Shown here piece after piece: positions 1-64,000 of a stretch of DNA of 64,000 nt. Source of the DNA: Eledone cirrhosa. Its lineage: Eukaryota. The first letter of the stretch is position 1, and the number at the start of each line of letters is the position of its first letter. A program made the position numbers and the translations under genes. The notes under the pieces were generated by a model that worked only from the letters and a program-made list of their open reading frames with translations, searched no databases and had not been told where the DNA came from. The stretch lies in NCBI GenBank assembly GCA_964016885.1, contig OZ024755.1, forward strand, positions 20,212,001-20,276,000, given 5' to 3'.

Positions 1-1564
1 TATTAATAATGGTATATCGTGCAATGGCCATACTCGATAACGAGGGGGCAGCCATCATCATGTGTGTGCGTGCGCTAGCGTGTGCGTGTGCGTGTGTGTG
101 TGTGCGCGCGCGCGGTTGGTATCTGCAAATAAAAGCCAAAAGAAAGCAATACTCAAGAGAGCCTATTTAGTTTATATTAAATTTCATACACTTAACGTTG
201 ATGAGGAAGGTAACAGCAACCCTTTCACCACAAGAAAACTATCTGTAAAAAGGACCGATAAACAGCTCATAGTCAATGGCCATCCGCCACAACTGTGGGT
301 TAAATAGCTCATCAACCGGCAATTGGCCAAACGTGGTGTGTACGGTTATCCCCTGACCTGACCAAAACCAAACAAAGCGGTGAAGGTTAACCAGGGAGGG
401 GTTCCTCCATCAAGTGTGAGAAAGGCCTGGGTTAGATTGGATTCTCAATCAAGACTGACATGTGGCTGACTAACAACACTAAAACCATCAACAACAAACC
501 TGCGCTATACAAAGCTTTTGTAAAATGTATTAAATACTATGAACATCTAATTCCCTCTCTCCTTAAATTCTAAGTTGTATGGATTTGTTAGCATACACCA
601 CTATGGCCATCGGTTTCTCATAGTCATGTTTCATAAATTCAATCTTTACATAAAAGCTATAGAAATCCTTATAACTTCTGTCCTCTTTTTAATGATTCTC
701 ATCCTCTTCTTCCCCCTTCACATCTCCCCTTATTCTCCCTTATTTTCTCTAATCCTCTTCCTTCCTATAATATCCTTATCAGCAACATCATCATCATCAT
801 CGTTATTATTGGTGTTTGGATTATCATTAACATTCTCTACATTATTCTCATCATTCCCATCAATAGCCACTTCATCACCAACACCATCAACGCATGCAGC
901 GTAATCATTATTATTATTATTATTATCAATAAAATCAAAGTATTCTTCCATTGTATGTAGGCAATGTCAAAGCTAATACCCAGAGATCCTATTGTTCAGA
1001 ATGGACACGTGATGTCATCACATTGTTTCTACATCAAAACGGAAGAAATACGATCAGTTCTAGTAAAATCAGATTCTTTTGTTAAAACTCAGACAATTGG
1101 TCACGGGAAATGATTGCATATTTCTCCTGTCTCCCATGTGGCTTCAATTTGTATACCTTGAATAAGGGGTTTTCTTTTCATCCAGCTTTACCTTCTAATT
1201 TGATAGCTGTCGTTGTTGATGTTGTTGTTATTGTTGTTGAAACTCTTCGTTGTTCTTGTATCAATGATGTTTAGCTTCAATTAAACTGTGTGTGAGTTGA
1301 CCTATGATCAAACGCATGCTTTCTATCCTCATCCGAATATCTTGTTTAACTATGTCTGTTATGCCTTATGTTCGCTACCTTTGTAAGACCGTACAGTGTG
1401 TTAGAAAAGAGAATTATCTTCCTCCCCTGGCGGCTTGTGACTCATTGGTTCAAACATTACTAACTTTTGTATCTATAGAAATGATTTTAAGTGAGTCGGA
1501 CATTGAATTATAGGTTTTATATTTTCCATTACGTTTTATGTCTGTGAAAGGACAACGGATTTCG

Positions 1565-1752
1565 AATAATTGTTTCTACTTTGGACACAAGGCCAGCAAA
1601 TACCCCAGTACATTACTGGTACTTTATTTTATCGACTCCGTAAGGATGAAAGGCAAAGTTGACCTCGGCGGGATTTGAACTCAGAATGGAAAGGGCCGTA
1701 ATTCTATGAGTCAAAGCATGACGTCCGACCCTCTACCGATACTGCCAATCCA
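1565..1752 (-). mobile_element. tRNA-derived SINE family A (Nin/Deu-domain-like core)
   Basis: On the minus strand: A-box-like TGGCAGTATCGG, B box GTTCAAATCC, core CTTTGCCTTTCATCCTTACGGAGTCGATAAAATAAAGTACCAG and tail GTAGAAACAATTATT. About 20 near-identical copies occur in the window. Confidence 0.9.
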
Positions 1753-2250
1753 TTACCCTTACGAATAATATACCCCAAATAATAACACTATTTAGGGAAG
1801 TTGATATTCTTTCGTATATTAGTAAACTATTCCAGTTAGAATTGTCGCATCTTTACTTTAAATTATATATATATATATATATATATATCACAGCCTTATG
1901 AATAAATGAGATTTACACACCTTCAAAATGTTCCTGATTGTGTGTATATTATATATATATATTATATAATCATCATCACCGTTTTAACGTCCATTTTGCA
2001 CGCTTGCATGAGTTATACGGGTTGTCACAATATGAGGTGTGTGTGTGGTGTGTGGTGTGTGGTGTGTGTATGTATGTATGAGTCCCGGGTTCAATCGGAG
2101 GCTAACCATAGTAGCAAGGTACTCAATACGTTAGTAGAGTATATACAACAATATTTAATATAGAAATCGCTTCTACAGGACTGGAACTGTTTCATTCGAA
2201 GGAAATCAACAGGAAAGCCTTGCCATATTTATTGTACATTATCATTAAAT

Positions 2251-2392
2251 CCAGCATAGTTACGTCCCTTTATGATCTGAGTTCAAATCCCGCCAAGGTT
2301 AACTTTGCCTTTCATCCTTACGAGGTCGATAAAATAAAGTACCAGTAATGTACTGGGTAATTGCTGGCCTTGTGCTGAATGTAGAAACAATT
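2251..2392 (+). mobile_element. 5'-truncated SINE A with 16-bp TSD
   Basis: SINE A core and tail, flanked by ATTATCATTAAATCCA at 2238-2253 and 2390-2405. Confidence 0.9.
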
Positions 2393-2571
2393 ATCATTAA
2401 ATCCATCACATTTTATTTCTTCAACAGAGACATGTTACACAGTACAGTAACACCTTGATGCCATGTTGAAGTAGCTGCTAATAAAGAATGTAATAACCAT
2501 CACCTATATGCAGTATATCAAAGGTTTTCAATCTTCTCCAATTGATAATTACATTATTCCTTTCTGCTATA

Positions 2572-2915
2572 GGATAAAGTGCGTAGCTCGGAGATCAGAG
2601 AGTCACTCCAGGTAGAGCCATAACTTCTCAGAATTGAGAGATCACAGCTCCGATACTATAGACCTATGGTTAGAATGTCTCAGGAAAGAATCGCTGGACT
2701 GGACATATTTTACAGGCGAAACCAACAGGTAGGGGACCTAGGGATAGAGCCCGAGCAAGATGGTTGGATAACATCTATCAGCTTGGCTGGTCACGCTTGG
2801 AGATCCAGCCGGATTAGTTGAAGACGGTTACTTCTGGCAGGACCCGCTGGGAGTAGTTTTTGAGGACTTCGCCCCCATGACCCTCTCAGGAATAAGGAGG
2901 CGACGAAAAGAAGGA
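2572..2915 (+). mobile_element. RTE-clade LINE (Expander/Rex3-like) 3' fragment, degenerate
   Basis: Translates with stops and a frameshift as DKVRSSEIRESLQVEP*LLRIERSQLRY...AKPTGRGPRDRARARWLDNIYQLGWSRLEI, typical of the RTE C-terminus. Same family at 14435-14618 and 18917-19275. Confidence 0.85.
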
Positions 2916-3182
2916 AAAGGATATACAATATTTAGTAAAAGATCAACTGGTCTTATATTACACATCTAACAAGGCTACGTATTAACTCCACTAGAATATT
3001 TAGTATTTATGTCCATATACTTGTATAGCAAAGTCTTAGCTTATAAAACGTGTATTACTGCCATGTTGAATAAATTATTAGATTTGGACAACCTCTCTCC
3101 TTATCTCTAAGAGTATCAATTTCAATTTACAGATTTTGTTTACAGGCTTCATTTCTTGATTGTGTAAAGTGAATCTCGTCTT

Positions 3183-3535
3183 TGTATATATATATATCCA
3201 CACACACACACACACACATATATATATACACACACACACACACACATATATATACACACACACATATATATATACACACACACACACACATATATATACA
3301 CACACACACATATATATACACACATATATATACACACATATATATACACACACACACACATATATACACATATATATACACACACACACACATATATACA
3401 CACACACACACATACACACACACATATATATATATATATGTATGTATATATGTGTGTGTATATAAATGTGTGCGTGTATATATATATATATATTATATAT
3501 ATATGTGTGTGTATATAAATGTGTGTGTGTATATA

Positions 3536-3572
<37 letters not shown>

Positions 3573-3661
3573 TATATATGTGTGTGTGTATGTGTGTGTA
3601 TATATATATGTATGTGTATATATATATATATACACACACACATATACACACACACACACAC

Positions 3662-3716
<55 letters not shown>
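3183..3716. repeat. compound (TA)n/(CA)n/(TG)n microsatellite
   Basis: Directly visible dinucleotide runs. Confidence 0.97.
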
Positions 3717-3718
<2 letters not shown>

Positions 3719-4105
3719 AGTTACATTACATCCTCGTGATATAGATTTGTGCGCCGAAGTTCTTCTGGTGAGTGGGCGGAAGACCCGAGGTCTCATTGAC
3801 CTCATCAACATTTACTCCCTTTTTTTTTCACTTTGATATTGCTATTTCTCAAACAAAGTCTTAGAATATGAAATGAAATATTAATGCAGTTCAAATTAAT
3901 TTTCAGTTCTCACCACTCATTTCTTTAAAACAGAGTCTCTTTGCCAATTGCTGGTTGCGTAAAAAAGTATGAATTGTGTGTTTGAAGACTTCTGAAACTC
4001 GTACTGGACTGAGTTGAATGTTTTCAGAAAACCTCTAGTAAAATATTGTAAACACAACCTGTGGATCTACAATAAAATCCTATTTCTGGCACATGTCTTT
4101 CTAAG

Positions 4106-4305
4106 TACTTAAATGGAACCCACAGGGAAGCAGACGGAGAGGGCGACCAAAAATGAACTGGCGCCAGACAGTTGAGAGGGACCTGCGAGCGACAAACAGA
4201 CAATGGCGGGACGCTGTGCAACTGGCTGCTGACCGAACGCGGTGGAACACTATGATTGCTTCATGCGTCGCAAGACGCGGGAGCTTCTGAGTTTGAGTCT
4301 GAGTT
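4106..4305 (+). mobile_element. RTE-clade LINE 3' end, 5'-truncated, with TSD
   Basis: KWNPQGSRRRGRPKMNWRQTVERDLRA...AADRTRWNTMIASCVARRGSF*, then a (TGAGTY)n tail. TTTCTAAG flanks it at 4098-4105 and 4306-4313. Confidence 0.88.
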
Positions 4306-4341
4306 TTTCTAAGCCAATATAATTTTGGATGAGTTTATGGT

Positions 4342-4736
4342 AAATCCAGTCGCACATAACATTACCTTATGCAATAATTGTTTCTACTTTAGGCACAAGG
4401 CCAGAAATTACCCAGTGCATTACTGGTACTTTATTTTATCGACCCCGTAAGGATGAAAGGCAAAGTACACCTCGGCGGGATTTGAACTCAGACCGTAAAG
4501 GGACGTAACTATGCTGGAAAGAAATCCAGTTGCACATAACATTACCTTATGCAATATTTGTTTCTACTTTAGGCACAAGGCCAGAAATTACCCAGTGCAT
4601 TACTGGTACTTTATTTTATCGACCCCGTAAGGATGAAAGGCAAAGTAAACCTCGGCGGGATTTGAACTCAGACCGTAAAGGGACGTAACTATGCTGGAAA
4701 GAAATCCAGTCGCACATAACATTATCTAATGCAATA
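4342..4736 (-). mobile_element. tandem duplication (180-bp unit) of a truncated SINE A plus flank
   Basis: 4342-4521 and 4522-4701 are nearly identical. The 35-bp flank AAATCCAGTCGCACATAACATTA... occurs three times. Confidence 0.92.
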
Positions 4737-4865
4737 TTACTTCTATATAGAAACAGGCGATATATTAGAGAACATGAGAGTCTGCGTTACAGATGTTAGT
4801 AAGGCTGTAGATCGATTCTTATAATCTACCACTAATGTTTTTTATGACTATTATTGCCATTATTG

Positions 4866-5792
4866 GGGCGGTGGTTTGACAGAATCGGTAGAGCATCAGA
4901 CACCATGTTTTGCGGCATAGAGTTACGGTCCTTTACGGTCTGAGTTCAAATCCCGCCGAGCTTAAATTTGCCTTTCATCCTTACGGGGGTCGATGAAATA
5001 AAGTACCAGTCACGCACTGGGGCCGATATAATCGACTTTTCCCTCCCCCCCCCCAAATTACTGGCCCTGTGCCTATACTAGAAATTAAAAAAAAAAGTAG
5101 AAACAATTATTATTATTGCCATTATTGGGGTACCAGTAATGTACTGGGTAATTGCTGGCCTTGTGCCTAAAGTAGAAACAATTATTGGGGCGGCGGTTTG
5201 ACAATACCGGTAGAGCATCAGTCATCATGCTTTGCAGCATAGAGTTACGGTCCTTTACGGTCTGAGTTCAAATTCCACCGTGGTGAGCTTTCATCCTTAC
5301 GGGGGTCGATAAAATAAAGTACCAGTAATGCACTGGAATAATTGCTGGCCTTGTGCCAAAAGTAGAAACAATTATTTTCATTACTATTATTATTACTGTT
5401 GGTGAATTGGCAGTATTGGTAGAGGGCTGGACGCCATGCTTTGATGCATAGAGTTACGGCCCTTGCCATTCTGAGTTCAAATCCCGCCTAGGTTAACTTT
5501 ACCTTTCATCCTTACGGGGTCGATAAAATAAAGTACCAGTAATGCACTGGGATAATCGCTGGCCTTGTGCCAAAAGTAGAAACAATTATTACTGTTCCTG
5601 CAGGATTGTAGATAAAACCTATACGTTATGGTGGATTGGCAGTATCGGTAGAGGGTCGGACGCCATGCTTTCCAGCATAGTTACGTCCCTTTACGATCTG
5701 AGTTCAAATCCCGCCGAGGTTGACTTTGCCTTTCATCCTTACGGGGTCGATAAAATAAAGTACCAGTAATGAACTGGTTAATTGTTGGCCTT
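4866..5792 (+). mobile_element. cluster of four head-to-tail SINE A copies plus a tail fragment
   Basis: Copies at about 4866-5086 (long tail variant), 5187-5373, 5401-5588 and 5630-5792, with a tail fragment at 5131-5183. TSD-like TATTATTGCCATTATTGGGG and ATTATTACTGTT are each duplicated. Confidence 0.9.
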
Positions 5793-6359
5793 ATCGTTAA
5801 TTGCCATTTAGATATTTTTTGTGGGTTTTTTTCATCGTACAAATGTATATTTGTAGCATTTTCTGTTTCAAATCGACACCTAATTGACAATTCAAGAAAA
5901 ATACTTGCTTCAGTTTATAACACATCTCTACAAATGTGTTGATCAATAAAATGAGAAATGAATGTATGTTTTCTTTAAGATCATAAATTTATCAATATGT
6001 ACAAACGAACCATAAATTCGACAAAGAAAAATCATATATAAAATTCTGAAATGAGATGGAATTATTCATAAAGCGACAGTATGATGACCCAAAATGTTAA
6101 ATTGATTTAGAGTTTATTTCAGGCTTCAGACGTCCTTTTACTTTCATAATTTGGGACAGGGAAGGTTTACAAAATTAATCGCTGGGGGACGGTTTCAGAT
6201 GTTTGTTTGCAGAATCATTGATACAGAATGTGACAAAACCGCATAGGATATTAAATTCAGCGAAGCATAAAAACCATTTGTGTTGCAACATTTGAAACGT
6301 AAATATTAGAAATATTGCCAAACTAGAATATTTTCAATAGAATATATATTCTATCAGCT

Positions 6360-6365
<6 letters not shown>

Positions 6366-6426
<61 letters not shown>

Positions 6427-6530
6427 CGTGTATGTATATGTATATATATATACATACATGTATATATGTATATATATATGTGTGTATATATGTATACATT
6501 GTATGTGTGTGTGTGTGTGTGTATATATAT
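6366..6530. repeat. (TA)n/(TG)n microsatellite
   Basis: Direct observation. Confidence 0.95.
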
Positions 6531-7211
6531 GCCATTAGATACACAGTTTACATAACGGTTTATTTGTATGAGTAAAATAACATTCAAACTTGTTGTTTTT
6601 CCTGTTGTGTTGTAATTAATTGTCTTGTTTATCACTTTAAATCAATTATCGATAACGCCGTAACCCATTCATTGTTAACACAAATCCTTTTAATGACACA
6701 GACGATGTTAAGAGAAATGTATGTAGCTATTCCATTAACATGTAAACACACATTACAGACATAATAGAATACTTTACAAAGCGTTAAATGTTTGATCGAA
6801 ACAAGTGATTAAACAATTTTCTTACGCGATTACATTCAATCGCGTTTTGCATGAGACGTTCCATGTCGAAAAACCAAGTCGTTTCGTTGTTGTTGTCATC
6901 TCTAACTGTTAAAACATTTAACGTAAGATGACATCAACAAATAAAACTATTTCGCAGTTTATTTGCAGGGGGCTTACTCATTGAGTCTTGCATTCATTAG
7001 ATTATATTTATGAGGCATTTAAATTTCTCTGATGATTCGCAAATATGAAACTAAGGAAGCGACGCGTGCATTAGCTGGTATTATTACCATCAATGACGTT
7101 TTCAACTTTACGAAATCATTAAAGAAACAGCGATCGCCCAAGGCTGGAAGTTAGCTAAGAAATGGGTTGAATAGATGGATCAGATTATTAGTTTTTAACC
7201 ATTTACCTAAA

Positions 7212-7326
7212 TAATTGTTTCTACTTTAGGCACAAGGCCAGCAATTACCCAGTGCATTACTGGTACTTTATTTTATCGACCCTGTAAGGATGAAACGCAA
7301 AGTCAACCTCGGCGGGATTTGAACTA
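7212..7326 (-). mobile_element. 5'-truncated SINE A with 15-bp TSD
   Basis: SINE A core and tail, with ATTTACCTAAATAAT at 7201-7215 and 7328-7342. Confidence 0.9.
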
Positions 7327-8648
7327 AATTTACCTAAATAATGCCTTTCAGAAAGGCACACTGGTACACAGTATGGGATCATGTAAGAAATCAATAATTT
7401 AAATCAATAAATATTTGTTTGTTTGCAAATCCTGAAAAGGTGTTATATTTCCGTCAAAACGAGTCTGTAACGTGGATATGTTTTATCTTTTATAAGTTAT
7501 TTTTTAATTTGGCAAGTTTATGCCACAGGCTAACTTAGATATATACACTACAACTTCGACTTTTCTTTCTTATAATTACGTAGAAAAGGCAACGGGAAGC
7601 TACAGTATTTCAACGCATTCCTTTGTAAACATAGTTGTAATGACGACATAGCAGTAGCGCCCCAAACATTGTACACAGAAATATGATATTGCCGATGATA
7701 TAAGAAATTGCGTATAGTAAACAAGAATATTTTTGAATCAGATATATAAATAAGACGAAACAAGAAGTGGTTATGTTCGTGTAATTATACCAACCTAGTT
7801 CATGGCGTAAATGAATCTGTACTAACTGGGAATTTAAGCAAGATTTGAATTTGCCAAGAACACAAAACAGCGCTCGTCCACTTGCGAAATTCCTTCACTA
7901 ATGATGTTATTTTGAATTGATATTTCAAGCATTATTAAAGTTGGCATATTTGTAAAATATTCAGAAAGAAAATTGGGAAGATGTTATAACATTATATATC
8001 AAGTATTGATTTAATATTTCTATATAATATTTCTGAGATATTTCTCGTAAATATTTTTAGAAGGTAGACCGTTAATAGACCATTTATATAACATTTAAAT
8101 TAATGCCCTCTTCGCGATTTCTCTTACTTCCGATTATATATTTGTATATTTATGAGACGGCTGATTACAGAAAATATAAGTACAAATGAATAATTGTTCA
8201 GAAATTCACATTAGAAATCAGATTCTTGAATGAAGAACAAATTTTATTGCTCCAATATGTATGAATTATTAATATAAACTTCAGAACAATGCATTACAAA
8301 CTACGATAAAATACATTATGAAGTGTAATGCAAATAAACTTATAGGATACTTTAAATTTCTGATAAAAATCTTGTTTAAAATATATTTAATGTGATATAG
8401 ATGTTGAAGTGACAGAGTCGTTAGACTGTCCGATAGATTGTCTTAGCTTATTTGTTCGGGCTCTCAAGTTTCCCAGCCAAAATCTCACCGAGGGCTTCCG
8501 CATTTGCCATCTTTCCGCGGTCTATAGATAAATAATCATTTCTTCTCTACTTCGGAAACAACTGTAAGTTAGTGACGGAGTGTTGTCACTTTAACTTTGT
8601 ACCATCCTACCTGCTTGTTGCAAATTTTGCAATATTATCTGTGAGTAT

Positions 8649-9001
8649 AGGCGCATAGCTTAGTGATTAGAGCGTCGGATTTACAATCGAGAGGTTGTGA
8701 GTTCGATTCCCGGACCGTGTGATGCATTGTATTCTTGAGCAAGACACTATTTCACGTTGCTCTAGTTTACTCAGCTGTAGAAATGCGTTGAGATGTCAAT
8801 GGTACCAAGCTGTATTGGCCTTAGCCTTTCCCTTGGACAACATTGCTGGCATGGAGAGTGGAGACTGGCATGCATGGGAGACCCCTGACCTTCTACAAAA
8901 CACCTTTCCTGGACTTGTGCCTCTGAAGGGAAACTTTCTAGGTGCAAATACCATGGACACTCATGACCGACGGTGGGTGGGGTAGGGGGCTTTACCCTTT
9001 T
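8649..9001 (+). mobile_element. tRNA-derived SINE family B, full length
   Basis: A box TAGCTTAGTGA, B box GTTCGATTCC and CORE/V-like TTCTTGAGCAAGACACT. A partial second copy lies at 14207-14325. Confidence 0.85.
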
Positions 9002-10083
9002 ATGAAGTTGCATGAGATAAACGCGATAATTCTCCTCCACTCACGCGATAGAGAGAGAGAGAGAGAGAACGACAAATACAGCCAGATAAACAGATAGGTA
9101 ATGCGGCTCTGTGTTATTTATACGCTATAAGGGGGCATTAAGTCTGTCCATTAAGTGACGTATGTTAAATTGAAATTCTGATGAGATTAAGTTTTGTTAT
9201 CTTATCTGAGGTGTTATACAACGCTTAAGACGAATACTGATATCGCTTTATTCACAAAAAAAGTTCAAAACATCGTAGTAAATATTTAACATTTCCTTGA
9301 ATATCGGATATACAGTTACTTTAGTAATATTGGATATTGTCTGACTAGAAGAAAGATATCCGATTATTCTAAATGGCAGGGTCGTGAATCTAATTTCAAT
9401 AGGAGCAGTTAGTTAACTCGGGTTCACATAGACATTTTATACCTACAGATTCAGAACAACCAATATATAATATTGATTATTTGAAAGTACGTAAAAGACT
9501 GTAACGTTTAGATCTGACTTGAGGTCATCTGTAACGTACATAAAGTGAAATACATAATTCTTTTATCAAATATCTTAGTAATTATACTTGTACTATTGAT
9601 TTACTCCAGAGAAATCGATAATCATCTACCAGTGAATAGTCCGGGATGTATACATATTCTGAGACAAATAATCGTATATATAATATAATACCAGGATTCT
9701 GACTGATATCTTTAAACTTAATCATTTCGCTGCGGAGCTAACTATGTCATATATGTTCCTTGATCGTAAATATAAATGGATTTTATATTATTCAATTTGT
9801 CTGGAGAAAGAGACTGTGCCTATTGCCTTTTCAGTGTTGAATGATTTCTTCCAAACATATAGGTCGTGTTCTTTGTTTGAACCGCTGTAAAACACACATA
9901 CCGTATATATATAAGTTGAAATAAAAAATCAAGTCATTAGAGATATACTTCACTGTTTTACGATCGTTTCTAGTTGATGATAATACATTGTAGCTATACT
10001 TCGTTATTGATCTATGTAAGGTTAGTTATACAATATCAGATAAAGAGAATATTTACTTACATGCATATCACCTGCTGATATAC

Positions 10084-10155
<72 letters not shown>

Positions 10156-10944
10156 TTCTACAAGACTAGAACTGTTTTCTGATAATTTCTTACATCGGAA
10201 GCCCACAAATTATATATATATATATATATATATAATGCAGGTGCGGAAAGCCGCATATATTCTAGCTATTAGAAAAATAGAAAAGGCAAAATGAATGATT
10301 CACCTTCGAAAGATGACTGAATAATAATAAGAAGAAGATATTATATATATATGAATACGATACGATTTGTACAGTTACGGTCTACAAAATGTCACTGACA
10401 AGACATTATTTAACTCAAGACTATAGTAGCTACTATGTAGAGCGACTGAAACCGATACAACTCGGTTTTAAAATGAATTCCTTAAACACAAAACCATATA
10501 TTCACCTAATGTAACTGATTATATTTCGCGAAGCAAATTTCTACGGTTTGAATATACAACCAGCGTGACATCTCCTTGAGCCGATTCACATTATTCAACT
10601 TCACCAATTTTTTTCAATTTCTGATAGTCTTATTCACAAAATGTCAAGCAATTTGTTTAATCACACTTACGTGAAGTGAATAAAATATTGGTTGTTAGAC
10701 GTTTGAAAATAAGCAGACCTGTGCGAAATGAATATGCTTTTAGTTGTTTGACATCTGTGAACAATCAGTCTCATGTGAAATGTATATGATTGCTTCGTGG
10801 TAGAAATCAACTAGACTTTTGGGAAATAAATAAGAAATCAGTCACTTGATATCTGAGCTCGATCGGAGTTGTGCGAAACAAGATATTGATACATTGACAT
10901 ACGTAAATCAATCAATATGTCATAAAATGGGGAAAATAGTTAAC

Positions 10945-10979
<35 letters not shown>

Positions 10980-11013
10980 CACACACACACACATACTCAC
11001 ACACTATAATTAT

Positions 11014-11047
<34 letters not shown>

Positions 11048-11198
11048 TTGCTATTATTGGGTTTAAACTTTACCAGAGGGTGTAAACCTCGATGCAATCG
11101 GGTTAACGCGAAGCTGATATATAAATATTAAGAAGTTCTATCGACTGAAAGATGTGTTAGTTTAAAAGCATATTCCCTCTTTGGTGCTTCTCAATCTT

Positions 11199-11968
11199 TA
11201 TATATAATATATAATATATATAATATATAATATATATAATATATAATATATATAATATATAATATATATAATATATAATATATATAATATAATATATAAT
11301 ATAATATATATATATTATATAATATAATATATATATAATATATAATATAATATATATATAATATATATAATATATATAATATATATAATATATAATATAA
11401 TATATATATATTATATATTATATATTATATAATATATAATATATATAATATATATAATATAATATATATATAATATATAATATAATATATATATATTATA
11501 TAATATAATATATATATAATATATAATATAATATATATATAATATATATAATATATATAATATATATAATATATAATATAATATATATATATTATATATT
11601 ATATATTATATAATATATAATATATATAATATATATAATATAATATATATATAATATATAATATAATATAATATATATATAATATATATAATATATATAA
11701 TATATATAATAATATATATAATAATAATATATAATAATATATATAATATATATAATAATATATAATAATATATATAATATATATAATATATATAATAATA
11801 TATATAATATATAATATAAATAATATATATAATATATAATATATATAATAATATAAATAATATATAATATTTAATATATATAATAATATAAATAATATAT
11901 ATTTAATATATATAATAATATATATAATATATAATAATATATATAATATATATAATATTTAATATATT
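11199..11968. repeat. pure A/T minisatellite (TATAA/TATATAA variants)
   Basis: About 770 bp with no G or C. Confidence 0.97.
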
Positions 11969-12173
11969 ATACCTCAGGTTGGTGCGAGCAATAACTAAAA
12001 AAAGTTATTGGACCAGTAAATCGCGTAAAGCGAGGGGGACAAGTGAACAACATAGAAGGATAAAAGCAAACCAAAGAAAGGAAATAAACAAGCAGCATGG
12101 TAGTCCTGGTCAGCATAAGCTGGGTGGATTTCATGAGCGAACCCTCTACCGATACTGCCAATCCACCACCCTT

Positions 12174-12226
12174 TATATATATATATAATATATAATATAT
12201 ATATAATATATATATAATATATATAT

Positions 12227-12259
<33 letters not shown>

Positions 12260-12401
12260 ATATATATATAATATATATATATATAATATATATATAATAT
12301 ATATATAATATATATATAATATATATATAATATATATATAATATATAATATATATATAATATATATATAATATATATATAATATATATATAATATATATA
12401 T

Positions 12402-12442
<41 letters not shown>
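12174..12442. repeat. pure A/T (TATATATAA)n tract
   Basis: Direct observation. Confidence 0.97.
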
Positions 12443-12445
<3 letters not shown>

Positions 12446-12518
12446 ATAGTATAAAAATGTAATATATTCCTAGATATAACGAGATAAGAATCGAAGAAAC
12501 GTCACATAACTAGGGCTA

Positions 12519-12893
12519 GGCGGCTTGACAATCTTCCCGTTCCGCGGGAGTAGACCCCTCATCTGGGATGCCACATGCTGTGACACCTACTCAAGTGGCA
12601 ACAAGGTTCGTTTGGCTAGCAGGCCATGCTCTGTTGTTCGCCAAGCTGAAGAGGGCAAACTGTCCAAGTATCGGCCGCTCTCTGATAAGTTCGTGGTAGA
12701 GCCTGTAACAGTGGAGACTTCCGGGATTCTTGGCGCCCGGACCAGATCCCAGTTCGCTGCTATCCGGCGGAGTTCGCCGACTGCATGTGCGAGCCTCGCG
12801 AGGTGGAGTGGCTTTTCTAGCGTGTCTCCCTCGCCCTCTTCCAGGGCAATACATTCTCTATATGTCAACTGGGACCCAAGAGACGGAGACTAA
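12519..12893 (+). mobile_element. CRE-like non-LTR retrotransposon C-terminal restriction-like endonuclease fragment
   Basis: GLTIFPFRGSRPLIWDATCCDTY...AEEGKLSKYRPL...EPVTVETSGILG, then after a frameshift WLF*RVSLALFQGNTFSI. This follows the motif order DG-WDATC.DT-K..KY-VETLG-QRGN of CRE-clade REL domains. Confidence 0.8.
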
Positions 12894-13277
12894 GTTAGTT
12901 GGTAGAGGAGGATACTCGTTAAGACGTCACTTTAACACATGTATTGAGTGCCTTGTTTTTAAACGTATATATTTATCCATATATATTTTACAAGATATCT
13001 CAAATTAACAAATCTCAAATTAAAAATTTCCCATTGCTAAAGAATACACTATGAATTTGACGTGTATGTATATTTATGAGCTTTGGAGGTCATTTTATCA
13101 GATATTTTAGCTTGCCGCTTATATATTATACACAGAAGTACGAGAGGGCATAGCAAGATATTTGTAGAACTGACGGTGCCTGATGAGTTCTACTTCAAAT
13201 AGCATCCATGGTATTTATCTAGTTTTTGTTGTTGTCTATCATCTGAAAATATATGAACTGGAAACCATAGGTCATTA

Positions 13278-13477
13278 TATATGTGTGTGCATGTGTATAT
13301 GTATGTGTGTGTGTGTGTATGTGTGCATGTGTGTGTATGCGTGCATCTATGTGTGTGTATGCGTGCATCTATGTGTGTGTATGCCTATATGTATGTACTT
13401 GTGTGTGTATATGTATGTATGTACGTGCGTGTGTATGTATTTATGTATATGTAAGAATGTATGCATGTCTGAGTTCA

Positions 13478-13510
<33 letters not shown>

Positions 13511-13573
13511 GTGTGTGCGTGTGTGCGTGTGTGCGTGTGTGTGCGTGTGTGTGCGTGTGTGTGCGTGTATGTA
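13278..13573. repeat. (TG)n-rich microsatellite
   Basis: Direct observation. Confidence 0.95.
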
Positions 13574-14206
13574 TTAACGAGTTCTAGGCTATCACATTCC
13601 TATCAACTCTAAGATTTTGCTTCCATTTTACAGACTATGGCTTCCGTTCTGAATTCTCCATCATAGACATTTTTTTCAGAGCTATATTTTCTTTTCTTTT
13701 TTTTTTCTGTTTGTATGTCTAGAAATAACACACAAGTATTCTATATCACAGTTTCGCACGTCGTCATCTTGAGTCACTGTTCAGTTTTCTCTATTAAATT
13801 CTGCTAAAACTCAATTTCTATTTTTACTTGTGCATATCTGTTTACTTTCTGCAGTTTAGCTTTTGTTTAGTCTCCTAGAGTTCATTGAATGATAAATAGA
13901 AACGGCAAACGTGGTATTGCCTCGTAGGTTATAATTATTGTACAATATGAAGATCTTGCCAAAACAACTTTGCAATAAATTAGCATTCTACCCAGAGATT
14001 AACGTGTCATCCATCTACTTACATCAAATCAATTTGTTATAAAGTATTTTAGGAGTGGGGATAGGTTACAAATACGATATTTAAGTGACTATAGAGATGT
14101 TGCTAATGCATTAAGTGATTACCAGAATTATATTGCACGGTTTTCGGTTGAGGTTTTTCCAAATTTTAATCAGAATTATGAAGATATGTCTTTCTATATA
14201 ATACAT

Positions 14207-14325
14207 GGAGGCGCGTGGCTGAATGGGTAGAGAATTGGATTCACTATCGTGATGTTGTGAGCTCGATTCCCGGACCGGGTGATGTGTTATGTCCTTGAGC
14301 AAGACACTTTATTTCACGTTGCTCC
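14207..14325 (+). mobile_element. SINE B 5' part
   Basis: Aligns by eye to 8649-8765, including TCCTTGAGCAAGACACTTTATTTCACGTTGCTCC. Confidence 0.82.
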
Positions 14326-14434
14326 TTCTACCTGGAGTTGCGACCGACAGATAGTATTAGCAATTGGAAAGACTGATGGTCCGAACTGACGCAAGTCGAT
14401 CGACTGTCGATATAATACATACTTCATTTTCATA

Positions 14435-14618
14435 CTTCTTCATCTTCTTCGCCCACCTATTCCTGGAAGGATCATGGGGGAGCAGAGTCTTCAAACACGC
14501 CTTCCACCGGGTCCTGTCAAAAGCAACCGTTTCTAATTGATCCGACTGGATCCCCAAGCGGGACCAGCCTAGCTCATGATTGTTATCCAAACATCTTGTT
14601 CGGGCTCTACTCCTGGGT
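14435..14618 (-). mobile_element. RTE (Expander-like) LINE 3' end
   Basis: LDNNHELGWSRLGIQSDQLETVAFDRTRWKACLKTLLPHDP with a (GAA)n tail. Homologous to 2750-2915. Confidence 0.85.
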
Positions 14619-14764
14619 CAACCGCATAAATTGTAGACAGTTGCTATTGACAGATAAAAATTTGCAGATTAAAACATTACTTGCAGATTAAAATATTGTT
14701 TGTAGGCCTGACTGTGAGATTAACAAGTTCATATTGAAATCATACGTTTTCGAATCCAATTAAA

Positions 14765-14862
14765 TAACTGTTTCTACTTTAGGCACAAGGCCAGCAATTA
14801 CCCAGTACATTACTGGTACTTTATTTTATCGACCCCGTAAGGATGAAAGGCAAAGTCAACCT
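14765..14862 (-). mobile_element. 5'-truncated SINE A
   Basis: SINE A core and tail. It appears to be nested in an older degenerate SINE at about 14700-14950. Confidence 0.88.
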
Positions 14863-14956
14863 ATAACGCCACCCGTTATGCAAGTGTTCTCCTCGAAAGT
14901 CATGGTTTAACTACGTCCGTCCTTGTGTATAGAATTGGGGAGATAAAAATTGCACA

Positions 14957-15212
14957 GTGTGTGTATGTATATGTTTGGTTCATGTGTGTGTGAATGTGTG
15001 TGCAAGTGTGCAATTGTGTATGAGTGTGTATGTGTGTGAGTGAGTGTGAGTGTGTGTGTGAGTGCGTGTGCGTGAGTGTGTGTGTGCGAGTATGTGTGTG
15101 CGAGTATGTGTGTGGGGGGGAGGGGAGTGTTTGAGTGTGTGTGCCAATGTGAGTGTGTGTGTGTGTCAGTGTGAGTGTGTGTGTGTGTCAGTGTGAGTGT
15201 GTGCGAGCCAGT
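14957..15212. repeat. (TG/TGAG)n microsatellite
   Basis: Direct observation. Confidence 0.9.
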
Positions 15213-16244
15213 GTCTATATGGGAGAGTGTGTCGTTAATTTATTTCTACAAAGCATGTGATCATCACTGATTAAATCTGGAAGACCGGATGTTCTTCGAA
15301 TACATATCTTCACATATTTCAATATTTGTTTCTATACAGATTCATAAAGACTCCCTTGTTATTTGCCACGTTGCGACCTCATTGATCTCGTGAAAGATAA
15401 TAGGTTCGGAACCTTTAAATAACGAGGATTATTCTTTTTCACCAATTACTATTTAAAATATATCTAACTATAAATTTCTAAACGAAGCACGTATATCAAT
15501 ACGAGTCGTGATAGTATGCATTTTTAATACGTACTTTGGGAAATATATACAAAGCGTTTTATATTGAGGTATCGCTAGAACGTGTAGAGAATAAGGTTTT
15601 TGAGCGGGGTTCTTTGAAAAGAAATCATTCTTTATTCTCTGGAAAATGTCTCGTTTAAAACATCAGCTTTATACATTTCTTCACAATCATTCTACGTATA
15701 ATGATATTGCTAACATATCCCAAATGCTTTTCATTATTTAATTGAGCTTGCTTATAGTAAGAAAAAAGATAACCCAATTATATTATATTTAACAAAGCTA
15801 ATTCTTTCTAAAATTGCCTTTCACAATAATACATTCTGTTATTTGAATATGATAGTGAAACAGTCTGAGGCGTTAATAGGTATTCGTAGTAGCTACTCAA
15901 TTATACGAACTTTATTTGGAAATGATTATCTTATTACTGTTGTCAAAGAATCGTTACAAATTTGAACATTTATTGAAACGTATAAGTGTATGATTAATTT
16001 CATTTGACAAGGGGTGGGGATTCCACTCCATAACGATTTTTAAAAGTATTTTGCTTAACGAAAGATATGCTACTGTTCCAAAGATTTTAAGCTCTAAAAC
16101 ATATAATTTAAAATAAACTCTACAGATTCTGTTATAGGGTAGACGTCTGTTAGAAAACATGTGTATAACACAATAAGATATATATTTGTTTAAAAACTTA
16201 ATGGAACTCTGTAATAGTCTAACCAAAAGTTTTAAGCATGTTTC

Positions 16245-16388
16245 GAGCCCGGAGGCTCATCAGGCAAGTCCTCAGCCCAGTGTTTTCGTGGCGTTAAATG
16301 ACAGAGTACAAAACTTCCCCCTGGACAGGACGAGAGTCCATCACAGAGTTAAATTGCCAGATATTGCTGGTACTCATTTTCAGCTGTG
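16245..16388 (-). mobile_element. V-SINE-like 3' fragment
   Basis: Minus strand reads AAATGAGTACCAGC...GATGGACTCTCGTCCTGTCCAGGGGG, resembling the V-domain GATGGACTGGCGTCCTGTCCAGGG. Confidence 0.65.
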
Positions 16389-16689
16389 TATAATGCTTTT
16401 TTTTCTCTTATAGACTTGTTTAAAATATTTTACGTTTGATATTAGTTTCCTTGTAATAAGAGGCGAAATAATGTTGCAGCATTTTCACTCATCATGTCAC
16501 ATGTTAGAATTACATTATACACCCCTTCCCCCATGTCTCATATCTTCATTTAAGATAAAAGGATAAAGATCCCATAACTCATTGTGGGGTCGTAGAAGCA
16601 ACGTCATACGCATGTCTAGGGCACTTTTAAACCTGGCCGAGCCCAACCCTCTCTAGGTCTGAACACAGCCGATTTGTCTATAGAGGAAG

Positions 16690-16852
16690 AATCGACCCCA
16701 GTATTAGACTGGTACTTTTTTTTATCAACCTCGAAAGGATGAAAGGCAAAGTTGATCCAGGCGGGATTTGAACTCAGAGAGCGCAATGAGGTGGAACGAA
16801 CACCATAAAGCATTCTTTCTGACGTCTTAATGACTCAGCCAATTCGCCGCCT
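16690..16852 (-). mobile_element. older SINE A copy
   Basis: Diverged core GGATGAAAGGCAAAGTTGA...GGATTTGAACTCAG and head CAGCCAATTCGCCGCC. Confidence 0.8.
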
Positions 16853-18916
16853 CTTTCTTCATTTACTCTCTCCTATAAAAATTATTAAATATTAGAATTT
16901 CGTTTTTTTTAACTAGCTATGATTATATATTTTCAACCCATAAAGAATCTTTTAATATATGCCTACATATTTTCAAAATTACGAGCATGTGTTTGTGGTC
17001 AAAGATCAGAGAAAAGTCCTTAAGTTCTTCCAATGAGAATATCTATACCTTCATTTGACAAGTGTAATATGAAGTAAATATATTGCCAATAACATATTTC
17101 TCGGGATTTCTAAGAAATTGTACTTTGGTGCAATTTCAGTTAAATTGGTATCTTATTGGTATCCATATAGCTAACTCTTCTACCTGGAGTAGCGACCGAT
17201 AGATAGTATTAGCAATTGGAAAGACTAGTGGAAGTATTGTTTCCTCGGTCCGATTTAACGAAAGTCGATATAGCCAACTAATTTACACCACTATTAGAAC
17301 AGTTTATCATTTAAGTATATTTTCGGTTAAATGTCTGGTTTTTCTTTTATTTTTAAACTTCCTAATTATTATTAGTGCAGCCCTCATCAACATGCCGCAC
17401 TTCCACATCTACTTCATGCTCCAACCTTTATCTTCTTTCTCCACTTTATTCACTATCACCTCTACCACCTCTTCATTTTACTCTACATCATCCACATATT
17501 TCCTTTCTCATTCCGTCTCTTCTCTCCTCTTTATCACCTCTTCCCTCTCTCTTCTTCACCCGACACACTATCATCATTGTTTTCATTGTTTTTATTGTTT
17601 TTAGTGTTTTTATCATAATCACTATCATTTCTGCCGCCGTCTAATTCTATTGTCATATATATTCATTGTTAATGTCATATACGTTGTTATTAAGAGTTGC
17701 TATTGTTATTGCTACACATGTTAGAAGTAGTGAATATTTATTGATTCTGATGATGGGACAGTAGTTGTTGCTATTATTGTTGTTGTTGCTGCTTTCGATA
17801 CTGAGCTACAGATTAGTTTCTATTGTTGATGTTTAGCGCTAGGACAGTTAACATGATTCAGCAAACAAATGATCAATGATATGCTAACACTAACCATCTA
17901 TCATGTTCCCATGAGGAGTATGTACGGAGAGGGGGGGGGTGAATCATATTATCCAACATGTTCTTTTTTCAGAATGTTAATGAGTAATTTGAGGGAGATT
18001 TGGTTACATTTTCTAGCATGTCAAATAAACCAAATAATGTTTTTCCTGGAGTTACATAATATGGCAAAACTACGAACTTTTAAGTAGAATGTTTAGTTTG
18101 GAACCTGAGTAATAAGACAGATTAGAGGTGACATTTATAGACGAAACGAGTCGGAAACGAGGTGCTATCTATTTTACTTGTTCGGAGAGCAAGAAAATGT
18201 TTTTTCTTTTATAAATCAATATTACGAATCCTAGAGACAACATTAACCAAAATTAATTTAACAATCGAAAAATACTCTGAGACTAAACAGTACAGACTTA
18301 TTATATTTGTCCTATATGTTACATTTCGAATATAAGACACTTTTTTCGAACGCTTTTTAAAATAACCCAATGTTTGGAGTGATTTATTACTCTAAAACAA
18401 CTTACTATTTATCTGGTGCTTAGAACACAAAGGTGTTTACATAAAAATATAATAGAAGGTATTTAGATGAATTATAAACACTTTAAAACAAACAGCTTTG
18501 CATCATAGAACGCGAGCCTTTTTCAGGCGGTTTGGTATCAAATTGAAAAATGTTTATCAGATTATCCCAGCCACTAGTACACAGAGTGTCCCTCTATGGG
18601 TGTTTAAAATCTAAAAAGAATAATGAAAGGAGTCACGTTCAACAGTTCAGTTTAGGTAGATTTATCGAAATGTTTGCACAATAAAGACAAATTAAATCAA
18701 AATGGTTCTGATCTGGAAATCTAACAAATAAACATCTATTGAAATCAAGGGACAAGTTTCGGTGTTGTTGAGAGAATCTCAGGCGATCGATGTTTTCAAT
18801 TCAATATGTTAGATGTTGTGTTCTTTGTGTACTCTAAGTAAAATGCTACATCAACAGTTTTTCTCAGCCAATAACATTGATAATCTGAAACTAGGTTAAG
18901 ACAAGAATAACGCCTA

Positions 18917-19275
18917 TTTTTCTTTTCTTCGCTTACTTATTCATGTGACGCTTTTGGGTGATCAGAATCATCAAAAACGCCTTCCAGGGGGTCCCGTGAG
19001 CAGCAACCGTCTCCAGTTGATTCAGTTGGATCTCGAAACAGGACAAACCATGGATGTTATCCAACCATCTTACTCCCGATCTCTCCGCCGGTCTCCCCGC
19101 CGGTCTCCCCACCGGCTGATTTTGCCCTTAAAATCTGTCCAACGATTATTTCCGGATACATTTTATCATATGTCAGTAATATCGGAGGCTGTGTTCTCTC
19201 GATTTTGACGAGTAGGGGCTCTATCTGGAGCAACTCCCCACCCTCTGAGCTAAGCACCGTATCCAATAACGTTAC
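18917..19275 (-). mobile_element. RTE (Expander-like) LINE 3' fragment
   Basis: VTLLDTVLSSEGGELLQIEPLLVKIERTQ...QILRAKSAG. Homologous to 2572-2915. Confidence 0.8.
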
Positions 19276-19418
19276 TTTAAAAACCCTTTTAAAACTGATA
19301 ATATCCAGAGAAATATATTATTTTGGAGGAGAAAATATTGTTATTCTAAAGTCGTAAAACTCCTTCAATATATATGAATAACTGAAAATAAATTAATTCA
19401 TATATATATATGTATGTG

Positions 19419-19469
<51 letters not shown>

Positions 19470-19530
19470 TAGATGATATATATATATCATTATGTGCCAA
19501 AAGTAGAAACAATTATTTTATGTATATGTT

Positions 19531-19712
19531 GGATTGGCAATATCGGTAGAGGGTCGGACGCCATGCTTTGACGCATAGAGTTACGGCCCTTGCCATTCTG
19601 AGTTCAAATCCCGCCGAGGTTAACTTTGCCTTTCATCCTTACGGGGTCGATAAAATAAAGTACCAGTAATGCACTGGGTATTTGCCGGTCTTGTGCGAAA
19701 AGTAGAAACAAT
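19531..19712 (+). mobile_element. SINE A
   Basis: Near full-length. Flanked by duplicated GTAGAAACAATTATTTTATGTATATGTT. Confidence 0.9.
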
Positions 19713-19731
19713 TATTTTATGTATATGTTAA

Positions 19732-19763
19732 GTCTCTGTGGCTCAATCGGTTAGCGCGTTCGA

Positions 19764-19798
<35 letters not shown>

Positions 19799-19805
19799 AG
19801 GGACG
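19732..19805 (+). tRNA. trnN-GTT: tRNA-Asn (GTT), possibly a pseudogene or retrocopy
   Basis: GTCTCTGTGGCTCAATCGGTTAGCGCGTTCGACTGTTAACCGAAAGGTTGGTGGTTCAAGCCCACCCAGGGACG folds as a cloverleaf nearly identical to the canonical metazoan tRNA-Asn. It has one D-stem mismatch (T:C) and one anticodon-stem mismatch (A:C), and a short T-run downstream. Confidence 0.9.
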
Positions 19806-19823
19806 ATGCTATTTCTTTTCATT

Positions 19824-20022
19824 AGGGCGGTGGAGTGGCAGTATCGGTAGAGGGTCGGACGCCATGCTTTGACGCACAGAATTACGGCCCTTTCCATCCT
19901 GAATTCAAATCCCGCCGAGGTCAACTTTGCCTTTCATCCTTACGGGGTCGATAAAATACCAGATAAAGTACCAGTAATGTACTGGTTTTTATTGCTGGCC
20001 TTGTGCCAAATGTAGAAACAAT
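19824..20022 (+). mobile_element. SINE A, full length
   Basis: GGGCGGTGGAGTGGCAGTATCGG head through the GTAGAAACAATT tail. Confidence 0.9.
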
Positions 20023-20339
20023 TATTTTATGTATATATAAATAAATAATTGGAATAATGATAATTGCCATGATTTCACTGCTGCTGATAGTGATCAGGTT
20101 AAATTTGATGGGAGAGATATATGTCATGATGATATAGAGGAGGATGTAGCCGGAGGAGGGCTGTACAACAATGGTATTCATGTAACAGTATTGGTATAAT
20201 GAGAATGACGATGGTAGTAATGGTGGTGGGGAGGGGGGGGTCAACGCCGTATTGGTGATAATGTTAATAATAATGAAGGGGGGGAGGGTGTAGTGGGAGA
20301 AATAATTATGAAGAATGTGATAAACATGAAACTGATAAT

Positions 20340-20990
20340 AGTGGTGGTGGGAGTAGTATGGGTGGTGATGTGGTGGTGGAGGTGGTGATGTGGTGGTGGT
20401 GATGTGGTGGTGATGTGGTGGTGGTGATGTGGTGGTGTGGTGGTGGTGTGGTGGTGATGTGGTGGTGTGGTGGTGATGTGGTGGTGGTGGTGGTGGTGTG
20501 GATGTGGTTGTGGATGATGTGGGTGACGGGTTTGCTGTGGGTGGTGGTGTGGTGGTGATGTGGTAGCAGTGTGGTAGTGGTGGTGGTGTGGTGGTGGTGG
20601 TGTGGATGGCGGTGATGTGATGATGGTGGCGGTGATGTGATGATGGTGGTGGTGGTGTGACCTTGTTGTTGTTGTGAGTGGTGGTGTGGTGGTTGTGGAC
20701 GTGGTGGTAGTAGTGTGGACCGTGGTGGTGGTGGTGTGGGTGACGGTCTTTCTGTGGGTGGTGATATGGGCGGTGGTGGTGGGGTGGGTGGTGTTGCTGC
20801 TGCTGCTGGCGGTGATTGTTTTGATGATAGACATGATGATTATGGCAAAGAAATGATGATGACGATAATGATGATGACGATAATGATGATAATGATGATG
20901 ATGACGATAATGACGATAATGATGATAATGATGATGATGACGATAATGACGATAATGATGATGATCATAATCATCGTCATTGCAACGATG
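20340..20990. repeat. (GGT/GTG)n then (GAT/GAC)n trinucleotide low-complexity tract
   Basis: Direct observation. Confidence 0.93.
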
Positions 20991-21082
20991 ATGCTGACAG
21001 GTTAGATGACTATAGAAAAGATAACTGGGTGGCTGTTGCTTCCATTATCTCTCAGTCGACATTAACCACATCAGCTACCACT

Positions 21083-21570
21083 GCTAAATAACACCACACC
21101 CATCGCCACCACCGCCTCTAAATAACATCACACCCATCGCCACCACCGCCTCTAAAGAGCGCCACACTCATCACACCCATCGCCACCACCACCTCTAAAT
21201 AACATCACACCCATCGCCACCACCGCCTCTAAAGACCGCCACACTCTTCACACCCATCACCACCACCGCCTCTAAGTAACACCACACCCATCGCCACCAC
21301 CGCCTCTAAAGATCGACACACTCATCACACCCATCGCCACCACCGCCTCTAAGTAACACCACACCCATCGCCACCACCGCCTCTAAAGACCGCCACACTC
21401 ATCACACCCATCGCCACCACCGCCTCTAAGTAACACCACACCCATCGCCACCACCGCCTCTAAAGATCGACACACTCATCACACCCATCGCCACCACCGC
21501 CTCTAAGTAACACCACACCCATCACACCCATCGCCACCACCGCCTCTAAAGACCACCACACCCATCACAC
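21083..21570. repeat. minisatellite with a 77-bp higher-order unit (34+43 bp)
   Basis: The core CACACCCATCGCCACCACCGCCTCTAA recurs about 12 times with alternating 7-nt and 16-nt linkers. Confidence 0.92.
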
Positions 21571-22484
21571 CAACCACCATCACCACCACCACCATTATTA
21601 TAATCTTCGTGGTTCGAGAACTCTCATTAGTTCGCCTAGTATTTCTATTTTTGATATTGACATTGAAATGATAAGCTGTGAGGGATTACTTCAATATGGA
21701 TGTATATTATATTTTATATTACTCGTTTTACGGATAAGCTTTTAGAATTTTCTAAGTTTTTTGGGGGTTTTATTTTTATCTCAACGACACCCCAACCATT
21801 TGTCATCGACATTTCTGATAAAGTTTTCCGTTATTTTTTATTTTTTTATCTATTTTATTTCTATTTCATTTTAGGATTTCTAGATCCGTTTATCATTTAT
21901 CAGCATCGAACTTCCCCCACTACTACACCATCAGCCTTCCCCTCTACTAGACCCGTTTCAATTAGATTACCTTGACCGATAGTATTGATTACGTTAGTTA
22001 TCTCACTTTGTGCTAATTATACATTGACGAATGTTCTTTTGGCGTTACGTTAAGTTGTTTCCAGCAGGCAATTCTTTCTGATACCAGGGAATGACAGTGA
22101 TAATGGCGATGACGATCACGCCAGCTACAGTTATGATGGTGAAACACACTTAGACATAAACGCATATATTCATACATATATACATCGCCAGTAATGTATA
22201 CATACGAAAAGTGTATGTAAACGAATATATACATATTTCGATGCTATATAGCTGTCAGAAAAACATGTCTATTTTCCAGAAAGTTCCATATCAAATGAGT
22301 ATGAATTGTTAACATAGTACAGTCATAGACAAACTGTCGTTGAAATGTTCGCTTCGTAACCGTCTCGCCTGGAGTGATAACCCATTGACTAAATACGTAA
22401 GAGAAATATAAGAATATATATATTTAGGGCTATCAGTCGCTACGGTGATTTATTTTCAGCAAGAATTATGAAAAGTGCTGCATT

Positions 22485-22682
22485 GTTTGGCAGAGGGTCG
22501 GACGCCATGCTTTGCAGCATAGAGTTACAGCCCATTATGATCTGAGTTCAAATCCGCCGAGGTTAACTCTGCCTTTCATCTTTACGGGGTCGATAAAATA
22601 AAGTACCAGTCACGCACTGGGGTCGATTTAATCGATTTTCCCCTCCCCCCAAAACTGCTGGCCTTGTGCCTATATAAGAAAA
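22485..22682 (+). mobile_element. SINE A (long tail variant)
   Basis: Core plus a CACGCACTGGGGTCGATTTAATCGA...CCCTCCCCC tail. Confidence 0.88.
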
Positions 22683-22720
22683 ACCATTATTATTATTATT
22701 AGTAGTAGTAGTAGTAGTAA

Positions 22721-22851
22721 TAGTACAGACTAAAAGGGTAAGCATTGAATTTCTGCTTTCACCCGAAGCGGGATCATCTGAAACAGTTTCAAGTGATCCG
22801 GCGCTTCGGGTGAAAGCAGACATTTATTGCTTAAACTTTTAATCTGTACTA
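22721..22851. repeat. imperfect inverted repeat (fold-back)
   Basis: Arms at 22721-22776 and 22794-22851 (TCTGCTTTCACCCGAAGCG / CGCTTCGGGTGAAAGCAGA) with a 17-nt loop. Confidence 0.85.
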
Positions 22852-22881
22852 CAACTACTACTACTTCTACCACCACTATTA

Positions 22882-23053
22882 ACAATTGTTTCTACTTTAG
22901 GCACAAGGCCAGCAATTACCCAGTGCATTACTGGTACTTTATTTTATCGACCCCGTAAGGATGAAAGGCAAAGTCAACCTCGGCGGGATTTGAACTCAGA
23001 TCGTAAAGGGACGTAACTATGCTGAAAAGCATGGCGTCCGACCCTCAACCAAT
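22882..23053 (-). mobile_element. SINE A
   Basis: Near full-length match. Confidence 0.9.
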
Positions 23054-23068
23054 ACACTATTAATAATG

Positions 23069-23131
<63 letters not shown>

Positions 23132-24265
23132 ATCCAATGCTTGAGGTTCTTCATATATCGCTTGACTTGCTAGAATATGAGCCAAACAACCCATATATCA
23201 CATATTCCTGTCTTGAAGAAGCAGATAGTGAATAATGTAATTTAGAACTATTGTCTTAAAAAAACAAGACGTGTTGCCATGGATTGAACGCCTAGCACAA
23301 ACAGTAGTTTTCATAAGCGACCATCTACCACTAAACTGGAACAGCAAGTACAGCAAACATAATATTTTATGCGTTTCAGTTTCCGAATTATCGAAAAGAC
23401 AATATCGTTTGCAACTCTTAGATATGTTTATCATATATAAATATTCCATTCATAGAATTAGGTTAACTCAACTAAAATGTAATTATATAGTTGCTGTTCG
23501 AAAATGTTTATGTTTCAACAACAAATAATCTAGTTCAAACTTCATTTAAACACTAAGACAATTTCTGTTTCAGTTTTACTATAACTGAATTATTTCTACA
23601 TTGCCGTCTAATGTTTCTGAATATATGCAATACACTTTAAGATTATTTGAATATTTTTAAAGATTCAGAATTTTAATTATTTTCCTGCGGTGTTTTAGAG
23701 AAGAGAAGGTAAACTATAAACGTATCATGTGCTTATAGAAAACTAGTTTCACTGCTACACTTTCGTTAAATCGTGATGTAGGTACGTGTGTTTCATGAAA
23801 GCTTTCACGTAGAGTTAAATTAAATATAACATTAGAATATTATTTTGTACTTGAATATAAGTCAGATTGAATTCGTACAATTTCTACTAAACTCAAATTT
23901 AATTTACAATGAAAGAAAGGGTGGAATAGTACTTATCATTATAGAGAAGGAAACATATCAAGTTCTGAGAGCTGCCTAAAAATAATTTAGAAAAAAAATG
24001 AGAAAAAATATTTTCCGTGAAATATTTAGGTTTCAAAGTAATTTTGAGATAATTTAAACCAATAATTTGAGGAAATGGTACAGTAAAATTGTGGCTTCAG
24101 AATATATTTGTATGTAACAAAGAACATTTAGACAAACAATCAGAGATAATTCAATATTTCGAAAATAATAAAAATAATAATGGCTTCTTGAAATTAAATA
24201 TAATTAATACATTGCAAAGTAACGCACAATCACAGACAGACACACGCTTAAACACATGTATATAC

Positions 24266-24310
<45 letters not shown>

Positions 24311-24472
24311 GTGAGGGTTTTTTACAAAATGAAAAATAACCGGTGTCCTACACGAGTGAAAGTATAAAGAAAAAAAGATGAAATCGAAAATGTAACTGGA
24401 GTCTATACATATATTTTATGCGTCTCAGTTTCCGAATTATCGAAAAGACAATACCGTTCGCAACTCTTAGAT

Positions 24473-26891
<2,419 letters not shown>

Positions 26892-27427
26892 CGTCCAACC
26901 ATGGACTTTCCACTTCAGCCCAACTGCGTAACACCGTTGATCAATTTGGAAGAAAATACGCACATTTGACATATTTACATGTCAATGTACTAAAAATGTG
27001 TAAATTTATAAAAACATTGACGCAGTCGTGCTTTTTCTTAATCTCTCTATACATACATATATAACCTCGGCTGCTTAGCACACAACGAAAGTGAGCACCA
27101 ACAATTTGTAAATTAGTATGTCCATTTCTGGATACTACTGTACAGGTTATATAAATGCCTCCATTACGTATTTCTTTGTAGTTTCTTAAATGGTAGATAT
27201 CTCTTCTGGTGGAAGTCCAATTAGGTGTGAAAATTCAATTAGAGATGTTTATCATATTTTTTTTTTTTTCATTTTAAGGGAAATTCGCATATTTGGCACG
27301 CTTACAATTCTATACACTAAATTTTTGTATATCTTTATATACACATTTACGTAGTCTTGGTTTCATCTCCTCTGTATGTATATATACATAGTCCTGGTTT
27401 CATCTCGACTATATATACATACATACA

Positions 27428-27459
<32 letters not shown>

Positions 27460-28471
27460 GACACACATGTTTTTTTTCCCATTTTCTTTGTCCTATGTTT
27501 CCCCTATTTTGAATATATATGTATATATTATTAATATATTAGGGAACAAGGAATCACTGTTGCATCATATATATATTTTATTACATATTACATATGTTTC
27601 ATTCTCGATCAGCTCGAGGAACGATCTATAAATGATCGGACCTGACTCTGGAATGGGAAGCTCCTCATAAGTTTTAACATGTAGACTGGCGTCTATATAT
27701 ATATTATATATATATATATATATATAAAAGGTAAACAGAAATAACAACACAATCGGTACAGTGTATGGAAGGTATATATTAGGTTAACGCTTGATATAGC
27801 AGGATCATGCATATATAATTACATACATAAAATATGGGTTTATGCGTGTGTGTAAATACACACGTTCATATGTATACATATATATATATACACACACAGT
27901 GGTAAAAAGCTCACAGGGGAGCTGGAGAGCATATAGTCTTGAGAGAAGAAACCCCATTCAAGTAACCTTTTTGACCCTTAATATATAATACTGTAATATA
28001 TAACATGCCTAAGTAATAACGAGGCAAGAGGTTATTTATTCACCACGCTATTCCCTATTTATTAAATATTATTTACCATGTTCTATGAGATAAACCAACA
28101 TATATTTTCCGCATCATTCAATTAGTCATATATTAGACGCAAAGTATTAGCAAAACAGGATGCATGTAGCTACAGTCTATATATACATAATATACTACGC
28201 ATCAAGATATATGTCTTGATTAAACATGGTGAAAAAGTTGTTGTAACGATCAGGTTATTGATGTTTAGCATTGAACACGTATGGCAGCAAATATTAAAAC
28301 AAAACAGAATGTTAATCTCAACGTATAAAACTAATTACATGTTATTAAGTATACTATTGCGGTAGATATATTTATCAAGAAATATGTAACAAACTGGCAA
28401 TATTCCAGCAATCGAGGAAATATATATTTTAACGCTGTTCCTATTAATAAATCTCATCATTTAATATTAAA

Positions 28472-28691
28472 GATATATATATATATATATATACACATTG
28501 TATATACACACACACACAGATATATATATATATATATAAATACACAGTATATACACACGCATATACATAGATATATACGTATGTATATATAAATACACAC
28601 ATACACACATTATATACGCACACACATATGCATATATATATATATATATATAGGTATGTATATATAATACACACATATACATACAGTATAT

Positions 28692-28724
<33 letters not shown>

Positions 28725-28809
28725 AGCAGGTATATATAATACACACATACATACTCATTATATACACACACACATATATATATATATAGGTAGATATATA
28801 TAAATACTT

Positions 28810-28840
<31 letters not shown>

Positions 28841-28981
28841 CACATATAGAGTGTATACATACACACAACCAGTGTATACACACACACACAAATATAGGTA
28901 TGTATATATAAATACACACATATATACATATCGATATGTATATACATATAGGTATATAATATGTATATAGGTATATAATAT

Positions 28982-29041
<60 letters not shown>
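28472..29041. repeat. compound (TA)n/(CA)n microsatellite
   Basis: Direct observation. Confidence 0.93.
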
Positions 29042-29042
<1 letters not shown>

Positions 29043-29223
29043 CATTTAAAAAAACTTAATATTTAGATGTGAAACGAATGTAGTCTTGTCGCAACACGAA
29101 TGTAAAAGGAAAGTAATTTTAAATAACGGGAAAAAAGCGTTTAAGATGTATTTCAATCGATATGATGTGTAAGAGATATCTTAGAAATGCAATTCTTAAA
29201 TGTTCACACAGAAACACACGCGT

Positions 29224-29270
<47 letters not shown>

Positions 29271-29340
29271 ATGTTTGCACACACACACACATATGTTTGC
29301 GTAGGTATGTGTATGCGTGCATTTGTGTAGATATGCGAGC

Positions 29341-29372
<32 letters not shown>

Positions 29373-29380
<8 letters not shown>

Positions 29381-29596
29381 TTAGAAATTATAAGCTTTCA
29401 CCGTATTTTAGACTAAAGAAATTTCTAGCCTGATAGTGGGGTTTATAACCATCGGAGAAATGGAAAAAGATGAGTGTTGCCGTACATGGCAACACTCATC
29501 TTTTTCCATTTCTCCGATGGTTATAAACCCCACTATCAGGCTAGAAATTTCTTTAGTCTAAAATACGGTGAAAGCTTATAATTTCTAATTTCTAAT
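29373..29596. repeat. perfect 109-bp-arm palindrome (fold-back element) abutting (TA)n
   Basis: 29373-29481 is the exact reverse complement of 29488-29596. The loop is GTACAT. Confidence 0.95.
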
Positions 29597-29654
29597 TTCA
29601 AACTCGCGCACCGTTTCAAAAACATACTTACATGTTTACATTTATAATTTGCTT

Positions 29655-29708
<54 letters not shown>

Positions 29709-30235
29709 CAAAGGAATTGTGGTAAGGAACCAGATGGACCATAACGCACCAGAGTACTCAATACTTAGGGTAGTAGAGTGGACGTCCAGAAATAGCCGTC
29801 GAAACGGCCTCAGCTCTGCCTATATATTTATATATATTTATATATATAAATATATATATATATATATGCATGCATATATAAATATATATTTATATATGCG
29901 TATGTAACTGTATATACATGCACACACAAACATGTGTGTGCGTGTGATTCATTTTCTGTGTATATGTGTAAATATTTTTTCGTAATTATTATGTACACGA
30001 TATTACCGTATATTTACCTAATACCTTCATTTCTATGTCGATATTATGTTTTCTGAAGAAGTCAAAGACATCATCTTGTTATGTTTGTTGTTTGTGTAAT
30101 TATATTGTCCATGATTGTAAAGTTTTCCTCTTAATTTCGTAGCCTTACAGAATAGTGTAAATTTATCTAAATCTTGTGAATGTGTTATATCTTCCAGCAC
30201 ATTCCTTCATGTTGTTATCTATATCTGTTAAATAT

Positions 30236-30360
30236 GACGGTAGATTGGCAGCAATCGGTCGAGCATCGGACAACATAATTTGTGGCATATATTTACATCC
30301 CTTTACGTTCTGAGTTCAAATCCTGCCGAAGTTACCTTTGCCTCTCATTCTTACGGAGAT
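30236..30360 (+). mobile_element. old SINE A-related copy
   Basis: GATTGGCAGCAATCGG...TCTGAGTTCAAATCCTGCCGAAG...CTTTGCCTCTCATTCTTACGG. Confidence 0.7.
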
Positions 30361-30529
30361 ATATTAGGCTGTGGAGACTACTGAAGATTTCATATTTGAA
30401 TACTTTACTGAGCCAAACAGGAGACCGTTACGTAATTACTCCCACTTCTAGAAAGAGTTATTAATTCTCAATCATGGTATAACATTGAGTGTCGTAATTA
30501 AGTATATGATAAATTAGGTAATATAACCT

Positions 30530-30562
<33 letters not shown>

Positions 30563-33500
30563 ATACCTAAAATTAGCACGATTGTCGATGGTGATAAGAA
30601 TGTTCACCACTATCAACGCACGGATGCTATCTGAGACAGCGATGAGGCCTGAGCTTTCAAAAAGATTTTTATCCTCTCACGACCCACTAAAAATAGCAGC
30701 TGGATTTCGCTCAAATCAGACAACATATAAAGCCAGATGATTGCACTTGAAATATATGTATTTCATTTTATCGTACTTGACCTGGGACTGCACTAGAATA
30801 AAAGCAACATATTCTAGTTGCGTGTTTCTCGACAGAAAAAGAGCAGACATAGCCGTAACAATAGGTGACTCTTAGGGAGAGACGTCAGTGGTTCTTATTT
30901 TGTTATGTGGTCAACGCATTCAGCGTAGTTCTCTCTATATTACAGTTATTCTCATGACATATCCAACTAGTTGTTTCATAATTAAAACTAATTTCCCTAA
31001 AATCTTGTAATACAGGGTTCAACCCACGCTCTGACATCGAGAATACTACGAAAAGTGTATTCGAACATACAAATTAAAAAGCTTACAAAGTTTTAATTAC
31101 AACGCCATTGGGATTTGAAATATTCTCAATGTGCTTATAAATCATTCGCGAAATACAGATATATAAATTCGGAAATTAATGCTTTCGGCGGGTTCACATG
31201 TTTGAAGCTCTGACAACTGTACAGTTATTAAAAATCTGACAGGCTACTAAAGAGCTTCTTAGTTGAGCTTTGTAGATTATTGATCAGAATTGTTAATATT
31301 ATTGATCTAAATTGTTAATAATGTTAATCATCGATGTGGTGAAATTCTAAAGGATGTAGAATAGTTTCACCCTGTAGTTTAAAAGTAGAAATTTGCAATC
31401 CATACATTGCTATTTAAGATTTAACCAAGCATCACTTGCTTCTTTTATGATCAAAGTTGCTATGGTTTCGACAATGAATCATAGATGATAAAATACCGGT
31501 TGACCGTAATAGTGTAAAAAGAAAAATGAAACAATAAAATTTATTGATTTTCCCCTTCAATGGTTACATTTCACGCATTATCTAGAAACTTAGAAATTAT
31601 TAATTTTTAAGTTTTCAGATAACGCGGGGAAAATAATTCGACATACATTTAAGCGACATTCATGTTTTAATAAGTCAACCTTAAATATTAATCAGTAAGT
31701 TAGAATGTCTCAAAAAGTGTCTGTTTTATCAATGCCTTAAAACTAACTTCTACCTTTTACAGACATAAACAGTTCACTCAAGTTATCACTTCACATGTTA
31801 TTCCTGATAAAAATGCGTTTATAAATTTCTTAATGGTTTGGTTTAATATTTTAAAAAAGTTCGAAGAGATTACATCATCAAAGGTAATCAATGAAATATA
31901 ATAAAACTGTTAGTTCTTCTTAAGTTCTGAAAGTTACTTGAATATTCCAGTTTAATGTTACTTAGACGAATATTTAACTCTTTGTATATACTGAATACGT
32001 TGTGAAAATCCTCAAAGTTTCTGATAACTAGTACTGCTTAGAATATAGTTAATGGACAATAAATTATAATAATGTGCATGGATCTTTAAATATTTGAATA
32101 TTGAAAGATCTAATTCGTCTCGTCTTACATTGAAACAATATAAAACCTTTGCAAAAGACTATATACTTTATGGTACATTTAAACATAAACAAAACACTCC
32201 GAATAAAATGGAGCTCCGTTGACGAGTATTACAGTTGGCTAATGAAAGGAACAACTTGCTCATGAAATTCAATTTCTGAATATTCCACAGCACAGAAATG
32301 TGTGTCCTTAACATAATTTTCAGAACGATTCTGACTGACACAACGTGTGGTAAGACTAGCTGTTTGAATTTAGAGGTACAGTCTATCTAATGGGTTTCCA
32401 AAACGTTTCCCTCTAAATATTTTCAATCACAAGACTTGGATCAATACAAACATATATGAAATGACATTTGGCAAAAATGCCAAGCAGTATACTGGAATAC
32501 GGAACATGATTGCAAAACGAATTTCCTAACTATTCGAGTAATGTCGAACATATATCTAAAATGTCCTTAAAATGTCTCAACAATTGTTAAACATTCTGCA
32601 AAAGACAAATCTCAAAGCCATTGTTTTTATCAACGTTTAACAATTTTGCACTAACTTTTGCATTATGGCTCCATTATACAGAGATTCAAAATTTCCACAT
32701 AAAACACAACGTTAGATAACAGCAATAAATAAACTAATATAATGGATTGGTTGATGTGAACAATAAACTTGAGTGATATGAACAATATTTGGTACCGTTT
32801 AATTATCCATATTCTAATAACCAGAATATATTTCAGTGTTTCGTGTATTTCCAGACTGCTTTAAATAAATATTTTAAACGTAAGGTCTAATATATAAAAG
32901 GTGTGTATTTATATCTGATATATAATGAATATATATAGATTTTCGATTGACACAGCTTATAGTAACAGATACACTTTCTGCATGAAAAACAATAGTCCTG
33001 TTAGTGTTAGCATAGTTAATGCAGGGACCACTTAATATTCTACGTGAAAAGATTACGAGGTTAAAAACCAACACTGTTAATAAATAGCTATTATAATTTT
33101 TTAAACAATCGCGGGAATCAATAAGAATATATAAAATCAAACCACGTCTTGAGTGGTCTTACATCCTTTCAAAAATAATAAAAATGATATTACACATTAA
33201 CTAGTTGTGTTTTCGCTCACTAACGTTTGCTAGTTGCATTTTAAATTGTCTCTGCATTGAAAATCTTAAAGCAAACATAACTATTGTTTTACATGCATAG
33301 AAAATTGCTGAGTATTTAGAGTTAATGTTTGGCAAATAAAGAAGCCATGATTAATAATCGAAACATCGCCAAGTGAAGCGCAAAATAGTATCTGCGGATC
33401 TATGGTTCATGGAATAATTTATTCGATTTTCAGTTAATGCAATTTAGCTTCATATCTCTATGTGGTGTTTATTTCATCTCAAGTCAGGCACATAATTCTG

Positions 33501-34143
33501 TGTTTGTAATTTAAAGACACTGCGCAAATTATTAGAGATAGAAAATTACATGTAAACGATAAACTCGGGTTTACGAGTTAAATAAACTCTTTAATAATTA
33601 TAACGATCATCTTCAAATTATATTTCATTACTGCTACACGATGTATGTGAAGACAGTGAGCAAATTAAAGTGAGAGAAATAGTGAGAGGAGAATAAGGTG
33701 GAGTAGGACAAACGTGGAACGAGGAATATAGCGAATGCACGATTATAAATACTCTTTTCCCGCTTCCTTAATATATAATTATATCTAAATGAACATTTAT
33801 GGACCGGCTGAGAGTCATGAGTTTGATGGTAGGGCATTGTGTAAATAAGGCTGGACTGTCACTATATGTAAAGAAATGTATGAATATGAAACGACCAACG
33901 AGTAATTAATCAAGCGTGATACATAGCTTAATTGTGACGTCATTTAACGTTCAATTGCAGTCATTAGATGCGACATACTACTATTAGGTTGCACAAAATA
34001 TCCAAGCTTCATTGGATTTAGACGACACAAATTTACAATTGAATCACGTGCAAGTTTTGTCATGTTTAAAAAATATCAATATTATTAGTTATTTAATTAC
34101 ATAATAAACATACATAAATCGTTACGCAAACACGCATGCGTAA

Positions 34144-34173
<30 letters not shown>

Positions 34174-34175
<2 letters not shown>

Positions 34176-34701
34176 CATCATCATCGTTTTACGTCCGTTC
34201 TTCCATGCTAGCATGGGTTAGACGGGTTGTCCTGTTGTGGGCAGTGTCTGGTCGGCTGCCCATGCCTTGCTCATACAGGAACTGATTTTGGCTTGATTTC
34301 TACAGCTGCATGCCCTTCCTAACACCAACCTCATTTACAGTGAGTGCTGGGTGCTTTTTTTCCGTGGCGCCTACACGTCCACTTTACAGTGTGGGCTGGG
34401 TGCTTTTTTGCCGTGGCACCTCCACGACCACTTTGCAGTAGAGGGTGTGGGGGTATATTGTCTATATGCTCCAGCTTATACCCATGGGAGATCGGGTACT
34501 CTGTATTACTGCGTGACGCCAGAGGTCACGGCTGTGTGTCATCGCCTTTGAGAGGTGTAATTGGGTAAGGTCGGCTTTTATCACCTCATCCCAGGTCTTC
34601 TTGGGTCTCCCCACTCCGCGGTTTCCATTGACTTCTAGTGCTCTGCACCTTTTTATGCAGCTGTCATCCTTCATACGCATCACATGTCCATACCAACGCA
34701 A
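34174..34701 (-). mobile_element. RTE-clade LINE 3' end with 3' UTR and (GAT)n tail
   Basis: LRWYGHVMRMKDDSCIKRCRALEVNGNRGVGRPKKTWDEVIKADL...RDLWR. A tail remnant also lies at about 1966-2022. Confidence 0.9.
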
Positions 34702-35229
34702 ATATATCGGATCAACAGCGTGTACGTAATAGCTATCAGTATAATAGATATTAGCTAAAATACACAAGGAAAAACGGTCATAAACAACAAACTAATGCAG
34801 GCATCATCCGGAAATACACTATCGATCATATTAATATGGCCAGCCTGTGCTGCACTGTAACGTACGGAATATATATATGACATGACTTAAGTGAAAACCA
34901 CTGTGTGCGCGATATGTTTGGGACATGGAAATTTGATGGCTTTTTCCTTACCCCCCCCCCCTCTCTCTCTTACAAACACAGTTTTGTCATAGTGGTCACT
35001 TGTAGAGCAGTATCTATTTATAGATATCTGCATTTGTGTCTATCTCCGGACAATAAAAATCTACATCATCAATATTTCTATGTACCTCAGTCTCTCTCTA
35101 TATAATATACATACATATATCTTTCTCTATGTATGGGAGTTAGTATATGTCTGTTAGTTCATTAGTCAGTTTGTCTGTACCTTTGTCTATCTATACATAT
35201 ATAGAGATTTAAAAGAGTCGAAGTCAGTC

Positions 35230-35418
35230 TTGCAGCATATGTACAAACTTTATTTGCATATTACAATTATTGCTATATCGATCAGCTCAAGGTGATGGGG
35301 CATGACATTTTTTCGACATCTCGTCAGATATGCGGCACATCTAAACTTGATTGTACCCTGAGTTGATCGATATCGAAACAATTGCAATATGCAAATAAAG
35401 TTTGTATATATGCTGCAA
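35230..35418. repeat. fold-back element (about 63-bp arms) carrying a hammerhead motif
   Basis: 35230-35293 and 35355-35418 are imperfect reverse complements. Confidence 0.88.
35256..35333 (-). ncRNA. type I hammerhead ribozyme, mutated core
   Basis: Minus strand: GCATAT-CTGACGA-GATGTCGA..loop..TCGATATA-GCAA-TAATTG-TA-ATATGC. Stem I is perfect, and the opposite arm keeps the ancestral TCGATATCGAAACAATTG. Confidence 0.65.
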
Positions 35419-35526
35419 CATTGCACACTACAGCCGTAACACTGGAATACAACCCAAACGATTCTGAGCTTGTAACAGCATCGAGTGCTTCGAACGGCGT
35501 CCTACCTGCAATTACACACCTAACAC

Positions 35527-35574
<48 letters not shown>

Positions 35575-35835
35575 GCGCGCGCGTGTGTGCGCGCGTGTGT
35601 GCGTGTGCGTGTGCGTGTGCGTGTGCGTGTGCGTGTGCGTGTGTGTGTGTGTGTGATTACTCTGAACTATTATTTATCGATATGATCTCATTGAGTGCTT
35701 TGTGGCAGCTTCAGAAGATTGATTTCGAAAAATGCTAGATGCAGCTTCGATTTTACTCACTACTACTATTATTATACACACACGCATGCACACAGTGTGT
35801 GTGTGTGTGTCTGTATATCACCATCTATTTATACT

Positions 35836-36023
35836 TGTTTCTACTATTGGCACAAGGCCAGAAATTACCCAGTACATTACTGGTACTTTATTTTATCGAC
35901 CCCGTAAGGATGAAAGGCAAAGTTAACCTCGGCGCGATTTGAACTCAGAATGGCAAGGGCCGTAACTCTATGCGTCAAAGCATGGCGTCCGACCCTCTAC
36001 CGATACTGCCAATCCACCGCCCT
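35836..36023 (-). mobile_element. SINE A, full length
   Basis: Full match including the head GGGCGGTGGATTGGCAG. Confidence 0.92.
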
Positions 36024-37059
36024 ATAATGAGAATATATCAAACATTTCAGAATGATTTAAATTCTTCCCCAATCTTTTATTCCTCTATAACAACATATAG
36101 TCTTATTTTTCATTAATGTGTATTAAATGGTTCTGTGATCGTATCATTCTACATAATGTAACTTTATAGGCATATCATGATGTACATATATACCTTATTA
36201 ATACCATTGATGAAATATTGATTAATCTTAAAGCTTAATCATTAGAAAAAGGTAATTCAAAGGAAAGATACAATTACTTCTTTCAATGTGATTTTCGTTT
36301 GCCTATATTTCATCTATTTTTTCTTGCTCATTAATACTGAATCGATATAACATCAATATTCTAATGATATTAATGAAATAGTTTTATATTTCATTTCATA
36401 AGTTTAAAGAAAAGATTTTTTTCATGAATCTGTGACAGGAGAATTTATTGTGTATGAATTATGTCTACTTAATAACTTTTCTATCTCAAGGAATCAACAA
36501 AAAGAAGATTATTAATTTATCTCCCCTGATGTGGAAATAAAATGGCGGAAATAATCTAGAAGTATAAAAAAATAGATAAAATCTTTGGATGAAAAATAAC
36601 ATACAAACAGGAGTTATCAAAGCTACTATGATTACTACATGACGTTTCATATGAAGAAATGACCTTTTTCTTATTTTAACGGCCATTGCCTTCTATGATT
36701 ACTTCAATAAAATTCAATGATACATCATAAAAAATAAAATATCTATCTACTCGTACAGTGGCTTTTTAAATTAGTTGACAAACAATTGGCACTGTGTATC
36801 TTAAATCCAACTTAGACTATAATAATCAATATATCACTTTGTTTGTCAATAGTAAATTAATAAAGTTAACCAACGTTAGATGAAAAATATAAATTGAATG
36901 AAAGTTGACAAACCATACAACAATCTACTAAATATAATTATTGAATACATACTGAAGCACAGAGATTTTATAGACAGTTTCCTTACAAAATAATAAAATG
37001 AAGATGCAATCACGTGTCCAATCGGTAACGTGTTTATATCAATATGTAGAATATACAAT

Positions 37060-37246
37060 TTAACCCTTTATCATTTAAATCGGCCACAACCAGCCAGAAT
37101 TCTCTCACCTCTTGTTCAAAATGACCATAACTGGCCACTCATACGGCATTTTTCTCAAAATAAATAATATCAAAATCTCAGATTCGATATGTGCGATCAT
37201 GGAAATCTAATAGTAAATATAGAGTAATGAAATGCTAAAGGGTTAA
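37060..37246. mobile_element. piggyBac-type MITE
   Basis: TTAA-CCCTTTATCATTT ... AAATGCTAAAGGG-TTAA: a 13-bp TIR (one mismatch) with CCC/GGG ends and a TTAA TSD. Confidence 0.75.
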
Positions 37247-37990
37247 TCGTTAAAAACACAAAGCTTTTCACAAGGTAGCCTGAAAGAATTTCAATAATTC
37301 TGAAGAATCAGAGAGAGACAGTTTTCCCTAATAAACATGCAACAAATAATTGTAGAAAGATGTTAGTTGCAGTGCTTACTGTATAACATTTCTCACTTTC
37401 CAACATATTTATCGTACATGCATTCAGTTAATCGTTAAAACTGAGGCCAAACTTGTCGACTTCCTTGTGATTAGGCCTGTAAACTGATCACTGATCTTGA
37501 TCAGACGAATGACAACAAATTCTAACGACTGGTGCTTATTTTAAGGAACCCAACGAAAATATCCAAATACGACGAAGCATTGTCTTGGCGCTCTAACTAT
37601 TCGGCCAATCAACAATTATACAGCATTTGTAAAAATATTAAAATATCACGAAAAAGAACTCATTTCGTTTCATTTTTCTGCTTTATTTATTGACTTGATT
37701 GTCTTTTAATTAATTAAATTGCTACCATATTTTCCACCACATACGCCATTATCTTATGCCTGCGAGGTTGTATTCATTAACTAACACAATACACTCAGAA
37801 TATATTAAAAATACATTAGATATAATTTCAATTTATGAGTACACACTAAATAAGATATGCAGAGATTGAATGATATATAAGGAGTAGTAGAATGATTGCA
37901 AAAACAAATGTGAATCCTTGATCATTATCCGGAGGTCACATAATAAAACAGTTTTACGTCATATTTTATACAATATTAATTATCTCTATT

Positions 37991-38106
37991 TTGAGTTCAA
38001 ATCCCGCCGAGGTTAACTTTGCCTTTCATCCTTACGGGGTCGATAAAATAAAGTACCAGTAATGTACTGGGTAATTAGCTGGCCTTGTGCCAATAGTAGA
38101 AACAAT
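37991..38106 (+). mobile_element. 5'-truncated SINE A with TSD
   Basis: TTATCTCTATTTTGA is duplicated on both sides. Confidence 0.9.
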
Positions 38107-38173
38107 TATTTATCTCTATTTTGAAATTGGTTTTCTCTTTAAGAAATATGTATTCTATTCAGAAATACTTAAA

Positions 38174-38372
38174 ATAATTGTTTCTACTTTTGGCACAAGG
38201 CCAGCAATTATCCCAGTGCATTACTGGTACTTTATTTTATCGATGAAAGGCAAAGTAGGGATGAAAGGCAAAGTTAACCTCGGCGGGAGTTGAACGCAGA
38301 ACACAAAGGGCCATACATCCATGCTGCAAAGCATGTTGGCTGACGCTCTACCGACACTGCCAATCCACCGCC
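38174..38372 (-). mobile_element. SINE A with TSD
   Basis: ATACTTAAAATAAT at 38165-38178 and 38373-38386, plus an internal duplication of GATGAAAGGCAAAGT. Confidence 0.88.
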
Positions 38373-38415
38373 ATACTTAAAATAATCCACCGGAAATACT
38401 TAAGATAATGATATC

Positions 38416-38622
38416 TACTATAGGTACAAGGCCAGTAATTTTGGGGGGAGGGGAAAGTCGATTAAATCGATCGTAGTACGTAACTGGTACTTTATTTTAT
38501 CGACCCCGTAAGGATGAAAGGCAAAGTTAACCTCAGCGGGATTTGAACTCAGACCGTAAAGCACCATAACTCCATGCTGCAAAACATGTCTCACGTTCAA
38601 CCGATACTGCCAATCCACCGCC
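38416..38622 (-). mobile_element. SINE A (long tail variant)
   Basis: Full match with the GGGGGAGGGGAAAGTCGATTAAATCGA tail segment. Confidence 0.88.
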
Positions 38623-39539
38623 ATTGGAAAGATAATGAAATGCATGAGCAAAAAAAAAAAAAGGGGGGGGGGCAACAACGAAAGACTAAGTTTTAGAAAT
38701 AATTAAAGAAATGTATTATAACATTACTATAGATATTCTTACCTTTGTATGTAGACAAACATCAAGATGTCGGTACATACCTGCATCTTGCTGCTTGTGT
38801 ACATTACACAGCATTGATTATAAATGTAAGCATGGTTACCTTGTGCATTACATTATAAAATTGAAAATTAATAAATTAGATTAATGTTACTAGTCAAGAA
38901 TATTACTTGTTATTACTATAGTTATTATGGTATAGGGAATAATTGCTATTGAGAAAAACCTATCACTCAATATCGAAAATCAATTCTAAATTTACCACAA
39001 CAAAATGTCCTCTATTTTTTTTTTTTTTACATAGAAGGTACGACTTATTTGAGAGACACTGAAGTCATTCTTGCCTGTAGCACTGCGTGCATTAATATCA
39101 TTCTGTTTCTTTGAATGGATACTTTGATTCTTGTAGAAGGAGGAATGGCTTTTAGAATAATACATTAAAGTAGTCTTCTTACAATATTCAAAGCAACATC
39201 TAATAAAAAGATTACGATATTTCCTATGCCAGCCGATTTTGTCGGGAAAATAAATATCAAAATGAATGCTACTATGACAGCAACTGATGACTATATCTGT
39301 GGCAAATATAAGCAATACATTTTCCTTAATCTCAAAGCCTTCAGATTAAATTTTAAAGTTCACTCTCTTTACCATATTTTTCAGATATTTGTTGCAAATT
39401 ACAATGATATTAACACTTTCTGTATTTCATTAAATGAATGGCTTCCATTTTAGATAGAATAATTTTAACATCAGGAAATATAGTTGATATCCTCACTTAT
39501 AAGTTTTATTTTTAAATTATTCCAGGAAGTACGAAAGAA

Positions 39540-40680
39540 TCGGAATGATAAAGTGAATAATCTCAGTGTATATTAGGAACTGGTCTCCTTTGTTTTCAAA
39601 CGACAAAGATAATCAGCTCAATTCCTTTTGCATCTCTTAGAGGCATTTCCCGAATATATCCATATATCGAAGAGACAAACGTATTCAAGTGTTTAATCAT
39701 ATTATTGGGTGTAAATGCTTTTTACTTGTTTGTCTGTTATACGATGTTTCTCAAATAGAATATTGTAGAAATAAAGATTGCAGCAGACTAGCGATAATGT
39801 CATTGGCGTACACAGAATCATAAAGCCTATACAATCTATTGCAGACCTGAAACAGTGTAATCCTATTGATATAGAAATAGATTTGACAATCAATGAATCT
39901 TTAAGACAGCAAATAAGAATTAGACGATCATTTTGAGCTGTGTTCGATGTTGTGAAAACATCTTCCGACTGTGTAAATTATGATCAAATTATATTAGAAA
40001 ATTGTATAGTAGTTTAGATCGCAGACATACATAAAACGAAATATGGATTACAGCACGTCTATATATGTATGCCATAGCATTACGGTTTATATGGAGAGAT
40101 TAAAGGAAAAAGACACAGGAATGGAAATGCGATTATTATATGAGGCTCAAGAGAATTATTTTAATTTGCATAATTTGCTACATACCAACTCCCATCACAA
40201 TTTCTCACAGAACTTCCCTGATGAAGAGAACAGTTATAAATTGATTTTCACAATGCACTAATACGGTTCAGATTTTCAAAGATGAATCAATTTCCCACCT
40301 AAATTTGAATAAATATATCATAAAGTATACTCTACCTATAACATTACTTATGACTTTGAAGTAGAGCAAGAATATTCTGATTATTGCATAATGAATTTTC
40401 AGCGATAGTCTGGCTCCAGACAATTTATTTCGGCGTCGTCTAATATCAGGTTAGAGTGTGGATATACAGCCGGAAATTTCGTCTTTAAGGAACAAGCTGA
40501 AACAGGGATTTTTATGGAAGATAAATAGCTGCCCATGCATGCTAATCGCCTCTCTCCAAACTACTGGGGCTGCAAAAGGGAGGACAAAAAGGTCGGTTAA
40601 CACAATATGGGTACAACTGCCGTCAGAAGCAAAGACCCCATTAACGACTTCCAATTTGCCACTATTGCATGAATACATTT
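39540..40680 (-). pseudogene. possible ancient RTE LINE reverse-transcriptase fossil
   Basis: Scattered frameshifted peptides in RTE order and roughly RTE spacing: LEVVNGV, LILDDAEI, LYDS, NILFEKHRITDKQV, YGYIREMP, QRRP. Highly degenerate. Confidence 0.35.
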
Positions 40681-41338
40681 ACGCTTGATATATAACACCA
40701 TCGATCTACATATTTGATAAACTAATTGAAATATACACGCACTGAGTAATTGTAATGAATATTTTTCTGAAACGAGATGCATCTATATATTAAATTTTAT
40801 TCGCTATATGTAGTGCGTTTCAAAATTATGTAAATGTTTTCTGCTAGACCTTAAATGAAAATCATATTGTGGAGAGTAGAATGGATCGCAAATGTAAAAA
40901 TGATTTTAAAGATAGTTTCTTAGATCACTTGCCATCGTCTTTAATTGCTAGAACCCTTAATTTTACCATTGAGAATTTGCCCGAATTATCGGGAATTTCT
41001 TAACACTTCACGTGTCAAAACCATCAACGTATAATGCCAAAGTATAGAATATAATGCTGGCCATAAGGAATGGGGTGACGATCTCTGAACAGAATCCCAT
41101 AACATCGCTATACAGCCACATCGATTTCATTAGATTTGCATTATATAATTAGCTTGATAGTAATCTAAAAAAATCGATCGATATTAAATCTATGACATGT
41201 TTATGGTTAAGTATGCTGGAAGATAGAGAACACTAGAAATTTGATATGAATGAATAATATAAAGTCCTCACAAGAGTTGTCACGTCTCCATACACCACGC
41301 TCTTTCTTTCTCACTTTTCATATATATAATAATAATAA

Positions 41339-41416
41339 TAATTGTTTCTACTTTTGGCACAAGGCCAGCAATTACCCAGTACATTACTGGTACTTTATTT
41401 TATCGACCCCGTAAGG
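41339..41416 (-). mobile_element. SINE A 3' fragment
   Basis: Tail and part of the core, fused to the following pLTR-like segment. Confidence 0.85.
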
Positions 41417-41671
41417 CAACGGTCAATTTTTTAAAGGGGTACGTCAATGTCTATTTATAAAACTGTTATATATTATATTTTGTCTGATGAAGGCATACCA
41501 CAATGTAACTTGGTATCCTTGAAATATATATAATGAAATAAATATGGTTTTATAAATATAGTTTCCATTTATTAATATCGTATATCTACTCCAAATATTT
41601 GTCGAGTGCTTTATATCAGTTATAAAAATATTTGCTTGTTGTATCCCAACAATTTAAATAAAACTTTTGCA
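41417..41671 (+). mobile_element. non-coding pLTR-like element with a hammerhead (single-arm copy of the 53281-53755 element)
   Basis: Aligns by eye to 53585-53755 (+) and to the reverse complement of 53281-53540. It ends in (TA)n. Confidence 0.82.
41476..41540 (+). ncRNA. type I hammerhead ribozyme (minimal, palindromic stem III)
   Basis: TATTTTGT-CTGATGA-AGGCATACCA(loop)TGGTATCCTT-GAAA-TATATA-TA-ATGAAATA. Confidence 0.75.
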
Positions 41672-41694
41672 TATATATATATATTTATATATAT

Positions 41695-42171
41695 ATTTAT
41701 TACATATCTTACAATGCTTCATATTAACTGTACTAACTAATATCGATAAAAATGGCGTCGACATTGCAATACAACGGGAGGAAACATGAATTTCTACGCC
41801 ATTTTTATTGATATTAGTTAATATAGTTAATATGAAGCATTGTAAGATATGTAATAAATGATTAATAGGTATTTCAGAAATGTATAAAGGACAAAGGATT
41901 AACAAAAAAACAAAACAAAGTAATGATATACTCACCCAGTATAACATATTTCAGGGTTATGATCCGCTTTTCAAATGCAAAACAAAACCGAAGCATTTGA
42001 AAACGAGGTACTAACTCTGAAATATGTTGAACTATACTGGGTAAACAAAAAACTTTGTTTTCTTTATTTGTCTTACATTATCCTATATATATTTCTACCA
42101 CATTGTACTGGCTTTCTGAAGTCCACATCAATGAATTATTATACATCTCACAATGCTTCATATTGATTATA
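41695..42171. repeat. double (zig-zag) fold-back element between (TA)n tracts
   Basis: Arms at 41695-41765/41789-41859, and more diverged arms at 41822-41978/41993-42171. Confidence 0.8.
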
Positions 42172-42180
42172 ACACACACA

Positions 42181-42222
<42 letters not shown>

Positions 42223-42385
42223 GAAGATAATACGTCATTATGTGGAACGAAAAGAACAATTACACGCAAAGACAAAACCACGTTTATGGTATAACTGAAG
42301 TCGTAGACTAAAATTCTATTTAGGAAACCGAATGATTCTCGGCTTCGAGCCCTGTTTGAATTTTAGTCTTCAAACTTATTATTAT

Positions 42386-42431
<46 letters not shown>

Positions 42432-42472
42432 TTCAAAGGGTATATATATATATATATAAATTAAACAAAGTC

Positions 42473-42510
<38 letters not shown>

Positions 42511-42726
42511 TTGTCAATTTCTACAGGCTAGAAGGAATATTAGGGAAATGTCATATAGCTGTACATCGCGGAAAAGAATCTGTATCATTTGTCTATTATC
42601 TATTATTTCTTCATAAGTATATTTTAAACTTATAGCCTCGTTTAAATGATTTTTTGTGTGGTTAATTTATACTGATTGGGAGAGGAAATACTGTATATAT
42701 TTTATCAAATGATTCTTTGGACTTAC

Positions 42727-42764
<38 letters not shown>

Positions 42765-42767
<3 letters not shown>

Positions 42768-43067
42768 GGGAGGGTCATATTTGTGTAATAATATTGGCGT
42801 AGGCATACAATACAACAGGAGGAAACATAATAGCACCACTGACGATGTTGCAAATGTGCAACGAAAGAACTTTGTTAAACTATATATATATGTTTGTGTC
42901 TATATTATATCTGTATTTTTGACCGTCGGTCAGTCAATGGTAACATTGAGGACCGAATAAATTAAATTAACTGATATAAAAGACACAGAAGCGAAAACCA
43001 ACCAAACAGTGAGTGTGTTCTGTTATTAATTCTGGCAATATTATTACACAAATATGACCCTCCCCAA
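42765..43067 (+). mobile_element. (TA)n-embedded element with 32-bp terminal inverted repeats and an internal hammerhead-like core
   Basis: TTGGGGAGGGTCATATTTGTGTAATAATATTG and its exact reverse complement at 43036-43067. CTGACGA-T-GTTGCA(AATG)TGCAAC-GAAA lies at 42839-42866. A second partial copy lies at 54153-54325 (-). Confidence 0.8.
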
Positions 43068-43169
43068 GTATATATATATATATATATATGTTTATATATA
43101 TGATACAATTTCTGAGAAAAATATATTTATAAAATAGAGTAGAGTATTTTCAATATATATATGGGGTGG

Positions 43170-43212
<43 letters not shown>

Positions 43213-43222
43213 TGTGAGTGTG

Positions 43223-43279
<57 letters not shown>

Positions 43280-43702
43280 ATATATATATACGTCCTTATA
43301 CATACGAGAGATTAAGGTGCCAGAAATGAGTGAGGTCAAGACACGACATTTGCTTGAAGCTAATCTCTTTACATTTCCCAAAGAATATAATTTCATAGAA
43401 ATCGTTTATAATTGATTTGAAGAACCATGTTGTTCCGTAGAGATTTCATTTATTGATTTCTGGTGCAACTATGTTTAGAAGATATAGACCACATCTGGAA
43501 AGAGTTTAATTCTGTCCTTATCGAATCAGTTATTATTATCTAAATTTATCTTGCTGTTCTTTTATGTCCGGTGAGTGTACAAACATATATTTCTGAATAT
43601 TAATACGTTATATATTATACCAAACAGTAAGACACACATTATATATATATGAACAATATGAAAACATGGCGTGCTGCGTGGTTGCAAATGGGTTACATAT
43701 GA

Positions 43703-43925
43703 ATAAATTTAGTCCTTCATCAGTGATCTTCCAGCCTTCATCGCTTTAAAGACCATATACCTCTGGTTGGTGCGAGCAACGGCTAAAGAAAGTCGTTGGG
43801 TCTCGCTCGTTCCCCCTATTTACGTGTCCCAACGACTTTCTTTAGCCGTTGCTCGCACCAACCAGAGGTATATGGTCTTTAAAGCGATGAAGGCTGGAAG
43901 ATCACTGATGAAGGACTAAATTTAT
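43703..43925. repeat. perfect 98-bp-arm palindrome abutting (TA)n
   Basis: 43703-43800 is the exact reverse complement of 43828-43925, with a 27-nt loop. A related single-arm copy lies at 11969-12040. Confidence 0.95.
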
Positions 43926-44226
43926 ATATATATATATATATATATATATCAGTAAAACAGATATATATGTCAATGAAACCATATTTGATCGGACTACAAT
44001 TAAAGAAAGAAATATTTTCCCGATTTTCTAAGTTATTATTTACAAGCAACGACTGTTGTTAATTTTTTTCCTACATCTGGGATTCCGAAATGTTCAAATA
44101 CATACACACATTATATATTATATATGTATCTAGCTGTCGAAACGGCCGGAGCTCAGCCGTCGGAGTCCTGACGTTTATCCTATATATATATATAGTTTCA
44201 TCTGGGTTTCCCAACTGTTCAAATAC

Positions 44227-44291
<65 letters not shown>

Positions 44292-44980
44292 ACAAAAGGT
44301 AAACAGAAATAAGTTTCAAAAAAAGACCGCATGGATAAGTCTTTAGAATATGAATTCAAAATATTGGAGTGCAGCACTGGACAAAGAGAAAGGAAAAAAA
44401 CAATTTTACATCGCACCAAAATTATGGCATTCTATTTGTTAGCTGTTTATTTGCAATTTTGTTGATTGTTTAAAGCCGTTAATGAACTTCAGATAAACTA
44501 TTCTACAAATAATTGGTGTTTATGAGTTAGGAAGAGATTTTTTATCATTAAAAAATAGAGATTAAGGAAAGACAGGAAGAGATCACTATATTCTTATTGA
44601 CATCTCAATAATGATTATAAATTTACTTTATATCAAATATAGAGTTTGTTCAGCTTGTAGAAGGTTTTGGTAATTTATTATACCGTAAATATACGAACAT
44701 TCAAGATGGCTATAGGCGAGCGTAGCGAATTTATCAGCTCTTATAATAATAAATAAACGTATAGTTTTTATTATCTGACCGACAGATTTCTACTATTATG
44801 CAAATGAATTTGTTGCTCAGCACACAATTATTATTATTTTTTTTTTTTTGCATTTTAATACGTAGCCATCGGATAATGTCATAGAGAGATGGGAATGAAA
44901 TGTTAAATGAGTGATTTGAATAACAATGGAACCTAAGAATTCGAGCCTCGTCCCTACGACTTAATTTCACACCAAAGCTA

Positions 44981-49385
<4,405 letters not shown>

Positions 49386-49486
49386 GTATATAGGCTTGTG
49401 TGTGTCGTGAGGATGAGAGCTGATTAATTCAAACAGAAATACAAAGTGGTATTCATGTTACACGACCTTAAATGTCTTTACAGTAA

Positions 49487-49668
49487 GTGTTTCTACATTA
49501 GGCACAAGGCCAGCAATTACCCAGTGCATTACTGGTACTTTATTTTATCGACCCCGTAAGGATGAAAGGCAAAGTCAACCTTGGCGGGATTTGAACTCAG
49601 ATCGTAAAGGGACGTAACTATGCTGGAAAGCATGGCGTCCGACCCTCTACCAATACTGCCAATCCACC
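49487..49668 (-). mobile_element. SINE A
   Basis: Near full-length match. Confidence 0.9.
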
Positions 49669-50860
49669 TTTACATTAATATTCACAATTTAACTTCTTAA
49701 AGAAATTAAGATTTGTACTTTTACATAAGGTGAAATAATTTTAGCAACTATTTTAATGTGTTTAATCACGTGCAAGGATAATATTGTAGGAAATTTAAAT
49801 ATAAGTAACTTTAACTAACACGTCTAACTCCGTTACTGCATAATTCACGGAACGTAATATGGTAATTATAGAGTTGTTATTTTTTCTGTGAATCAGTATT
49901 TATATATGAAATGAGATTCATGATATTGAAATGAGAAAAGTGTCAGCAATCAATTCACATATCTATACCGAAATCGAGAATATATTTTGATATTCCAAAA
50001 ACATTCATCAATTATGTTATTTGTTAGCCGCTAGGAAAATAGCGAAGAAAGCGTATGTATACTGCTCAGATTAATCTATAAATGTCAGTCTACGAATTAT
50101 CAGTGATGACACAGCGAGTGTATCATGAGAATATTGGTTATCATGTAACTCAGTATTAGAATAATATCTGACTCGTATATAATTCGTTTTGAGAAGTCAT
50201 GCCTAAATTAAGAAGGAAAGTTAATTTGTTTTAGATGTTCAGCGTATATGAATGCAAAAGGAATCTAATCGTGGCATGAGGTTTCTGGCCTGTTTGATAA
50301 ATGATGTCAAATTCAGTTGAATGAATATCTGATAACATTACAAAAAAACAAACCAATTCGATTTTAATTATCTAAGAGATGAATATGGTTTATATTTTAC
50401 TGATAAATCGTTATTCTCTTTAATGTATATGGAACATTGAAATCACGTAATAATTGGCAATGACGCTAGTATGAAAAACAAACCTAAAGCACCATTATCA
50501 AACTTCATCTGGAAGAGAGATATATATATATACATATTTTAAATGGGAAATATGATCTAAAAGCACTGAAATTATTCATTTTCTCATAAAATATTATAAA
50601 ATATTATAAATTAATTGCAAAAATAAATCAATAAATTTATAATATAGAATATCTTTATTCAATTAGAAGTTGTTAGATTTGCAGAAATGGTAGTGTTGGA
50701 CAACATGAGGTTGAGGTTTGGTTGTATGACTATGTTTCTGAATTATTATTCTACCGAGGTCAACGTTGATTTTCATCTTATAAACCCTCTCCAAATAAGT
50801 GTGAGCCATCAACGTACCGAAATTTAAAAGTGTTGTGTTGTTTTAAATTTGAAATATTTC

Positions 50861-51042
50861 GAAGATTATGTCGATGATAAAGAGTATGTCGATGATAAAG
50901 ATTATGTCGATGATAAAGATTATGACGAAGATTATGACGATGATGAAGATTATGACGATGTCGATGACGATGATAAAGATTATGACGATGTCGATGATGA
51001 AGATACCGATTATGGTGACAACGACCACCGCGATGTTGATGA
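50861..51042. repeat. GAT-rich 18-bp-unit minisatellite
   Basis: Repeats of GATGATAAAGATTATGTC and variants. Confidence 0.85.
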
Positions 51043-52671
51043 CAGAATAAGAGAAATCCTGAATAGTCTATAACATACAATGTTTACAGCAATGAAAAAC
51101 ATCAGCCATATTCGCCTTACACGCTAGGAGGGACATACAAAGGTCGCGAGCCTTGTTTTTGTTTCACCTCTCATGACAGTTTAATAAAAATAAAGATGAA
51201 TATATGCAGATTATTCACCGCTTTTTAAAAATCTCAATTAACCAAAAACATTAATTATATTAAGAATTACGAGACAGTCATCTCTTGATTAGTTCCTTTC
51301 ATTCGACATCTCAACAATACACACATATACATGTATGAAATTGCAGTCAATAAATCTTAGATCGTTACAAGCACTTTAACTATACAATTATTTAAGAGTA
51401 TTGCTGAATGATTCCAAGTAGCATCCGTGCAAATGTTTTATAGCAGACAACCAAACGAAAATATTATTGTTTTACATTCAATTACCGAAAATATCTCTGG
51501 ATGTATGAAATATATTTTATTTACATTTGACACATTATAAATTCGTCTCATTCAATAACCAATTCTATATAAAGCCTTATCTACTTTCATTCTGACAAAT
51601 TTGATTGGCATTGGTGAATTAATAAATAATGAAAACGTGATAGAGGCCTTTCACGTCAGAAATGTAGTGTATATATATCCTGGAGTCTAATAATTCAAAT
51701 ATTTCTTTATGACATCTCTAAAGTACTTTCCAGTAATGGCGATGCTTTCTGGTCGATATTAATAGTCAGTTATTCATAGTTTATATTTAATGCTGTTGAT
51801 AAGGGGGGTACAATACATTCAAAATTCAAAATATCTTCTATTGGATGCATAAATAACACATGAAATCGATAATACCGTGCACTGCGACACAATAAATTAT
51901 ACTTAGATTTTTAATTGATCATAAATATTAATAATCGAGAGAATTTAGTTACATGCAAACACAAAATTTGCTTTCGTATTCTTTATTTGTAAGATCCGAT
52001 GCCTTTTCGATAGAAAAGTTTCATTACATTTTAGAACAGCAACTTTTATAGAAGATTTAAAAGAAAAATAAATAGTATTTCAATTAAATTAATTTAATTA
52101 TCAATGTATCGTACATAGGTTTTAAGAAATAGGATAGGTTTTGTCTGAATATGGGATTCTTAGTATATCCCATTTTGTATATTAAAAATATTCGATTACT
52201 TAATAGAATTATATGCACGAGTACAATCACATACTTGTGAGATCAATTAATAATTGATTGTAATGCTAATCCTTTTAAAGATAGGTTGATGCAATGACAT
52301 GTATCTATAGGTATGTGTGCGGGGGTAGCTCTGCGCGTGTGTGAGTATTGAAAGGTGCATGTCTTAGTGAGTAGGCTTACGATTAGGTCATCGTGGCCTC
52401 GAATGAAAGACCGGGCAGCGTGTAGTGCCCTTCAACATTTAATGTGGCTCAAGTCAAGTCAGCTAAAGTCTCAAAAACATATGGGGTTTATATTTGTGAC
52501 GAACTGTCTAGAGAGAAGACGTGGATTCGTTTACTCTCAGTTCCTAACGCAAAGAAAACAGAGATAGACTCCGTCCTGGTGAGGCTCTGCGCTTAGGACA
52601 AAGTTTAACATAACGATACGGTTTGGATGTGACAATCATCTATATAAATAAAGTGCTTAAGAATATGAAAT

Positions 52672-53257
52672 ACTTTTTAAAACATGTAATAACCTCAAAC
52701 GCAGAAAAGACCGAAACAACAGTTGATATCTATAAATAATAGCTAAGAAAATCGGGTAAAATACACTTATAGACGGAAAAAGTGGCCCAGCAGCCGTTAC
52801 AAAGATTCGAACTCTGTATTCCTCGAATTCCGATCGAGTACTCAAATCATTGAGCTAAGCGGCCACTGACAACAGACTCCGTCTGAATTAGAAGCTATAC
52901 GAAGACAGCTTCGATAGTTTCTATAGAAGGTTGTTTATATCCATAGACGAAAATAATTGATTATTTATAGCAGTCGATTGTTGATTCAACCTTTTATACG
53001 TTTGTGATTCGTATTTCTTCTAAAAACAATTCCATATTATCCAGGGTTTCGATAGTTTATATAGAGGTTTGTCACATCGAAGCTGTTAATACAGCTTCTA
53101 ATTGTGAGAGAATCTGTTGTTAGAGGTCGCTTAGGTCAATGGCTAGAGCAGTCGGCCGTAATTCGAGGAATATTAAATTCGATTCTTCTTATCGTCTGCT
53201 GTCTAATCCTACTGCAATATTTTCTGCGTTTGGGATTCCTACATTTTCTAAAAAGTG
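52672..53257. mobile_element. diverged fold-back element with a tRNA-like cassette in each arm
   Basis: Arms at about 52672-52915 and 53076-53257 are reverse complementary. The A-box-like TAGCTCAATG and B-box-like GTTCGAATC point outward. Confidence 0.65.
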
Positions 53258-53410
53258 TGTGTATATATATATATATATATGTAAAAGTTCTATTTAAATT
53301 GTTGGGATACAACAAGCAAATATTTTTATAACTGATATAAAGCACTCAACAAATATTTGGAGTAAAAATACGATATTAACAAATGGAAACTATATTTATA
53401 AAACCATATT

Positions 53411-53475
53411 TATTTCATTATACATATTTCAAGGACACCAAGTTAAATTATGGTGTGCTTTCATCAGATAAAATA
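53411..53475 (-). ncRNA. type I hammerhead ribozyme (mirror copy)
   Basis: Reverse complement of 53648-53712. Confidence 0.75.
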
Positions 53476-53647
53476 TAATATAGATCAGTTTTATAAATAA
53501 ATATTGACATACCCTTAAAGAATGCAACCATTACTGTTGGAAGCTCCCGGAATTAAGCTACAACTCCACTATCCGAGAGCTTCCAACAGTAATGGTTGCA
53601 TTCGTTAAGGGTATGTCAATATTTATTTATAAAACTTATCTATATTA

Positions 53648-53712
53648 TATTTTATCTGATGAAAGCACACCATAATTTAACTTGGTGTCCTTGAAATATG
53701 TATAATGAAATA
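53648..53712 (+). ncRNA. type I hammerhead ribozyme
   Basis: TATTTTAT-CTGATGA-AAGCACACCA(loop)TGGTGTCCTT-GAAA-TATGTA-TA-ATGAAATA. Confidence 0.75.
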
Positions 53713-53751
53713 AATATGGTTTTATAAATATAGTTTCCATTTGTTAATATC

Positions 53752-53801
<50 letters not shown>

Positions 53802-53930
53802 TAAAGTTACATTGTATACATACAGATAGGGTAACCGAGACTAGACCAATATGTATATAAATATTCACATATTGAATATGTAGACATGTAAAAATGCCAG
53901 AAAATTTCCTGTGAACTGAGAAAATGATAA

Positions 53931-53979
53931 ACACCTTTAATTGATTGTCAGACCTAGTTGGTCCCTCATCAGAAAGCGT
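53931..53979 (-). ncRNA. degenerate type I hammerhead motif
   Basis: ACGCTTT-CTGATGA-GGGACC(AACTA)GGTCT-GACA-ATCAAT-TA-AAGGTGT, with GAAA mutated to GACA. Confidence 0.5.
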
Positions 53980-56302
53980 ATATATCATCGAAACAACCAC
54001 AAGGAAACAAGTATTTGATGGGCTTATACACCTTTTCGTTCTTAGTATTATTCTGAAATGGAATATATTTGCATATAATTAGCGTTCATGTTGATAGTTA
54101 ATTAAGGTGTATATTTTGAAGTACGTTAGTAGCCGAAGTTTACGATAAAGTTATATTTGGGGGGGGTCATATTGTTATAATATTGCCAGAAATATATAAT
54201 AAAACATACTCGCTGTTTGGTTTAGGTTGGTTTTCGCTTCAGCATATTTTGTATTTCTATAATTAATTCAGCTGGCAATCAATGTTTATCATTGATTGAA
54301 CTACAGTTATAAATATAAATATAGTATTATTAGTATTATTCTGAAATGGACGTACTAGTTAGGAAAACATGAGATTGCACGAAACCTTGAAAAATCCGGA
54401 AATAGCATATATGAAATAATTACTAAAAATAATGTCTTATTTCAGTAGTGTCGTATCTTGTTTACATTGCATTGGTGTAGTGTCTTGCTTGTATTTTATT
54501 TTTAGACAGAATAGCTATCTAGGTGAATAACAATCTTATATATAAGTCACATTCCTATTATTTGTACCGAAAATAAGAATACTGTCCCGAACAAACCATT
54601 AACAATTATTGGAAATTGACTATACACTTTAGTAATGATTATACCATTTCCATTAGTTAATTCTAATATCGAAAACGTTTTCTCCGGGATATGTAGCCAA
54701 TCAAATTAAAGTGAGATAGTGAGATAGTATTGTTGCCCAAAGCAATATTTTGTAGAACATTCAACGAGTTTCCCTGTCTATATATTTCTTGTTTCAATAT
54801 CAAAAGAACAGCATACGAAAATACAAAGAAAAAATTGCTGGGATGAGTTTTATATTCATTCTCTATTTCAAAATATAGAATTTCTGTAAAAGTTTGGACA
54901 CACGTATATCAATTTAATGGGATACTTGATCATAACTTCCTTTAACCTTATGTTCTGTAAGTGTTTCTCTTGGGGAGATATTTGGTTTTGCTCATGTATC
55001 AGTAAATATGAATATTTAACGCTTTATTACACGTTGGGGACGTAATTTCCTTTTTATGAATCGAATCAGCCCTTTGAATGCCATAGACGCCAAGTAATAG
55101 CATTTTCACATGAAAAAGAAAAGCACACACATATCATGCTTATAATATCTTGGTTCGGGTGATTTACAAGAAATATCTGAAGAAAATAACAGTTTTCTCC
55201 TTTATAATAGCTATTGGATTCTATAATATAGACTTACACGTTGGATGTATGAATATATGTTGAGAATATGTGATGTGCAAAAGTATTGTCAGAAAGTAGC
55301 GGCAATGAATACCGCTTTGTCTAGATTTATTACGGGAATACAGCTACTTTAGACAAAAGGTGTCAACATTTTTTCTTCATATACTCAATTTCTACATCGT
55401 ATTTTCGACAGATCTTAGATTGTATGCATAACGGTATGAATAGTATTAATATATTTCACAAAACATATCATTCAGAAGTTGAAGAAAATGTGTAATAAGT
55501 AATATTGTTACACGCCACTCAAATGAATTTGTGTTGATAAAATTTATCATGAGAACATTCCAACGAAGTATGCAAAATTTGTAAGCACTATGGCGTACCC
55601 TTTTATCTCATCTATCATTATTATGCTTATCAAATATTTAATCAGAATCATTCTCCAAAAATACATGTTTCTTAGGAACACTTTCAGATTTTAAGATTAT
55701 CTATCTAAGCTTTAAAACTATATTTTTATCGACGTAACTCCGGTTCTCTTAATTTTATAATCTTCAACTTTAAAATTTAAGTGCAAACTTAGTAAAACGG
55801 TAAGCAAAATATATATTTTCACATGTAGATCTAAAATCTAACACGATTTCACCAACAAATTTATGGTGATTCTAAACAAAACTTGATTCTAAATTTCCCC
55901 AGCCACGATGTAGTTTATGAATACCAAAGGCTTGTTACGGGTATGTTTCCCTTTTATAATTTGATGACATTGTACTTATGTTTTTTTCAAACGCCGTTAC
56001 TTTGATAAACACAGAATACACTGGATGATCAATTAGGTATAATCACAAAAAGCGTAAGAATCAAACTTTCTTATTATAATGCATATAGCTAGGAACATAT
56101 GTCCTTTCAATATGTTCTTGTACTTCTTGTGTTTCTGAAATTAAACAATCTTACAAAAACCCATGAAACCTACATAAAGCAAATGGGCGAGAAGTCTGAA
56201 TGTAAGAAAACCTACCAAGAGCAATAGCAGACCAAATAGACTGGAGAGAACGTGTCATAAAGATCCGTACAATAAGCATTCCCGAATGATGATGACTCTC
56301 TT

Positions 56303-56372
<70 letters not shown>

Positions 56373-56375
<3 letters not shown>

Positions 56376-56606
56376 AAGTAGTAACATGTACTTACGCCGT
56401 ATTTGACTAAATAAAATAAGTCTGTTAGTTGGGATTTTAAAATAAACCTCTGAATGGAAAAAAAGGATGAGTATTGACGTACATGGGACAGGAAACTCGC
56501 ATCCTTGGTTTGCCTTTTTTCCATTCAGGGTTTGTTTTTTTAAATCACAACTAACAGACTAATTTTATTTAGTGAAATACGGCGTAAGCACAGGTTACTA
56601 CCTAAT
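56373..56606. repeat. imperfect 94-bp-arm fold-back element abutting (TA)n, related to 29373-29596
   Basis: Arms at 56373-56466 and 56513-56606. It shares ATGGAAAAA..GATGAGT.TTG.CGTACATGG and downstream TTCAAA.TCGC...GTTTC.AAACA with the 29.4-kb element. Confidence 0.88.
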
Positions 56607-57322
56607 TTTCAAATTCGCTAGCTGTTTCTAAACAAAGTCTGCTTTCTCTCTCTCTCTCTGATATATATATATATAACTTTTGCCAACAACACTAACATGG
56701 CCTGCTATGATATGATATAAATGTATATATATATATACATTTGTATCGTTAAGGTGAAGTGTCCACCACACAAACAGAAGAGGTAACTATAAGAAAAATA
56801 TTAATATGAAACAGTTCGTGAATAATATATTTGGTTCACAGCGAAGTAGAAACCTATTCACATTAACCAAAACTTATTCACTCACTCCTCTAAGGCCAGA
56901 GTCTGATAACTATTCATAATCTATGTAATATTGATATGTATATTTTATTGAGCGTTTAGTGATATACAAAAGTGAGATTGCAAATAATATGGTTGTTTGA
57001 TAAGCCTTTTCAAAGTGCCGTAGCTGTGTATTAAATGGGAAAATCTTGAAATAGTGTTACTGAAAAGAAATTAATTCCTTCTTAAAATAGGCATTATATA
57101 TTTCAATATCCGTAGTGTTACTGTGACCGTAAAAGAAATGCTTTACGATGTCCATTTTCTTTAACTTCAGAGCTTTATCATTATTAGATTTATCATATTT
57201 TCTTAGTTACAATATATATCCAAAAATATTAATGGTACATTGAATCTACTATAAATCTACTATACACTCCCACATAATTTAATTTGCCTCAAACCTAATA
57301 AAATCTACCTCTATATATCCAA

Positions 57323-57485
57323 AGGGCAGCGAATTGACAGAGTTGTTAGAACGTCGGATAGAATGTTTTTGGTGGCACTTCTTTGGGCTCCCTGCTCGTT
57401 GAGCTCACATTCTACCGAGTCCAACTTTGTTTTTCATCTTTTCTAAGTCGATAAAAGAAGTACCAGTTTAGTATTGGAGTCAATT
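57323..57485 (+). mobile_element. old SINE A-related copy
   Basis: GGCAGCGAATTGACAGAGTTGTTAGA...CTTTGTTTTTCATCTTTTCTAAGTCGATAAAAGAAGTACCAGT. Confidence 0.65.
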
Positions 57486-58291
57486 TTTTTTCTCTGTTTC
57501 TCTTTCTCATTTCTTCTTATCAATCTCTATCCTCATAAGGAGATGAAAAGGGCTTCGTTAGGTTAAGAAGATGTCCAGGAAATAACCGTATGTCACTACG
57601 GTGCCCGCTATGATTCTATCAGAAGTTATGGGTATTCACATACATACGTACATCTATACATATATCCAAAATAAAATATTCTACAATCGACATATTTATT
57701 GCATAGATCTTCATATTTTTTCCATGAAACTCTTCATATTGTTTCCATGAAACTCCCAGACGATATAAACCTCAAAATGGAGCAATGACCAGGAGCAATG
57801 ACCAGGAGCAATGGAAAATCATGAATTGTGGAAAAACTTTGTCAGGAATGTTCAACTGTGGCTGTAATGATGATGAATACTTTTCTACTATGTTTTCAGG
57901 GTACTCTAGTAATATCAACCCAAATGTGTTCGCAAGAAATATTTAGAAATTGTGGCGTATATTGAAGAACTGAATGTAGACGAGACTGGAATGATTGATG
58001 TTTTTAATATATAATGTGAAGGTATACAAAGCAGCGAAACCAAACGACAGTTTGTCATTGAGTTCAAGTTAGGAGTGTCCACGGTGCGGGTCTGGGAGTA
58101 TTGATAAGAGCGAAAGGTAAAACTAATCCTATCACCACCATTGGGCACGATAAGAAGTTTTTCATTACTTCAAAAATAGATGTTATTAAAATATACAAAC
58201 ATCTTCACAGTATGATTGTGAAGAGGTTTTTTAATAAGAGGTATTTAATTCTTTAAGCAGTTCTAACCGGTTTTGAAGTACGTATCACTCC

Positions 58292-58334
<43 letters not shown>

Positions 58335-58745
58335 TCAGTCACGCATATACAAACATTCTGACATAAATACACACGCAGATACATGCACAAAGCTCGGAGA
58401 CATACATACGCTCGAACACATTCACATGGTGCACGCAGACACGCATACACATGTTCATAGACACATACGCTCAGGCATACATACACATGTTCACAGACAT
58501 ACGCTCAGACACATACATATATGCTCAGACATACATACATATATGCTCAGACATACATATAGTCAATTTGATAAGGTGTCAAAACGCGAGACTAACGTGC
58601 ATATTACAAGCATCAAACTTCATGTTTCTGTGTATGTAGTTATACGAATGTAAGAGTCTCTGTGTGTGTTTGTATGATTTGGGGCGTGTATGTGTGTGTA
58701 GATATATATGGCTTTCAATATATATACGTGAGGATTTTAATGAAT

Positions 58746-59313
58746 CATATATATATATATATATACATAAATACATAAATATATATATATATATAAATAC
58801 ATAAATATATATATAAGCATAAATATATCTATATACATAAATACATAAATATATATATATATATATACATAAATATATATACATTAATAAATATATATAC
58901 ATAAATACATAAATAAATATATATACATAAATACATAAATAAATATATATACATAAATACATAAATATATATATATACATAAATATATATATATATACAT
59001 AAATACATAAATATATACATAAATACATAAATATATAAACAAATACATAATTATCCATAAATACATATATATATATACATAAATATACATGTATATATAT
59101 ACATAAATATACATATATATATACATAAATATACATATATATATATACATAAATACATATATATATATACATAAATACATATATATATATACATAAATAC
59201 ATATATATACATAAATACATACATAAATATACATAAATACATATACATAAATACATATATATACATAAATATATATATATATATATATATATAACGGATA
59301 CTCCTATTTCCTG

Positions 59314-59354
<41 letters not shown>
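58746..59354. repeat. (ATACATAA/TA)n A/T-rich minisatellite
   Basis: Direct observation. Confidence 0.92.
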
Positions 59355-59356
<2 letters not shown>

Positions 59357-59550
59357 CAGTCATATGCACAATGCTTCTCCTTTTACACATGACTAGTCAT
59401 TGTTTTTAAGCCAAGATAATCGGATTAATTTCTATATTCTGAGAATGTTGCAGTCGTTTTAGAAGATATACTGATAAGTTCGAATCATTCTATAACACAC
59501 AAATTTATGCGCATGCTTATATGTAGCGTATGTATAGAAATAAATAAATG

Positions 59551-60491
59551 ATATATATATATATACACACAAATATATATATATACACAAATATATATAT
59601 ATACATATACAAATATATATATACACATATACAAATATATATATACAAATATATATATACAAATATATATATATATATACAAATATATATATATATATAC
59701 AAATATATATATATATATACAAATATATATATATATATACAAATATATATATATATATACAAATATATATATATATATACAAATATATATATATATATAC
59801 AAATATATATATATATATACAAATATATATATATATATACAAATATATATATATATATACAAATATATATATATATATACAAATATATATATATATATAC
59901 AAATATATATATATATATACAAATATATATATATATATACAAATATATATATATATATACAAATATATATATATATACAAATATATATATATATATACAA
60001 ATATATATATATATATACAAATATATATATATACAAATATATATATATATATACAAATATATATATATATATACAAATATATATATATATATACAAATAT
60101 ATATATATATATACAAATATATATATATATATACAAATATATATATATATATACAAATATATATATATATACAAATATATATATATATATACAAATATAT
60201 ATATATATATACAAATATATATATATATACAAATATATATATATATACAAATATATATATATATATACAAATATATATATATATATACAAATATATATAT
60301 ATATATACAAATATATATATATAAATATATATATATATACAAATATATATATACAAATATATATATATATACAATTTCATATAATATATATATATACAAA
60401 TATATATATATATCCTATTTCATATAATATATATATATACAAATATATATATATATCCAATTTCATATAATATATAGATATACAAATATAT
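59551..60491. repeat. minisatellite of about 20-bp units, CAAA(TA)n
   Basis: Regular CAAA-punctuated TA runs. Confidence 0.95.
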
Positions 60492-60637
60492 TTTGAGTAT
60501 ATGTTGGTTGTATACCAACACGTCAGTATGCAGGCTGGAGCACTCAACGAAGTGCGCAGGTTGGTTTGGTTACTCCGGAGTAATGTAAAATAAAGTTAAA
60601 TAAAAAGTCAAATGTTTAAAATTTAGCTTCGTTTATT

Positions 60638-60692
60638 ACTGCTATATATATTTCAGTGACAGCCATCTTTGGCTGTGACCTCTTCAGGCAGT
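60638..60692 (-). ncRNA. type I hammerhead ribozyme in the PLE 3' region
   Basis: ACTGC-CTGAAGA-GGTCACAGCCA(AAGA)TGGCTGTCACT-GAAA-TATATA-TA-GCAGT, immediately followed by AATAAA. Confidence 0.85.
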
Positions 60693-60855
60693 CCGAATTA
60701 GTGTGGTATAGACAAGTACATATGTTGTTGAGGTGTATAATTTTGTCAATACTCTGATATGCCCAGTTCCTGGTTGGGTTGTTATTTCACTGAGGAACTG
60801 GAATCATATGAATTAAAACAAACGAATTTCAGTGTCAAAGGGCCTCTTCTCCTCT

Positions 60856-60997
60856 CATTGGTCAGATGTTAGAACATTCCTCATTCTAAGTGTTGTTATT
60901 GTTGGAGTTAGCTTAACAAATTGATAAAGTGGTAGAAGGAACAAGGTGGTAAAGGAACAAAATAACAAAAAACGTGTCAAACTTCCCATTGGTCAGA
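60856..60997 (-). promoter_or_regulatory. two CCAAT boxes in the PLE 3' region (putative pLTR promoter)
   Basis: TCTGACCAATG on the minus strand at 60856-60866 and 60987-60997, upstream of the hammerhead. Confidence 0.4.
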
Positions 60998-61835
60998 AGT
61001 CTATAGAATAATTCTTTCTGGGGTGAGGCTCCGTGTAGTGTTTGTGTTTGCTATTGTTAAGTACATTTGACCTCTACCATTATTTCGGTATTGTTGTTGG
61101 TGTTGTGGTAAGCTTATGAATTGCTGCTGCTGACAATTTAGAAGTATCTGTGTGTGTTTTTTCTTCATCCCTCCTGCCACCATCTCTCATAGTGGGGGGG
61201 GGGATTCTTCCATGTATATGAAGAAATATAAGGCAATAAATTAAGAAAACAGAAAATAAATAATAAATAGAGAATAAAGAATAAAGAATAAATGAAAAAT
61301 TGGTGAAAAAGTAATGAAAATGAATATGGAGAAGTGAAACATAAAATGAAGATTCAAATAAAGTAGGATAAAGTGTGTGTGTGCTATAACCAATCTCAAG
61401 GTCAGAAATATGTTGGATAGATTGGTATGAGGGACAAGATGTTAAAATAAGATAATCACACAAAATGTGTTTGTTATAATCAATCTCAACTTAAAAATAA
61501 ATATAAGGTGATACAGTGAAGAGAGAAGAAAACAAATAAATTAATAAAGAGAAATCAAGATTTAAAATTGGAACTTGAAAATCAGAAATCAAGTAAATTA
61601 AAATGTGTTTGTGTTATATAGATGTTGGCCAAATTATAATGGCTGTGTCCGATTCAATCTCCAGGCTATCATGGTGTCTGCTCGGCCTGGGTTGTTCCTT
61701 ATGGCTTGAGGGGAGTTCACAACCTAGGGTGTTTTGTTACTGCCCATATAGCTTGAGGGAGGTCTGGCCGAGAGGTGTTTACATGTTCTGTAGAAGTCCC
61801 TATAGCTTGAGGGGAGTTCTCATCTTTTTGTGTTG

Positions 61836-62971
61836 CTACTGTCCATATATCTTGAGGAAGGCTCTAAGGTGTCTGCATGTCCCGAAGAAGTCGGTTCTGA
61901 GGTTTATCAGGCCGCTTCCACCTCTTAGTATCTCGAGGGTCTCGTTCAGGCATAGTTTGCATATACAAGATCCCCCTTTATCGGGTGGTACTTTCCTGAT
62001 TATGTACCAGGCCAGAGAGTACGGGATCCTGTCCAGCTTAAGCTTCCAGATCAGGTCGGAGAGAGCCGTGCTTTTCCTTATGGCCTCCTTATTGAATAAA
62101 TGGCGATGGTTGTACCAGCGGTCTTTAAAGCTTGTTGATGTGGCTCCTATGTAGGGGTGTTCGGAGTTGGGGGTTTTAACCCTACTACCCTATACTAGGT
62201 TCTTCTTGAGGCATTCATTAACAAGGGGGCATGATTCGGGGTTTCTGCAGTTGCAGAGGGTGGTCGACCTCTGCGTGCCTATATTAGGGTTCCCGTTATG
62301 TGTTACATGTTGGTCTTCCCCCAGGCCCGGTGGGGAATCCCCGGGTCTGTTTGGGTTTCTTGTGTGGGCTCTGGGTACCCCTCCCCTCCTTTCACATGGT
62401 TCTGCTGAGTGCTTGTATTGCCATCTTCTGGTTGTGTGTGGTTTTTAAGCCTACTCCTGTTGATGGTAGATATGTGTTGGGCCAGGTTTCTCGTGGTGGA
62501 ATACGAGAGCTTCACAGTGTGTCTGTTGAAGATCCTGTGGTATCTATGGTCCCTCGGGAAGCATTTATCAAGTGCTCCAAAGAATAATCGGGCCAAGCTG
62601 TTCTTTAGGGCCGCTGAGTAGGGTGGATTGTACCACGTGATTTTTCGGTGTCTCCTCCTATATGTGTGGGTCGGGCGCGTCGTGATTTGTTGGAGGTTTG
62701 TTGGGTTGCTAGTGATTCCCGCACTGTTGCTTCCCCTTTGGGCGCTATGCTTTTTGTTATCTTCACGGCCCGAATCTGTGGGGTGGTCGTTGCCCGCGCT
62801 GGGAGATCTATCGTGGGGTGGTCCCCCGTTTCCCCCCTCCCTACGTGTCGTGCGGTTGGGGTCGTCGGTCTTGGGGTGGTTAGCGTCACCCCTGAGACTG
62901 CTACTCATATTGTGTTTCATCTCGTGGTTAAGCGTACTAGTCACCACCGCCCGTGAGGTGGTATCGGGCAC
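61836..62971 (-). pseudogene. PLE linker plus GIY-YIG endonuclease, disrupted
   Basis: RRRHRKITWYNPPYS...LDKCFPRDHRYHRIFNRHTVKLSYS, then a frameshift, then CNCRNPESCPLVNECLKKNLV*GSRVKTPNSEHPYIGATSTSFKDRWYNH...STALSDLIWKLK...CKLCLNE...INLRTDFFGTCRH. There is an in-frame TAG at 62190-62192 and the stop at 61836-61838. Confidence 0.9.
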
Positions 62972-63051
62972 ATGGTGCCTATTTGTTTCTGCTCTGCCTG
63001 TATTGCATTTTTGTTTTTAAAATGCAAAGTCAATAAATACACCAGGATTTT

Positions 63052-63112
63052 TTTCATTCTGATGATTGAAAGCAAAATTTTTTTGCTTTTAAGAAACCAA
63101 TGGTAAATGAAA
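63052..63112 (+). ncRNA. type I hammerhead ribozyme, intact
   Basis: TTTCATT-CTGATGA-TTGAAAGCAAAA(TTT)TTTTGCTTTTAA-GAAA-CCAATGG-TA-AATGAAA: a 7-bp stem I, a 12-bp stem II and a GUA cleavage triplet. Confidence 0.85.
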
Positions 63113-63141
63113 TAATTGCCTTATGTTGTTTATTACATAAC

Positions 63142-64000
<859 letters not shown>

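Follow-up and report, generated by a model that had tools for sequence, protein, structure and literature searches.

A hammerhead-bearing repeat of Eledone cirrhosa as the likely truncated 3′ end of a Penelope-like element

Within a 64,000-nucleotide stretch of Eledone cirrhosa DNA (the window), the plus-strand repeat at 41417–41671 (copy A) is very likely the 5′-truncated, non-coding 3′ end (the pseudo-LTR region) of a high-copy Penelope-like element (PLE) family, probably of the Hydra clade, and carries a type I hammerhead with a palindromic helix III. Copy A has the long-arm form of the repeat, is about 92% like the long arm of a second insertion (locus B, or copy B), and ends in a (TA)n tract at 41671–41700. 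No coding region was found near A or B, tblastn locating PLE remnants in the window only at 61854–62677, and the Hydra-clade link of family A/B, as judged from sequence, runs through the shared hammerhead form only.

An earlier note had read a hammerhead in copy A, and this reading is borne out, with a complete core and helices in both copies. The fold spans 41452–41558 on the plus strand and is of type I: CUGANGA, GAAA and UH surround a three-way junction, with the open ends in helix I. The distal part of helix I pairs 41452–41464 with 41546–41558 and the proximal part pairs 41476–41483 with 41533–41540, forming 13 of 13 and 8 of 8 pairs, respectively, in both A and B. The core box CUGAUGA (CTGATGA in the DNA, 41484–41490) leads into helix II (41491–41520), in which arms 41491–41500 and 41511–41520 form nine pairs around a 10-nt loop. 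The GAAA box, read directly at 41521–41524, is followed by helix III (41524–41531), a palindrome of A and U only that makes 8 of 8 self-pairs in each copy, two of those in B through G.U, at a predicted self-duplex energy of only −3.2 kcal/mol. U16.1 is at 41531 and A17 at 41532, and the predicted cut presumably falls 3′ of A17, where standard hammerhead numbering puts it and where the earlier note had placed it.

The fold is more stable than shuffled sequences in both copies (z −2.3 for A, −3.3 for B). The lowest-energy fold of copy A is not the active one and misplaces helix I, for which reason copy A, probably a dead insert, would be expected to cut poorly alone. No Rfam hammerhead model reached its gathering score in the window and none matched 41400–41700 at E ≤ 10, which bears on membership of the Rfam families and not on the fold.

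Locus B shows the form in which the family inserts. Its long arm (53283–53551, minus strand, core at 53467) carries the hammerhead and a tail and ends near (TA)n, and its short arm (53572–53752, plus strand, core at 53656) carries an identical hammerhead and is flush with (TA)n. Arms 53368–53551 (−) and 53572–53755 (+) are identical at 181 of 184 positions (three differences) and are separated by a 20-nt spacer (53552–53571), with (TA)n on both sides. Short arms reach (TA)n immediately after the equivalent of 41585, whereas long arms continue for about 86 nt, a one-sided tail that occupies 41586–41671 in copy A. Locus B is therefore a head-to-head inverted pair with a one-sided tail, and displays both the 5′ truncation and the inverted copy characteristic of PLE insertion, which passages of PMC8557442 describe as an inverted 5′-truncated copy with a terminal tail on one side, 30–40 bp long and so shorter than the one here, and a preference for (TA)n. 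Insertion into (TA)n, expected of the Hydra clade, was found for family A/B, but such targeting is common to Hydra, Naiad and Neptune and is not diagnostic. PMC4209133 reports opposite-strand hammerhead pairs 100–700 bp apart, together with many single motifs from truncated PLEs.

In four of eight hand-picked intervals (locus B, 29375–29657, 43651–43922 and 56375–56655), one arm directly abuts (TA)n and the other side extends by 51–79 nt; locus B is the only one of these four foldbacks with a hammerhead. In the other three, the extension is 51–63 nt and no hammerhead was called; the 43.7-kb foldback has a CTGATGA half-core near each arm end, and the 29.4-kb and 56.4-kb foldbacks look alike by eye. 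Older imperfect palindromes, with arm identities of 73–83%, occur at 41701–41853, immediately after copy A's terminal (TA)n tract, and at 22726–22846 and 35230–35418. A MITE-like element with perfect 32-bp terminal inverted repeats lies between (TA)n tracts at 42765–43068, and nested degenerate inverted repeats just upstream of locus B (52623–53201) include a weak tRNA-like match (52792–52863, 31.9 bits).

A long inverted repeat flanked by TA, as at locus B, could also be produced by a foldback DNA transposon (a MITE) inserting at TA, with the hammerhead-like motif a passenger or a chance likeness, and MITEs and Tc1/mariner elements are described as common in octopus in a part of PMC13282606. 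Such an origin is highly improbable given the unequal arms with their recurrent one-sided tail, the single-armed copy A without terminal repeats, and the presence of such hammerheads 3′ of PLE open reading frames in 22 loci (among the best 79 of 290) and in published Hydra elements.

The earlier note had pointed to a compensatory change in helix II between the two copies and called it direct evidence of selection on RNA structure. Over 223 positions, 16 differences separate copy A from copy B, and 12 of these are transitions. Comparing copy A with the right arm of copy B (core 53656–53662, helix II 53663–53692), we read the same changes directly: at 41496/41515, A has U-A where B has C-G, and at 41492/41519, A has G.U where B has A-U, G-C being a third state of the latter pair. 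The core boxes are the same and loop bases 41501 and 41505 differ, again as described. Three further features do not appear in the earlier note. Both copies have a C.C mismatch at 41494/41517 in helix II. Outside helix II, a G.U/A-U difference at helix I position 41482 keeps pairing, and an A/G difference at 41528 keeps the helix III palindrome through G.U.

Taken alone, the A/B double change is weak evidence of selection, and it is one inherited event. The window contains three copies with only two distinct helix II sequences, since the two arms of locus B share the same hammerhead. When the same number of substitutions was placed at random, the probability of at least one helix double change was 0.09 over the whole stretch and 0.17 over the ribozyme region. 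Lower probabilities were obtained for all three helix II changes being kept, including a double one (P 0.04), for all five helix changes being kept (P about 0.016) and for these plus an intact core (P 0.002–0.018), values that are biased toward the low side by helices drawn by hand with both copies in view. A two-sequence covariation score was equalled in 253 of 500 shuffles, so pair counting on two rows is uninformative. The claim of direct evidence thus does not stand on the two copies, but structural constraint does stand once family variants and two distant hammerheads are added.

Family variants were collected from four of 16 sequencing runs, aligned to 41400–41672 at 80% likeness, three as contigs (X1, X4 and X6) and one as RAD DNA reads (X14). 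The alignments returned 6,479 contigs from X1, 73 from X4, 17 from X6 and 33,040 reads from X14; the repeat is very abundant, although these totals do not give a copy number. Strongly divergent reads are clipped in such alignments, which hides the most divergent copies, and three rows with many read ends derive from the RAD DNA library and were disregarded. Variant figures rest on 40 of 83 variant rows listed. Among these 40, the CUGAUGA box shows no variant, nor do any of the 11 invariant core positions. All nine helix variants in the same 40 rows are transitions, compared with 15 transversions in the other 31 (Fisher P 0.015), and seven of the nine keep pairing by themselves on the plus strand. 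In the listed rows, neither the helices (9 of 66 positions variable, P 0.15) nor the core (0 of 11, P 0.08) varies significantly less than the unpaired positions (8 of 30).

These data place the A/B difference within the family. In X1, C at 41496 accounts for 4.6% of depth (24 contigs) and G at 41515 for 8.6% (20 contigs), and from these shares we recognize U-A as the majority state and C-G as a minor subfamily, with room left for U.G intermediates. In X4, three contigs sum to the depth at 41496, two with U-A and one with C-G and none with a mismatch; the C-G contig (depth 86.6) is the only one with both changes, and its seven differences equal copy B's number in that span. The subfamily difference likely passed through U.G: G at 41515 is commoner than C at 41496 in both X1 and X14, as that route predicts. 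The loop changes, which do differ between the copies as the earlier note had it, are private to copy A, T at 41501 accounting for 228,901 of 228,926 X1 depth units. Some variants disturb helix II. T>C at 41520 would leave its pair intact only with G at 41491, a base found solely in a loose-end consensus with an agreement of 0.55, and base 41498 is missing in 162 reads. A loose-end consensus of 5,301 reads has a different distal helix II that by eye is still self-complementary. Loose ends in (TA)n after 41585 occur in 62 X1 contigs and 5,701 X14 reads, and also in X4 and X6. An exact 26-base pattern from the window had no match in metagenome, viral or prokaryote collections.

X1 depth falls steeply toward the 5′ end, from 4.3 million at 41540–41549 to 777 at 41410–41419. 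This fall, together with the lack of an open reading frame near A or B, could point to a short non-autonomous PLE derivative resembling a retrozyme, never coding and spreading as small hammerhead RNAs with the help of PLE enzymes. Animal non-LTR retrozymes, as portrayed in parts of PMC7229834 and bioRxiv 10.64898/2026.07.22.740005, are likewise short, non-coding, AT-rich repeats with a type I hammerhead and a proposed dependence on PLE enzymes, and in the latter source animal retrozymes reportedly derive from PLE pseudo-LTRs. We consider this reading possible but rather unlikely. The depth fall fits plain 5′ truncation equally well. Retrozymes form head-to-tail tandems of 150–450 bp (PMC7229834, in part), whereas the copies here are single or head to head: the window contains no tandem, and no direct-orientation joint of 3′ to 5′ end appears among the contig and read joints listed, although short reads and contigs could hide rare ones. 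The helix sizes of A/B also depart from the canonical 6 bp/4 bp.

Elsewhere in the window lies a remnant of a Hydra-clade PLE, which is not part of family A/B. A broken linker and the end of a GIY-YIG endonuclease were located by tblastn at 61854–62677 on the minus strand, matching full RT-EN proteins (RT-linker-EN) with E down to 3e-26. The remnant carries the CxCx5C linker, CxxC and CxH motifs, which with RWK and DKT are the Hydra diagnostics listed in section 11 of PMC8557442, and two of three full-length relatives checked (P0001 and P0027) also have RW[KR] and DKT. At E ≤ 0.001 the endonuclease piece finds 2,565 relatives, and the Atlas contains GIY-YIG look-alikes of it. Pfam left the remnant and five of seven long or top relatives unnamed, the other two having a sub-threshold GIY-YIG match and a weak unrelated match, respectively; searching proteins by shared words gave no match to the endonuclease piece, and viral contigs yielded no PLE relative.

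Hammerheads flank this remnant. A covariance model built from A and B alone (R1), whose E-values are rough, gave 24 window matches at E ≤ 5, led by the three source copies and followed by 60633–60700 (minus strand, 38.4 bits, E 6.5e-6), 3′ of the remnant, and 63049–63115 (plus strand, 30.8 bits, E 3.6e-4), a third hammerhead type, which sits at the opposite end of the remnant with (TA)n 36 nt away. The next match (E 0.027) is a simple repeat. At 60492–63141, two (TA)n arrays enclose the PLE remnant, each end of which bears a hammerhead, the two being unrelated and on opposite strands. About 1.1 kb of 3′ untranslated sequence separates the end of the remnant's open reading frame from the first motif. 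Helix III of the 63-kb motif is that given for Hydra-1_oBim in File S2 of PMC8557442. Flanks of A outside the hammerhead do not significantly resemble those of the other two window motifs, 16–211 of 300 shuffles scoring as high.

Copy A and the 60.7-kb motif agree in three respects: a C.C mismatch at pair 4 of helix II, the palindrome of helix III and the triplet at the cut. Four helix II pairs differ between them on both sides, three of these double changes being transversions. Across the four distinct motifs, a double change was found in 16 of 19 pairs and in none of 500 shuffles, in an alignment fitted to the model and uncorrected for relatedness. Covariation, which the earlier note had proposed to check over all copies, is not supported by A and B alone; the family variants and the four motifs do support it. 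On the strength of the family-wide variants and the two distant window hammerheads, structural constraint on the hammerhead is well supported; selection, if any, would act on the transposing source RNA and not on dead copies.

The paired change could instead have arisen neutrally or at the DNA level, through two independent transitions, through template-switch hairpin repair in single-stranded cDNA, or through A-to-I editing fixed by reverse transcription, with no selection on the ribozyme. A-to-I editing acts on double-stranded RNA. Both changes are transitions, like most A/B differences; the chance probability of 0.09–0.17 is not small; six of the nine helix variants (in the 40 of 83 rows listed) are A/G, which editing could produce; and a test of wobble polarity was not significant (5 of 6, P 0.11). 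We nevertheless judge such an origin quite improbable. Hairpin repair would erase the G.U pairs and the C.C mismatch, yet both persist, the mismatch being common to the distant 60.7-kb motif. Editing would leave a bias toward A/G, yet over the whole stretch A/G and C/T variable places are about equal (15 vs 14 in X1, 26 vs 20 in X14), with no overall bias seen. The transversions among the four helix II double changes between A and the 60.7-kb motif also speak against such an origin.

Hammerheads accompany related elements more widely. A hammerhead descriptor applied to the best 79 of 290 metagenome loci of the PLE protein family picked out 22 loci with 25 hammerheads between them, every one on the coding strand, and gave none in 10 rounds of shuffles; the descriptor required a near-palindromic helix III, and many of the 79 loci are redundant. 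Among these 25 (best 79 of 290 loci), the cut follows UA in 17, and in 23 no extra base precedes helix II. R1 gave only three weak matches in the same best 79 of 290 loci and is too narrow for distant elements. No homology to these 79 of 290 loci was found for copy A, the best E being 0.014 for one 27-base piece. Loci L008, L015, L016 and L019 have a hammerhead about 190–210 nt upstream of the PLE coding match, and L015 and L016 have one downstream too, a pseudo-LTR arrangement; by eye, the motif of L019 corresponds to the one that File S2 gives for Penelope-1_NV.

Family A/B resembles the hammerheads of Hydra-clade PLEs as described in parts of Craig et al. 2021 (PMC8557442). These are likewise type I, lie near the 3′ end, have a long near-palindromic helix III, frequently cut after UA, target (TA)n, and occur on both strands where an inverted 5′-truncated copy is present. 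File S2 of that source includes Hydra-1_oBim of Octopus bimaculoides, and Penelope-13_HM, which has an inverted 5′ copy with the motif on both strands. Compared by eye with the File S2 rows, the A/B sequence is different. A/B further differs from the Hydra-clade elements in its 10-position helix II, its C.C mismatch at pair 4 (absent from the 25 hammerheads in the best 79 of 290 loci), its A/U-only helix III, its 86-nt tail and the lack of a linked open reading frame. The conserved C.C mismatch in a long helix II may mark a cephalopod hammerhead subtype with its own tertiary contact.

A second comparison is with the minimal PLE hammerheads of metazoans (Cervera and de la Pena 2014, PMC4209133), which in the parts considered share with A/B the thousands of dispersed single motifs from truncated PLEs, the long helix II, the palindromic helix III and the opposite-strand pairs 100–700 bp apart. 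The A/B motif does not follow the strict 2014 consensus: no extra unpaired base stands after CUGANGA, before helix II (between 9 and 10.1), and pair 10.1-11.1 is A-U instead of the usual G10.1-C11.1. In lacking the extra base it is like 23 of the 25 Hydra-clade hammerheads (best 79 of 290 loci), and shrimp and hemichordate examples in PMC4209133 are also without it. Figure S3 of PMC4209133 shows no cephalopod among its 56 motifs. Other cephalopod records include 235 Rfam hammerhead matches in giant squid (PMC6962438, in part) and recently active Penelope-like families in Octopus vulgaris (PMC13282606, in passages that leave ribozymes unmentioned); octopus is likewise unmentioned in the parts of PMC7229834 and bioRxiv 10.64898/2026.07.22.740005 that concern retrozymes. 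A literature search, mostly of open-access papers, found no description of family A/B.

On its left side, copy A adjoins a SINE. The earlier note had described copy A as single-armed and fused to a SINE tail in opposite orientation, and copy A is indeed single-armed, with the 80-bp 3′ end of an abundant SINE on the opposite strand next to it. By window comparison, this 5′-truncated 3′-terminal piece and its (ATT)n tail occupy 41328–41416, head to head with copy A. The SINE piece proper (41337–41416) is 96% like another of the 23 SINE pieces in the window, and reads on the minus strand, since its tail stands at the left. The SINE surroundings also include 2.2 tandem copies, 97% alike, of a 180-bp unit in which a truncated SINE is joined to its flank (4342–4738), and a tRNA match between SINE copies (19732–19805, 55.5 bits, GTT in the anticodon loop).

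A family-wide fusion of SINE and hammerhead was considered and rejected on contig depth, which is 0 at 41400–41409 in X1, X4 and X6; X14 has about one read there. A SINE origin for 41417–41426 was also rejected, as X4 record 8, a contig that lacks the SINE, matches from 41417 onward and carries 260 bases of other sequence before that point, and as the stretch can be aligned with sequence upstream in B. The SINE piece has no target-site duplication around it, compared with six of eight other short tailed copies that have one (some of these matches include tail-like letters), and the window holds no SINE remainder beyond copy A and no element remainder before the SINE. The junction is a one-off and, lacking a target duplication and any remainder of either piece across it, was produced either by joint insertion or by later deletion.

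The SINE thus stands at copy A in the place of a short arm, and unlike arms occur in two other cases. Cut-to-end lengths are 151 and 36 nt at 60.5–63.1 kb, compared with 139 and 53 nt for family A/B. In X1 record 3, a 391-nt contig of depth 6.75, two arms stand head to head: the short one, which stops at 41585, has 25 differences from copy A, and the long one has two. These three cases suggest that inverted PLE arms might be primed separately and copied from different RNA molecules, an idea we regard as unlikely. Each case could also be explained by successive insertions at a single (TA)n hotspot, by a deletion that followed in an unstable hairpin, or by chimerism of the contig. Insertion of PLEs next to older copies, reported in a part of PMC6765202, would explain the same arm data. 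No account of PLE arms with different templates was found in the literature searched, mostly open-access papers. Such arms, if common, would constrain the mechanism of PLE integration.

For the insertion of PLE copies, we propose the following scheme. Source elements would be transcribed on the plus strand, and two hammerheads would pair through the helix III palindrome, cut after the equivalent of 41532 and process the precursor RNA. The weak helix III would need a second copy for pairing, that is, dimerization; dependence on dimers and low in vitro activity are reported for PLE hammerheads in parts of PMC4209133 and PMC6765202. Short cDNAs would then be placed in (TA)n by a PLE RT/GIY-YIG protein, in many cases with a short arm inverted relative to a long one. 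As further spread would be confined to source RNAs whose fold stays intact, subfamilies would come to differ by wobble and compensatory changes, and the U-A/C-G pair may be one such subfamily difference.

As it stands, the finding matters little, its kind being already on record: hammerheads at PLE ends, the foldback form and an octopus Hydra element with a hammerhead are published, as is covariation, PLE hammerhead families being described as full of covariations in a passage of PMC4209133, and A/B is an ordinary further family. The in vivo role of PLE hammerhead cleavage is still called unclear in parts of PMC8557442 and PMC4209133, and family A/B offers a very large natural set of variants in which purifying selection on that cleavage could be tested.

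Follow-up and report, generated by a model that had tools for sequence, protein, structure and literature searches.

A head-to-head fusion of a Penelope-like element with the end of a second hammerhead repeat family in Eledone cirrhosa

Two repeats between TA arrays

The window, the whole 64,000-nucleotide stretch of Eledone cirrhosa DNA analysed here, carries two joined repeats framed by TA arrays. The left array (59540-60490) is a (TA)n tract with CAA interruptions and forms the left-hand target, and the right array (63143-64000), interrupted by GAC, G and GACAC, forms the right-hand one. Between them lie element A, a Penelope-like element (PLE) on the minus strand (60490-63005), and repeat B, a short hammerhead-bearing repeat on the plus strand (63002-63142). 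The two are fused 5'-to-5', that is, head-to-head, with both 3' ends facing TA arrays and no TA at the join, and each lacks its 5' part at this one junction. Because A matches up to 63005 and B matches from 63002, they share a 4-nt overlap, ATTG (63002-63005), which is at once the antisense end of A and the start of B; 4 or more shared letters would arise by chance with a probability of about 0.02. A target-site duplication around the composite is unreadable, since both flanks are TA arrays. The CAA unit of the left array is similar to the final bases in the tail of A, which would fit growth of this array from the end of the element.

Element A is a 5'-truncated, broken copy whose reverse transcriptase (RT) core is missing, as judged from tblastn, Hydra-clade motifs and read depth. 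Its coding remnant (61842-62689, minus strand), damaged by one in-frame stop and one frameshift, comprises the post-thumb conserved block, a CxCX5C linker and a GIY-YIG-type endonuclease with CxxC and CxH. Full-length RT-endonuclease (RT-EN) proteins place their C-terminal third on exactly this interval in tblastn (E 1e-12 to 1e-35), and homologues of the remnant number 2,336 cluster representatives at E<=0.001. RWK and DKT motifs occur in these homologues, while the RT itself is absent from the window copy. Pfam returned nothing relevant for A or for four RT-EN homologues. The Hydra clade is defined by a CxCX5C linker, the lack of CCHH, and CxxC plus CxH, and nearly all of its members insert into (TA)n (PMC8557442). 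The endonuclease of A has no cysteine pair inside its GIY-YIG-type motif and no CCHH, and carries CxxC and CxH around a conserved E and N; together with the GIY-YIG-type domain of RT-EN proteins, the CxCX5C linker, the 3' hammerhead and the (TA)n insertion, these sequence features assign A to the Hydra clade. A resembles Hydra-1_Obim and Penelope-13_HM, as presented in PMC8557442, in the linker, the missing CCHH, CxxC/CxH, the 3' hammerhead and (TA)n, although its aligned blocks differ by eye from those of Hydra-1_Obim and about 105 residues before the post-thumb block are unmatched. This stretch (62690-63004, minus strand) consists of about 105 open codons of low-complexity, GC-rich sequence where the homologues have a short linker. 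It is also present in copies from two of the sequencing runs described below (X1 and X4) and recalls the linker inserts of rotifer Penelopes; for its first approximately 60 residues, no close protein relative was found.

Five hammerheads from three families lie within the 64 kb: 41476-41540 (+), 53475-53411 (-), 53648-53712 (+), 60692-60638 (-) and 63052-63112 (+). A relaxed scan returns the same five. The minimal hammerhead of A (60638-60692, minus strand) has its H17 at 60643 and is followed by a tail of about 150 nt. The third family, C, forms a head-to-head pair (53283-53755) whose two arms belong to the same family, with a 94% match over 335 nt, and overlap by 3-4 nt where they meet; past their cut sites, the arms have tails of 136 and 51 nt. 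A third copy of C (41426-41668) is solo and directly follows a SINE-like fragment. Inverted arms of one and the same family are thus found in the C pair and not at the A-B junction.

The hammerhead of repeat B

The ribozyme of B is a type I hammerhead with an intact core, located at 63052-63112 on the plus strand by a descriptor scan of both strands, opposite to the PLE reading frame of A. Its CUGANGA, GAAA and NUH elements are closed by three helices. Helix I (63052-63058 with 63106-63112) has 7 bp and leads into CUGAUGA (63059-63065); helix II (63066-63077 with 63081-63092) has 12 bp, including one G-U; and GAAA (63093-63096) is followed by a near-palindromic helix III of 9 nt (63096-63104) and the cleavage triplet GUA. 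H17 falls at 63105, so that the layout of helices and core predicts a cut after this position, as the initial annotation had proposed. Against 100 block-wise dinucleotide shuffles of the window, run with loose, medium and strict descriptor settings, the five matches in the real window compare with a mean of 0.2 (maximum 2); at the stricter settings, medium and strict, five matches and one match compare with none in any of the 100 shuffles.

The same annotation had described an intact, different hammerhead on the opposite strand, and the descriptor, the shuffles and the alignment given below agree with this. Its word "textbook" does not fit: the helix III of the monomer is weak, pair 10.1-11.1 is U-A in place of the canonical G10.1-C11.1, and none of the Rfam hammerhead models matches B, whether at the gathering score or with E<=10. 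In the Rfam scan, the four remaining hammerheads of the window are likewise missed.

Folding of the 140-nt B unit gives z = -2.9. Closure of helix III is worth -1.2 kcal/mol within a monomer versus -8.2 kcal/mol between two copies, and the homodimer cofolded in the double-hammerhead form reaches -32.6 versus 2 x -11.8 kcal/mol. In these models, B is a minimal, dimer-type hammerhead whose short palindromic helix III favours the dimer. According to PMC4209133, minimal hammerheads of this type show no activity on their own and weak activity in dimeric form. In B's own RNA, the hammerhead would thus be expected to cut after 63105 mainly as a homodimer. For element A, it is proposed to have no function, because it lies on the opposite strand and its helix III is unable to pair with that of A. 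An A-B heterodimer ribozyme was considered and rejected on the same two grounds, the A-B helix III duplex having a predicted energy of +1.4 kcal/mol.

B shares with the minimal hammerheads of metazoan PLEs (PMC4209133) the type I topology, the intact core, the tiny palindromic helix III and the long helix II. It differs from them in a helix II of 12 bp instead of 7-8, in the lack of a bulged nucleotide at that helix's 5' end, and in the lack of G10.1-C11.1. In File S2 of PMC8557442, helix III of most Hydra hammerheads is a palindrome of 4 bp whose loop is 1 nt long, and pairs other than G-C at 10.1-11.1 are common among them, as in B. The nine letters of B's helix III are identical, letter for letter, to those of the Hydra-1_oBim hammerhead in that file, whereas helices I and II and the flanks differ by eye. 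This identity is the best evidence for B as a Hydra-type end.

Repeat B as a separate, abundant family

Read depth and a flank of its own identify B as the 5'-truncated 3' end of a separate, abundant hammerhead-bearing family. Its tail (63113-63142) ends 37 nt past the cut site and runs into the TA array. No second copy of B was found within the 64-kb window. The local alignment of B with the hammerhead end of A (60638) scores 20, a value equalled by 130 of 200 shuffles, and B has no similarity to family C beyond that of shuffles. By alignment, B is therefore unrelated to A's hammerhead end, with no detectable kinship, and the earlier statement that it is not a simple inverted copy of the element's own end holds.

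Four of 11 listed public runs of reads or contigs were compared with 60470-63150 at 82% likeness. X1 and X4 are contigs from one organism, their kind unrecorded; X5 consists of contigs from a second organism; and X9 consists of raw RAD reads that carry the same label as X1; the window itself may derive from X1. At 63048, the depth reaches 109,406, 546, 44 and 885 in X1, X4, X5 and X9, respectively, and 2,716, 54.7, 1.3 and 0 in the bin 62900-62989 on the A side. B is thus 10-40 times deeper than the adjacent body of A, and the step is seen in all four runs, with the reservation that summed contig depth is not copy number and that RAD data sample loci unevenly. In the raw X9 reads, the depth rises from 0 over 62900-62989 to 830 over 62990-63079. 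The depth step of the four runs indicates that B is usually unattached to A. From the other side, X4 contigs 15 and 16, which carry the whole depth of 62720-62989 (41.3 + 13.4 = 54.7), match the window up to 63005 and then continue with 269 and 410 other letters, respectively. Since both leave at 63005, A is not usually attached to B either, as far as two contigs can tell.

One record in X4 and one in X5 begin to match at 63002, and their 12 upstream letters are the same. This flank, common to two organisms and visible over 27 nt, shows that B has its own upstream sequence and that an A/T-rich hairpin with 9-bp arms (63003-63027) belongs to B. The initial annotation had noted this hairpin as the marker of the junction; the hairpin is present, but the X4 and X5 records of B span it, which removes that role. 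An origin of the hairpin as a fold-back made at the junction is rejected for the same reason, as it lies inside B's matched stretch. In X4 and X5, the sequence upstream of B closes, just before 63002, with a run rich in pyrimidines followed by AG, which looks like a splice acceptor and may be due to chance. Drosophila Penelope has an intron whose end lies at the hammerhead (PMC4209133). Splicing of an antisense A transcript onto B was rejected because the GT of the donor, which splicing would remove, is still present in the window.

B occurs in subfamilies: some part from the window's sequence upstream of 63049 (538 X9 reads), others differ in helix II, and loose ends lie at 63049 and 63093. 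Behind B, the loose ends run into TA. In a loose-end consensus from X1, G-C replaces the G-U pair of the window's helix II and the loop base of helix III is a different one, and read variants include 1-nt deletions in the U-run of loop II. These variants fit the predicted fold. The read depth of A, in turn, falls from its 3' end to its 5' end. The last 340 nt of A (60490-60830) show an approximately ten-fold drop at about 60815-60830, many reads match only the hammerhead core (60620-60699), and this 3' part behaves as a separate high-copy unit with many subfamilies.

Judging by its ribozyme architecture and TA targeting, B probably represents the 3' end either of another Hydra-clade PLE family or of some non-autonomous derivative. 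Whatever the history of the join, B may instead be a non-autonomous hammerhead repeat, either a non-LTR retrozyme monomer or a SINE-like derivative, moved by PLE proteins; this identity is a tentative one. It would account for the very high depth of so short a unit, for subfamilies with a common 3' half but a different helix II or upstream part, and for the result that no ORF was found for B. Patterns of B gave 0 matches in metagenome and viral contigs. Retrozymes have been reported as PLE derivatives that are often monomeric (10.64898/2026.07.22.740005), and B shares with the non-LTR retrozymes its kinship to PLE ends and its make-up as a short and abundant unit with a type I hammerhead. However, non-LTR retrozymes are defined as tandem repeats, whereas B is single at this site; none of the 15 joints listed (of 32) goes back within B; and A's own 3' end is equally deep, so that depth alone also fits 5' truncation. 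Motifs of A, B and C gave 0 matches in the supplement of PMC8557442, and those of B gave 0 in the supplement of PMC13282606, which are weak results because long runs are cut and lines wrapped in these files.

Histories of the A-B junction

The junction joins the ends of two families and is unlikely to be a single element with several ribozymes. The favoured account, at a probability of about 0.5, is that it is a one-off composite scar of two (TA)n-targeting retroelement families, produced by successive insertions into one TA tract and joined by microhomology. One element would already have resided in the tract when the other was target-primed there in the opposite orientation; its unfinished cDNA end would then have annealed at ATTG inside the resident copy, with loss of the intervening DNA. 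A later microhomology-mediated deletion between two neighbours would leave the same scar. With five hammerhead ends of three families and 72 TA arrays in 64 kb, a shared tract needs no special link between A and B. The independence of B is supported by the flank common to two organisms, by X9 depth that does not reach into A, and by the departure of both X4 contigs at 63005. Each ingredient has been described in Penelope elements: a 5' junction formed by microhomology-mediated annealing without a target-site duplication, many copies with deletions mediated by microhomology, and the insertion of one family into another in the opposite orientation (all PMC3846280). PLEs also tend to insert into or beside existing PLE copies (PMC6765202). 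Against the sequential account, B occupies precisely the position at which an inverted 5' copy is usual in PLEs, and no TA remains at the junction, as in the C pair. A second A-B joint in one X1 contig and a possible inverted end of A itself at 63005 in X4 contig 16 also speak against it. An allele with an empty site was not observed. That A is simply nested within B is unsupported, as B's upstream motif was not found to the left of A; the one match to this motif in the window, with 3 mismatches, lies 36 kb away at 24316 in another short repeat and was judged to be chance.

A single event on two templates is the possible but less likely alternative. Here, a dimeric PLE protein would nick both strands of the TA tract and copy an A RNA from one nick and a B RNA from the other, and the two cDNA ends would anneal at ATTG; a variant has synthesis switch template to B. 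The head-to-head geometry, the absence of TA at the join and the 4-nt overlap (P about 0.02) resemble the same-family C pair, and A itself forms own-family inverted joints: among the 15 joints listed of 32, six are opposite-strand joints within A, and X4 record 11 holds a clear inverted end of A with a 2-nt overlap. The further A-B joint is also head-to-head, running from 60694 to 63101 in a single X1 contig with a depth of 12.4, but its B side spans just 26 letters, under the 30-letter level at which the tool advises caution. X4 record 16 contains an opposite-strand joint 60822/63005 with a 38-letter side, which may be A's own inverted end attached at 63005, or else a contig ending on an inverted end about 370 letters further on. 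If it does join at 63005, this would be a recurrent join point, favouring the one-event model. An anole PLE protein is reported to nick and extend both strands, to start without homology to the cut DNA and to be a predicted dimer (PMC11167929). On the other hand, microhomology is equally expected from sequential insertion or deletion, target-site duplications are unreadable in TA arrays, pLTRs are given as family-specific in PMC3846280, and the same source reports no cross-mobilisation, a statement made there for EN+ versus EN- types. The earlier suggestion of template switching between families may hold: the geometry of the usual inverted PLE 5' copy, the overlap and the one weak second joint agree with it, and they are indistinguishable from the outcome of sequential insertion with microhomology or of later deletion.

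Two further readings carry little weight. It is improbable that B is a constant component of family A or one of its subfamilies, which would make an element with two different ribozymes on opposite strands. The direct adjacency of A and B invites this reading, and a small subfamily could exist, given that 24 of 9,472 X1 pieces and 15 of 32 joints are listed, but the 10-40-fold depth step at the junction, B's own flank in two organisms, the X9 depth of 0 on the A side and the exit of both X4 body contigs at 63005 contradict it. For these reasons, the multi-ribozyme element envisaged in the initial annotation is unlikely. Still less probable is an assembly or library chimera, with a junction absent from the animal. 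None of the 24 records listed of 9,472 bridges 63005 in the form seen in the window, although so small a listed fraction tempers this point, long TA arrays are resolved on both sides, and the junction has the anatomy of natural PLE inversions such as the C pair.

Comparison with known systems and side observations

PLEs commonly carry an inverted, 5'-truncated copy at their 5' position (PMC8557442). The inverted 5' pseudo-LTR of EN+ PLEs (PMC3846280, PMC8557442) is like the A-B junction in being head-to-head and 5'-truncated, with a short overlap and 3' ends pointing outward; the cases described in these sources are of one family, whereas A-B is cross-family. Penelope-13_HM, for example, carries a 5'-truncated inverted copy, while at A-B the inverted piece comes from another family. 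Dual hammerhead motifs 100-700 bp apart on opposite strands have already been described (PMC4209133), and the A and B hammerheads differ from such pairs in being 2.4 kb apart and unrelated. In L1 twin priming and synchronous insertions (10.1101/2024.08.27.596794), both nicks prime, microcomplementarity joins the cDNA ends, and bridges can hold two distinct elements. L1 belongs to another retroelement class, however, and classical twin priming involves one RNA with internal priming, whereas both arms at A-B are 3' ends.

Much of this setting is known. In 2014, genomes were reported to hold minimal hammerheads of several consensus families each, for the most part single motifs stemming from truncated PLEs, as in this window, along with some opposite-strand pairs (PMC4209133), and Hydra elements with such hammerhead ends, including an octopus family, in 2021 (PMC8557442). 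New here are an undescribed hammerhead repeat family and one fused scar in a well-described class, which is ordinary as it stands. A literature search, with subscription papers mostly outside its reach, found no paper on an inverted arm from another PLE family. The junction would matter if cross-family inverted arms were single events. It bears on the origin of the inverted 5' copy of PLEs, which may come from self-priming or fold-back on one template or from a second RNA being primed. Since fold-back cannot yield a foreign arm, counting cross-family junctions across the genome would discriminate directly between the two models; it would also show trans-use of RNAs between PLE families. As a tentative generalisation, the inverted 5' arm of PLEs could be a second RNA, possibly from another family, that a dimeric RT-EN protein primes on its own at the other nick. 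Cross-family head-to-head composites would then recur in the genome, and 63005 may be a recurrent join point for own-family or foreign ends.

Several other repeats of the window were recorded in passing. Self-inverted repeats lie at 22487-23052, 37989-38301, 43694-43934, 29373-29596, 56373-56606, 35230-35418 and 41695-41859, and some self-inverted insertions are inverted pairs of the window's abundant SINE-like repeat of about 200 bp. A tRNA-like Rfam match of 55.5 bits (19732-19805, plus strand) lies between SINE-like copies, and another of 31.9 bits (52792-52863, minus strand) has a diverged partner at 53076-53201. A short repeat between TA arrays (24305-24475), without a hammerhead by the scans used, has a partial second copy at 23357-23444 with 91% likeness.
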